A stretch of 48,275 nt of DNA from Anaerolineae bacterium (GTDB lineage Bacteria > Chloroflexota > Anaerolineae > B4-G1). A program made the translations under genes and the position numbers. The notes beneath the pieces were generated by a model that did no database searches, had not been told where the DNA came from, and saw only the letters and a list, made by a program, of their open reading frames with translations. Positions 1 to 48,275 of this stretch are shown one piece after another (the first letter of the stretch is position 1; each line of letters starts with the position of its first letter). The stretch lies in contig DAOTUC010000154.1 in the NCBI GenBank assembly GCA_034437315.1, positions 1 to 48,275 on the forward strand, given 5' to 3'.

Positions 1-2932
1 GGCAAACTTGTGCCGGGGATGTGGCTTCGATCACGACGTCATGCCAGAACACGGCTTTGCTCGGCGCTGTGGGATAGTGGCTGATCCACGGCTTGATTAG
101 CAGATGCTCCCGTTCATAGGTCAGGGGTAGAACCGGGGTTTCTGCCGCCAAGATCTCGTCCGCTTGCCGGTAGCAGGCCATACGTTCTCCCTGCGCCATC
201 ACACGCCGGGCTTTCTCCACCAAGTGATCGTAGGCTTCATGCTGCCAATCGGGCCAGATCTCGACGCGACTGACCCGCAGGAAATTATCAGGATCAGGGT
301 AATCGGCCACCCACATGGCACAGAAAATGTGGTGTTGCTCGTTCCTGAGCTGGTTGAGAAAAACCGCCCACTCCGGCGTCTGCCACACGACCTCTACTCC
401 CAAGATCTCTTGCCATTGGGCATACAGGTACGTCATTCGAGTTTCTACGGCGCGAAACGCCAGCGCATCTACGCTAGGAAAGCCCTGACCGTCCGGGTAA
501 CCGGCCTCGGCCAACAAGCGGCGCGCCCGGTCGGGATTGTAGGGCAATCCGATGCCTGGACTATGCCCGGGCAATCCCTGGGGCAGCAATCCCCCCGTGG
601 CCGCAGTGGTGTAGCCCCGGGTCACGACCTCAGCCAGAGTCTCCCGATCTGTCGCCATGGCGAAAGCCCGTCGCACGCGTACATCGTCGAAGGGAGGCCG
701 GTTCACGTCAAAGACCAAAAAGCACGTCTCCAGACTGGGCAGAGAGACGTACTCTCCGGCATGCTGCTGCCGGGCAGCCTCGCGCTGCTCGGATGGGAAG
801 AACGCGATGCCCAGGACGTCCAGATCGTCAACCTCGTACCACGCCAGGCGATCGGGCCAGTCCACGAGCGGCGTCAGTTTCACTCGCTGCACGTTACCCC
901 GAGATCGGCCTTCCGCGTGATGGTCGGCGTTGCGCGCCAGGACCAGGTATTCGCCCGGCCGCCAGGTTTCCAATCGGAACGGGCCATTGGAGACGAAGTT
1001 TTCCAGGTCGGTCCATGCTGACCCGCAGGCTTTCATCACGTGGCGGGGCACGGGGTAGTAATCGGGGCGGACGAGCAGTTGGAGGAAATAGCTGGTCGGT
1101 TCCTCCAATTGCACGATCAGTGTGGTCTCGTCTGCCGCCCGCACGCCCACGTCTCTTGGATTACCCTTTCCTCTATGGAAGGCCCTGGCTCCTTGGATGA
1201 CGTGCAAGAAGCTGGCGGCGGGCGACCCGCTGGCTGGATCCAACGCGCGTTTCCAGGCGTATTCAAAATCTCCCGCGCTCACCAGTACACCATCGCTCCA
1301 CCGGGCGTCATCGCGCAAGTGGAAGACGTACCGGCGACCGTCCCCAGATATCTCCCAGGCGCGAGCGACGTCGGGCAAGATGTCCATCTCCGGGCTCAAA
1401 GTCACCAACCCGCTGAACAGTTGAGTCAATACGGTGCTCGTGTGATTGTCCGGCGACATCGTTGGATCCAACGTCGTCGGCTCGAGCCACCGCAACCGGA
1501 GGGGATGGGGCGCCGGCGGCCGGGGATTCACCGGCTGGGTTTCTCCCATCTGCCGCCATAGATCAAACCCTTCTTCGTAGACCTGCCGCGCCTGTCCAAA
1601 ATCAAAGTCGCCGTGGTGGGCCAATCCCAGTTTCATCAGTGTCCGCGCTGCCTGTTCGCGCCCGGCATCCCCCTGGCGCTCCAGCATTGCCAACGCCCGA
1701 CGGTAATAGTCGGCGGCTTGTTGATGGGCGTAGAGCAGGCGGGCCTGATCGCCAGCGCGCAACAGGTATTCCGTCGCCTGCTCCACATCCCCGGCCTGTT
1801 CCCAGTGATAGGCCAGCGCCCCCAGGTGCTCGTCGATTCGATCGGAGAATATCTGCTCCAATGCCTCACCCACACGGCGATGGAGTCGCCGTCGATGGTC
1901 CAATCCGGTGGCGTGATAGAGCACAGCGCGGATTTTGTTGTGACTGAAGTCGTATTGGAGGCCTGATGCTAGGGGATTGAGGTTGGAGGTTAGAATTTGG
2001 ATTGTGGAATGAGCGCAGGGTTGGACCAGGCGGCGGGGGAGCCATTCGTCCAGGCTTTTCTTGATGGTATCCGCGCCTCGTTCGGCAGCGGCGCTTAGGA
2101 GCGCGATGCTGAAGGGTTGGCCGACGATGGCGGCCAGGGTCAGCAACCGTTGAGCCTGCTCACTCAGGCGGCCCACCCGTTGGAGAATGACGTCCTGCAC
2201 GCCGGTCGGCAAGGCCTCCTGGGTCGAGGGACCACTCCACGACAGATGTCGATCATCCGGTGTGCTTTCTGCGTATCTCAGGTGGACTTCCTCTGCTACC
2301 AGTGCGCCTCGTTCCTGTAAGTCGTTGACCGTTTCTACCAGGATGAACGGATTACCCTCGCTCTCGCGGTAGAGAAAGTCACCCAGGCTGGCCTCGTCCC
2401 GTTCGCCGACCAGGGAGCGCGCCAATGCCCGCACCGATTCGCCGGAGAGGGGCTCCAGCGTCAGGCGCTTCACCCGGTGATCGCGACCCAGACCCTGCCG
2501 CAGTCGGGTCAACGGATGGCTCAGGCTCAATTCTTCCGGCCGGTATGTGCCCACAAACCAGATGGACGCGTCTTCTACGTGGCGGACCAGGTAATGCAGC
2601 AAATCCAGGGTCGATTGATCGGCCCAGTGGAGATCGTCGAGGAAGAGGACGAGTGATGAATGAGCACATGACAAAACCAGTTGGGTCACGGCTTCGAAGA
2701 GACGCTGGCGGGCAGCCTCGCCGGGGGCCGGTGCAGGTTCTGGCAGGTCTGGGTAGATTTGTCGGAGTTCTGGTAACAGGCGGGAAAGCTCTGACAGCCA
2801 GATCGGAGACAGAGCGTGAGACAGAGATGAGTACGGGCTGCTCTTTTCACCTGGCCCTTGCGTCGCTTGTTCGGGGAGATAGGCCCGTAGGGCGGCAGCG
2901 ATGGGTTGGTAAGGGAGAGCGTGCCGCCGAAC
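1..2932 (-). CDS. 3' part (about 975 codons, runs off the window edge) of a giant SARP-family regulator. It contains the remainder of the AAA/STAND-like ATPase, a TPR region and a C-terminal family-5 solute-binding (peptide/nickel SBP) domain with no signal peptide.
   Basis: My own translation of the minus frame that stays open from 2932 down to base 1. It is absent from the ORF track because it has no stop inside the window. It reads ALPYQPIAAALRAYL..., then LVLFLDDLHWADQSTLDLLHYLVR (AAA_16-type Walker B region). TPR-like segments follow: LGALAYHWEQAGDVEQATEYLLRAGD and AADYYRRALAMLERQGD. Then come SBP_bac_5 hallmark motifs: LEPTTLDPTMSPDNHTSTVLTQLFSGLV...AWEISGDGRRYVFHLRDDARWSDG...TPEWAVFLNQL...MWVADYPDPDNFL. 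Confidence 0.8.
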
Positions 2933-3957
2933 TCATAGCAACGCCCTCGCAACGCCACGACGCCCTGGGGCTCGATCGTGCGGATTACTTCATCCACCAG
3001 CCGAGTTTTTCCCAAACCGGCTTCCCCCTCCACCAAGGTCAGTTGCTCGGAGCCGCGCCGTGCCGCTTCCCAGGCCCTCATCAAAGCAGCGTGTTCCTCC
3101 TCTCGCCCGGTGAACGGTAGGTTGGTGGATCGGTATGTTGGTGTATCGGTAGATTGGTATGGGGCTACAGGTCTACCGATTACCCGGTCTACCGATCTAC
3201 CAGTTTCCCAGTTTACTAACCTTGCGTACAGGGCTTGAGTTTCCTCCAGGGGTTCCAGGCCCAGTTCCTCCGCCAGCAGGCGACGGCATTCCTGGTATTG
3301 GGCCAGGGCTGCGCTGCGCTGGCCGTTGAGGGCCAGCAGGGTCATCATCTGCCGGTGGGATTGCTCCCATAGGGGTTCCAGCGCCAGCATGCGCCGGGCG
3401 TATCTCAGCGCCCGTTCGTGCGCGCCGCGCTGGGTCCAATGGGTCACCAGGGTATCCAGGGTTTCCAGGATCTGTTCCCGCATCCGGGCCCGGCGGCGGG
3501 TGACCCACGTCTCGAATTCCAGGCAGTCCGCTACGTCGAAGCCGGATAGAAAGTCGCCCTGGTAAAGATTGGCGGCTGCCTCCAAACAATCGGCGGTGGC
3601 GACGGGGTTCCCCGCTCGTTGGCATCGATCGGCGCGGGCGAGGGCTTTCTCGAAGTCCAGGGCATCTACCTGGGTGGGGACGTCCGGATTCAGCCCGGCC
3701 GAGAGACGGTCGCCATCCAGCACCTCCGGGGCGAGCGCGTCGCGCAATCGGTGTAAGGCATGACGCAAGTTACGGCGAGCGTTCTTCTCCGGCAGAGCGC
3801 CCCAGAGCAACCCCGCCAGATGGCTGCGATCGTGACTGCCTGGGTTCAGAGCCAGGTAGATCAAGAGGGCCTGGCTTTTGCGCAGCTTGAGCTGGGGCAC
3901 GGGTTGCCCGTTCCAGCGTATTTCCAGCCGACCCAGGGTGTTCAATGTCAGGCTCAC
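2686..3957 (-). CDS. 5' part of the same SARP-family regulator: OmpR/PhoB-type winged helix, BTAD domain and the P-loop of the ATPase. The last ~80 codons of this ORF are out-of-frame read-through after a frameshift.
   Basis: GTG start. LGRLEIRWNGQPV...SQALLIYLAL...HLAGLLW is the wHTH. LYQGDFL...WVTRRRARMRE...ALRYARRMLALEPLWEQSHRQMMTLLALNGQRSAALAQYQECRRLLAEELGLEPLEET is the BTAD. FTGREEEHAALMRAW...LTLVEGEAGLGKTRLV is the Walker A. After ...RGRCYEFGG the ORF becomes low-complexity nonsense, while the -1 frame continues with ALPYQP. Confidence 0.85.
   Translation of the reverse strand: MSLTLNTLGRLEIRWNGQPVPQLKLRKSQALLIYLALNPGSHDRSHLAGLLWGALPEKNARRNLRHALHRLRDALAPEVLDGDRLSAGLNPDVPTQVDALDFEKALARADRCQRAGNPVATADCLEAAANLYQGDFLSGFDVADCLEFETWVTRRRARMREQILETLDTLVTHWTQRGAHERALRYARRMLALEPLWEQSHRQMMTLLALNGQRSAALAQYQECRRLLAEELGLEPLEETQALYARLVNWETGRSVDRVIGRPVAPYQSTDTPTYRSTNLPFTGREEEHAALMRAWEAARRGSEQLTLVEGEAGLGKTRLVDEVIRTIEPQGVVALRGRCYEFGGTLSLTNPSLPPYGPISPNKRRKGQVKRAARTHLCLTLCLRSGCQSFPACYQNSDKSTQTCQNLHRPPARLPASVSSKP
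3121..3200. repeat. Imperfect palindrome made of 16-nt units, lying in frame inside the linker of the SARP gene.
   Basis: ggatcggtatgttggt and gtatcggtagattggt (3128-3159) face ggtctaccgattaccc and ggtctaccgatctacc (3170-3201). atcggtaga is the reverse complement of tctaccgat. The region encodes the linker ...GRSVDRVIGRPVAPYQSTDTPTYRSTNLP. A related unit, ggtgtattggtagact, occurs intergenically at 24695-24710. Confidence 0.7.
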
Positions 3958-3985
3958 CGGTATTGCTCCTCCGATACTCTTTTCC

Positions 3986-4172
3986 GTATCTTCTCAATAA
4001 ACCGGGGGATCGTTCGTAGTAGGCGCTTCAGCGCCCCCAAAAGCGCACTGCGAACAAGATTCGGGTGTGTTTCATTTCATTTGAGGTCAAGTTTGTAGTA
4101 GGCGATTTATCGCCGTAAAAGCGCGCTGAAGCGCATACTACGAACAAGGCTTAAAGCATTTGAAACACACCC
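3986..4172. repeat. Two adjacent copies of a dispersed nested-hairpin (REP/MITE-like) repeat family.
   Basis: Unit A1 (3986-4058) is gtatcttctcaataaaccggggg followed by gttcgtagtaggcgcttcagcgcc...gcgcactgcgaac. Unit A2 (4063-4172) is bounded by the 12-bp inverted termini gggtgtgtttca and tgaaacacaccc. A2 contains the stem gtttgtagta...tactacgaac. Related copies lie at 25448-25596 and 40311-40462. Confidence 0.85.
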
Positions 4173-4358
4173 ATTTGATAGGTGTAAGCGAATCGGTGAA
4201 TCGCTTATTCAGCGTTGTGCAACAGATTATACCCCTTCCTGGGATGATGGTCAAAATAGAAGCGGCGCGCCTTTATTTCCCACTGTAATTGTGGTACAAT
4301 CTCCTTCGTGTGGGTGTGACAGCGGATAGCGGAAATGTAAAACGTAAAGGGGGGGATT

Positions 4359-6359
4359 ATGTCCAGTTCGCAAGCCGACCGGCGCTATCGCCGGGCAATC
4401 AACGCCTGGTGTATGTACGACTGGGCCAATAGCGCTTTCGCGACGACCATCCTGGCGGCGGTCTTGCCGGTCTATTACAGCCAGGTCGCCGGCGCGACGT
4501 TGCCCAGCGAGGCGCGGGCGACTGCCTATTGGAGCCTGGGGATCAGCGTTTCCCTTTTCATCGTGGCTATTTTGTCGCCGATTTTGGGGACGATCTCCGA
4601 CGTGATCCGCGGCAAGAAGCGCTTCCTGGCGATCTTCGCCGGGTTGGGCATTGTCGGGACCGGCCTGTTGGTGCTCGTGGGTACCGGCGATTGGCTCCTG
4701 GCCTCGATCCTGTTCCTGGTGGGGCGGATTGGGTTCGCGGCGTCCAACGTCTTTTACGACGCCCTGCTGCCCCACGTGGCCCGGGAGGAGGATCGGGATT
4801 GGGTCTCCACCCGGGGCTACGCGCTGGGTTACCTGGGGGGCGGCGCGTTGTTGGCGGTCAACGTGGTGATGATCCAGCTTCTGCCCGGCACGTGGGGGCC
4901 TCGCCTGTCCTTCCTCAGCGTGGGGATATGGTGGGCGGTCTTTTCCATCCCAATTTTCACCCGCGTCGCTGAACCGCCCGCGGCCCCGGTCGAGTTGACG
5001 TCGGATGTGATCCCCGGTGCAGGCGTCATCGACGCCAGTTTCCGCCGACTGGGCCGCACGTTCGGCGACTTGCGACAGTATCGGGAACTGTTCAAGTATC
5101 TGCTCGCTTTCCTGATCTATAACGACGGCATTGGGACAGTGATGAGCGTCTCCGCCATCTACGGGGCGGAACTGGGATTCGACACGGTCGAGTTGATCCT
5201 GGCGCTGCTCCTGGTGCAATTCGTGGGCATCCCTTTCAGCTTGATCTTTGGACGTCTGCCCGACCGGAAGGCGAAACGGCGGCCCTTTTTCCTGGCCTTA
5301 ATCCTGTTCAACCTGATCGCCATGCCGCTGGTGGGCGTCGTGGGCGCGCGAGTCCTGCCTGACGAGTTGGTTGGAGCGCCGCTCCCGCCTTACGAGACCG
5401 TCGGGGACGCGGTGGGGGAGGGCGTTTACCGCATCGATTCGGGCGCGTGGGCCTGCGTCGGCGCGTGGGATCGGGAGACCATCCCGGCCGATGAGGCGGG
5501 CCTGGACGCGGACGTGGTCTACGCCGTCTCCGCCGAGCCTGGCGCGCAGTGCGCGTTCCATTTCAATGGTCAGACGGTCGAGCTGACTTACAGCGCCGGG
5601 CCGGACCGGGGTCGTTGGGCGGTGATGGTGGATGGCAGCCCGCTGATCGATGAGAGTACGGGGGTGCCGTTGGTATTGGAGGGGCATCATCGCACCGTTC
5701 GCCACGGCGTCCGTCGCGCGCTCGTGCTTCCGGCGCCGGGCCAGCATCAGATCACACTGGTGAACACTGGCGACCGGCATCCCGATAGCCAGGGGACGCG
5801 GATGATGGTCGCGCAATTCCACGTGCTGCCGCCGGTCCGGCGGAGCAATCTCGCTTTCATCATCGGGTTGATCGTCGGGGTCGAGGTGGTGGGCGCGGCG
5901 CTGGCGTGGCTGTTCGGGCGGCGCTTGTGCGCCCGGTGGGTCGACATGCTGGATACGCAGCGCAGCATCATACTCGCCCTGTCTGTCTACGCTGTGATCT
6001 CCGTCTGGGGCTATTTCCTCAATTCGATGATCGAGTTCTGGCTATTGGCGTGGATGGTGGCGCTGGTGCAGGGGGGCAGCCAGGCCCTCAGTCGCAGCCT
6101 GTACGCCAGCATGTCCCCGGCCTCTAAGAGTGGGGAGTTCTTTGGGTTTTATGGCGTGATGGAGAAGTTCGCGGCGATCGTGGGGCCGTTGTTGTTCGCC
6201 GCCGCAGCCACAATTTTCGATAGCAGCCGGCCGGCGGTCCTCAGCCTGATCGTCATTTTCATGGCCGGGATGTACCTGCTGTGGCAGGTGGACGTCGAGG
6301 AGGGGCGTCGCGTGGCCCGAGCGGAGGATCGGGCGCTGTTGGGGGCGCTGGATGAGTAG
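4359..6359 (+). CDS. MFS transporter, UMF1 / Atg22-like family, with a large inserted module.
   Basis: The N-terminus RRAINAWCMYDWANSAFATTILAAVLPVYY is the family signature. Hydrophobic segments run throughout. SD aaaggggggg lies before the ATG. At 666 aa it is far longer than the usual length of this family. Confidence 0.85.
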   Translation: MSSSQADRRYRRAINAWCMYDWANSAFATTILAAVLPVYYSQVAGATLPSEARATAYWSLGISVSLFIVAILSPILGTISDVIRGKKRFLAIFAGLGIVGTGLLVLVGTGDWLLASILFLVGRIGFAASNVFYDALLPHVAREEDRDWVSTRGYALGYLGGGALLAVNVVMIQLLPGTWGPRLSFLSVGIWWAVFSIPIFTRVAEPPAAPVELTSDVIPGAGVIDASFRRLGRTFGDLRQYRELFKYLLAFLIYNDGIGTVMSVSAIYGAELGFDTVELILALLLVQFVGIPFSLIFGRLPDRKAKRRPFFLALILFNLIAMPLVGVVGARVLPDELVGAPLPPYETVGDAVGEGVYRIDSGAWACVGAWDRETIPADEAGLDADVVYAVSAEPGAQCAFHFNGQTVELTYSAGPDRGRWAVMVDGSPLIDESTGVPLVLEGHHRTVRHGVRRALVLPAPGQHQITLVNTGDRHPDSQGTRMMVAQFHVLPPVRRSNLAFIIGLIVGVEVVGAALAWLFGRRLCARWVDMLDTQRSIILALSVYAVISVWGYFLNSMIEFWLLAWMVALVQGGSQALSRSLYASMSPASKSGEFFGFYGVMEKFAAIVGPLLFAAAATIFDSSRPAVLSLIVIFMAGMYLLWQVDVEEGRRVARAEDRALLGALDE

Positions 6360-6382
6360 GCGCTGGGCGGTCGAGTGCTAAA

Positions 6383-7675
6383 TCAGGCCGTTTCCGCGTT
6401 GTAGGCTTTGACCGGGATTTGGACGATGAATTGACTGCCGGGGCACTCTTCCTCGTCGTAACCGGGGCTTTCGGCCCAGATGCGCCCGTCGTGGGCGTCG
6501 ATGACCCCCTTGGCGATGGCCAATCCGAGGCCGGGGCCGCCTCCCTTGAATTTACTGTTTCCGGAGGAGTGGAGGGCGACCTCGCCGGTGCGGTAGAATT
6601 TCTCGAAGATCAGTTCCAGGTCCTGTGGAGCGATACCGATGCCGGTGTCTGCGATGACGATTTCTACCCCAGAGCCAAACGTCTCCGTCTCGATCTCTCT
6701 GCCGGTCACGGTGATCGCGCCGCCGTCGGGCGTATATTTGATGGCGTTGTTCATCAGGTGGTAGAAGACCTTGTACATCAGGTCGGGATCGCCCGAACAG
6801 GTGGGCAGATCGTTCAGGCCCGCTATCTGTAGGGTAAGATTCCGTTTCTCGAGAGCGTCGGCGAAATCCGATTGGACCGCCTCGAAGGCGACGGCGATGC
6901 TCAGCGGGCTGTGGATGACGTCTAACCCATCGGTCATCAGCCGCGAGACATCCAGGATGCTGTTGAAGATGCGGTGCAGCCGTTCGGTGCTCGATACGAC
7001 CCCCTCGACCAGGGGATATAAGGTGGGTTCTTTCTTCGCCAGGCTGTTTTGTTGCATCATCTGAGCGTAACCCAGCAGCGCGGCGACCGGGGTGCGCAAT
7101 TCGTGGGCCGACACCTGGATGAAGTCGGTCTTCGTCTTGTCCAGGCGTTCCAACTGCTTGAGCGCGCGGGAGAGCTCCCTGTTGGCCTTGCTGAGGTCTG
7201 CGATAGCCTGTTGGTCGGCGTCGCGCAGACGGCCCGTCAGCCGGACCAAAATGCGCACCGCCAGCGACGGACTGCGCCCCAAGACGTTCAAGAAAGGCTC
7301 CCGGTCGATGCGCAGGACAGTCAGGGGTTCGATCGCGCGGACGGTCGCCGTGCGCCCGCCCGCCTGGAGCATCGCCATCTCGCCCACCGGTTCGCCGGGG
7401 CCGGAACAGTGGAGGTAGCGTTCGGAACCGTCGCTGAATTGTTTGATGACTTCCACGCGCCCCCGGACGATGAAATAGACGGCGTCCCCTTTGTCTCCTT
7501 CGTGGATGATGATGTCGCCTGGGGTGTAGGATTCTTCAATTGCGGCGTTGGCCAATTCGTGCAGGTCTTCCCGTGACAGGCCGAAAAGAATCGGCTTCAA
7601 AAACGCCTCTGCATCTACCGGCGCGTTTGCCTGGACGTTTGTTTCTGATATTGGATTATTCATAATTCGTCCCAT
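6383..7675 (-). CDS. Sensor histidine kinase with an N-terminal cyclic-nucleotide-binding (cNMP) domain, followed by HisKA and HATPase_c.
   Basis: GDIIIHEGDKGDAVYFIVRGRVEV...GEPVGEMAML...RTATVRA is the cNMP-binding part. FIQVSAHELRTP is the H-box. NNAIKYTP, DTGIGI and GGPGLGLAIAKG are the N, G1 and G2 boxes. The track start at 7735 lies inside the -35 box of the promoter at 7713-7740, so I use ATG 7675. ATG 7663 is also possible. Confidence 0.85.
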   Translation of the reverse strand: MGRIMNNPISETNVQANAPVDAEAFLKPILFGLSREDLHELANAAIEESYTPGDIIIHEGDKGDAVYFIVRGRVEVIKQFSDGSERYLHCSGPGEPVGEMAMLQAGGRTATVRAIEPLTVLRIDREPFLNVLGRSPSLAVRILVRLTGRLRDADQQAIADLSKANRELSRALKQLERLDKTKTDFIQVSAHELRTPVAALLGYAQMMQQNSLAKKEPTLYPLVEGVVSSTERLHRIFNSILDVSRLMTDGLDVIHSPLSIAVAFEAVQSDFADALEKRNLTLQIAGLNDLPTCSGDPDLMYKVFYHLMNNAIKYTPDGGAITVTGREIETETFGSGVEIVIADTGIGIAPQDLELIFEKFYRTGEVALHSSGNSKFKGGGPGLGLAIAKGVIDAHDGRIWAESPGYDEEECPGSQFIVQIPVKAYNAETA

Positions 7676-7712
7676 CGTATTGATTGATGTGCCGTCTTGA
7701 ATGATACAACTA

Positions 7713-7740
7713 ATTATAGTACAATCAATTTGCAAGTCAA
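7713..7740 (-). promoter_or_regulatory. Near-consensus sigma-70 type promoter for the cNMP histidine kinase gene.
   Basis: The minus strand reads ttgact, 16 nt, then tataat. On the plus strand these are agtcaa at 7735-7740 and attata at 7713-7718. Confidence 0.55.
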
Positions 7741-7838
7741 TTGTGCGCCTGACTCAATGGTATACGATTTTAACCGGTTTTGGGTTACAATTTCGTTACG
7801 ACAGAATGAAGTAGAATCTCATTTTATGGGGGTAAGAA

Positions 7839-8213
7839 ATGGGGGATGAAAACCAGGAATTGGAGCGCTTGATGCGTATCAGGGACCGTCAGATTAGCGC
7901 CCGGGATCCCAAGGCCCAGGATCGAAGGATGCAGCAGAAACTGACGGTTCAACGGCGTCGGATGCGGAAGAAGCTCAGCCTCAGGGAGATGATCATTGAT
8001 GTGCTGGGGAACTTATCGTACAAAGTCTGGGGGGCGATCGTTGGGGCGGCGCTTGGCGCGATTCTCTTGATTGTCCTGACGCTGGTGGTCGACAATCCAA
8101 CAGCGCCGTTGGTGGGTTTGACGGCGACTATCGTGCTGGCCCTGGTCGGATTGATCTTTGGTCACTCCTTCGATTGGCGGGATGAGGTGCGGGATGAGAT
8201 GAAGCGGCATTGA
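7839..8213 (+). CDS. Hypothetical small membrane protein: basic N-terminus and two predicted TM helices.
   Basis: SD gggggtaag lies before the ATG. Charged N-terminal half is followed by VWGAIVGAALGAILLIVLTLVV and LVGLTATIVLALVGLIFG. No family recognised. Confidence 0.55.
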   Translation: MGDENQELERLMRIRDRQISARDPKAQDRRMQQKLTVQRRRMRKKLSLREMIIDVLGNLSYKVWGAIVGAALGAILLIVLTLVVDNPTAPLVGLTATIVLALVGLIFGHSFDWRDEVRDEMKRH

Positions 8214-8321
8214 TCGGCCTGCTGGGTGTTGCACTGGAGCATACATGGGACAAGTTGCTTAACTGTCATTGGTCAAACGGGGATTAAACAGACGTTAAAC
8301 GAGAAAGCGAGGTATGTGATA

Positions 8322-9005
8322 ATGGGACGAAAGAAGCAGACACGTGGAAAGTGCGCCTTCTGCGGGCGCGAGATGACACGGGGTGGATTGGTCCGGCATT
8401 TGAAAGCCTGCGATCAGCGGGCGGAGGCCATTGAGCAAGCCAATCAAAAGCCCGGCGAAGCGCGCCGGATCTACCATCTACAGGTGCAAGATGCGTGGGA
8501 GGGCGATTACTGGTTGCACCTGGAGATGAACGGCGACGCCACGTTGGAGGATCTGGACTATTACTTGCGCATAATCTGGTTAGAATGTTGCGGTCATCTG
8601 AGCCGATTCTCCATCGGGGGCTGGGGCAGCGATGAGATTCCGATGGGTATGAAGGCGGATCGGGTGTTCAGGCCGGGACTTGAATTGACGCACATCTACG
8701 ATTTCGGCACCTCTTCCGAGACGCTGGTCCGCGTCGTCGACGTCCGGGAGGGCCGGCCGCTCTCGTCGCATCCGATCTTCCTGATGGCGCGCAACAACCC
8801 GCCTGAGATCCTGTGCAAGGAGTGTGACGAACCGGCGGCGTGGTTGTGTATGGAATGCATATACGAGTATGACGAATCTGGGTTGCTGTGCGAAGCGCAC
8901 GCCAAGGACCACCCGCACGACGATTATGGGGGGCCGTTGCCTATTTGTAATTCTCCCCGCACCGGTATGTGCGGCTACGAAGGCCCCGCTGAGCCGCCAT
9001 ACTAA
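8322..9005 (+). CDS. Hypothetical protein with an MM3350/pRiA4b-ORF3-like core and Cys-rich (probable zinc) motifs at both ends.
   Basis: ATG at 8322 is preceded by gagaaagcgagg. IYHLQVQ...ATLEDLDYYLRIIWLECCGHLSRFSI...THIYDFGTSSETLVRVV matches the pattern of pRiA4b ORF-3-like domains. CAFCG...HLKAC lies at the N-terminus and CKECDEPAAWLCMEC...CEAH at the C-terminus. Confidence 0.5.
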   Translation: MGRKKQTRGKCAFCGREMTRGGLVRHLKACDQRAEAIEQANQKPGEARRIYHLQVQDAWEGDYWLHLEMNGDATLEDLDYYLRIIWLECCGHLSRFSIGGWGSDEIPMGMKADRVFRPGLELTHIYDFGTSSETLVRVVDVREGRPLSSHPIFLMARNNPPEILCKECDEPAAWLCMECIYEYDESGLLCEAHAKDHPHDDYGGPLPICNSPRTGMCGYEGPAEPPY

Positions 9006-9047
9006 CCTGCAACCTGAAACCTGTCATCTACAACCAGGAGAACAACT

Positions 9048-10214
9048 ATGACCTGTAACTTCGATTATATCATCGACCGTCGAAATACCGATAGCGCCAA
9101 GTGGGGTTGTTACGATCAGGCAGATTGTGATGTCGGGGATGTGCTGCCGCTGTGGGTGGCGGATATGGATTTCCGCTCGCCGGAACCGGTGATTCGCGCC
9201 CTGCAGGAGCGAGTGGCCCACGGGGTCTTCGGCTACGGCCTGCCGCCCGACGAGTTGCCGGCGGTGATTCAAGAGCGCCTGGCCCGCCTGTACGATTGGC
9301 GCGTTGAAATTGAGGATATCTATTTCGTTCCTGGCGTGGTGACCGGTTTCAACCAGGTCTGTCACGCCGTCGGCGCGCCCGGCGACGCGGTGCTGGTGGA
9401 ACCGCCGGTCTACTACCCGATGCTCTACGCGCCCGGCAACGCCGATCGGGTTTGCAACAGGGTCCCGTTGGCGGAGCGGGATGGATGGTACGAGCACGAT
9501 TTCGACGCTTTCGAGGCGGCCGCCGAATCCGCCTCCCTCTTCCTGCTCTGCAATCCCCACAATCCCGTGGGGCGGGTCTTCGAGCGAGACGAGTTGGAGC
9601 GCCTGGCCGAGATATGCCTGCGCCACGACGTGGTGATCTGCTCTGATGAGATTCATTGCGATCTGGTCTTTCCCGGACACCTACACATACCGATCGCGGC
9701 GCTGTCGCCGGAGATTGCCGCGCGGACGGTCACCCTCTTCGCCCCCAGCAAGACGTTCAACGTCGCCGGTCTTTCCTGCTCGGTGGGCGTGATCCAGAAT
9801 TCCGACTTGCGCGAGCGGGTCCAGCAAGCGGGCGCGGGCCTCGTCGCCCACATCAACGTGATGGGTTTCACGGCGGCCCTGGCCGCCTACCGGCATGGCG
9901 AGGATTGGCTGGGCGCGGCGCTCGGTTATCTGGAGGACAATTGTGATTATCTGCTCAATTACCTGGAGACGCACATACCGCAGATCAGATGCCGGAAGCC
10001 GGAGGGCACCTACCTGGCCTGGCTCGATTGCCGGGAGGCGGGGATTCCAGGCAATCCACACGAGTTTTTCCTCGAAAGGGCCGGGGTCGCGTTGAACGAC
10101 GGGGCCGACTTCGGCGAGGGGGGCGAGGGTTTCCTGCGGCTGAATTTCGGCTGCCCCAGGGCGACGCTGACCGAGGCGTTGGATCGGATGCGGACGGCTC
10201 TGGCGGACGTGTAA
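9048..10214 (+). CDS. patB: PLP-dependent cystathionine beta-lyase / C-S lyase of the MalY/PatB family (class I/II aminotransferase fold).
   Basis: FDYIIDRRNTDSAKWG...LPLWVADMDFRSPEPVIRALQERVAHGVFGY...LCNPHNPVGRVF...SPSKTFNVAGL...LRLNFGCPR. Confidence 0.9.
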   Translation: MTCNFDYIIDRRNTDSAKWGCYDQADCDVGDVLPLWVADMDFRSPEPVIRALQERVAHGVFGYGLPPDELPAVIQERLARLYDWRVEIEDIYFVPGVVTGFNQVCHAVGAPGDAVLVEPPVYYPMLYAPGNADRVCNRVPLAERDGWYEHDFDAFEAAAESASLFLLCNPHNPVGRVFERDELERLAEICLRHDVVICSDEIHCDLVFPGHLHIPIAALSPEIAARTVTLFAPSKTFNVAGLSCSVGVIQNSDLRERVQQAGAGLVAHINVMGFTAALAAYRHGEDWLGAALGYLEDNCDYLLNYLETHIPQIRCRKPEGTYLAWLDCREAGIPGNPHEFFLERAGVALNDGADFGEGGEGFLRLNFGCPRATLTEALDRMRTALADV

Positions 10215-10246
10215 AATCAGTACGTAAATAGGAGGTCAAAGCAAAG

Positions 10247-10891
10247 ATGGACAAAAATGAAGCAAGTGTGTGGCGCGTCGGCGTCGATGCGTCGCTTCAG
10301 GCGGTGTTTGAGGACCCGGCTTGTCCGGCGCCGTTGCGTCAGGCGCTCGTCGGGCCGCTCTCGTGGCAAGCCCGCAACGAGACGTCGGTGGGGAAGGTCC
10401 TGAAATCGACCCGCCTGGCGTCCGAATGGACGGCCGCCCTGTTAGCGTTGGGATCGACCATCGTCTTTGAAAATGGAGAGGAAAGCCCGTTGGAATCGCT
10501 GTTGCAGAAAGAGGCGGCGGGGGAGCCAGCCGAGTTGCGCGTTTCTTCGGATGGCAAGCGCTGGGGCGCAGCCCGGATGGCCCGCACGTTGGCCGACGAT
10601 CCAATCGTCGCCGCGGCGGCCGGCGTGGCGTTCCAGGGGAACGTCGTGACGGCGGCCCGCCTGGCGTTGGTGGGCGTCTGGTCGGAGACGGTGCGCCTGG
10701 CCCAGGCGGCCGAGCGATTGGTGGGCGGAACATTGGACGAGGCAAAGATCGATGCCGTGGCGCAGGCGGTGATGGAAGAGGTCGCGCCCGCGGCCGATTA
10801 CCTGGGCAGTGAGGGGTATCGTCGGGAGATGGCGGGCGTGATGTCCGGTCGCGCGTTGCGCGCTTGTCTGACGGAGGAGGCGGTGATATGA
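10247..10891 (+). CDS. Truncated and degenerate homologue of the FAD-binding (CoxM/XdhB-type medium) subunit of xanthine dehydrogenase-family enzymes.
   Basis: The C-terminus ADYLGSEGYRREMAGVMSGRALRACL matches the conserved end of CoxM-type subunits. LSWQARNETSVGKVL sits where the IRN.GT.GGN motif should be, and the GGN is lost. It is only 214 aa. The N-terminal AGG-type FAD subdomain is absent, and there is no room for it upstream because patB stops at 10214. SD aggagg is present. Its stop overlaps the next start as ATGA. Confidence 0.65.
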   Translation: MDKNEASVWRVGVDASLQAVFEDPACPAPLRQALVGPLSWQARNETSVGKVLKSTRLASEWTAALLALGSTIVFENGEESPLESLLQKEAAGEPAELRVSSDGKRWGAARMARTLADDPIVAAAAGVAFQGNVVTAARLALVGVWSETVRLAQAAERLVGGTLDEAKIDAVAQAVMEEVAPAADYLGSEGYRREMAGVMSGRALRACLTEEAVI

Positions 10892-13842
10892 AGGAGCGAG
10901 AAGAGATGCAAAAGATCACGTTGACCATCAATGGCGAGGAAAAGACCCTCGACGTAGAGCGCACCGATTCATTGCTGGATGTGTTGCGCCGCGCTTCCTA
11001 TTTCAGCGTCAAGTACGGCTGCGGGATGGGCGATTGCGGTTCCTGCACCGTGCTGCTGGATGGGGAACCGGTGTGCAGTTGCCAGGTGCGGGCGAGCGAA
11101 GTGGAAGGCCGCTCGGTGGAGACGGTCGAGGGGCTGGGTTCCCATATAGGCGAGTTGCACCCCATCCAGCAGGCCTTCATCGAGACCGGCGCGATTCAGT
11201 GCGGCTATTGCACCCCGGCCAACATCCTGGCGGCCAAGGCGCTCCTGGACCGCAATCCCGATCCGAGCGAGGCGGAGATCCGTGATGCGATCAGCGGCGT
11301 CTTGTGTCGTTGCACCGGTTACGTCAAAATCGTGCAGGCGATTCAGCGGGCGGCGGCCGTCTTGCGCGGCGAAGCGGTCGAGCCATTCACGCCGATTGAG
11401 GAGAGGTTGGGGCCGGATGAGTCGCCGGCCGACCTGCTGGGGCGATACTACCGCGTGTCCGACGACGGCTCCCCACTGCCGCCGTTGGTCATCTCTCCGC
11501 CCGATATGGCGTCGTTGAACGCGGTTGGTCAGCCGCAGGCCAAGGTGGATGGGGTCAAGCTGGCGACGGGACAACCGGTCTTCACTGACGATGTGAAATT
11601 ACCCGGCATGCTCTACGGCGCGTTGCTCACCAGCCCGCACGCCCACGCCCGCATCAAGAAAATCGACGCCAGCCGGGCGCGGGCGCTGGAAGGCGTCCAC
11701 GCGGTGCTGACCCATCAGGACGTGGCCCGCGTCAAATACGCCACCGGCGGGCAGAGCTATCCCCAGCCGCCGCCCTACGATCAGGTCAGCCTGGATGATA
11801 AGGTGCGCCACGTGGGCGACCGGGTAGCCATCGTCGCCGCCGAGTCGCCGGCGATCGCCCGGCGGGCGCTGCGGATGATTGATGTCGAGTACGAGGTGTT
11901 GCCCCACGTGCTCGATCCCGTCGAGGCGATGGCGGCGGGCGCGCCGGCGGTGCACGATGAACCGGACACCGAGGGAATCTATGATCCCAAGCGTAATATC
12001 GTCCACCACATCGAGGCCCAGGTGGGCGAGGCGGAGGCGGCCTGGGCGCGGGCCGATCACGTGTTCGAGGGGACGTACCGCACGGGCCAGCAGCAACAGG
12101 CCCACATTGAGCCTCACGTCTGCATCACCTACTGGGACGAGGACGGCCGGCTGGTGGTGCGCTCCAGCACCCAGGTGCCGTTCCACGTGCGGCGGATGCT
12201 GGCCCCGCTGGTGGGGCTGGCGGAGCGGGACATCCGCGTGATCAAGCCCCGCATCGGCGGCGGTTTCGGCAACAAGCAGGAGATGATCCTGGAGGATCTG
12301 TGCGCTCACCTGACCATCGCCACCGGTCGGCCGGTGCGGATGGAGTACACTCGTCTCCAGGAATTCACCAGCTCCCGCAGTCGCCATCCGCAGATCCAAC
12401 ATTTCAAGATAGGCGTCGCCGAACCGGTGGGCCAGGATCCGGCGGAAGTGGTCGCCATTGAGTTGGATCTGATCGGCGACACCGGCGCTTACGGTACCCA
12501 CGGCCTGACGGTGCAGATGGTGGGCGGGCAGAAGAGCTTGACGCTCTACAATGCGCCTTACTCCCGCTTTACGTGCGACGTCGTCTACACCAACAAGCCC
12601 ACGCCGGGCGCTTTCCGGGGCTACGGCGCGATGCAATGCTTCTTCGGTCTGGAATCGTTGATGAGCGAGATCGCCGAGCAGATGGGCTGGGACGTGGTCG
12701 CCTTTAAGCGCCGGAACTGGATCAAGGAGGGGGACGTGCTGTTGCTCTCCAAGGCGCTGGGCGAGGGGCGTGAGGGTTTTGAGCAGGTGATCCATTCCAG
12801 CGGCCTGGAGGATTGTGTGCGGGTGGGCCTGGAAGCGGTCGATTGGTCGGAAAAGCGGGGCAACGAGGCCTGGCGGAAGACGGATCGCGCGTACCTGCGC
12901 CGGGGCATCGGGATGTCTGTGATGCTCCACGGCAGCGGTATCGCCGGGCTGGATATGGGCAGCGCGACGATCAAGATGAACGACGATGGGTCCTTCAACC
13001 TTCTGGTCGGGGCGACGGACATCGGCACCGGATCCGACACGATCCTGGCCCAGATCGCGGCCGAGGCGCTGGGTTGCCCGGTCGAGGATTTGATCGTCTA
13101 TTCCTCCGACACCGATTTCACGCCTTTCGACAAGGGCGCTTACGCCTCCAGCACGACTTACATCAGCGGCGGGGCGGTGCGCAAGGCGGCGTTTAAAGTG
13201 GCCGGGCAGATCAAGGCCCACGCAGCCGCGATGTTGGGAGAAGAGGAGGTCGATCTGGACGCGCTGGCCCTGCGCGATCGGGCGGTTTGCTTCCCCGACG
13301 GGCGCCAGGTGACGTTGAAGGCGGTCGCGCTGAGCAGTTTGCACCAGCAGGATCAGCGCCAGATCATCGCCAGCGCCTCGCACATGAGTTACGACAGCCC
13401 GCCTCCCTTCGGCGCCCAGTTTATGGAACTGCTGGTGGATACCGAGACGGGCCAGGTGATTGTCGAGCGGGTGTTGATGGTGGTGGAACCGGGCCGGGTG
13501 GTCAATCCCATCACCGCCTCCGGGCAGGTCGAGGGGGCGTTGCAGCAGGTGCTGGGCTTCGCCCATTGCGAGGAGATGTGCTACGATGCGGACGGCCGGC
13601 TGGTCAATCCCCGCCTGGGTCCGTATCACATCTACAAAGCGAACGAAATGCCCCGCCTGGACGTCATATTCGTGCAGCGGGACGAGCCGACCGGCCCGTT
13701 TGGAGCCAAGTCGATCTCGGAGATTCCGATGGACGGCATCGCCCCGGCCATGGCGGACGCGATTCACGACGCGACAGGGGTTTGGGTGCGGGAGGTTCCT
13801 TTCACGCCGGAGCGGGTATGGCGGGCGTTACGCGGCGAATGA
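10888..13842 (+). CDS. Fused [2Fe-2S] plus molybdopterin-binding subunit of a xanthine dehydrogenase-family oxidoreductase (Mop-like aldehyde oxidoreductase architecture).
   Basis: ATG 10888 follows ggaggagg and overlaps the upstream stop. CGMGDCGSCTVLLDG..CSC and QCGYCTP...CRCTGY are the two FeS motifs. GGGFGNKQE, AFRGYGAMQ and GAKSISE are the molybdopterin-domain motifs. Confidence 0.9.
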   Translation: MKEREEMQKITLTINGEEKTLDVERTDSLLDVLRRASYFSVKYGCGMGDCGSCTVLLDGEPVCSCQVRASEVEGRSVETVEGLGSHIGELHPIQQAFIETGAIQCGYCTPANILAAKALLDRNPDPSEAEIRDAISGVLCRCTGYVKIVQAIQRAAAVLRGEAVEPFTPIEERLGPDESPADLLGRYYRVSDDGSPLPPLVISPPDMASLNAVGQPQAKVDGVKLATGQPVFTDDVKLPGMLYGALLTSPHAHARIKKIDASRARALEGVHAVLTHQDVARVKYATGGQSYPQPPPYDQVSLDDKVRHVGDRVAIVAAESPAIARRALRMIDVEYEVLPHVLDPVEAMAAGAPAVHDEPDTEGIYDPKRNIVHHIEAQVGEAEAAWARADHVFEGTYRTGQQQQAHIEPHVCITYWDEDGRLVVRSSTQVPFHVRRMLAPLVGLAERDIRVIKPRIGGGFGNKQEMILEDLCAHLTIATGRPVRMEYTRLQEFTSSRSRHPQIQHFKIGVAEPVGQDPAEVVAIELDLIGDTGAYGTHGLTVQMVGGQKSLTLYNAPYSRFTCDVVYTNKPTPGAFRGYGAMQCFFGLESLMSEIAEQMGWDVVAFKRRNWIKEGDVLLLSKALGEGREGFEQVIHSSGLEDCVRVGLEAVDWSEKRGNEAWRKTDRAYLRRGIGMSVMLHGSGIAGLDMGSATIKMNDDGSFNLLVGATDIGTGSDTILAQIAAEALGCPVEDLIVYSSDTDFTPFDKGAYASSTTYISGGAVRKAAFKVAGQIKAHAAAMLGEEEVDLDALALRDRAVCFPDGRQVTLKAVALSSLHQQDQRQIIASASHMSYDSPPPFGAQFMELLVDTETGQVIVERVLMVVEPGRVVNPITASGQVEGALQQVLGFAHCEEMCYDADGRLVNPRLGPYHIYKANEMPRLDVIFVQRDEPTGPFGAKSISEIPMDGIAPAMADAIHDATGVWVREVPFTPERVWRALRGE

Positions 13843-13848
13843 GGCTAG

Positions 13849-16032
<2,184 letters not shown>

Positions 16033-16260
16033 ACGTTTGACTCAGGCGATTATACGTTAACTCAAGAAACCTCATCCCGAAACAGCTCTTTACCAAATTC
16101 TTGTATGATGGACAAGGGCGGCGAATGTCAGTATAGTGGGCTTGCCAGATTTGTCAATACCGAATATCCCAAATACCAACCCAGCCACCACTTTTCAAAA
16201 TCCAGGGAGTGGGGTATAGTGAGGGCCTCAGGGCAGGCAGGCAGTGATAGGAGGCGCGCG

Positions 16261-16818
16261 ATGCGAGTGATTACGGGGACGGCGAAGGGACGGCGGTTGA
16301 AATCGGTTCCTGGCGATCAGACACGCCCGGTGACCGATCGGGCGAAGACGGCGTTGTTTGACATCATCAGTTACGATATACGGGGCAGCCATTTCCTGGA
16401 TCTGTTCGCCGGGACCGGACAGGTGGGGATTGAGGCGTTGAGCCGTGGGGCGGCGTCGGCGGTGTTCGTGGAACGCCATCACGCTGCGTTGCGCACCATC
16501 CGCGAAAATCTGGCGCATACTCAGTTGGCGGAGAACGCCCACGTCATTCGCGCGGACGTCTTCGATTTTCTCGCGCCGAACGAGGAACCGGTGGGCGCTT
16601 TCGATTACGTCTACGTCGCGCCTCCCCAGTACCAGGGATTATGGCTCAAGACGCTGCGGGCGTTGGACGCCAGCCCCGCGTGGCTGGTCGACGATGGTTG
16701 GGCGATTGTGCAGATCAACCCCCGCGAGTATGAGGAGGCGGCGTTGACCCATTTGGCTTTGTTCGATCAGCGGACGTATGGCGGCGTGATGTTCTGCTTC
16801 TATTCCCGACTGCCCTAG
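16261..16818 (+). CDS. rsmD: 16S rRNA (guanine966-N2)-methyltransferase RsmD.
   Basis: ATG 16261 follows taggagg. MRVITGTAKGRRLKSVPGDQTRPVTDRAKTALFDII...FLDLFAGTGQVGIEALSRGA...VYVAPPQ. The track's 5' extension from 16105 has no support. Confidence 0.9.
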   Translation: MRVITGTAKGRRLKSVPGDQTRPVTDRAKTALFDIISYDIRGSHFLDLFAGTGQVGIEALSRGAASAVFVERHHAALRTIRENLAHTQLAENAHVIRADVFDFLAPNEEPVGAFDYVYVAPPQYQGLWLKTLRALDASPAWLVDDGWAIVQINPREYEEAALTHLALFDQRTYGGVMFCFYSRLP

Positions 16819-16853
16819 ATTTCGCAAGCCGCTAAAGCGGCGCGCCGTTCTAT

Positions 16854-17651
16854 CTACATACTTGAGCGCTTGGCCCACAATTGGCTCATCACCGTCTCCA
16901 GGCGGCGGGCCAGTAGATCGGGGGTGTTAGTCGTGACGTCATCCTCGTTCTCAAAAACGACGTAGGGCGTATTGATTGCAGCCGCATATGCGGCCGCATT
17001 TGCGGGCACAGAGACGACGTTGGGATCGTCGCTCGTGAGGCCGGACGTGAACTGCCGCCAATCATCGTCCCGGTACAGGCGGGTCAATTTCTCGTCCGGC
17101 AGGCCGTGTTCCAGAATGCTGTCGGGCCGCTCGGGATTGAAGCGCCGCCGATTTTTACGCAGCGATTCCTCGAATGACACATTCACGTAGACGACGGCGG
17201 CCCGTCGGAGGATGGCGTCGTCCAGGTGTTGGAAGGCCTCGCGGTACCCCCCGTGTTCACTGCCCCGCGAGAATTCGATGAGCGCGGTCGTGTGCGTGTG
17301 ATAGGCCGGGTCGTCGCGCAACCGCTTGCGATACGTCAGGCTGATGCGTTCGATTAACAGATGCCACAGGTAGCGATGCTTGAAATAACCGTCGGCGTCG
17401 GTGTGTAATCGGGGCTGGCCCAGGCGGTGTTCCAGGATGTCGTCTTCCTCGAACCAGGTCCACAGCATCGGGAAATCGTCGATCACGTCCAGGTGGTTGA
17501 CGTGATACCGGCGGCGGACGTCGCCGGGCGTCCGCCGTAAAAAGTTGATGATCTCGCTCTTGCCCGAAGCTGGCCGGCCGATCAGGATCAAGACATCGAA
17601 AGTCGATGGGTGCGCCATTGTCTCAGACGACGACGACGCGGGTGGCGTCAT
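16854..17651 (-). CDS. P-loop kinase-like ATP-binding protein of unknown function.
   Basis: VLILIGRPASGKSEII is the Walker A. Start chosen at the ATG preceded by aaggaggg. The track start is 17690, and ATG 17618 is another alternative. No confident family assignment. Confidence 0.55.
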   Translation of the reverse strand: MTPPASSSSETMAHPSTFDVLILIGRPASGKSEIINFLRRTPGDVRRRYHVNHLDVIDDFPMLWTWFEEDDILEHRLGQPRLHTDADGYFKHRYLWHLLIERISLTYRKRLRDDPAYHTHTTALIEFSRGSEHGGYREAFQHLDDAILRRAAVVYVNVSFEESLRKNRRRFNPERPDSILEHGLPDEKLTRLYRDDDWRQFTSGLTSDDPNVVSVPANAAAYAAAINTPYVVFENEDDVTTNTPDLLARRLETVMSQLWAKRSSM

Positions 17652-18636
17652 CCTCTGTCGCCCTCCTTTCATAATCCTCATAGGGCACAATCGGGTCGCT
17701 CCAACGGAAGATCCATTGCGCGGCGTCGTTGGTCACGTTGATGCAACCGTGGCTATGTGGGCGGACGAAATCGTTATGCCAATAGGTACCGTGGATAGCG
17801 ATGGCCGAGTGGGTGTAGTAGACTGGAAATGCTATGCCGGGCAGGTCGTAATAACCATCCCCGCTGCCGCCCGTCATCCGCCGGGTGTGGCGTTTGTAGA
17901 GCACGCGATACTCACCCCGGGGCGTGGTCCCGCCGGCCCCCGACGAGATGCGGGTGATGAACACCGGGGATGCTCCCTCGAAGCAGGTTAGATGTTGATT
18001 GCCGAGTTTGATCTCGATCCATTTGTCGGGCTGTCCGGGAGAGATGGGAGTCATTTCTTCCGGTGGGATGCGGCGCACCGACCACGCTGGGACGTAAGGG
18101 CCCGGCGCGTAAGTCACGCCATCCTGGAGCTGGTACCACCAGCTCCCCTCGTCGTCCTGAACGGCGGCGATGACGCGGTAGACGGTCCCATAATACAGTT
18201 TATATCGCACGTACTCGTTGTCAGGCCGCCACCGGGCTTCGGCGATGGGGACGCTCACCTGGCTCCAGAAACCGGGTTCGGCGACGTCTGAGATGACCTC
18301 GGATTGCGGCGCGTTGGCGACCGGCTGGACGTACCCGCTGTGGATGAAGCCCTCGTCGGTCTGGTACCAGATGGGATTGCCAGGCCAGGGCGGCTTGCCG
18401 GGGACGGTGGCGTAGAGTGGAATGATCTCGTCGCGCGTCTTCCAGGCGATCCATTCGGCGGTGGGGTTAGGTTCCTCACGAACCGCTTGTCGCCACCAGG
18501 TAGCGATACGGCCCAGAGGCTTCGGCGGTTCCAGCGTGGGTCGCGTGTGTTTCTCCTCGGGCCAATGGGGCAGCGCGGCCAGGGCCAGGGCGCTCCCTGA
18601 CCATTTCAAGAAGTCGCGGCGGGTAATGTTTTTCAT
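17623..18636 (-). CDS. L,D-transpeptidase (YkuD domain) with a twin-arginine signal peptide.
   Basis: MKNITRRDFLKWSGSALALAALP is the Tat motif. IHGTYWHNDFVRPHSHGCINV is the catalytic His/Cys motif. SD agagagg is present. Confidence 0.9.
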   Translation of the reverse strand: MKNITRRDFLKWSGSALALAALPHWPEEKHTRPTLEPPKPLGRIATWWRQAVREEPNPTAEWIAWKTRDEIIPLYATVPGKPPWPGNPIWYQTDEGFIHSGYVQPVANAPQSEVISDVAEPGFWSQVSVPIAEARWRPDNEYVRYKLYYGTVYRVIAAVQDDEGSWWYQLQDGVTYAPGPYVPAWSVRRIPPEEMTPISPGQPDKWIEIKLGNQHLTCFEGASPVFITRISSGAGGTTPRGEYRVLYKRHTRRMTGGSGDGYYDLPGIAFPVYYTHSAIAIHGTYWHNDFVRPHSHGCINVTNDAAQWIFRWSDPIVPYEDYERRATEDDATRVVVV

Positions 18637-18653
18637 ATAAACCTCTCTGCACT

Positions 18654-18695
18654 ATCGTCATTTGTGGTTCGTCAATCGTCATTCGTCCGTCGTTC
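18654..18695. repeat. Degenerate heptanucleotide tandem repeat in the 5' leader of the L,D-transpeptidase gene.
   Basis: Plus strand reads atcgtca tttgtgg ttcgtca atcgtca ttcgtcc gtcgttc. On the mRNA strand this is a tgacgaN period. Confidence 0.6.
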
Positions 18696-18699
18696 ATCA

Positions 18700-18727
18700 A
18701 TTATACGCTGAAGCGGTGTAACGTCAA
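18700..18727 (-). promoter_or_regulatory. Near-consensus promoter for the L,D-transpeptidase gene.
   Basis: The minus strand reads ttgacg, 16 nt, then tataat. Confidence 0.55.
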
Positions 18728-18778
18728 TCTCTCGTATCAGATTTTACGGCCCATTCCCATTTTTCCCGTCACATTTAT

Positions 18779-18807
18779 TTGACACGTTCATGGTCTTATG
18801 ATATAGT
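18779..18807 (+). promoter_or_regulatory. Near-consensus promoter for the roadblock/LC7 gene.
   Basis: ttgaca (18779-18784), 17 nt, then tatagt (18802-18807). Confidence 0.55.
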
Positions 18808-18894
18808 TGAGCTGCTGGAAAGGTGATTCGATTTTGCAATTCCGGTGGGCGGGGCGAGAGCGATACAATATAGCAATAACGACAAGGAGGATGG

Positions 18895-19266
18895 ATGGCA
18901 AAGTCACGCGGGGAGCTGATAGTAGAGCGGTTACGAGAGTTGCAGACCAGTTCGACCGACATTGAGGCCTCGGCCGTCGTCAGCGTCGATGGGTTGATTA
19001 TTGCCTCTGCGCTTCCCTCCAACGTGGAGGAAGATCGCGTCTCGGCGATGTCGGCGGCGATGATCTCCCTTGGAGAGCGGATCGCCAGCGAACTGGGGCG
19101 CGGGATATTGAACCAGGTCTACGTCAAGGGGCACGGCGGTTATGTGCTCTTGACGTCGGTGGGTGAGGAAGCCGTTCTGACGACTTTAGCCCGCGAAGAC
19201 GCCAAGTTGGGGCTCATTTTCCTGGATATGCGGCGGGCGGCCGAGGATTTGACAGCCCTTTTGTGA
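18895..19266 (+). CDS. Roadblock/LC7 (MglB-like) domain protein.
   Basis: IEASAVVSVDGLIIAS...RVSAMSAAMISLGERIASELGRG...VYVKGHGGYVLLTSVGEEAVLTTLA is the typical Robl_LC7 pattern. SD caaggagg is present. Confidence 0.85.
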   Translation: MAKSRGELIVERLRELQTSSTDIEASAVVSVDGLIIASALPSNVEEDRVSAMSAAMISLGERIASELGRGILNQVYVKGHGGYVLLTSVGEEAVLTTLAREDAKLGLIFLDMRRAAEDLTALL

Positions 19267-19352
19267 TCTTTCATCGCCGGGCTGTATGTATGGGATTCGA
19301 CCGACCATTGTGATTGTCTGTGGCGTGGATTGGTGGGTTTGCTTTGAATGGG

Positions 19353-19388
19353 GAGGGTTGCTCCAAGCGGCCCTCCTCACTACTTTTT
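19353..19388 (+). terminator. Candidate intrinsic terminator after the roadblock gene.
   Basis: gagggttgc pairs with gcggccctc as a 9-bp stem that includes 2 G-U pairs. The loop is tccaa. A ttttt run lies 8 nt downstream. Confidence 0.4.
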
Positions 19389-19474
19389 ACGGGTGTAACG
19401 ATTCCGATCTCGCCTGTTGAATGCGGATTCCAAACCCGCGGGCGCGTTTAGAGGTGAAAGTGTCAGGTAGATAG

Positions 19475-21085
<1,611 letters not shown>

Positions 21086-21109
21086 ACCGTAGGAGAGAGG
21101 GAACGACGT

Positions 21110-22414
21110 ATGCTTGTGACCGTGGTAGGCGGTGGATTGGCGGGGAGTGAGGCGGCCTGGCAGATCGCCCAGCGGGGTTTGGATGTCGTCCTGTACGAGA
21201 TGCGTCCGCGCCGGATGACGCCCGCTCACGTCAGCGATCGCCTGGCCGAGTTGGTCTGTTCCAATAGCCTGGGTTCCGATCTGCCCGACCGGGCTTCCGG
21301 CCTGCTGAAGGACGAGTTGCGGGCTATGGATTCCCTGGCCCTGGCCTGCGCCGATGAGGCCCGCGTGCCGGCGGGCGGCGCCCTGGCGGTCGACCGGGAG
21401 CGATTCGCGGACGCGGTTACTCGGCGCATCACCGCCCACCCCCGCATCCAGCTCCTGCGGGAGGAGGTCACGACCATCCCTGACGGGCCGGCCGTCATCG
21501 CGACCGGGCCGCTCACCTCCGATGCGCTGGCGGCGCAAATCGCCGCGTTGACGGGAGAGGATTATCTCTACTTCTACGACGCCCTCGCGCCCATCGTGTC
21601 TGCCGAGTCCATCGATATGTCGATCGCCTTTCGCGCCTCCCGTTACGGCAAAGGGGACGCCGATTACATCAATTGTCCGATGACGGAGGAGGCCTATTAT
21701 CGTTTCGTCGATGCGTTGACGGCAGCGGAACGCATCCCCTTACGCGATTTCGAGGGGGAACCGGATCGCTTCTTCGAGGGTTGCCTGGCGGTGGAGGTGA
21801 TGGCGGAGCGGGGGCGGGATACGCTGGCCTACGGCCCGTTGCGTCCGGTGGGGCTGACCGACCCGCGCACCGGGCGGCGGCCCTATGCCGTGGTCCAATT
21901 GCGGCAGGATAATCTAGCCGGCACGCTCTACAACATGGTCGGTTTCCAGACCAACCTCCGCTACGGGGAGCAGGAACGGGTGTTTCACCTGATTCCCGGC
22001 TTGGAGCAAGCGGAGTTCATGCGCTACGGGCAGATGCACCGGAACACGTTCATTAACGCGCCGCTCCTGTTAGAAGCGACGATGGGGTTTCGCGCCCGGC
22101 CTGGGCTATTCTTCGCCGGACAGATCACCGGGGTGGAGGGCTACGTCGGCAGCGTGGGCAGCGGGTGGGTCGCGGGCGTCAACGTCGCGCGCCGGGCGTT
22201 GGGTCAAGCGCTGGTGGTGTTGCCGACGACGACGATGCTGGGGGCCCTGTGCCATTACGTGAGCCGCGCCGAACCGGACAAGTTCCAACCGATGAAGGCG
22301 AACTTTGGCTTGATGCCGCCCCTTTCCCCGCCGGTGCGCAACAAGCGCAAGCGATACCAGGCGTACGCCCAACGCGCGTTGACCGATCTGCGCGCTTACA
22401 TCGCGACCCGATAA
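21110..22414 (+). CDS. trmFO: Methylenetetrahydrofolate--tRNA-(uracil54-C5)-methyltransferase TrmFO.
   Basis: [19 protein letters not shown]...LYEMRP...AELVCSNS...[15 protein letters not shown]. Confidence 0.95.
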
Positions 22415-22469
22415 TCCACACTTCTTACTTTCCTACCCCTACTCAAGGTGTCTATATGATGCGAAAATC

Positions 22470-23336
22470 ATGATGCGAAAATCAGCGACAATCCCAATGA
22501 TTGCCTTTCTTGTCTGTTCACTGGCGACGGCCTGCAGTCAGCCGGAGCCTTTGCGTTTCGATGGCGAGGTCGCTTACGCTCACGTGGAGGCTCAGTGTGA
22601 CTTTGGCTTTCGCCCCACCGGGTCGGCGGCCTGGCGGGAGACCGGCGATTACGTCATCGACCATCTGGAGGCGCATGGCTGGGAGACGGAGGAGCAGACT
22701 TTCACCTATCGGGATACGCCCGTGCGCAACATCGTCGGGCGGGCGGGCGAAGGGCCGGTCGTCATCGTCGGCGCCCATTACGACACCCGGCGCAGCGCCG
22801 ACGAGGAGGACCCCAGCGTGCCCGTCATGGGGGCCAACGACGGCGCTTCCGGCGTCGCCGTGCTGTTGGAATTGGCCCGCACCTTGGACCGCGACGCGCT
22901 GCAACGGGAGGTCTGGTTAACCTTTTTCGACGCCGAGGATAACGGCGGCCTGGACGGGTGGGAATGGTGCGTCGGTTCCAGCTACATGGCCGAACACCTG
23001 GAGATCACGCCGCAGGCGGTCGTCGTCGTTGACCTGGTGGGTGACATCGACCAGAACCTGTACCTGGAGCGCAACTCGGATCCGACCTTGCAGATGGCGC
23101 TGTGGGATATCGCCGCGACGCTGGGCTATAGCGACACGTTCATCTCCGAGTATAAGTGGGCGATCTACGACGACCACATCCCCTTCGCCCAGCGGGGCAT
23201 TCCGGCGGTGGACATTATCGACTTCGACTACCCTTATTGGCACACGACCCAGGACACGCGCGACAAAGTGAGCGCCGATAGCCTGGAACGTGTCGGGCGG
23301 GTGGTGGAAGTGTGGGTGGAGGGGTTGGGAGATTAG
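22470..23336 (+). CDS. M28-family zinc peptidase / glutaminyl-cyclase-like lipoprotein.
   Basis: The lipobox is in IAFLVCSLATACSQ. VIVGAHYDTRRSADEE...PVMGANDGASGVAVLLELAR...FFDAED...H are the M28 metal ligands. Confidence 0.85.
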   Translation: MMRKSATIPMIAFLVCSLATACSQPEPLRFDGEVAYAHVEAQCDFGFRPTGSAAWRETGDYVIDHLEAHGWETEEQTFTYRDTPVRNIVGRAGEGPVVIVGAHYDTRRSADEEDPSVPVMGANDGASGVAVLLELARTLDRDALQREVWLTFFDAEDNGGLDGWEWCVGSSYMAEHLEITPQAVVVVDLVGDIDQNLYLERNSDPTLQMALWDIAATLGYSDTFISEYKWAIYDDHIPFAQRGIPAVDIIDFDYPYWHTTQDTRDKVSADSLERVGRVVEVWVEGLGD

Positions 23337-23347
23337 ATGGGAGGTAT

Positions 23348-24691
23348 ATGATGGCAGAGCGTTTGATCGTTGTGGGGGGTGTGGCGGCCGGGATGAGCGC
23401 CGCTGCCAAGGCGAAGCGGGTGAATGCAGATATGCACGTCGTCGTATACGAGAAGAGCCCTTACATCTCCTATGGCGCGTGTGGCATGCCCTACCTCATC
23501 GCCGGCGACGTCGCCGATTATCGCGACCTGCTGGCGCGGACGCCGGAGCAAATGGCGAAGCGCGGCGTGGAGGTCCACGTGCGCCACGAGGTGACCGCCA
23601 TTGACGCTGACGCGCGGACGATCACGATCCGCGATCTGGCGGGAGAACGGACCTTTACCCAAACGTATGATAAGCTCGTCATCGCCACCGGCGCGGCGCC
23701 GATCCGGCCCGCGTTGCCCGGCGTCGACCTGAAGGGGGTTTGCGTGTTGCGCTCGTTGACGGACGGGCGGGCGTTGTTGCGCCTGGTCGAAGAGCGCCGC
23801 CCGCAGCGGGCCGTCATCGTGGGCGGGGGGTACGTCGGCCTGGAGATGGCGGAGACCTTCCGGCGGTTGGGGGCGGCGGTGACGATGGTGATCCGCTCTG
23901 GGCAAGTGATGCGCCAGACGTTGGATGATGACGTGCGCGCCGTGGTGGAGGATGAACTGGCGCGGCATGACGTAAACGTCGTGCAGGGGACGCTGATCGG
24001 TTTTGAAGGGGATGGGCGGGTCGAGGCGGCGCTCACCGACGAGGGGCGTTATCCGTGCGACGTGGCCTTGCTGGGCCTGGGCGTCCGGCCGGTGACGGCG
24101 TTGGCCCGCGAGGCGGGCGTCCGTTTGGGGGAGACCGGCGCGATTGCGACCGACGCGCATATGCGGACGAACTTGCCCGGCGTCTATGCGGCCGGCGATT
24201 GCGCCGAGGTGCGCCACCTGCTGACCGGCGAACCGGCTTACATCCCACTGGGCAGCACGGCTAACAAGCAGGGCCGCACGGCTGGCGAGCACGCGGGCGG
24301 CGGAGGCGCGGCTTTTGACGGGGTGGTGGGCACGATGATCGTGCGGGCTTTCGACCTGGCGATTGCCAGCACCGGCTTGACGGCGACTGAGGCCCGCTCA
24401 CGGGGCTACGCGGTGGACGAGACGAAAATCCGCGCCAAAGATGCGTCCCACTATTTCCCTGGCGCGGCCGACATACACGTCAAATTGATCGTGGACGAGG
24501 ATACGGAGCGCTTGTTGGGTGGGCAGATCGTCGGGCGTCCCAGTGCCATCAAGCGGATCGACGTGCTGGCGACGGCGCTTCATCATCGGCTCACAGTGTC
24601 CGATTTGCAGCGCCTGGACTTGAGTTACGCGCCGCCCTTCTCCCCGGTGTGGGATCCGCTGCTGATCGCGGCTAATGTGGCGGGGCGGTGA
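23348..24691 (+). CDS. FAD-dependent pyridine nucleotide-disulfide oxidoreductase of the CoA-disulfide reductase / NADH oxidase family.
   Basis: ATG follows gggagg. LIVVGGVAAGMSAA is the FAD GxGxxG motif. YISYGACGMPY holds the single redox Cys. AVIVGGGYVGLEMAE is the NAD site. VYAAGDCA is also present. Confidence 0.85.
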   Translation: MMAERLIVVGGVAAGMSAAAKAKRVNADMHVVVYEKSPYISYGACGMPYLIAGDVADYRDLLARTPEQMAKRGVEVHVRHEVTAIDADARTITIRDLAGERTFTQTYDKLVIATGAAPIRPALPGVDLKGVCVLRSLTDGRALLRLVEERRPQRAVIVGGGYVGLEMAETFRRLGAAVTMVIRSGQVMRQTLDDDVRAVVEDELARHDVNVVQGTLIGFEGDGRVEAALTDEGRYPCDVALLGLGVRPVTALAREAGVRLGETGAIATDAHMRTNLPGVYAAGDCAEVRHLLTGEPAYIPLGSTANKQGRTAGEHAGGGGAAFDGVVGTMIVRAFDLAIASTGLTATEARSRGYAVDETKIRAKDASHYFPGAADIHVKLIVDEDTERLLGGQIVGRPSAIKRIDVLATALHHRLTVSDLQRLDLSYAPPFSPVWDPLLIAANVAGR

Positions 24692-24728
24692 TCTGGTGTA
24701 TTGGTAGACTGCTAGATTGGGAGGGATC

Positions 24729-25406
24729 ATGAATCAAGGGATGACGCGGGAACGGTTGGCGGGGATGATCGATCACACACAGCTCAAGCCTGGCGCGACG
24801 GATGCGCAGATCGCGCAATTGTGCGATGAGGCCCGGCGTTACGCTTTCGCTTCGGTGTGTGTCAATCCGGTGCACGTGGGGCGATGCGCGCAGTTGCTTG
24901 AGGGAAGCGAGGCGCTTGTCTGCACCGTCGTCGGTTTCCCCCTGGGCGCGAATTTGACCGCCGTCAAGGCGTTCGAGGCGGAGCGGGCCATCGCCGACGG
25001 CGCGGTCGAGATCGACATGGTGATGAACGTCGGCGCGCTCAAGTCGGGGCAGCGGGAGCGGGCGGCGGAGGACATCGCCGGCGTGGCGCGGGTGTGCGAA
25101 GACGGCGGCGCGTTGCTCAAGGTCATCATTGAGGCCGCGCTGTTGACCGACGAGGAGAAGGAGAGCGCTTGCCGGTTGGTCCAGTCGGCGGGCGCCGATT
25201 ACGTCAAGACGTCCACCGGCTTTGGGCCGGGCGGGGCCACGGTCGAGGACGTGACGTTGATGCGGCGCGTGGTCGGCCCGGAGATGGGCGTCAAGGCCGC
25301 GGGCGGCGTCCGCACCTACCGGGACGCCCTGACGATGATCGCCGCCGGCGCCACCCGGATCGGGGCCAGCAGCAGCGTGGACATCGTGGAGGGCGCGCCG
25401 GGGTAA
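24729..25406 (+). CDS. deoC: Deoxyribose-phosphate aldolase.
   Basis: ATG follows gggaggg. MIDHTQLKP...FASVCVNP...CTVVGFPLG...EIDMV...LKVIIE...[11 protein letters not shown]...VKAAGGVR. Confidence 0.92.
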
Positions 25407-25447
25407 ACAACCCCGCATTGGTCGTAGATGCACCGCCCGATCCATAC

Positions 25448-25596
25448 CTCACACACCCCCGGTTTATTGAGAAGTATCTTCTCGATAAACCGGGGGCTTG
25501 TTCGTAGCAGGCACCTCAGCGCCCCCAAAGCGCACTGAAGTGCGCACTACGAACAGATTCACCCCAAATTATTGAGAAGATACATTGAGAAGATAC
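25448..25596. repeat. Copy of the nested-hairpin repeat family, plus a 19-bp-stem hairpin and a tandem 13-mer.
   Basis: cccccggtttattgagaag (25456-25474) pairs with cttctcgataaaccggggg (25478-25496) with 1 mismatch. Next comes gttcgtag...gcgcactgaagtgcgc...ctacgaac (25500-25554), which is collinear with unit A1 at 3986-4058. attgagaagatac occurs twice in tandem (25571-25596). Confidence 0.85.
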
Positions 25597-25634
25597 GGTC
25601 GTAGCGGTCTGGGAAAACGAGACCAAGAAGAGGC

Positions 25635-25670
25635 CAAGAGCGGATCTGTTATTATTCAGATCCGCTCTTG
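25635..25670. terminator. Perfect 14-bp hairpin between convergent deoC and the GTPase operon. Candidate bidirectional terminator.
   Basis: caagagcggatctg, loop ttattatt, then cagatccgctcttg. On the minus strand it is followed by a T-rich stretch. Confidence 0.6.
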
Positions 25671-25698
25671 TGCGTTGATCAACTGTTGGGCGGATGTT

Positions 25699-26217
25699 TT
25701 AGTGGAGGAGCTTTTGCAGCGCTTTGAGCACGTTGAGCACGCTTTTCTTGTCCGTGGCGATGCAGGGGATGACTTGCTTGTCGTTATTGAGGCTCAACCG
25801 CTTTCCGATCTCCTCTGGTGAAATGGCGTTGATCAGGTCTTGCTTGTTCGCCACGATCAGGTAGGGGACATCGCGGCCTTTGCGTTCGAATATTCGGATT
25901 AGCTGTCTGGCTTCCATAAAGCTTGCCCGGTCGGTGCTATCGATCAGTAGAATGAAGGCTTGCATTTCTTTGGATAAAATATCCCACATAAAATCAAACC
26001 GGGCTTGCCCTGGCGTGCCATACAGATGGAGCAGGTCTTCGCCTACTCTGACGTGACCGTAATCCATCGCCACGGTCGTCTCTTCCTTGATTGCGACGTG
26101 GTGGTCGGTGATACGCTTTTCCGTGGAAACGATGGGGATGTCGGAAATCGTGCGGATAAATTCCGTCTTACCCACGTTGAATGGACCGGTCACGACCACT
26201 TTGTACAGATTGCCCAT
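25699..26217 (-). CDS. Small Ras-like GTPase of the COG2229 / CvnD / MglA-related family.
   Basis: VTGPFNVGKT is G1. LYGTPGQ is G3. ANKQD is G4. SD aaggagg is present. Confidence 0.85.
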   Translation of the reverse strand: MGNLYKVVVTGPFNVGKTEFIRTISDIPIVSTEKRITDHHVAIKEETTVAMDYGHVRVGEDLLHLYGTPGQARFDFMWDILSKEMQAFILLIDSTDRASFMEARQLIRIFERKGRDVPYLIVANKQDLINAISPEEIGKRLSLNNDKQVIPCIATDKKSVLNVLKALQKLLH

Positions 26218-26250
26218 AATTTCCTCCTTGAGCGGGCTTGTTGGCGCGCG

Positions 26251-27036
26251 TTATGATTTCTCAGTAGCGGCCAGCTTATCCTTTCGTTGAAAATCTACAA
26301 ATCGGTACCCTACACCTCTTTCCGTGAAGATATAGCGGGGGTTGGATGGGTCTATTTCGATTTTCTTTCGCAGATAAGTGGTGTAAAGACGCAGGTATTG
26401 GACCTCATCCTGATATTCGTAGCCCCAGACTTTGGCCAGGAGCGTCTCGTAGGGCACGACCCAACCGGCGTTTTCCACCAGATGATACAGCAGCCGGAAT
26501 TCTGTCGGTCGCAGGTCCATCCGTTCGTCCTCGACGATGACCTGCCGGCTGTTGAAATCTATGCTCAATCTATCGTCGATCTGTAGGATGGCCTCATCGG
26601 GCGCGGCGGGGCTTTGGGTGCGGCGCAAGACAGCCTTGACGCGGCTGACGAACTCGCGGGCGCCGAACGGCTTGGTGACGTAATCATCCGCCCCCAACTC
26701 CAACCCCCGCACCTTATCCTCTTCATCAGATCGAACGGTGAGCATGATCACGGGGACGTTAGAAACTTCGCGCAACATCTCCAGCGTTTCAAACCCATCC
26801 ATCTGGGGCATCATCACGTCCAGGACGACCAGGTCCGGCAGTGCAGTGCGGGCTTTTTCCAGCGCTTCCAGGCCGTTGTGCGCTTCGATGACCTCGAACC
26901 CTTCCAATTCCAAATTCATCCGGATGAATTTGATCATTCTCGGTTCATCGTCGACCACCAGGATGAGGTTTTGCCGGGGTGTGACGCCTGGTTGTTTCGT
27001 CTGATTGGGAAGCTCACTCACGGATGAAGCTGACAA
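26251..27036 (-). CDS. OmpR-family response regulator (receiver plus winged-helix DNA-binding domain).
   Basis: [10 protein letters not shown]...[14 protein letters not shown]...VIMLT...[10 protein letters not shown] is the receiver. [17 protein letters not shown]...[14 protein letters not shown]...[10 protein letters not shown] is the Trans_reg_C part. The start overlaps the upstream small ORF. Confidence 0.92.
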
Positions 27037-27253
27037 TTTCTTCTTTCTCCTCGCCAGGCATAATCTCGATACAGTGAATGCGCTGCCAGGGATAAATCAC
27101 GATGTCGGTCTCTGGCAGTACGTAGGAGACGTCTCGCCCATCTCGATACCGGACGTTGTTGACGATTAACACCTGGTCAGTCGGCTGGGGTAGTTCTTCG
27201 ATCTCTCCAACGATGGATTCCTCGTTCAGGATGTGTATGAGAACAGTGTGCAT
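27014..27253 (-). CDS. Hypothetical 79-aa protein with no recognisable domain, translationally coupled to the response regulator.
   Basis: ATG ORF with non-repetitive, balanced composition. Its 3' end overlaps the regulator start. It lies in an otherwise gap-free operon. Confidence 0.5.
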
Positions 27254-27316
27254 ATGTGATCCTTTCTATACGGCGTTTTCTGGATGATTTGGGAATCGGT
27301 TCATCCCAGTTCGGGC

Positions 27317-27829
27317 CTATTCCTGCATCATCACCTCTAGCGTGATTCGGCCAAGCTGTAATTTATCCTCGTCTTTGAGCACGTGGGGCAGGTAGGGGGT
27401 TAGACGTTGCCCGTTCAGGAACGTGCCATTCGCGCTGCCAACGTCTTCGACGAGGTAAGCGTCGCCCTTTTGGTGAATTTTGCAATGGTGGCGTGAGACG
27501 CCACCATCCAATCCGCCGTCCGGTGAGAGGTCCAGATCTGGGAAGATGCCGTGGGCCGCGTCGGTTCGCCCGACGTTAACCTCTGGCATGGGGGGGAGTT
27601 GAATTTGCCGGTTGGTGGAAATGACCCGGATGGCTAGCGGGGTGGGCGTTGGTTCTTCATTCTCGGCGACCGATTCGCTGGCCCACGGGTTTGCGCGTGA
27701 GATGGGCAATTCTTCCTCGGGCAGCGGCTCGGTTCGTAGAGGGCCGCCGGTAGGCAGATAGACGCCGCACTCACTGCAAAACAGTGTGCCGGGACGGTGC
27801 TTTCGACCACATGAAGGACATTCAATCAT
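27317..27829 (-). CDS. FHA-domain protein with an N-terminal zinc ribbon.
   Basis: CPSCGRKHRPGTLFCSECG is the zinc ribbon. VGRTD....PDLDLSP......VSRHHCKI......YLVEDVGSANGTFLNGQRL is the FHA core. The start ATG overlaps the upstream stop as ATGATTGA. Confidence 0.9.
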   Translation of the reverse strand: MIECPSCGRKHRPGTLFCSECGVYLPTGGPLRTEPLPEEELPISRANPWASESVAENEEPTPTPLAIRVISTNRQIQLPPMPEVNVGRTDAAHGIFPDLDLSPDGGLDGGVSRHHCKIHQKGDAYLVEDVGSANGTFLNGQRLTPYLPHVLKDEDKLQLGRITLEVMMQE

Positions 27830-29327
27830 AACTCTTCTCCGTGAGCGGGGTATTTAACAGGCTGCGTGTGCCATATTTGACCTCTTTGCGACCCTTGGAT
27901 GAGGAATCGCCATTTTGTGAAATGCGACCTGCTTCTAACATGGCTGCTTGGGCCAGGTGGGTTTCGCCCATATCGAACAATCGTGTGGCGACCAGCTCGA
28001 GTTTATGGGTAGCTGCTTTGACATTTCCCTGCTCCAGCGTTTTCCAGGCCTGTTCTTGCATCTGGTAGATTGTGACTTTGCTTAAGACGCTCAATATCGC
28101 CGTCGGCGTCTGTTCCTGCGGCGGCTCGCCATCTATAAATACGCCATGGACGTCGTGGGCGATTTGTTCTCGTCGGTTACCCCAGGCTGGAATGTCTCCG
28201 GTGAGCGCCAGTTGCGCCAATCGGTGTTCGCCGGTGGGCTTTTGAGAGACGATCAATTCCGCTGCCAGGGTCAAGGGCTCGTCGATCTGTAGAGCGCCCA
28301 GGTTGACGATGTTATCTTCCGTCCACGTGAGCCGGTCCATGTAGGGGGAGGTGCGAAATAGACTTTCTATTCTCGTTCCCTCCGTAAACCGGAACGTTAA
28401 CGTCAGCCCTTGAGCGAAGACCGATTCCAACCCCCGTACGCGCTGCTGTAAAATAGCCTGGACCTGGCGCGGCGATGCGATGTAGGCCGAAACGCCGTTG
28501 CTCTGAGACGCGATTTGTTCGAGTAACACGTCGTTCCATTCTTCGCCAATGCCCATGGCGGTGATCCCGATGCGTCTGGCGCCCGCCGATCGCGCCTCTG
28601 CGAGACACCCCTGTTCGTCGCCGTACGTTTGCCCATCGGTCAATAGGATGAGTTGACTGTTGACGCGCTGGTTATGATGTTTCTCGATCTCCGCTACCCC
28701 AAGTTGCATCCCCTGTAAAATCTCGGTCCCACCGCCGACCCGAATGGCGGCGACTTTTGCCCTCGCTTGCACCGGATTGACGCCGATCCGGCTGGGGAGA
28801 ATGACTTCGGCCCGGTCGTCGAAGGCGACGACGGATAACACGTCGTCCTCCTCTAAATCGTCTATGATCTGATAAGCCGCCTGTTTGACGTGATCCAGGC
28901 GCGCGCCCTGCATCGAGGTGCTGCGGTCAATCACCAGGCAGAGATTAAGTGGTAGATGCTTATCCTTTTGAATGTCCGATGACCGTATTTCGATCAATAG
29001 GTATACGACTTGCTCTTTGTGATTGGCGTTGAACTTGCTTTGACTGATCTGGATCTTCCACTTGAAGGCTGCATCCTCGGCATCCCCGGATTTGGCTCTC
29101 CGGCGATCGTAAGCCTGGCGGCGGGCGGGATCGCTCAGGACGGCGTAAGCCTGCTGCACATCGTGGAATAGAACGGTGGACGTGGGGTCCGTCCGGCTGT
29201 CAGGATGGTAGCGCCGCGCCTGCTGGCGGTAGGCGCGCTTGATTTCTTCCTCCGTCGCCGATGGAGATATACCCAACGTGGCATAGTAATCCTTTTCATC
29301 AAGATTACCCAAGGTTATACCTTCCAA
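27822..29327 (-). CDS. J-domain (DnaJ N-terminal) plus von Willebrand factor A domain protein.
   Basis: DYYATLGISPSATEEEIKRAYRQQARRYHPD is the J domain with HPD. LNLCLVIDRSTSMQGARL is the MIDAS DxSxS. LILLTDGQ is present. TTG start at 29327. An alternative TTG at 29312 lies behind ggaagg. Confidence 0.88.
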   Translation of the reverse strand: MEGITLGNLDEKDYYATLGISPSATEEEIKRAYRQQARRYHPDSRTDPTSTVLFHDVQQAYAVLSDPARRQAYDRRRAKSGDAEDAAFKWKIQISQSKFNANHKEQVVYLLIEIRSSDIQKDKHLPLNLCLVIDRSTSMQGARLDHVKQAAYQIIDDLEEDDVLSVVAFDDRAEVILPSRIGVNPVQARAKVAAIRVGGGTEILQGMQLGVAEIEKHHNQRVNSQLILLTDGQTYGDEQGCLAEARSAGARRIGITAMGIGEEWNDVLLEQIASQSNGVSAYIASPRQVQAILQQRVRGLESVFAQGLTLTFRFTEGTRIESLFRTSPYMDRLTWTEDNIVNLGALQIDEPLTLAAELIVSQKPTGEHRLAQLALTGDIPAWGNRREQIAHDVHGVFIDGEPPQEQTPTAILSVLSKVTIYQMQEQAWKTLEQGNVKAATHKLELVATRLFDMGETHLAQAAMLEAGRISQNGDSSSKGRKEVKYGTRSLLNTPLTEKSYD

Positions 29328-30190
29328 TCCGGTTGTGATGCGATGAGGATGACGGTGATGTTATCGTGCCCCCCGGCCTGATTGGCGGCCGCGATGAGCG
29401 CCTCGCACGCGGCCTGGGGGGTTGGGGCGGCGGTGACGATCTGGCCTATCTCCTCCTCTGGCATCATACCCCAAAGGCCATCGCTGCACAGCAGCAGAAA
29501 TCCATCCTGGGGAACAGTTTGGACGTAAGTGTCCACGTCCAGCTTTCCATCCTGCCCCACCGCTCGATACAAAACGTTCTTCTGCGGGTGGGTGCTCGCT
29601 TCGTCGCGGGACAGTTGTCCCATTTCGATCAGCCGGTCGACCAGCGAGTGATCGTGCGTGATTTGTTTCAGTCCATTCTCGGTGGAGATATAGGCGCGAC
29701 TATCGCCGACGTGGGCGATGTAGGCCCTTGGTCCTAGCATCAGGGCGCAGGTCAGCGTTGTGCCGGCCCCTGGCGCTTTTTTCGTCACGGCGTCGTTGGC
29801 TGCTTGCACCGCAGCTATCATGATCTCGTTGAGGGCCGGTTGCCCATCGTTATGTTCTAACTTGATGAGGGTGGGGAGGTATAGCGTCTGGATAATATGG
29901 TGGGCGACCGTTCGCGCCGCCAGCGAACTGGCGACCTCGCCCGCCTGATGCCCGCCCATCCCGTCGGCCAACACGAATAGACCAAAGACCGGGAGCGCTT
30001 CGTCTCCATCGTGGGCCGATACGAAAACCATGACAGCGTCTTCGTTATGCCGGCGCACCACACCCGTGTCGGTGCCCCAACCGACGTTGAACCTCGCCGC
30101 GGCCGAGGCCGCGGCCGATAGGGGTTCGGCGATGGCGGTGGACGCCCCCGGTGTTTTTTTCAGACCTAGCAGCTTTTGTAGAAATTTCAT
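29315..30190 (-). CDS. PP2C-family Ser/Thr protein phosphatase.
   Basis: GTDTGVVRRHNEDA...FVLADGMGGHQAGEVAS...LLCSDGLW...GGHDNITVIL. Confidence 0.92.
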   Translation of the reverse strand: MKFLQKLLGLKKTPGASTAIAEPLSAAASAAARFNVGWGTDTGVVRRHNEDAVMVFVSAHDGDEALPVFGLFVLADGMGGHQAGEVASSLAARTVAHHIIQTLYLPTLIKLEHNDGQPALNEIMIAAVQAANDAVTKKAPGAGTTLTCALMLGPRAYIAHVGDSRAYISTENGLKQITHDHSLVDRLIEMGQLSRDEASTHPQKNVLYRAVGQDGKLDVDTYVQTVPQDGFLLLCSDGLWGMMPEEEIGQIVTAAPTPQAACEALIAAANQAGGHDNITVILIASQPDWKV

Positions 30191-30313
30191 CAGCCTACCC
30201 TAACCTGGACGAGCCAGAGCCAAAAAGGAACCGTTGACCGCCAAATTCTTGCTTGCTGTGCAAGGATTATATTGGTTAGGCCCTATCGAGATGTTGCAGG
30301 GCGTCTTCCCACA

Positions 30314-32317
30314 CTACGTGGGCAGCGCATATATATACCGGTCATCGGAACCGATGTACACGACGTCGTCCACGATGGTGGGCGATGACGTGACCGGCCC
30401 CTCGGTCTGGAAGCGCCAGCGCAAGTCCCCCGTTCTGAGGTCCAGGCTGTAGATGGCGCGGTCGACCGAGGCGAAATAGACCGCGTCGTCGGTAGCGGCC
30501 GGGTTGGATGTCACCTGACCCTCGGTCTCGTAACGCCAGACGAGCCGGCCGCTTTCGGCGTCGATGGCATAGAGGTATTTGTCGATGGAACCGATGAGAA
30601 ACATGCCGTTGACGTAGGCGGGGGAGGAGACGATCGCGCCGCCGGAGCGGTATCGCCAGGCCGACCACCCGGATCGAATGTCCAGGCCGTAGACGTAGGC
30701 GTCCTGGCAACCGACGCACACGGTGTTCTCTGTGACGGCTGGCGTGGACGTGATGCCTCGGCGGGCGCGGAAGCGCCAGCGGGCCTGTCCGTTGATGTCA
30801 ATCGCGTAGGCGACGCCGCCTTCGCATCCCACGTAAATCACGTCATCCTTGATGACGGGTGACGAGCGCACCTTGCCTTCGGCGGAAAACTTCCAGGCGA
30901 CCCGCCCGCTGTGGGTGTTGGCGGCGTAGAGATGGCCGTCGTCGGAACCGAAAAATACGTGGTCTAGCGCCACCCGAGGCGACGACCACACGCTCCCCTG
31001 GGTCGGACACGTCCACGCGATGCGCCCCGTCTCTGCGCTGACCGCGTAGAGCAAACGATCGGACGAGCCGAAAAATACCCGCCCGTCGTAAATGTGAGGG
31101 GACGAGCCAATCCCTCCCTCGGTGGGGTATTTCCAGATGAATTGACCGTTCTCCGCGTCGAGGGCGTAGAGATTGTGATCGTATGCGCCGATGAACACCA
31201 TCCCTTTCCACACGGCGGGCGTCGAACGAATTTCGTCTTCACAACGGAAGCGCCAGAGGGGCGTCACTTCGCTGGCGGATATGGATGGCGCGCCAAAAGC
31301 GCCCGTACCTCGTATCCCCCGGGCGGAACTGAGGTTCATCAGCGCCCGTTGCATCTCCTCGGCCGACCCGAAACGTTTGTCAATGTCATATTCCAGCGCT
31401 TTGTCGATGATTTCGGTCAGTTCACGGGATATGGTCGGGTTTGTGTTGTGTATCGGGCGCTCGTGAAATGAGAAGGGCGCTTCCAATCGCGGGTCTTGCT
31501 TGCTGAGCAGGTGATGCATCGTCGCCCCCAGCGCGTAGATGTCGACGCGCGGTTCGGCGCTCCCACGGTATTGCTCCGGCGGCGTATATCCCTCGGTGCC
31601 GATCATCGTGCCCTTCTGCCCGCTTTGGAATATCCGGGCGATCCCAAAATCGACCAGCCGAATGCGCCCGTGAGCGTCGCACATAATGTTGGCCGGTTTA
31701 ATATCTCGGAACACGATCGGTTGCGGTTCGTGGCTGTGGAGGTAGCTCAACACCTCGCAGATCTGGATCGCCCAACTGACGACCTGGGCTTCAGGCAAGA
31801 ACCCCTCTATCTCGGACAGCGTGTCTTCCAGGTCTTTGCCGCTGATGTATTCCAGGACCAGGTAACTTCGCTGGCTTTCACTGAAGAAATCGTAAACCTG
31901 GACGATGCCGGGGTGGTTAAGGGAGGCCAGGATATTCGCCTCGCGCTCGAAATTTTTCTTCACCATAGCGCGCAAGTTGGGATCTGGAGCGGTGTTGAGC
32001 ATTTCTTTGACGCAGCAAAGGCGCATCACCTTGGAAAATCGTAGATCCTGTGCTTTATAGACAGTGCTCATTCCCCCGACGCCAATTAAACCCAGAATTC
32101 GGTAGCGGTTTTGAAGCAGATGTCCATCAGGCAGGCGCCCGCCGATGTTTTCTTGCGCCTGTTCTGATGGGGGCTTCATATATTGTGTGCCTCGGCCCTT
32201 GCTGCCTTCCGTTCCGCCGAGGTCTCGGCCCTCAGGTTGCCGCTCGGCGGCTTTTTCGGGCGCTTGATCCGGCTTTTTCTTGGGCATATCGATTTGATGG
32301 GTTTCCAGAGATTTCAT
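30314..32317 (-). CDS. Ser/Thr protein kinase with a C-terminal PQQ-like beta-propeller repeat domain.
   Basis: LGLIGVGGMSTVYKA...VKEM...IVFRDIKPANIM...LVDFGIA...GTEGYTPPE is the Hanks kinase. It is followed by about 8 repeats of the type G..W.Y.T.G.I.SSP.V.DG.VY.GS.D..LYA.D..TG. Confidence 0.92.
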   Translation of the reverse strand: MKSLETHQIDMPKKKPDQAPEKAAERQPEGRDLGGTEGSKGRGTQYMKPPSEQAQENIGGRLPDGHLLQNRYRILGLIGVGGMSTVYKAQDLRFSKVMRLCCVKEMLNTAPDPNLRAMVKKNFEREANILASLNHPGIVQVYDFFSESQRSYLVLEYISGKDLEDTLSEIEGFLPEAQVVSWAIQICEVLSYLHSHEPQPIVFRDIKPANIMCDAHGRIRLVDFGIARIFQSGQKGTMIGTEGYTPPEQYRGSAEPRVDIYALGATMHHLLSKQDPRLEAPFSFHERPIHNTNPTISRELTEIIDKALEYDIDKRFGSAEEMQRALMNLSSARGIRGTGAFGAPSISASEVTPLWRFRCEDEIRSTPAVWKGMVFIGAYDHNLYALDAENGQFIWKYPTEGGIGSSPHIYDGRVFFGSSDRLLYAVSAETGRIAWTCPTQGSVWSSPRVALDHVFFGSDDGHLYAANTHSGRVAWKFSAEGKVRSSPVIKDDVIYVGCEGGVAYAIDINGQARWRFRARRGITSTPAVTENTVCVGCQDAYVYGLDIRSGWSAWRYRSGGAIVSSPAYVNGMFLIGSIDKYLYAIDAESGRLVWRYETEGQVTSNPAATDDAVYFASVDRAIYSLDLRTGDLRWRFQTEGPVTSSPTIVDDVVYIGSDDRYIYALPT

Positions 32318-32403
32318 AATTATTTGATCTGTGTGACAGGCGTGATCATTGAAATGATAGATGAGACAAATGAGCGATCACGACATAATGGTCAGATAGC
32401 CTA

Positions 32404-32432
32404 ATTATAGAGCTAAATGGGTAAACGCGCAA
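32404..32432 (-). promoter_or_regulatory. Near-consensus promoter upstream of the kinase operon.
   Basis: The minus strand reads ttgcgc, 17 nt, then tataat. On the plus strand these are gcgcaa at 32427-32432 and attata at 32404-32409. Confidence 0.5.
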
Positions 32433-32490
32433 TTGGCCACTGTGATGGGGCGGACGCGCCTGGAAGAAGGGAGGGTGGCGTGAAAGATAT

Positions 32491-33927
32491 TTATTGGGCG
32501 GGATTGAAATAGTTGTAGGCCGCCGTAGCGATGTTTGACGTCAGGGGAGCGCTTTCCCCCCATTCCAGGTAATCGGGGCGATGGAGAAAGATGGTCAGTA
32601 CAAAATCGCTTCCAGGGCTGAATATGACGCCCGCGTCGGCGTGGGTGTCGTTGCTAAAACCGTGCTTGTGGGCGATTGGCGTGTCGACCGGTAGGCCGGC
32701 CTCGATCATACTGTCGATGCGGTTTTGGCGCATCCAGTCGATCATCTGCGTGCATTCTGTGGCGCTCAATTCGTTGGGATACAGGGCTAACAGGGCGCCG
32801 CCCCCTCGGCTGCATTGGTAGATCATTTCCAACAGCAGTCCAATGTCCAGAGGCGTCGTCTGCATCCGGGGGTCCGGCCTGGCGTCGAAATCGCTGCGGG
32901 AATTGGCCGGGGTGACGATGGTATGGGGGCTCTCTTCCTCGTCGTAGGGCGCTGTCATAAACGTGTTGACCAATCCCAGGCGTTGCATGCCCTCGGTCAG
33001 GCGGGCGGCGCCTTGATAACCGTCTCCGTCGGCGATGACGTTGCTCAAAAGGAGGTTGGCTTTATAATTGCTGCTGGCGGTTCCCATTGTGTCGCTCAAC
33101 CAATCGGACGTCTCGGCGTTCAAGGGCAGTTCCAGATTCCGGTAGCTCTCTTCCATAACAGCGATTTTTAGCACGCTCATACCGGCGTAGGCCACCTCGG
33201 CGTTGATCGTCAACTCATCACCCGTCCGCAGGTCTTTGACGAAGACGCCGGGGATCAGGCCAGGGTGATCGTCGAGCAGATACTGGATCAGCTGATGCAG
33301 CGCCATCATATGGTCAGAGGGCGCTGCGGTCTCGTGTATGATCAGGGGGATTGTTTGCTCTGGATTGTCGGCCGAGACGAGCGCCTGCGCGATTGACCGG
33401 CGCGACGCCTCAATATCCAGTTGATAACCCGGCTGGCCGGGCCGGATGCTCAGGTTTTCTGGGATGGCGACCGCCGGTCGCGCCTCTTGATCGTGTTGGG
33501 CGGCGATGTTGGCGAGAAATTCGTCGAGGGCCTGTGCGGAATAGCCGATCGTTGCGGAGACTTCTGTGGGCGTCTGTTCGGGGTCCATCACGTGCTGGAT
33601 AAAGCCGCCAAGGCCCTGTTGTGCGCCGAGGGCGGCGTCCAGGTTAGCCGCCGTCTGTTCCGCGTCGTAATGGAGATCGACGCTTTCAGGCGGCAATAGG
33701 AGACGTTGATCTTTGTAGGCGATATTAATAGGGGTGGCAAATGCGACCTCAAGGGCGTTCAGCGCTTGCTCGCGACTGAGCCCCTCGACTGGCAAACCCG
33801 CTATTGTCATACCGGCCGGGAGTGTTTGACTCGCCAATCGAAAATCGGCGTATCGCCAGGCCAGGAATAGCGTCCCCAGGGCGATGATGATGATGAGCCA
33901 GATGATGCAGCCTCTTCTACGCGCCAC
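32491..33927 (-). CDS. Membrane-anchored class-A beta-lactamase-like serine hydrolase (penicillin-binding fold) with an N-terminal extracellular domain.
   Basis: The TM segment is IIWLIIIIALGTLFLAW. YAGMSVLKI is the SxxK motif. IAHKHGF is the KTG-equivalent. GTG 33927 follows aagggggaaa. The track ATG at 33966 sits upstream of a tgttataat extended -10 box (33955-33960), so it is probably not used. Confidence 0.7.
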   Translation of the reverse strand: MARRRGCIIWLIIIIALGTLFLAWRYADFRLASQTLPAGMTIAGLPVEGLSREQALNALEVAFATPINIAYKDQRLLLPPESVDLHYDAEQTAANLDAALGAQQGLGGFIQHVMDPEQTPTEVSATIGYSAQALDEFLANIAAQHDQEARPAVAIPENLSIRPGQPGYQLDIEASRRSIAQALVSADNPEQTIPLIIHETAAPSDHMMALHQLIQYLLDDHPGLIPGVFVKDLRTGDELTINAEVAYAGMSVLKIAVMEESYRNLELPLNAETSDWLSDTMGTASSNYKANLLLSNVIADGDGYQGAARLTEGMQRLGLVNTFMTAPYDEEESPHTIVTPANSRSDFDARPDPRMQTTPLDIGLLLEMIYQCSRGGGALLALYPNELSATECTQMIDWMRQNRIDSMIEAGLPVDTPIAHKHGFSNDTHADAGVIFSPGSDFVLTIFLHRPDYLEWGESAPLTSNIATAAYNYFNPAQ

Positions 33928-33973
33928 GACTTTCCCCCTTTGCGACTCGTGGCGATTATAACACATGTTTTAT

Positions 33974-34000
33974 TTGCACGCCAAATAATTATGGTATAAT
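33974..34000 (+). promoter_or_regulatory. Extended -10 promoter for the double-FHA / FGE / helicase operon.
   Basis: ttgcac (33974-33979), 15 nt, then tggtataat, which is the TGnTATAAT form, ending at 34000. Confidence 0.45.
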
Positions 34001-34038
34001 GATTGAGAAAGTTGCTTTAAGGGCGGTTTGGAGGGGCT

Positions 34039-35064
34039 TTGAAATTCAGCTGCCGCGAGTGCCCAGAAATGGTGCGTAAGCGCTGCATTAAAGCATGCAA
34101 TCAATCGCCGAGCGTCAAAACGATGATGCAACGGGCGTTTGAGGCTGGCACCGATACGCAGGAGATGTGGAGCCAGTTGCGGATGAATTGCTTGCTGGAG
34201 AAAGAGGAACTGGAGGTCAAACCGCAACGTCGCTCCAGCCTCTTGAGCCGGCGATTGAAAGAGCGCGCGCGCGAGAGCCAAGCAGCGGAACCGGCTTTAC
34301 CTCCGGCGGATATCCCCTCGTCCCCTGGCTCCATAGTTGAACCTGTTGAAAAGCCCGCCGAACCGAAGCGCCCCATTCCCGCGCGCTATTGTTTGGATTT
34401 ACGGGATGGGCGTCACCGGGTCGGGCTGCCGGTTCACGGTGAGATTGTCATGGGCCGCTTCGACCTGGCGACAAACGCCGCCCCAGACGTCGACTTGAGT
34501 TATGATGACCGGGAGCGCTGGGCGATCTCCCGCCGTCACGCGCGCGTGATCGCTCAGGCCGGGCAGCACCTGATCGAGGATATGGGCAGCACGAACGGCA
34601 CCAGCGTCAACCGCGTCAAGCTTGACCTGGGCCAGAAAATGTTGCTGCGGGTGGACGACCGCGTGACGCTCGGTTATTGCGCGTTTACCTATCAGATTTT
34701 GCCAGAAACGCCCGTCAATCTGTACGTTGAACTCCCTCAAGCGCGATTGCGGGTCTCGTTCACCGGTCAATGGCTTCCCCTGCCGGAATGGGGGGAGTTG
34801 ACCATCGGGCGGCGAGATGAGACGGTCGGCTTCAGGCCGGACATCGACTTGAGCGACGCTGACGAGGTCGCCCACGTCGTCGCCCGCCGCCACGTCAAAA
34901 TTGCAGGCCGAGGGGGGCGTCACTACGTGGAGGACCTGGGGAGCGCCAACGGCACAAAGATCAACGGCGTCCGGATGCGGTTAGGTGAGCTTCGTTTGTT
35001 AACGCCGGGGGACCACCTGTGGTTGGGAGGCTGCGTCCTGGCGTATGACATCGAAGACGTGTGA
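34039..35064 (+). CDS. Protein with a Cys-rich N-terminus and two FHA domains.
   Basis: FSCRECPEMVRKRCIKAC is the Cys-rich part. FHA1 is IVMGR....APDVDLS......ISRRHARV......HLIEDMGSTNGTSVNRVKL. FHA2 is LTIGRRD...RPDIDLS......VARRHVKI......HYVEDLGSANGTKINGVRM. TTG is the first start after the in-frame taa at 34018. Confidence 0.85.
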   Translation: MKFSCRECPEMVRKRCIKACNQSPSVKTMMQRAFEAGTDTQEMWSQLRMNCLLEKEELEVKPQRRSSLLSRRLKERARESQAAEPALPPADIPSSPGSIVEPVEKPAEPKRPIPARYCLDLRDGRHRVGLPVHGEIVMGRFDLATNAAPDVDLSYDDRERWAISRRHARVIAQAGQHLIEDMGSTNGTSVNRVKLDLGQKMLLRVDDRVTLGYCAFTYQILPETPVNLYVELPQARLRVSFTGQWLPLPEWGELTIGRRDETVGFRPDIDLSDADEVAHVVARRHVKIAGRGGRHYVEDLGSANGTKINGVRMRLGELRLLTPGDHLWLGGCVLAYDIEDV

Positions 35065-35169
35065 GTCGGCGCTCACACCGTTCGTTCAAGCGCAGCGACG
35101 CCAGACGGCGGCCCGGCGAGAGCGTGTTGGGTGGTATTATGGGATGTGTGAGGGAGATGAGAGGATAGT

Positions 35170-35997
35170 ATGTCCAGACAGGAGCAAATCGCAACGAAAT
35201 CACCCCAGACCATTGTTTGGGATCAAGACGGTAAAGAGATGATTTACGTCGCTGGCGGCGAGTTCACGATGGGCGGCGGGCAATACGATAGTGAGCGGCC
35301 GACCCATCAAGTCCGCGTGGACGATTTCTACATCGATCGCTATCCGGTGACCAACGAGGAATACAAGCGCTTCATAGACGATACCGGGCGCCCCGCGCCA
35401 TACTACACGGTGGAATGGGCGGACGCCGACGATTACAATTGGAACCCCGACAAACGCACCCCGCCGGAGGGAAAGGAAAAACATCCCGTCGTGCTGGTGA
35501 GTTGGGAGGATGCGCGGGCCTACGCCGCATGGGCCGGCAAACGGTTGCCGACCGAGGCGGAATGGGAGCGCGCCGCCCGGGGAACGGACGGCCGGCGCTG
35601 GCCCTGGGGCGACGAATTCGCCCGGGGACGCTGTAATACCAGGGAAAGCGGCTTTGGCGGCACCGCGCCGGTCGATGCCTTCACCCCGGCCTGCGACAGC
35701 CCCGACGGCGTCGCCGATATGATCGGCAACGTGTGGGAATGGACCAGCAGCCTCTTTCGCCCCTATCCCTACGACGCCAACGACGGTCGAGAAAGTTATG
35801 AGGCTGAGGGGTGGCGGGTGCTGAGAGGGGGATCCTGGTCCAACGACCTGGACCGCGCCCGTTGCACGGCCCGGCTGGACGGCGATTTCCTATTCTTCAA
35901 GAACGTTGGTTTCCGTTGCGCAGTCTCCGCCGACAAAGTGGAGCGCCGTCATCCTGATGGCTTGAGCCAGCAAGATGCTGGCGCTCCCGGCTTATGA
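35170..35997 (+). CDS. Formylglycine-generating-enzyme (FGE/SUMF1, FGE-sulfatase) domain protein.
   Basis: MIYVAGGEFTMGG...ERPTHQVRVDDFYIDRYPVTNEEYKRFIDDTG...HPVVLVSWEDARAYAAWAGKRLPTEAEWERAARG.DGRRWPWGD...NVWEWT...RVLRGGSW. Confidence 0.9.
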   Translation: MSRQEQIATKSPQTIVWDQDGKEMIYVAGGEFTMGGGQYDSERPTHQVRVDDFYIDRYPVTNEEYKRFIDDTGRPAPYYTVEWADADDYNWNPDKRTPPEGKEKHPVVLVSWEDARAYAAWAGKRLPTEAEWERAARGTDGRRWPWGDEFARGRCNTRESGFGGTAPVDAFTPACDSPDGVADMIGNVWEWTSSLFRPYPYDANDGRESYEAEGWRVLRGGSWSNDLDRARCTARLDGDFLFFKNVGFRCAVSADKVERRHPDGLSQQDAGAPGL

Positions 35998-38543
35998 TGC
36001 CTTTATCCCAGGCGCTGGCCTCCTTGCGACAGGACGGCTCCTTTATGCGCTGTGTGACTGCCTGGGAGCGCATCCCAGCCCGATCCGCTAGCACCGCGCC
36101 ATGGCCGCCTGAGATCGATTCCGCCCTGATCGCAGCGGCCGCCCAGCTGGGGATTGAGCAGCTCTACACCCACCAGGCCCAGGCCATCGCGGCGGTCTTG
36201 GGCGGAGAACACGTCGTCATGGCTGCCTCCACAGCCTCCGGCAAGACGTTGGCCTACAACGCGCCTGTTTTGAACGCTCTCTCGACCGATCCAGACGCCT
36301 GCGCGCTCTACCTTTTCCCCACCAAGGCGTTGGCCCACGATCAATTGACCCATCTCAAGACGTGGAACGCGGCCTTGAAGGCCCAGGTCCCCCTGCGGCC
36401 CTACGATGGCGACACGCCATCCGCTCATCGCGCGACCATTCGGCGCGAGGTCCGCCTGTTGGTCTCCAACCCCGACATGTTGCACGTCGGTATCCTCCCA
36501 CACCACACCCGTTGGGCCCGGTTCTTCGCCAACCTCCGTTACGTCGTCCTGGACGAAGTGCACACTTATCGCGGCGTCTTTGGCGGGCATGTGGCCAACG
36601 TCCTGCGGCGATTGCGCCGCATCTGCCGATTTTACGGCGCCGACCCGCGCTTTGTGTGCGCTTCCGCCACCATCGCCAACCCCCGCCAGCTCGCCGAGCG
36701 GTTGATCGAGGCCCCGGTCACATTGATCGACGAGGACGGCGCGCCGCGTGGGGAGAAACACTTCATCCTGTACAACCCCCCGTTGGTTGACGCCCAGCTG
36801 GGCATCCGGCGCAGCGCCACGCTAGCCGCGCGGGATATCGCGGCCCGCTTCCTGCGCGCCGACGTGCAGACCATCGCCTTCGCGCGGGCGCGGTTGACCA
36901 CCGAGGTGTTGCTAGGCTATCTGCGGGACGCCGACGGCGTCGGGCAGGCCCCCCAGGCGATTCAGGGGTATCGCGGGGGCTATCTGCCCACTGAGCGGCG
37001 GACCATTGAACAGGGCTTGCGGGAGGGGCGGGTGCGCGGCGTCGTCGCGACGAATGCGCTGGAATTGGGCATCGACATTGGCGCGTTGAGCGCCTGCGTG
37101 ATGACCGGCTATCCGGGCGCCATCTCCAGCGCGTGGCAGCAAGCCGGGCGGGCGGGGCGGCGGACGGGGCTCTCGGCGGCTGTGCTGGTCGCCAGCGCCT
37201 CCCCACTCGATCAATACATCGTCACCCATCCCCGCTATTTCTTTGGCCGTTCTGTGGAGCATGCCCTGTTGGACCCCGACAACCTCGTCATCCTGGCGAA
37301 TCATCTGGCTTGCGGCGCTTTCGAGTTGCCCTTCGAGCGGGACGAGGCGTTTGGCCGTTTCGACGACGCCGCGACGATCCTGGACGCGCTGACCGGCGAG
37401 GGGCTGCTGCATCGGGGCGACGCGCGTTACACGTGGATCGGCGAGGGCTATCCGGCGGGCCGCCTCTCACTGCGCGCCAACGCGCCGGACCACGTGCTCA
37501 TCCAGGACGTGAGCGTCGACCCGCCCCAGGTGATCGGACGGATGGATCGACCGAGCGCGCCCCTTTTGATCCACCAGGGGGCGGTCTATTTGCACGCCGG
37601 CGCGACTTATACCGTCGAATCGTTGGATTGGCAGGATGGCGTCGCGCGCGTACGGGCGGCCGATTTGGACTATTACACGCGGGCCTCGGCCACGACCGAC
37701 GTGCAGGTATTGCGGGTGTTGCGCGAATCGGCCGCGCAGGAGGCGGACACTTCGGCGCGGGGGAGCGATTGCGCCTGTGGAGAGTTGCAGGTGAGCACTG
37801 CGATGACCGGCTATCGAAAGATCAAGCGCTACACCCACGAGGTGTTGAGCTGGGCGCCCATCGACTTGCCGGAGCAGCGTTGGCGCACGACGGGCTATTG
37901 GACGACGCTTTCGAAAGCGCTTACCGAACGCTTACAAGGGGAGGGCGTCCTCCCCCGGCCCATCGACTACGGCCCGAACTGGCCCGAACAGCGGGCGGCG
38001 GCCCGGGCGCGGGATGGGTACGTCTGCCGGACCTGTGGCGCGCCGGAACAGGAGGGGCGGCGCCACGATGTGCATCACATCACCCCTTTCCGCACGTTTG
38101 GATACACGCCCGGCGTCAACGATTGCTATAAGCTCGCCAATCGCCTGGATAACCTGATCACACTGTGCGCCGTCTGCCACCGCCGCACTGAGCGCAGTCG
38201 GGGGACGCGGGGCGCTTTGGGGGGAATGGGCTACCTGTTGCAACACATCGCGCCTCTGCACCTGATGTGCGATCCTGGTGACCTGGGCGTCGTCGTCCAG
38301 CACAATGCCCCATCGACGGGATTGCCCACCGTCACGCTGTACGACCGCGCGCCGGGCGGCGCCGGGCTGAGCGTGCGCCTGTACGACCTGCACGATGAGT
38401 TGATGCAGGCCGCGTTAGACCTGGTCGATCAATGCCCGTGTGTAGAAGGCTGCCCCAGCTGCGTCGGCCCGGCCGGCGATTTCGACCCCGGCGTCAAGGC
38501 GCGCGTGCAACGATTGCTCGCGACGATTGTTAAGGAAGCATAA
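35994..38543 (+). CDS. SF2 DEAD/DEAH-box helicase of the YprA/MrfA family (C-terminal DUF1998 four-Cys module) with an inserted HNH endonuclease motif.
   Basis: AASTASGKTLAY is motif I. VVLDEVHTYRG is motif II. CASATIANP is motif III. QQAGRAGRR is motif VI. The HNH is CRTCG...HDVHHITPF...NRLDNLITLCAVCH. The DUF1998 end is LMCDPGDLG...TLYDRAPGGAG...QCPCVEGCPSC. The start overlaps the upstream stop as ATGATG. Confidence 0.88.
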   Translation: MMPLSQALASLRQDGSFMRCVTAWERIPARSASTAPWPPEIDSALIAAAAQLGIEQLYTHQAQAIAAVLGGEHVVMAASTASGKTLAYNAPVLNALSTDPDACALYLFPTKALAHDQLTHLKTWNAALKAQVPLRPYDGDTPSAHRATIRREVRLLVSNPDMLHVGILPHHTRWARFFANLRYVVLDEVHTYRGVFGGHVANVLRRLRRICRFYGADPRFVCASATIANPRQLAERLIEAPVTLIDEDGAPRGEKHFILYNPPLVDAQLGIRRSATLAARDIAARFLRADVQTIAFARARLTTEVLLGYLRDADGVGQAPQAIQGYRGGYLPTERRTIEQGLREGRVRGVVATNALELGIDIGALSACVMTGYPGAISSAWQQAGRAGRRTGLSAAVLVASASPLDQYIVTHPRYFFGRSVEHALLDPDNLVILANHLACGAFELPFERDEAFGRFDDAATILDALTGEGLLHRGDARYTWIGEGYPAGRLSLRANAPDHVLIQDVSVDPPQVIGRMDRPSAPLLIHQGAVYLHAGATYTVESLDWQDGVARVRAADLDYYTRASATTDVQVLRVLRESAAQEADTSARGSDCACGELQVSTAMTGYRKIKRYTHEVLSWAPIDLPEQRWRTTGYWTTLSKALTERLQGEGVLPRPIDYGPNWPEQRAAARARDGYVCRTCGAPEQEGRRHDVHHITPFRTFGYTPGVNDCYKLANRLDNLITLCAVCHRRTERSRGTRGALGGMGYLLQHIAPLHLMCDPGDLGVVVQHNAPSTGLPTVTLYDRAPGGAGLSVRLYDLHDELMQAALDLVDQCPCVEGCPSCVGPAGDFDPGVKARVQRLLATIVKEA

Positions 38544-38549
38544 GGCCGG

Positions 38550-39143
38550 TTACCGGTGAATGAACCCGAACCAGAACAACGGTTCGTAAAAGATATCGGG
38601 CAGCACATCCAGGTGATCGAGCGCGAACACGGCGACGCAAGCGAAGAGCAGGAGGAGAACCAGGCAGCCGCAACCGATCCACAGCGCCTGTTTGTTTTTC
38701 GATTTCGTCGGCGGAGAGGATGACGCCGGGGGCGGCGGCGGCGCGTAGTCCTGGGATGGGGGAGGCGAGGGGGGGAGATCGTAGCGTTGATCTGACGCAA
38801 GCGTGGCCTTCGCCTGGGGCGGCGAGACGCCGGGGGCCGCCGGCGCGCCCTGATACGTCAGTTTCACCGCATCCCCCAGGCCAATTAAATCGCTATTCGA
38901 TAGCGTGTGGGGGCTGGTCAGTTGCATCCCATTGACGAATGTGCCGTTGGTGCTGCCCATATCCTCAATGATGACCAGATCCGCTTGCGTTTGGATGCGG
39001 GCGTGTTTTCGAGAGATCTGTGGGTCGCTGATGACGATTTCGTTGCTCGGATCGCGCCCGATGGTGAGAGACGCTTGATCGAGCCTAAAAGTTTTCCCTG
39101 ATTGAGGGCCTTGCGTGATGACCAGCCGTGGGGGATTCTCCAT
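38550..39143 (-). CDS. FHA-domain protein with a Pro-rich linker and a C-terminal transmembrane anchor.
   Basis: LTIGRDPSNEIVISDPQISRKHARI......VIIEDMGSTNGTFVNG is the FHA core. ALWIGCGCLVLLLLFACVAVFAL is the TM segment. Confidence 0.88.
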   Translation of the reverse strand: MENPPRLVITQGPQSGKTFRLDQASLTIGRDPSNEIVISDPQISRKHARIQTQADLVIIEDMGSTNGTFVNGMQLTSPHTLSNSDLIGLGDAVKLTYQGAPAAPGVSPPQAKATLASDQRYDLPPSPPPSQDYAPPPPPASSSPPTKSKNKQALWIGCGCLVLLLLFACVAVFALDHLDVLPDIFYEPLFWFGFIHR

Positions 39144-39295
39144 TTTTCCTCCTTGCTAGTTGAGTTCGCGTTCACTACTTGTAAAGTATACGGTTATTAG
39201 GCCTGCTTGTCAACCTGATCAAGAGAGTTGAGATGATGATACATCCATCATAACCTGCGGGAGGATAGAGAGCGCCGGTTGCATAGGAGAAGAAG

Positions 39296-40315
39296 ATGCG
39301 CTTTGACGTACAGCCGATCACGTTAAATCTGAAGACGCCGTTCCGTATCGCCCACGGGACCAGTTACGCCCGTCACAACGTGCTCGTTCACCTGGGCGAT
39401 GGGGTGGGGGAGGGCGCGCCGGTCTCCCATTATGGATACAACCAGGCCCAGGCCGTCGATTACCTGCGCGGGCTGGATCTGGAGGCTTTGCTGGGAGACG
39501 ATCCCCTGGCCCTGGAGGATGTGTTGGATCGGCTTCCCCCGGGCCCGGCGCCGGCGCGGGCGGCCTTCGACGTCGCCTTGCACGATCATTGGGCGCGGAC
39601 ATTGGGTTATCCGCTTTACCGCTTGTGGGGATTGAATCCCGAACGGACGCCGTTGAGTTCACTGACCATCAGCATGACCGAGGATGAGGCGGAACTGCGC
39701 CGGCGACTGCGAACCGCCGAGAGATTCCCCATCCTCAAATTAAAACTGGGAAGCGGCGACCTGGACGCCGACGAGGCGATTGTCCGAATCGCTCGTGAGG
39801 AGAGCGAGGTCCGCCTCTGCGTGGACGCCAACAGCGCCTGGCGTGTGGACGAGGCGCTGCGCATCATCCCCCGGTTGGCGGCGTATGGATTGCTGTTTGT
39901 CGAGCAGCCCATCGCCGTCGACGACGTGGCGGGTTGGCATCGCTTGCGCCGGTCTCTCCCGGACGATTTGCTGCCGCTCATCGCCGATGAGAGCATACGC
40001 GGGCCCGGCGACGTCATCGCGCTGCACGGGGCGATCCAGGGGATCAACATCAAAATCACCAAGGTCGGTGGGTTGCGCGCGGCGCGGCGGATGATCGGGT
40101 TGGCGCGGGCGCTGGATATGCAGGTCATGCTGGGGTGTATGGTGGAGAGTTCCGTGGGGATCACAGCCGCCGCCCACCTGTCGCCGCTGGTCGATTTCGC
40201 CGACCTGGATGGCAACCTGGACGTGATCAACGATCCCTACTGCGGGGTGAAGATGGAGGCCGGTCGCCTTCACCTTCCCCAGAGCGCGGGCCTGGGCGTC
40301 CGGCGCAGGGCCTGA
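39296..40315 (+). CDS. Dipeptide (L-Ala-D/L-Glu) epimerase, enolase superfamily.
   Basis: FPILKLKLG...LCVDANSAW...LLFVEQP...PLIADES...INIKITKVGG...MLGCMVESSVG...ADLDG. Confidence 0.85.
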   Translation: MRFDVQPITLNLKTPFRIAHGTSYARHNVLVHLGDGVGEGAPVSHYGYNQAQAVDYLRGLDLEALLGDDPLALEDVLDRLPPGPAPARAAFDVALHDHWARTLGYPLYRLWGLNPERTPLSSLTISMTEDEAELRRRLRTAERFPILKLKLGSGDLDADEAIVRIAREESEVRLCVDANSAWRVDEALRIIPRLAAYGLLFVEQPIAVDDVAGWHRLRRSLPDDLLPLIADESIRGPGDVIALHGAIQGINIKITKVGGLRAARRMIGLARALDMQVMLGCMVESSVGITAAAHLSPLVDFADLDGNLDVINDPYCGVKMEAGRLHLPQSAGLGVRRRA

Positions 40316-40462
40316 AAGATTTGGGTGCTGTTTGTAGTGCGTGCGCTAGATAGCGGCGCTATCTAGCGGCGCTAGGTAGCGGCTTCAGCGCGCTTTTACG
40401 GCGATAAATCGCCTACTACGAACTTGGCCCCAAGTGAAATGAAACACACCTGAAAGATTTGG
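40311..40462. repeat. Copy of the nested-hairpin repeat family, bracketed by a 14-bp direct repeat. It sits directly after the epimerase stop codon.
   Basis: cctgaaagatttgg occurs at 40311-40324 and again at 40449-40462. The interior 40381-40452 is the reverse complement of 4061-4131, at about 66 of 72 positions by my manual alignment. There is an internal palindrome gcgctagatagcg / gcgctatctagcg. The outer stem is gtttgtagt...actacgaac. Confidence 0.85.
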
Positions 40463-40471
40463 TTAGCTGCT

Positions 40472-40500
40472 TTGACACCTTCTCAAGGCTATGTTATAGT
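40472..40500 (+). promoter_or_regulatory. Near-consensus promoter placed so that the trmD mRNA would be almost leaderless.
   Basis: ttgaca (40472-40477), 17 nt, then tatagt (40495-40500). The trmD ATG is at 40510. Confidence 0.5.
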
Positions 40501-40509
40501 TTATTCACT

Positions 40510-41229
40510 ATGCGCTTCGACATTTTTACAATCTTTCCTTCGATGTTTGAAGGGCCGTTACACGCGAGTATCCTCCAACGCGCGCAGGAGAGCGGGCGTC
40601 TTTCTGCTCACACTCACGACATTCGCGATTATGCGACCGATAAACATCGCATCACCGACGACGCGCCCTACGGCGGGGGCGGCGGCATGATCATGAAACC
40701 AGAACCGATTTTCTCCGCTGTCGAGGCGGTGCTGGATGAAGCGCCCGACACGCCCGTCATCCTTCTGAGCCCACAGGGCCGTCTCTTCACCCAGGCGCTC
40801 GCTCACGAGCTGGCGCAACGCCCGCGCGTCGCGTTGATCTGCGGGCGATATGAGGGGGTAGACGAGCGGGTGCGCCAACACCTGGCGACCGATGAAATTT
40901 CCATCGGCGATTACGTACTCACCGGCGGCGAGTTAGCCGCGATGATCATCGTCGACGCGGTGACGCGGCTCCTGCCGGGCGTCCTGGGCGACCCTGGGGC
41001 GACCCTCGACGATTCTCACGCGCGGGGATTGCTGGAAGGCCCACACTATACCCGTCCTGCCGTCTACCGGGGATGGGAAGTCCCGCCGATCCTGCTTTCC
41101 GGCGACCACGCGGCGGTCGCTCGATGGCGGCGGGAGCAATCATTGCGCCGGACGGCCGAACGACGCCCGGACCTGCTGGCGGACGCCGACTTGACCGCCG
41201 AGGATCGCGAGTTTTTATCCAGAATTTGA
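40510..41229 (+). CDS. trmD: tRNA (guanine37-N1)-methyltransferase.
   Basis: [23 protein letters not shown]...HDIRDY..DKHR..DD.PYGGG.GM.MKPEP...[13 protein letters not shown]...[13 protein letters not shown]. Confidence 0.95.
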
Positions 41230-41298
41230 TGTCAAATCATTGAACCTTTCGACGCCGATCATAGTATATGTAGTACACGTAACGAGGGGTGCGTCATA

Positions 41299-41697
41299 AT
41301 GGAGCAAGCGGATGGACGGCTTGTCGCTCGTGTGCGAGAGGGCGATTTAGACGCTCTGGGAGAGCTATACCGGCGTTATGCGGATATGGTCTATCGCACC
41401 GCTTACGCCATCACCCGGGACGAGCGGAGCGCCGAGGACATTTTGCAAGAAACGTTCATTCGCGTCTACACCTACGCCGACGCCATCGACGAGACGTTAG
41501 CGCTGGGGCCGTGGTTATACCGGGTGACGGTCAACCAGTCCTACGATTGGATGAACCGGATCAAGCGCTGGTTCTATTCAGTTCAAGACGTATGGGATCG
41601 GTGGGCTGCGCCTTCCCACTGGCGGCCCGAGAAGGCGGCCAAAGAGCAGGAATGGCGAATCGCCCTTCATCAGGCATTGGGTTTTAGACCGTCATAG
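41299..41697 (+). CDS. ECF-type sigma-70 family protein fragment: region 2 only, region 4 missing.
   Basis: REGDLDALGELYRRYADMVYRTAYAITRDERSAEDILQETFIRVY...LGPWLYRVTVNQSYDWMNR covers sigma regions 2.1-2.4. The ORF stops about 40 aa later, with no HTH-containing region 4. Confidence 0.7.
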   Translation: MEQADGRLVARVREGDLDALGELYRRYADMVYRTAYAITRDERSAEDILQETFIRVYTYADAIDETLALGPWLYRVTVNQSYDWMNRIKRWFYSVQDVWDRWAAPSHWRPEKAAKEQEWRIALHQALGFRPS

Positions 41698-41703
41698 GTC
41701 AAG

Positions 41704-41731
41704 TTGCGGTTTCTGAGTAATTAAGTATAAT
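41704..41731 (+). promoter_or_regulatory. Promoter of the peptide ABC transporter operon.
   Basis: ttgcgg (41704-41709), 16 nt, then tataat (41726-41731). Confidence 0.5.
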
Positions 41732-41779
41732 TCATCATAGTCTCTGTTCCAAGCTATCGTATTATCTTGAAGGGGTGTT

Positions 41780-42790
41780 ATGTCTGAACAACAATCTTCG
41801 AACATCTTGCTCGACATGAAGAACCTCAAAACCCGCTTTTATACCGAGGACGGCGTGGTGCACGCTGTCAACGGCGTTTCATACAAATTGGAAGAAGGCG
41901 GGACGTTGGGGGTCGTCGGCGAGAGTGGGTGTGGAAAGAGCGTGCACGCGCTCTCTATTATGCGCTTGATACCCAGTCCGCCGGGCCGAATTGAGGAGGG
42001 GGAAATCTGGTTTGCCGGGCGCGATTTACTGAAATTAAGTCGAAGGGATATGCACCACGTCCGTGGCGCGGAAATCGCGATGGTCTTCCAGGACCCGATG
42101 ACGTCGTTGAACCCGGTGTACACTGTAGGCTTCCAGATCGTGGAGGCGCTCAAACTTCACCAGGGAATGGACCAGGCGCAGTCTCGAGATCGGGCGACGG
42201 AGTTGCTGATGATGGTTGGCATCCCCGAGGCGCGTCAGCGGCTGGACGATTACCCGCATCAATTCTCCGGCGGGATGCGCCAGCGGGCGATGATCGCGAT
42301 GGCGCTCTCGTGTAATCCCAAACTCCTGATCGCCGACGAGCCGACGACCGCCCTGGACGTGACGATCCAGGCCCAGATATTGGATCTGGTCAAGCGCTTG
42401 CAGGAGAAATTGGGGATGGCGGTCATGTGGATTACCCACGACCTGGGCATCGTAGCCGGTTTAGCGATGAAGGTCAATGTGATGTATGCCGGGTACATCG
42501 TCGAGCGGGGTAATGTGAAGGACATCTATTTGCAGCCCCATCATCCTTACACGAAAGGTTTGTTAGGATCGTTGCCGCGATTGGATGCGCCGCCTGGCAC
42601 GCGCCTGGTTTCCATCCCCGGCTTGCCGCCGGACCTGGTCGATTTGCCGCCCGGTTGCCCGTTTGCCGCGCGGTGCACCTACGCCATCGACAAATGCCTG
42701 GAGGCGATGCCCCCGTTGGAGGAGATCGCTGGGGAAGGGCACATCGTCGCCTGCTGGCGGTGGAAGGACGTTGTAGGAGGGTCGAACTAA
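41780..42790 (+). CDS. Oligopeptide/dipeptide ABC transporter ATP-binding protein (OppD/DppD type).
   Basis: [11 protein letters not shown] is the Walker A. FSGGMRQR is the signature. [12 protein letters not shown] is the Walker B. The C-terminal oligopeptide-type extension is PGCPFAARC. Confidence 0.93.
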
Positions 42791-43788
42791 TGGGTGTAGA
42801 ACAACAGGAAGCTTTGGTCCAAGTTCGTCATTTGAAGAAGTACTTTCCCATCATGCGCGGAGCCGTGATCCAGCGCCACGTGGGCGACGTCAAGGCGGTC
42901 GATGGCGTCAGTTTCGACATTTACAAGGGCGAGACCCTGGGATTGGTCGGCGAGACCGGCAGCGGTAAGACCACTATCGGGCGGACCGTTTTGCGTCTCT
43001 ACGAACCGACGGCCGGAGATATCGTCTTCGACGATGTGGACCTGATGAGCCTGCGAGGGGCTGACCTGCGGGATATTCGCCGTCGGATGCAGATGATTTT
43101 CCAGGACCCGTACGCCTCGCTGAATCCCCGGATGACTGTCGGTTCTATCGTCAGCGAGCCGCTGGAGGTGCACGGCGTCGGCAATGGGCGGGAACGGCGG
43201 GAACGTGTACAGGAGTTGCTGAAATTGGTCGGTTTGAACCCGTATTTCGTCAACCGTTACCCCCACGAGTTTTCGGGCGGACAGCGGCAGCGGATTGGCA
43301 TTGCTCGCGCGTTGGCCCTGAACCCGGATTTGATCATCTGCGATGAGCCGATCTCCTCCCTCGACGTCTCCATCCAGGCCCAGGTGGTCAACTTGTTGGA
43401 AGATTTGCAGTCCCAGATGGGTTTGACCTACCTATTCATCGCCCACGACTTGAGTATGGTGCGGCACATCAGCGATCGCATGGCAGTGATGTACCTGGGT
43501 AAGATTATGGAATTGACCGACCGAGATGAGATCTATCTGAACCCCTTGCACCCGTATACGCAAGCCCTGATGTCGGCGGTGCCGGTGCCGGACCCGCTGG
43601 TCGAAGAGAAGCGGCAGCGCATCATTTTGGAGGGCGATATTCCCAGTCCCTCCGACCCACCCGTTGGCTGTAATTTCAGCACCCGTTGTCCACGGGCCAT
43701 CGACGTTTGTTCCGAGGTTGATCCGGCGTTCATCGAAGTTAGGCCGGGGCATTATTGCGCCTGCCATCTTGTTGAAGAAAAAATGTAG
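42790..43788 (+). CDS. Oligopeptide/dipeptide ABC transporter ATP-binding protein (OppF/DppF type).
   Basis: The ATG overlaps the upstream stop as [25 protein letters not shown] and [12 protein letters not shown] are present, and the C-terminus has GCNFSTRCP. The track's extension to 42655 lies inside the upstream gene. Confidence 0.93.
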
Positions 43789-43893
43789 TCAGTCGTATGA
43801 ATGAGGGGAGGTGATTCTATCGGGTATCTGAGATGTGTTCGAATGTGTGTGAAAGACTGTCGAATCTATCTAAATCTCTAAGGAGGAGAAAAC

Positions 43894-45639
43894 ATGTTTT
43901 CCAAAAAGTTGTATATCCTGGCTACACTCGTGTTAGCTGGGAGCCTCTTGCTTTCTGCCTGTGGGCAACAAGAGGTCATCAGGACTGTCGAAATCACCGT
44001 TCCGGGCGAAGAGGTTGAGGTGGTTGTCACTGCGCCGCCCGAGATGGTCGAGGTCACGCGCGAGGTCGAGGTCGAGGTCGAGGTTGAGGCGCCGACCGAG
44101 CCGGGATTGAGCGCTGCTTGCACTTACAACGCTTACCGGATGGGTTGGGTGATGGACTATGGCGATGCTGAGAACATCCTCAACGTCGTCTACCACCCCG
44201 ATTCCCCCTTCCAGTACACCTTCTGGGACGACGACGAGTACCGGGACCTGGTCGAACAGGCGCTGACCGAGTTCGACCCCGACGTCCGCGCCGACCTGTG
44301 GAGCCAGGCGGAGCAGATCCTGCTGACCGACCACGTGTCGATCATCCCCGTCTTCTACTACGATCGCACCGAGCTACTGAATCCGGACATCGAGGCGGTC
44401 TTCCCGCCCTTCGGCTCGCCGCCCGTCAAGCATTGGCGCTTGCCGGCCGGTCAGACTGAATTGATCTACCGGGTCGCGACCGAACCGCCCACACTGGACG
44501 TCAACACCGCGACCGACACCACCTCCCACCTGGTCCAGCACCAGATCATGGACGCGCTCTACGAGTACACCGCCGACGGCGAGATCGAGCCGGCGGGCGC
44601 TGTCTCCTACGAAGTTTCAGACGACGGCCTGGTCTACACCATCAACCTGCGCGAGGACGCGGCCTGGTCGGATGGCGAGCCCGTGACCGCCCAGCACTAC
44701 GTGGACGGCATCACCCGCTTGCTGGAACCCGCGACCGCCGCCGAGTACGCCTGGCTGATGTACGTGGTCGAGGGCGCCGAGGCCTTCAACACCGGCGAGA
44801 CGGACGATCCCGCCACCCTGGGCGTGCGCGCGATTGACGATTACACCCTCGAGATCACGCTGAAAGAGGCCGCCTCTTACTTCGACAGCATCCTGGCCTT
44901 CTCCACCACCTACCCCGTCCGCCTGGACGTCATCAACGAGTACGGCGAGCTGTGGGCCGAGCCCGGTAACTTCGTCGGCAATGGCGCGTTCTTGCTGACC
45001 GAATGGGCGCACGACGATTACGTGGTGGTCGAGAAGAACCCCGATTACTGGGGCGCCGCCGACGTGACGGTCGAGCGGATCACCTTCCCCATCATCATTG
45101 AGGACGCGACCGCGTTGGCCGCTTACGAGCGCGGCGAGTTGGACGTTGGCGGGTTCCCCGGCGATGAGCTGCCTCGCTTGCTAGAGGACATGCCGGATCA
45201 CGTCCGCGTCTTGACCCGCCCCGGCCCATACTACATCGGGCTGAACTTCCTCCGCGAACCCACCGACAACGTGAACCTCCGCAAGGCGCTGGCTTCGTCC
45301 ATCGACAAGCGCGCGATCCTGGACAGTGTGCTCCAGATGCCCTGGCGTCAGGACGCCTGCGGCGTGATCCCGCCCAACATCCCCGGTCACCAGGGCTGCG
45401 GCGAGGTTGGCTATGAGTTCAACCCCGACGCCGCGATGGGTTACCTGGAAGCCGCGGTGGACGAGATGGGCGTCGAGGAAGCTGGCGACATCACGCTCAA
45501 CCTCTGGTTCAACCGGGGCAACGAGGACGTTCTGGACGCAGTCGCCGAGCAGTGGGAAACCAACCTCGGCATCAACGTCAACGTGACCATCATGGAGTGG
45601 GCCGCGTACCTGGACACTCTTGATCAGTGCAACAACTAA
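43894..45639 (+). CDS. Family-5 (peptide/nickel) ABC substrate-binding lipoprotein with swapped segment order (apparent circular permutation).
   Basis: The lipobox is in LLLSAC, followed by a Glu/Val linker. Next comes AYRMGWVMDYGDAENIL...DVRADLWSQAEQILLTDHVSIIPVFYY, which is normally the C-terminal segment. Then LIYRVATEPPTLDVNTATDTTS...YEVSDDGLVYTINLREDAAWSDGEPVTA, which is normally the N-terminus. The protein ends at ...VTIMEWAAYLDTLDQCNN. SD aaggagg is present. Confidence 0.9.
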   Translation: MFSKKLYILATLVLAGSLLLSACGQQEVIRTVEITVPGEEVEVVVTAPPEMVEVTREVEVEVEVEAPTEPGLSAACTYNAYRMGWVMDYGDAENILNVVYHPDSPFQYTFWDDDEYRDLVEQALTEFDPDVRADLWSQAEQILLTDHVSIIPVFYYDRTELLNPDIEAVFPPFGSPPVKHWRLPAGQTELIYRVATEPPTLDVNTATDTTSHLVQHQIMDALYEYTADGEIEPAGAVSYEVSDDGLVYTINLREDAAWSDGEPVTAQHYVDGITRLLEPATAAEYAWLMYVVEGAEAFNTGETDDPATLGVRAIDDYTLEITLKEAASYFDSILAFSTTYPVRLDVINEYGELWAEPGNFVGNGAFLLTEWAHDDYVVVEKNPDYWGAADVTVERITFPIIIEDATALAAYERGELDVGGFPGDELPRLLEDMPDHVRVLTRPGPYYIGLNFLREPTDNVNLRKALASSIDKRAILDSVLQMPWRQDACGVIPPNIPGHQGCGEVGYEFNPDAAMGYLEAAVDEMGVEEAGDITLNLWFNRGNEDVLDAVAEQWETNLGINVNVTIMEWAAYLDTLDQCNN

Positions 45640-45659
45640 CCTAGTTTGATAGCTGCTTT

Positions 45660-45691
45660 CCCCCTGGGGTTCCCTCGGGAGCCCCAGGGGG
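45660..45691 (+). promoter_or_regulatory. GC-rich stem-loop between the SBP gene and the permease genes. It has no T-tract, so it may be a processing or stability element.
   Basis: ccccctgggg (45660-45669) pairs with ccccaggggg (45682-45691). Confidence 0.45.
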
Positions 45692-45834
45692 GCTTGAGAT
45701 TGAACGCTGATCACGAGTGTAATCACAAATTCACAAATGTGGAATAGCCCTCTACTTTATGGTTTTGTGATTGCATTTGTGGACTGGACAGAAAGCGACC
45801 TTAAGACGGGTATATTTTTTAGGAGAGTGAGAGT

Positions 45835-46968
45835 ATGCAACGATTAATCGCGCAGCGAATTATCTGGAGTATCCCGGTGCTTATCATGATCACGGTCGTC
45901 ACGTTTGGCATGATGCAGCTCGTGCCCGGCGGCCCTTTCTCTGGCTCCGCGTCGGGGCGTCCGGTCACTCCGGAGATCAGGGCCAATATGGAGGCCAAAT
46001 ACGGCTTGAATAAGCCAGCCTGGCAGCAGTACCTGAGCTATATGGAGCGCCTGTTGCTCCATTTCGACTTCGGGCCTTCTCTGCGGCGCACCGGTCGCTC
46101 GGTCAACACGATGCTCTTTGGCTCGAACTACATGGTGGACGTGTTGCGTGAGCAATTACGGGCCACGTTCGACCTGGAGGCCAGTTCGATGACGTTCACC
46201 GAGACCCCATCTCTGTTCGATTCTGAGGCGCTGGTGATTAAAACGAATGGAGAGATCATCGGCTACGTGTCTATCGGATGGCGGGAGCGATTGGATGCCA
46301 TTGGACGCTTTATGCAGTTGGCGCCGATCATGGTCTCCGCCCAGGTGGGCTTTGTCTCCATGATTTTGGCGCTCCTGATCGGCGTTCCCCTGGGTATCAT
46401 CTCCGCGCTCAGACAGAATACGCTGACTGATTACGTGGCGATGTTCTTTTCGATGTTGGGGGTCTCTATCCCTAACTTCCTGTTGGGGATTATCTTGATC
46501 CTGGTCTTCGCCTTGACCCTGGAGTGGTTGCCGACCTATGGCTGGGGGGATGATTGGAAACAGGTGATTTTGCCTGCCATCACGCTGGGCACCGGTGGCA
46601 TGGCTATTATCGCTCGCCTGACGCGGGCCAGCATGCTCGAGGTGATCCGCGCCGATTACATCCGCACCGCCCGCGCGAAGGGCCTGCAAGAACAGGTCGT
46701 CATCGTGCGGCACGCGCTGAAGAACGCGCTGATCCCCGTGACCACCGTCCTGGGGCCGATGATGGCGGCTTGGCTCACCGGTTCCTTCATGGTCGAGTGG
46801 GTCTTCTCCATCGGTGGGATCGGGAAGTTTTTCATCAGCGCCGTCACCGATCGAGACTATATGCTGATTATGGGCTCCATCATCCTGTGGTCGACCGCAT
46901 TGGTCGTGTTTAATTTGCTCGTGGACGTCGCTTATGGCTTTATCGATCCACGTATTCGCTTCGATTAA
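45835..46968 (+). CDS. Peptide ABC transporter permease (OppB/DppB type) with an enlarged first periplasmic loop.
   Basis: RIIWSIPVLIMITVVTFGMMQLVPGGP...KPAWQQYLSYM......EVIRADYIRTARAKGL......IDPRIR. Confidence 0.92.
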   Translation: MQRLIAQRIIWSIPVLIMITVVTFGMMQLVPGGPFSGSASGRPVTPEIRANMEAKYGLNKPAWQQYLSYMERLLLHFDFGPSLRRTGRSVNTMLFGSNYMVDVLREQLRATFDLEASSMTFTETPSLFDSEALVIKTNGEIIGYVSIGWRERLDAIGRFMQLAPIMVSAQVGFVSMILALLIGVPLGIISALRQNTLTDYVAMFFSMLGVSIPNFLLGIILILVFALTLEWLPTYGWGDDWKQVILPAITLGTGGMAIIARLTRASMLEVIRADYIRTARAKGLQEQVVIVRHALKNALIPVTTVLGPMMAAWLTGSFMVEWVFSIGGIGKFFISAVTDRDYMLIMGSIILWSTALVVFNLLVDVAYGFIDPRIRFD

Positions 46969-46978
46969 GGAGTAAGTC

Positions 46979-47995
46979 ATGGCTAAAAAGTTTTCTGCTT
47001 CCGAACGCCGGAAGAAAGAGGAAGAAGAGCGCTTTGTCGGGCGCGGCGTCAGTCTGTGGCAGGACGCTTGGCGGCGATTGTTGCGCAACCGGATGGCGCT
47101 CGCCGGGTTGCTCTTCGCCGCTTTGATGCTCTTCTGTTTTCTCACCGCCGATTTTCTGCCTCCCTATAGCTATCGAGAGGCAGATTACGACGATACGCGG
47201 GCGGGCCCGTCGCTCAAGCATCCGTTTGGGACCGACAAGTTAGGCCGCGACGTCTTTAGCCGTATCTGGTGGGGGACGCGGGTTTCGCTCACGGTGGCGA
47301 TCGTGGGGTCGTTGACCTCCCTGATCATCGGGGTGACCTATGGCTCCATCGCCGGTTATCTGGGCGGCAAGATCGATAATCTGATGATGCGCTTCGTCGA
47401 CGTGATGTACGGCTTCCCAACGCTATTGTTCATCATCCTCATTATGGTCGTGCTGCCCTCCAATAGTGCGATCCAGGGCATGATCAACATCTTCATCGCC
47501 ATCGGCGTCGTGGGTTGGATGGGTATGGCCCGTCTGATTCGCGGGCAGTATCTATCGTTGCGGGAAAAGGAGTTTGTCCTGGCGGCCCAGATGCTCGGCG
47601 CCGGTCCGGCGCGCATCATCTCGCGTCACCTGCTGCCCAATAGCCTGGGGCCGGCCGTCGTTTCTCTGACCTTGGGTATCCCGGGCCTGATCCTGACCGA
47701 GGCGACGCTCAGTTTCATCGGCTTGGGTGTCCCGCCGCCATACCCCAGTTGGGGGCAGATGGTCTCCGAGGGGTGGCGGGGCTTAAGGGCGATGCCCCAC
47801 CTGACGATTTTCCCCGGATTGGCCATCACGTTGACGATGTTGGCTTTCAATTTCCTGGGAGATGGGATGCGAGACGCGCTCGACCCGACGATGCGAGGCA
47901 CCGCCTTGGTCCGGGCGGCCAGGAAAAAGAGCAAGAAGGAAGCGGCCCAGGAGAAGCGAGAGAAGGCCCCTGTCGCTGAGACCGAGACCGCCTAG
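46979..47995 (+). CDS. Peptide ABC transporter permease (OppC/DppC type).
   Basis: HPFGTDKLGRDVFSRIWWG.R.SL......REKEFVLAAQMLGAG..RII.RHLLPN......LGDGMRDALDP. Confidence 0.92.
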   Translation: MAKKFSASERRKKEEEERFVGRGVSLWQDAWRRLLRNRMALAGLLFAALMLFCFLTADFLPPYSYREADYDDTRAGPSLKHPFGTDKLGRDVFSRIWWGTRVSLTVAIVGSLTSLIIGVTYGSIAGYLGGKIDNLMMRFVDVMYGFPTLLFIILIMVVLPSNSAIQGMINIFIAIGVVGWMGMARLIRGQYLSLREKEFVLAAQMLGAGPARIISRHLLPNSLGPAVVSLTLGIPGLILTEATLSFIGLGVPPPYPSWGQMVSEGWRGLRAMPHLTIFPGLAITLTMLAFNFLGDGMRDALDPTMRGTALVRAARKKSKKEAAQEKREKAPVAETETA

Positions 47996-48050
47996 ATCGA
48001 GCAGATACATCTGGGATTTCCTGGCTTCGGTTGTTGATTTGACAACAATT

Positions 48051-48090
48051 AAGGGAGGTACACGCCGATACAGTCGGCTGTACCTCCCTT
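48051..48090 (+). terminator. Intrinsic terminator of the ABC transporter operon.
   Basis: aagggaggtaca(c)gccga, loop tacag, then tcggctgtacctccctt. The stem is 17 bp with one bulge. It is followed by attcatagtgattttt. Confidence 0.65.
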
Positions 48091-48171
48091 ATTCATAGTG
48101 ATTTTTAGTTTCTGTAATCCTCCCGCCGGGAAGAAGCGCCTTTCCTACGCAGGAAAGACGGCGTTCCCCGC

Positions 48172-48275
48172 TCATCCGTCGCCCTCAAAGTGATAGAGCG
48201 ACGGAATCTGATCGAAGGCTGCCTGGAATGAATACGTTACTTTTTGATCGGTGCACTGGTGAGTTAGAGCGTCTG
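48172..48275 (-). CDS. Possible 3' end (34 codons) of a minus-strand gene that starts beyond the window. Product unknown.
   Basis: My translation of the minus strand gives ...DALTHQCTDQKVTYSFQAAFDQIPSLYHFEGDG, with the stop (tca on plus) at 48172-48174. A short hairpin follows it at about 48140-48165. Confidence 0.3.
   Translation of the reverse strand, partial: DALTHQCTDQKVTYSFQAAFDQIPSLYHFEGDG

Follow-up and report, generated by a model that had tools for sequence, protein, structure and literature searches.

Substrate-binding proteins (SBPs) of ABC transporters are classified by the topology of their fold, and to our knowledge cluster C has so far been treated as topologically uniform. 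Within this cluster, the ligand contacts can be discussed with the help of Arg413 and Asp419 of OppA, which according to OppA crystallography bind the carboxylate and the alpha-amino group of the peptide (Asp419 the latter). The characterised proteins used for comparison, OppA, MppA and DppE (8ARE, 2Z23, 4TOZ), all have the canonical order of segments. A natural circular permutation is known from another cluster: TpMglB-2 (Tp0684) of Treponema pallidum is a circularly permuted glucose-binding lipoprotein, assigned to 'cluster Bc', which retains ligand binding and for which the authors raise tethering as a possible reason for the permutation (PMC4990184).

Here we describe a 581-aa lipoprotein, the product of the ORF 43894..45639 (+), encoded in a window of 48,275 nucleotides, i.e. 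the whole stretch of Anaerolineae DNA that was analysed. Compared with every characterised relative, the chain of this protein is circularly permuted. It shares approximately 30% identity with OppA, MppA and DppE over both segments, the three-domain fold (Foldseek), the Arg and Asp of the binding strand and an OppBCDF-type operon with these proteins, and it resembles the OppA of Gram-positive bacteria in its lipoprotein anchoring. Unlike them, its last approximately 105 canonical residues stand first, and its termini are located in a domain III loop (equivalent to OppA 407) with a conserved Cys at each end. With TpMglB-2 it has in common that both are natural permuted, lipid-tethered ABC SBPs which form a family; however, TpMglB-2 belongs to cluster B, has the type I two-domain fold, an unrelated sequence and another cut site, and the parts of the paper considered here mention no disulfide at the new termini (PMC4990184). 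All matches of the window protein were to cluster C and none indicated homology to cluster B of the MglB type, so that the two proteins resemble each other merely in principle. The initial annotation had proposed the permutation and was not aware of a description for cluster C SBPs. Within the literature searched this holds, since we found no earlier description of a permuted cluster C SBP there, and the only natural SBP permutation found was TpMglB-2 (PMC4990184). We estimate a probability of roughly 85% that the protein is a real, functional and permuted SBP; the permutation taken alone is practically certain.

Swapped segments of the lipoprotein

The features of the gene and its surroundings are collected in Table 1. 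The sequence MFSKKLYILATLVLAGSLLLSAC agrees with the lipobox pattern [LVI][ASTVI][GAS]C, and lipidation is predicted for Cys23, which is found in 110 of the 121 aligned homologues. P0121, the closest canonical relative, has a signal peptide with 54% identity to the present one. The Glu/Val linker behind the signal peptide is only weakly conserved and varies in length among the aligned homologues.

Table 1. Features of the permuted SBP gene and of its operon, with positions in the window
Feature	Position	Strand	Remark
oppD-type ATPase gene	41780..42790	+	ORF; orthologues with 82-88% identity at the same position in permuted loci
oppF-type ATPase gene	42790..43788	+	probable start at about 42790 (MGVEQQ...)
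Ribosome-binding site GGAGG	43882..43886	+	8 nt 5' of the ATG; read from the sequence
Signal peptide with lipobox L-S-A-C	43894..43962	+	Cys23 predicted as lipidated first mature residue
Glu/Val-rich flexible linker, residues 24-73	43963..44112	+	between lipid anchor and folded domain
Segment A, residues 74-181	44113..44436	+	transposed canonical C-terminal part; PDB and P0121 matches
Cys76	44119..44121	+	base of the new N-terminus; putative disulfide partner of Cys579
Junction RLPAGQTE, residues 182-189	44437..44460	+	old C-terminus to old N-terminus; between the two BLASTP segments
Segment B, residues 190-581	44461..45636	+	canonical N-terminal and middle part; ends LDQCNN
Cys489 and Cys502	45358..45399	+	second probable disulfide; joint loss in homologues
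Cys579	45628..45630	+	third residue from the new C-terminus; putative partner of Cys76
G+C-rich hairpin, 14 bp, without T tract	45660..45691	+	21 nt past the stop codon
oppB-type permease gene	45835..46968	+	ORF and conserved loci
oppC-type permease gene	46979..47995	+	ORF and conserved loci

When the protein was compared with PDB chains by phmmer, every good OppA match was split into two out-of-order stretches. In the case of B. subtilis OppA (8are_A), query residues 185-577 align with chain residues 17-415 (E = 1.7e-63) and query residues 78-172 with 419-512 (E = 1.2e-8); segment A also matches residues 408-495 of 2z23_A. Two stretches were likewise obtained with the full-length OppA model of NCBIfam, the best of which places residues 187-579 on positions 38-433 of 543. 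The BLASTP alignment with P0121 gave the same picture, with residues 190-581 corresponding to 88-480 (59% identity) and residues 74-181 to 486-593 (50% identity, E = 6e-33). The two homologous segments are swapped and the junction joins the old termini, as in a natural permutant, and the canonical N-to-C order of SBP_bac_5 or cluster C proteins is not kept. Moreover, the chain ends with ...LDQCNN at exactly the point where canonical proteins run on into the MGW.DY.D strand, as had been noticed from the sequence before, and the corresponding ligand-binding strand YRMGWVMDY is contained in segment A. In the phmmer alignment with 2z23, R82 and D88 of this strand take the places of Arg413 and Asp419 of OppA; among 64 sequences D88 does not vary, and R82 is retained in at least 90%. 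The proposed permutation of a family-5 (cluster C) SBP lipoprotein was therefore confirmed by the out-of-order PDB matches and the P0121 alignment. Because homology is combined with an altered topology, we consider the protein as a member of a permuted subclass and not as an ordinary member of SBP_bac_5. The SBP domain in canonical order that had been noted at the left end of the window is present as well, on the minus strand (...EWAVFLNQLRNEQHHIFCAMWVADYPDPDNFL...).

The Pfam comparison turned out differently from the expectation of two PF00496 matches. Only one match was obtained, residues 230-576 on HMM positions 1-334 of 368, with 238.8 bits clearly above the gathering cut-off of 32.4, and segment A alone gave no match in Pfam. 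Since PF00496 models only the 'Middle' of SBPs and barely reaches the transposed part, the two-match test was set aside and the full-length comparisons with PDB chains and NCBIfam were used in its place. A single collinear PF00496 match over the whole protein, which had been named as evidence against a permutation, was not seen.

Cysteines at the new termini

Compared with the window protein, the canonical Anaerolineae sister clade (P0121, L015, L016, L018-L020, L022, L036 and L046) shows identities of 51-60% for segment B and 46-53% for segment A, and it shares a homologous signal peptide, the Glu/Val linker and the same second Cys pair. It differs by its canonical order and by the Cys-x(5-10)-Cys loop, which is still intact where the permuted chains are cut, as in LDQC-NNTKEELAG-C-EFNAYRMGW, whereas the permuted family lacks only the interior of this loop and has the old termini fused. 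A C-x(n)-C at the cut site is present in 12 of 12 canonical sister-clade sequences and in 39 of the 128 canonical relatives. Among the permuted sequences, 137 of 138 have both terminal cysteines. Cys76, the counterpart of the second Cys of the canonical loop, occurs in 117 of 121 aligned homologues, the remaining four being N-terminal truncations. Cys579, the counterpart of the first Cys (LDQC-NN...), occurs in 120 of 121, with Ser in its place in P0047, and is followed by 1 to 8 residues to the chain end in the permuted family. Both cysteines align at position 407 +/- 1 of Y. pestis OppA (2z23).

The old termini, both of which lie within domain I according to the OppA domain boundaries, are joined by the short junction ...FPPFGSPPVKHW-RLPAGQTE-LIYRVATEPPTLD..., the length of which is 9 +/- 1 residues across the 138 permuted sequences. 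The new ends result from an opening in domain III, in the surface loop that connects the helix ...EWAAYLDTLDQC with the ligand-binding strand C-TYNAYRMGWVMDY. This loop varies in length among the closest canonical relatives, where the two cysteines enclose it (C-x5-10-C), and in the permuted family only its interior was lost and both cysteines were retained. Hence, a Cys76-Cys579 disulfide most probably replaces the missing peptide link, and it would hold the first strand with Arg82 and Asp88 in register. As Cys76 and Cys579 represent the ends of one loop and share the same canonical position, they must adjoin in the fold. From this pattern of conservation we consider it likely that a disulfide between them holds the new termini together, close to the ligand-binding strand with R82 and D88. 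The terminal Cys pair and its descent from a pre-existing Cys-Cys loop is the point in which our analysis goes beyond the initial annotation.

The terminal cysteines could have been conserved for another reason, e.g. for metal binding or because each of them is paired with another Cys, and the two further conserved cysteines of the protein (489 and 502) as well as the one member without Cys579 would fit such an explanation. However, Cys489 and Cys502 are lost jointly in 13 homologues (Cys489 replaced by Tyr or His, Cys502 deleted or replaced) and independently of Cys76 and Cys579, which argues that they pair with each other; canonical P0121 has a similar second pair. Furthermore, the descent of Cys76 and Cys579 from the two ends of one loop at the same canonical position speaks against separate partners, and we regard this alternative as unlikely.

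In consequence of the permutation, the lipid tether is now attached to lobe 2, where it adjoins the binding strand, and no longer to lobe 1. In the paralogues that are fused to protein kinases, the transmembrane helix likewise attaches to lobe 2.

Operon context and function

Permuted loci keep the gene order of the window, oppD-oppF-SBP-oppB-oppC, and so do the loci of the canonical sister clade in which flanks are present (L015, L016, L046 and partly L020). OppB/OppC permeases and oligo_HPY OppD/OppF ATPases are thus encoded alongside the SBP; this assignment is based on the window ORFs 41780-43788 and 45835-47995, the Pfam assignments from L001 and the layout across the loci. Downstream of the SBP gene, the hairpin region 45636-45720 folds with -42.8 kcal/mol (z = -4.5), but the scan for intrinsic terminators did not call the hairpin, and its role can only be inferred. 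Peptides are most likely delivered to the OppBC/OppDF importer encoded by the neighbouring genes, although the substrate could be another oligopeptide-like compound because the identity to characterised OppA is only approximately 30%.

Some members could point to a different use of the domain, which might primarily serve as a signalling sensor, the permutation having been selected as suited to tethering on membrane signalling proteins. In the paralogues P0095, P0116 and P0118 the permuted domain, with both cysteines kept, follows a Ser/Thr kinase and a single transmembrane helix in one chain, and their genes are located in kinase/PP2C/FHA clusters. Moreover, one MAG contains, besides the copy in the operon, another permuted copy that stands alone (L004, L010), and the sequence of this second copy matches the kinase-fused gene of L002. 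Nevertheless, the window copy and most other members are stand-alone lipoproteins inside oppDF-SBP-oppBC operons, the permease and ATPase genes of which are highly conserved. The kinase fusions are a minority clustering at 57-67% identity, which suggests secondary recruitment. A primarily sensory function of the permuted domain is improbable.

Both segments are under purifying selection, with a dN/dS of approximately 0.2 in each. For segment A, dN/dS was 0.18-0.24 in comparison with the closer relatives L001, L003-L005 and L011, and for segment B 0.14-0.16 with the closer relatives and 0.29 with L011; in comparison with L007 and L009 both segments increased to 0.35-0.40. The AlphaFold model that had been suggested as a check was confident (pLDDT 94, pTM 0.90; segment A 90-97), its residues 1-5 (70-74 of the protein) being below 50, and it has the OppA/MppA fold. 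Foldseek found OppA, MppA and DppE with a probability of 1.0 and, against open MppA (4toz), a TM score of 0.67 and an rmsd of 2.7 A. The alignment covers approximately 420 of 512 residues, i.e. segment B only, because Foldseek is a sequential aligner; over these columns the OppA-like three-domain fold is recognised. Purifying selection on both segments together with the confident OppA-fold model make the protein look functional. One could also imagine a decaying, non-functional fusion without an SBP fold, in which segment A is the leftover of an upstream gene and the true C-terminal part is missing, and the single truncated domain seen by Pfam, with none in segment A alone, would agree with it. 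This is very improbable, since purifying selection acts on segment A as strongly as on segment B, and segment A holds the invariant residues of the binding strand and is confidently modelled within the common globule, and the gene is placed within an intact, conserved transporter operon.

An assembly or gene-calling artefact, in which tandem SBP genes of canonical order were collapsed or joined into a chimera, might be suspected as tandem SBP genes are present in related genomes and the sources are chiefly metagenome assemblies, but it is effectively refuted already by the order, junction length and C-terminal end common to 138 sequences down to 42% identity from assemblies of JGI, ENA, NCBI and Logan with contigs as long as 244 kb, by member-to-member substitutions that are chiefly synonymous, and by the fact that the gene has a proper ribosome-binding site, a signal peptide and a stop codon.

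Distribution, origin and meaning of the permutation

The permuted order and the same C-terminal end were found in 120 of the 120 best database homologues (56-94% identity), and more distant permuted members are P0129 (47% identity) and P0136 (42% identity). In addition, approximately 17 independently assembled MAG loci share the permuted order and the end point, all of them from Chloroflexota/Anaerolineae/Thermoflexia. Homologues of the same order, for which the initial annotation had suggested a search, thus exist in large number, and together with the separate MAG contigs they exclude the misassembly considered there. Proteins from Actinomycetota, Dehalococcoidia and Thermomicrobiales, which had seemed permuted in a genome scan that pools HSPs irrespective of their order, proved to be canonical (B then A) in separate tblastn searches with segments A and B.

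In a neighbour-joining (NJ) tree of the un-permuted sequences, the permuted sequences are monophyletic with a bootstrap of 87% if the singleton P0124 is left out and of 44% if it is included. A single origin of the permuted clade within the Anaerolineae is probable. P0124 is a differently cut permutant at a positionally orthologous locus, and the database search revealed no second member of its kind. The permutation may have arisen from a tandem duplication, the copies of which were fused in frame and then lost their outer parts on both sides, in line with the duplication-fusion-truncation route suggested in the initial annotation. Comparison with relatives makes this route plausible. On the one hand, tandem SBP genes and fused B-A-B-A proteins occur in the wider family: P0132, P0137 and P0152 consist of two SBP_bac_5 units and P0127 of four, their A-B junctions are like that of the window protein, and they represent the type of duplication-fusion intermediate that can be trimmed to a permuted protein. 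However, they have complete units on both sides and only 27-33% identity to the window protein, and are not ancestors of the permuted lineage. On the other hand, neither tandem nor fused intermediates were found within the permuted or the sister clade, and tblastn and three-frame translation revealed no remnant of a second copy 3' of the gene (45640-45834). Two candidates for A-B-A fused intermediates, L028 and L031, were dismissed after ORF inspection, as their first A turned out to be part of another SBP gene lying upstream.

Among the relatives retrieved, the cut was observed at no fewer than five different sites. We tentatively suggest, with somewhat less than even confidence, that family-5 SBPs are a hot spot in which natural permutation recurs and for which fused tandem SBPs supply the material, and that in the present case the cut was made at a pre-existing, length-variable and disulfide-bounded loop, with the disulfide replacing the peptide bond immediately before the ligand-binding strand and the tether shifted to lobe 2, founding a 'cluster Cc'. 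If this is true, the shift of the tether would alter the way in which the permease or the fused Ser/Thr kinase meets the receptor, and the family would show by a natural example at which sites OppA-like scaffolds accept new termini.

A large and conserved permuted subclass extends the classification of cluster C, as TpMglB-2 did for cluster B. It also means that domain-based annotation under-describes permuted SBPs, the transposed part of which is missed by PF00496. The canonical sister with its intact Cys-Cys loop and the permuted family, in which the loop is open and both cysteines are kept, form an unusually clear before/after pair, which suggests that a pre-existing disulfide can make a break of the backbone tolerable. 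Biosensors based on OppA or other periplasmic binding proteins (PBPs) need permissive sites for new termini or insertions; the equivalent of OppA 407 is one such natural site, and several other permissive cut sites are marked in the relatives. Finally, the tether on the other lobe raises questions about the docking of tethered SBPs on their permeases and about signalling by the SBP-kinase fusions.

Segment order and its conservation

The substrate-binding lipoprotein (SBP) opens with its lipoprotein signal peptide (MFSKKLYILATLVLAGSLLLSAC, Cys23), followed by a linker rich in Glu and Val. Next comes the canonical C-terminal part (segment A, residues 74-181), in front of the canonical N-terminal and middle part (segment B, 190-581). 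The circular permutation of a family-5 SBP proposed in the initial annotation was borne out by two comparisons. In phmmer searches against PDB chains, residues 17-415 of B. subtilis OppA (8are_A) matched query residues 185-577 (E 1.7e-63) and residues 419-512 matched 78-172 (E 1.2e-8); the order was also swapped for Y. pestis OppA (2z23) and B. subtilis DppE (8ay0). BLASTP against P0121, the closest canonical relative found (597 aa), gave three matching pieces: the signal peptides (1-24 in both), P0121 88-480 on 190-581 (59% identity) and P0121 486-593 on 74-181 (50%, E 6e-33). Hence, the arrangement is signal peptide-linker-A-junction-B in the window protein versus signal peptide-linker-B-loop-A in P0121. 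As anticipated, the chain stops at ...LDQCNN, which also ends the segment B match in P0121, where canonical chains go on.

The NCBIfam full-length OppA model likewise found two stretches. Two hits had also been expected with PF00496 from Pfam; only one was obtained (residues 230-576 on HMM 1-334 of 368, with the model cut short where the protein ends). Segment A searched alone against Pfam gave no match, so this prediction fails despite the real permutation. By homology the protein belongs with the cluster C SBPs, and it apparently works like them, but it does not show the topology by which this class is defined.

Homologues with the same order were found as well: each of the 120 best database matches has A before B and the same C-terminal end point (sequence identity 56-94%, length 495-899 aa; from JGI, ENA, NCBI and Logan, contigs up to 244 kb) and permuted genes occur in about 17 MAG loci, all Chloroflexota (Anaerolineales, Thermoflexia, Anaerolineae). 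The latter came from a species-representative genome scan re-analysed with A and B queries separately. Apparent permuted genes in Actinomycetota and other classes were rejected, since the separate queries showed canonical genes there; the signal stemmed from the misleading pooled 'residues matched' column of the scan. An exhaustive representative search added the distant permuted members P0129 (47%) and P0136 (42%). The A-B junction measures 9 +/- 1 residues in 138/138 permuted sequences. For segment A, dN/dS against closer relatives was 0.18-0.24; for segment B it was 0.14-0.16, apart from 0.29 against locus L011. Both segments gave 0.35-0.40 when compared with the remoter L007 and L009. AlphaFold (64-sequence alignment) returned a mean pLDDT of 94 and a pTM of 0.90, with segment A at 90-97. 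Foldseek matched OppA, MppA and DppE at probability 1.0, with a best TM of 0.67 and 2.7 A rmsd against open, unliganded forms, and aligned about 420 columns, as expected when a sequential aligner meets a permuted chain. The permuted gene is neither an artefact nor a relic.

Cut site and ligand site

The new termini each have a cysteine at their base, Cys76 (…SAAC|TYNAYRMGW) and Cys579 (…LDQC|NN). In 137 of 138 permuted sequences both are kept, and the pair persists in kinase-fused paralogues and the most distant permuted members. It had escaped the initial annotation. In the canonical sister clade, the two cysteines bound a single loop at the cut site in 12/12 sequences (e.g. LDQC-NNTKEELAG-C-EFNAYRMGWVMDY). 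Such a C-x(n)-C loop occurs in 39 of 128 canonical relatives, and as n varies from about 5 to over 40, it represents a length-tolerant surface loop, which is probably disulfide-closed. Aligned to 2z23, a protein with a minimal loop, the two cysteines fall on residue 407 +/- 1, thus they must adjoin in the fold. The permuted family lost the loop interior only (TKEEL relative to P0121), and we consider it likely from these alignments that the new termini are held together by a Cys76-Cys579 disulfide. A second pair, Cys489/Cys502, disappeared together in 13 homologues; such joint loss is the sequence signature of a putative disulfide.

By the published domain boundaries of OppA, both old termini fall in domain I and position 407 in domain III. 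With these boundaries it would be clear why a short junction is enough, and the lipid tether would sit on the other lobe, shifted there by the permutation.

R82 and D88, six and twelve residues past Cys76, align with Arg413 and Asp419 of OppA, which in the crystal structures bind the ligand carboxylate and alpha-amino group, on a strand pairing with the peptide backbone. D88 does not vary, and R82 is kept in at least 90% of sequences (n=64). Because of these binding-strand residues and the operon context, the protein most likely acts as a tethered receptor for the adjacent importer, with oligopeptides as the putative substrate.

Operon and other architectures

The SBP gene, with GGAGG 8 nt 5' of its start, belongs to an oppD-oppF-SBP-oppB-oppC layout that is repeated across the permuted loci, where ATPases are 64-88% and permeases 49-90% identical (82-88% and 74-90% at the closer loci). 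The upstream synteny of trmD and an ECF sigma gene is common to the window and L001. Between trmD and oppD, a short window ORF of 132 aa resembles ECF sigma region 2 only; L001 and L073 have a full 187-199-aa sigma factor followed by an ORF of about 115 aa. Truncation of the window copy, or a wrongly set start or frame, may account for this. Furthermore, a perfect 14-bp G+C-rich hairpin without T tract (CCCCCUGGGGUUCC...GGGAGCCCCAGGGGGG) lies 21 nt 3' of the SBP stop codon (-42.8 kcal/mol, z = -4.5). Within the operon, this hairpin may serve to stabilise the RNA or as an attenuator, raising SBP expression relative to the permeases.

Window features and cut sites of permuted relatives (P, retrieved proteins; L, loci)
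Feature	Position	Strand	Remark
SBP ORF	43894..45639	(+)	581 aa; real ORF
oppD/oppF-type ATPase genes	41780-43788		flank SBP gene on one side
oppB/oppC-type permease genes	45835-47995		flank SBP gene on other side
Short sigma-like ORF	41299-41697		132 aa
Hairpin	45660-45691		
ORF of at least 977 aa	1-2932	minus	runs past left end of window
P0233/P0305 (L071 6001-7629), P0251	cut at about segment-B 315-330		
P0205	cut at about segment-B 250-274		
P0248, P0260	cut at about segment-B 112-120		
P0250	cut within segment A		

P0095, P0116 and P0118 (868-899 aa) start with a Hanks-type Ser/Thr kinase, followed by one transmembrane helix and the permuted domain; such a gene (L002 8001-10700) lies within a cluster of kinase, PP2C, FHA and VWA genes. 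MAG CAZYSK01 combines L004, the copy in the operon, with L010, a second permuted copy that apparently stands alone and matches L002's kinase-fused gene in sequence. P0127 (2843 aa), with BTAD, AAA_16 and TPR domains and four SBP_bac_5 units, looks like a STAND/SARP-type regulator with SBP domains as sensors. The SBP domain in the C-terminal part of the long ORF at the window's left end has canonical order, as initially noted (…EWAVFLNQLRNEQHHIFCAMWVADYPDPDNFL…), and, judged by eye and from its likeness to P0127, the N-terminal part resembles a STAND/AAA-TPR regulator. A signal peptide is absent at the start of its SBP domain, hence this is probably a cytoplasmic sensor and not a transport SBP. 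Giant proteins (P0122, 2077 aa; P0130, P0134, P0139 and P0147; 2000-3900 aa) contain an SBP_bac_5 domain that is canonical and of the type found in the Cys-loop sister clade, embedded in P0122 among PKD, beta-helix/NosD, fn3 and purple-acid-phosphatase-N domains.

Origin and recurrence

In an NJ tree built after un-permuting sequences to B+A order, one clade holds 49/49 permuted tips and no canonical sequence, and its sister is the Cys-loop canonical Anaerolineae clade. The best reading is a single permutation event in Anaerolineae. Leaving out P0124 gave a bootstrap support of 87% (261/300), and leaving out the two long-branch members gave 93%. When P0124 is in the tree, support falls to 44%, because this protein groups with the permuted clade (76%). 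P0124 (L073 6001-7788, 595 aa) has its cut near segment-B position 116, keeps the Cys-Cys loop intact and occupies a positionally orthologous locus (ECF sigma, small ORF, oppD, oppF, SBP, oppB, oppC). It is a singleton from two contigs, possibly of the same sample. It may reflect a common fused ancestor that was resolved a second time, or else an oddity of the assembly.

The duplication-fusion-truncation route suggested initially has its raw material, since relatives include tandem SBP genes and fused multi-unit proteins (B-A-B-A in P0132, P0137, P0152, P0169 and P0222; four units in P0127). The part concerning the permuted lineage itself gained no such support: no duplication intermediate was found among the relatives retrieved, and no relic of a second SBP copy in the 195-nt spacer 3' of the gene.

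Several full-length family-5 SBPs in the set of the 150 best representatives at 50% identity are permuted at other sites (see table), which hints at recurrence. All of these carry a signal peptide and lipobox of their own. P0305, from 22 contigs, lies in an oppABCDF operon whose flanking genes suggest a Firmicutes-like organism, and gives two stretches in Pfam (best, residues 264-526 on HMM 4-254). The P0248 cluster has four members.

Full-text literature searches found no description of natural permutation in OppA or family-5 proteins, in line with the initial view for cluster C. T. pallidum TpMglB-2, founder of 'cluster Bc', is the precedent for a permuted SBP (PMC4990184). The interest of the permuted family lies in a clean evolutionary before-and-after pair, a probable disulfide staple and a hint of recurrence.
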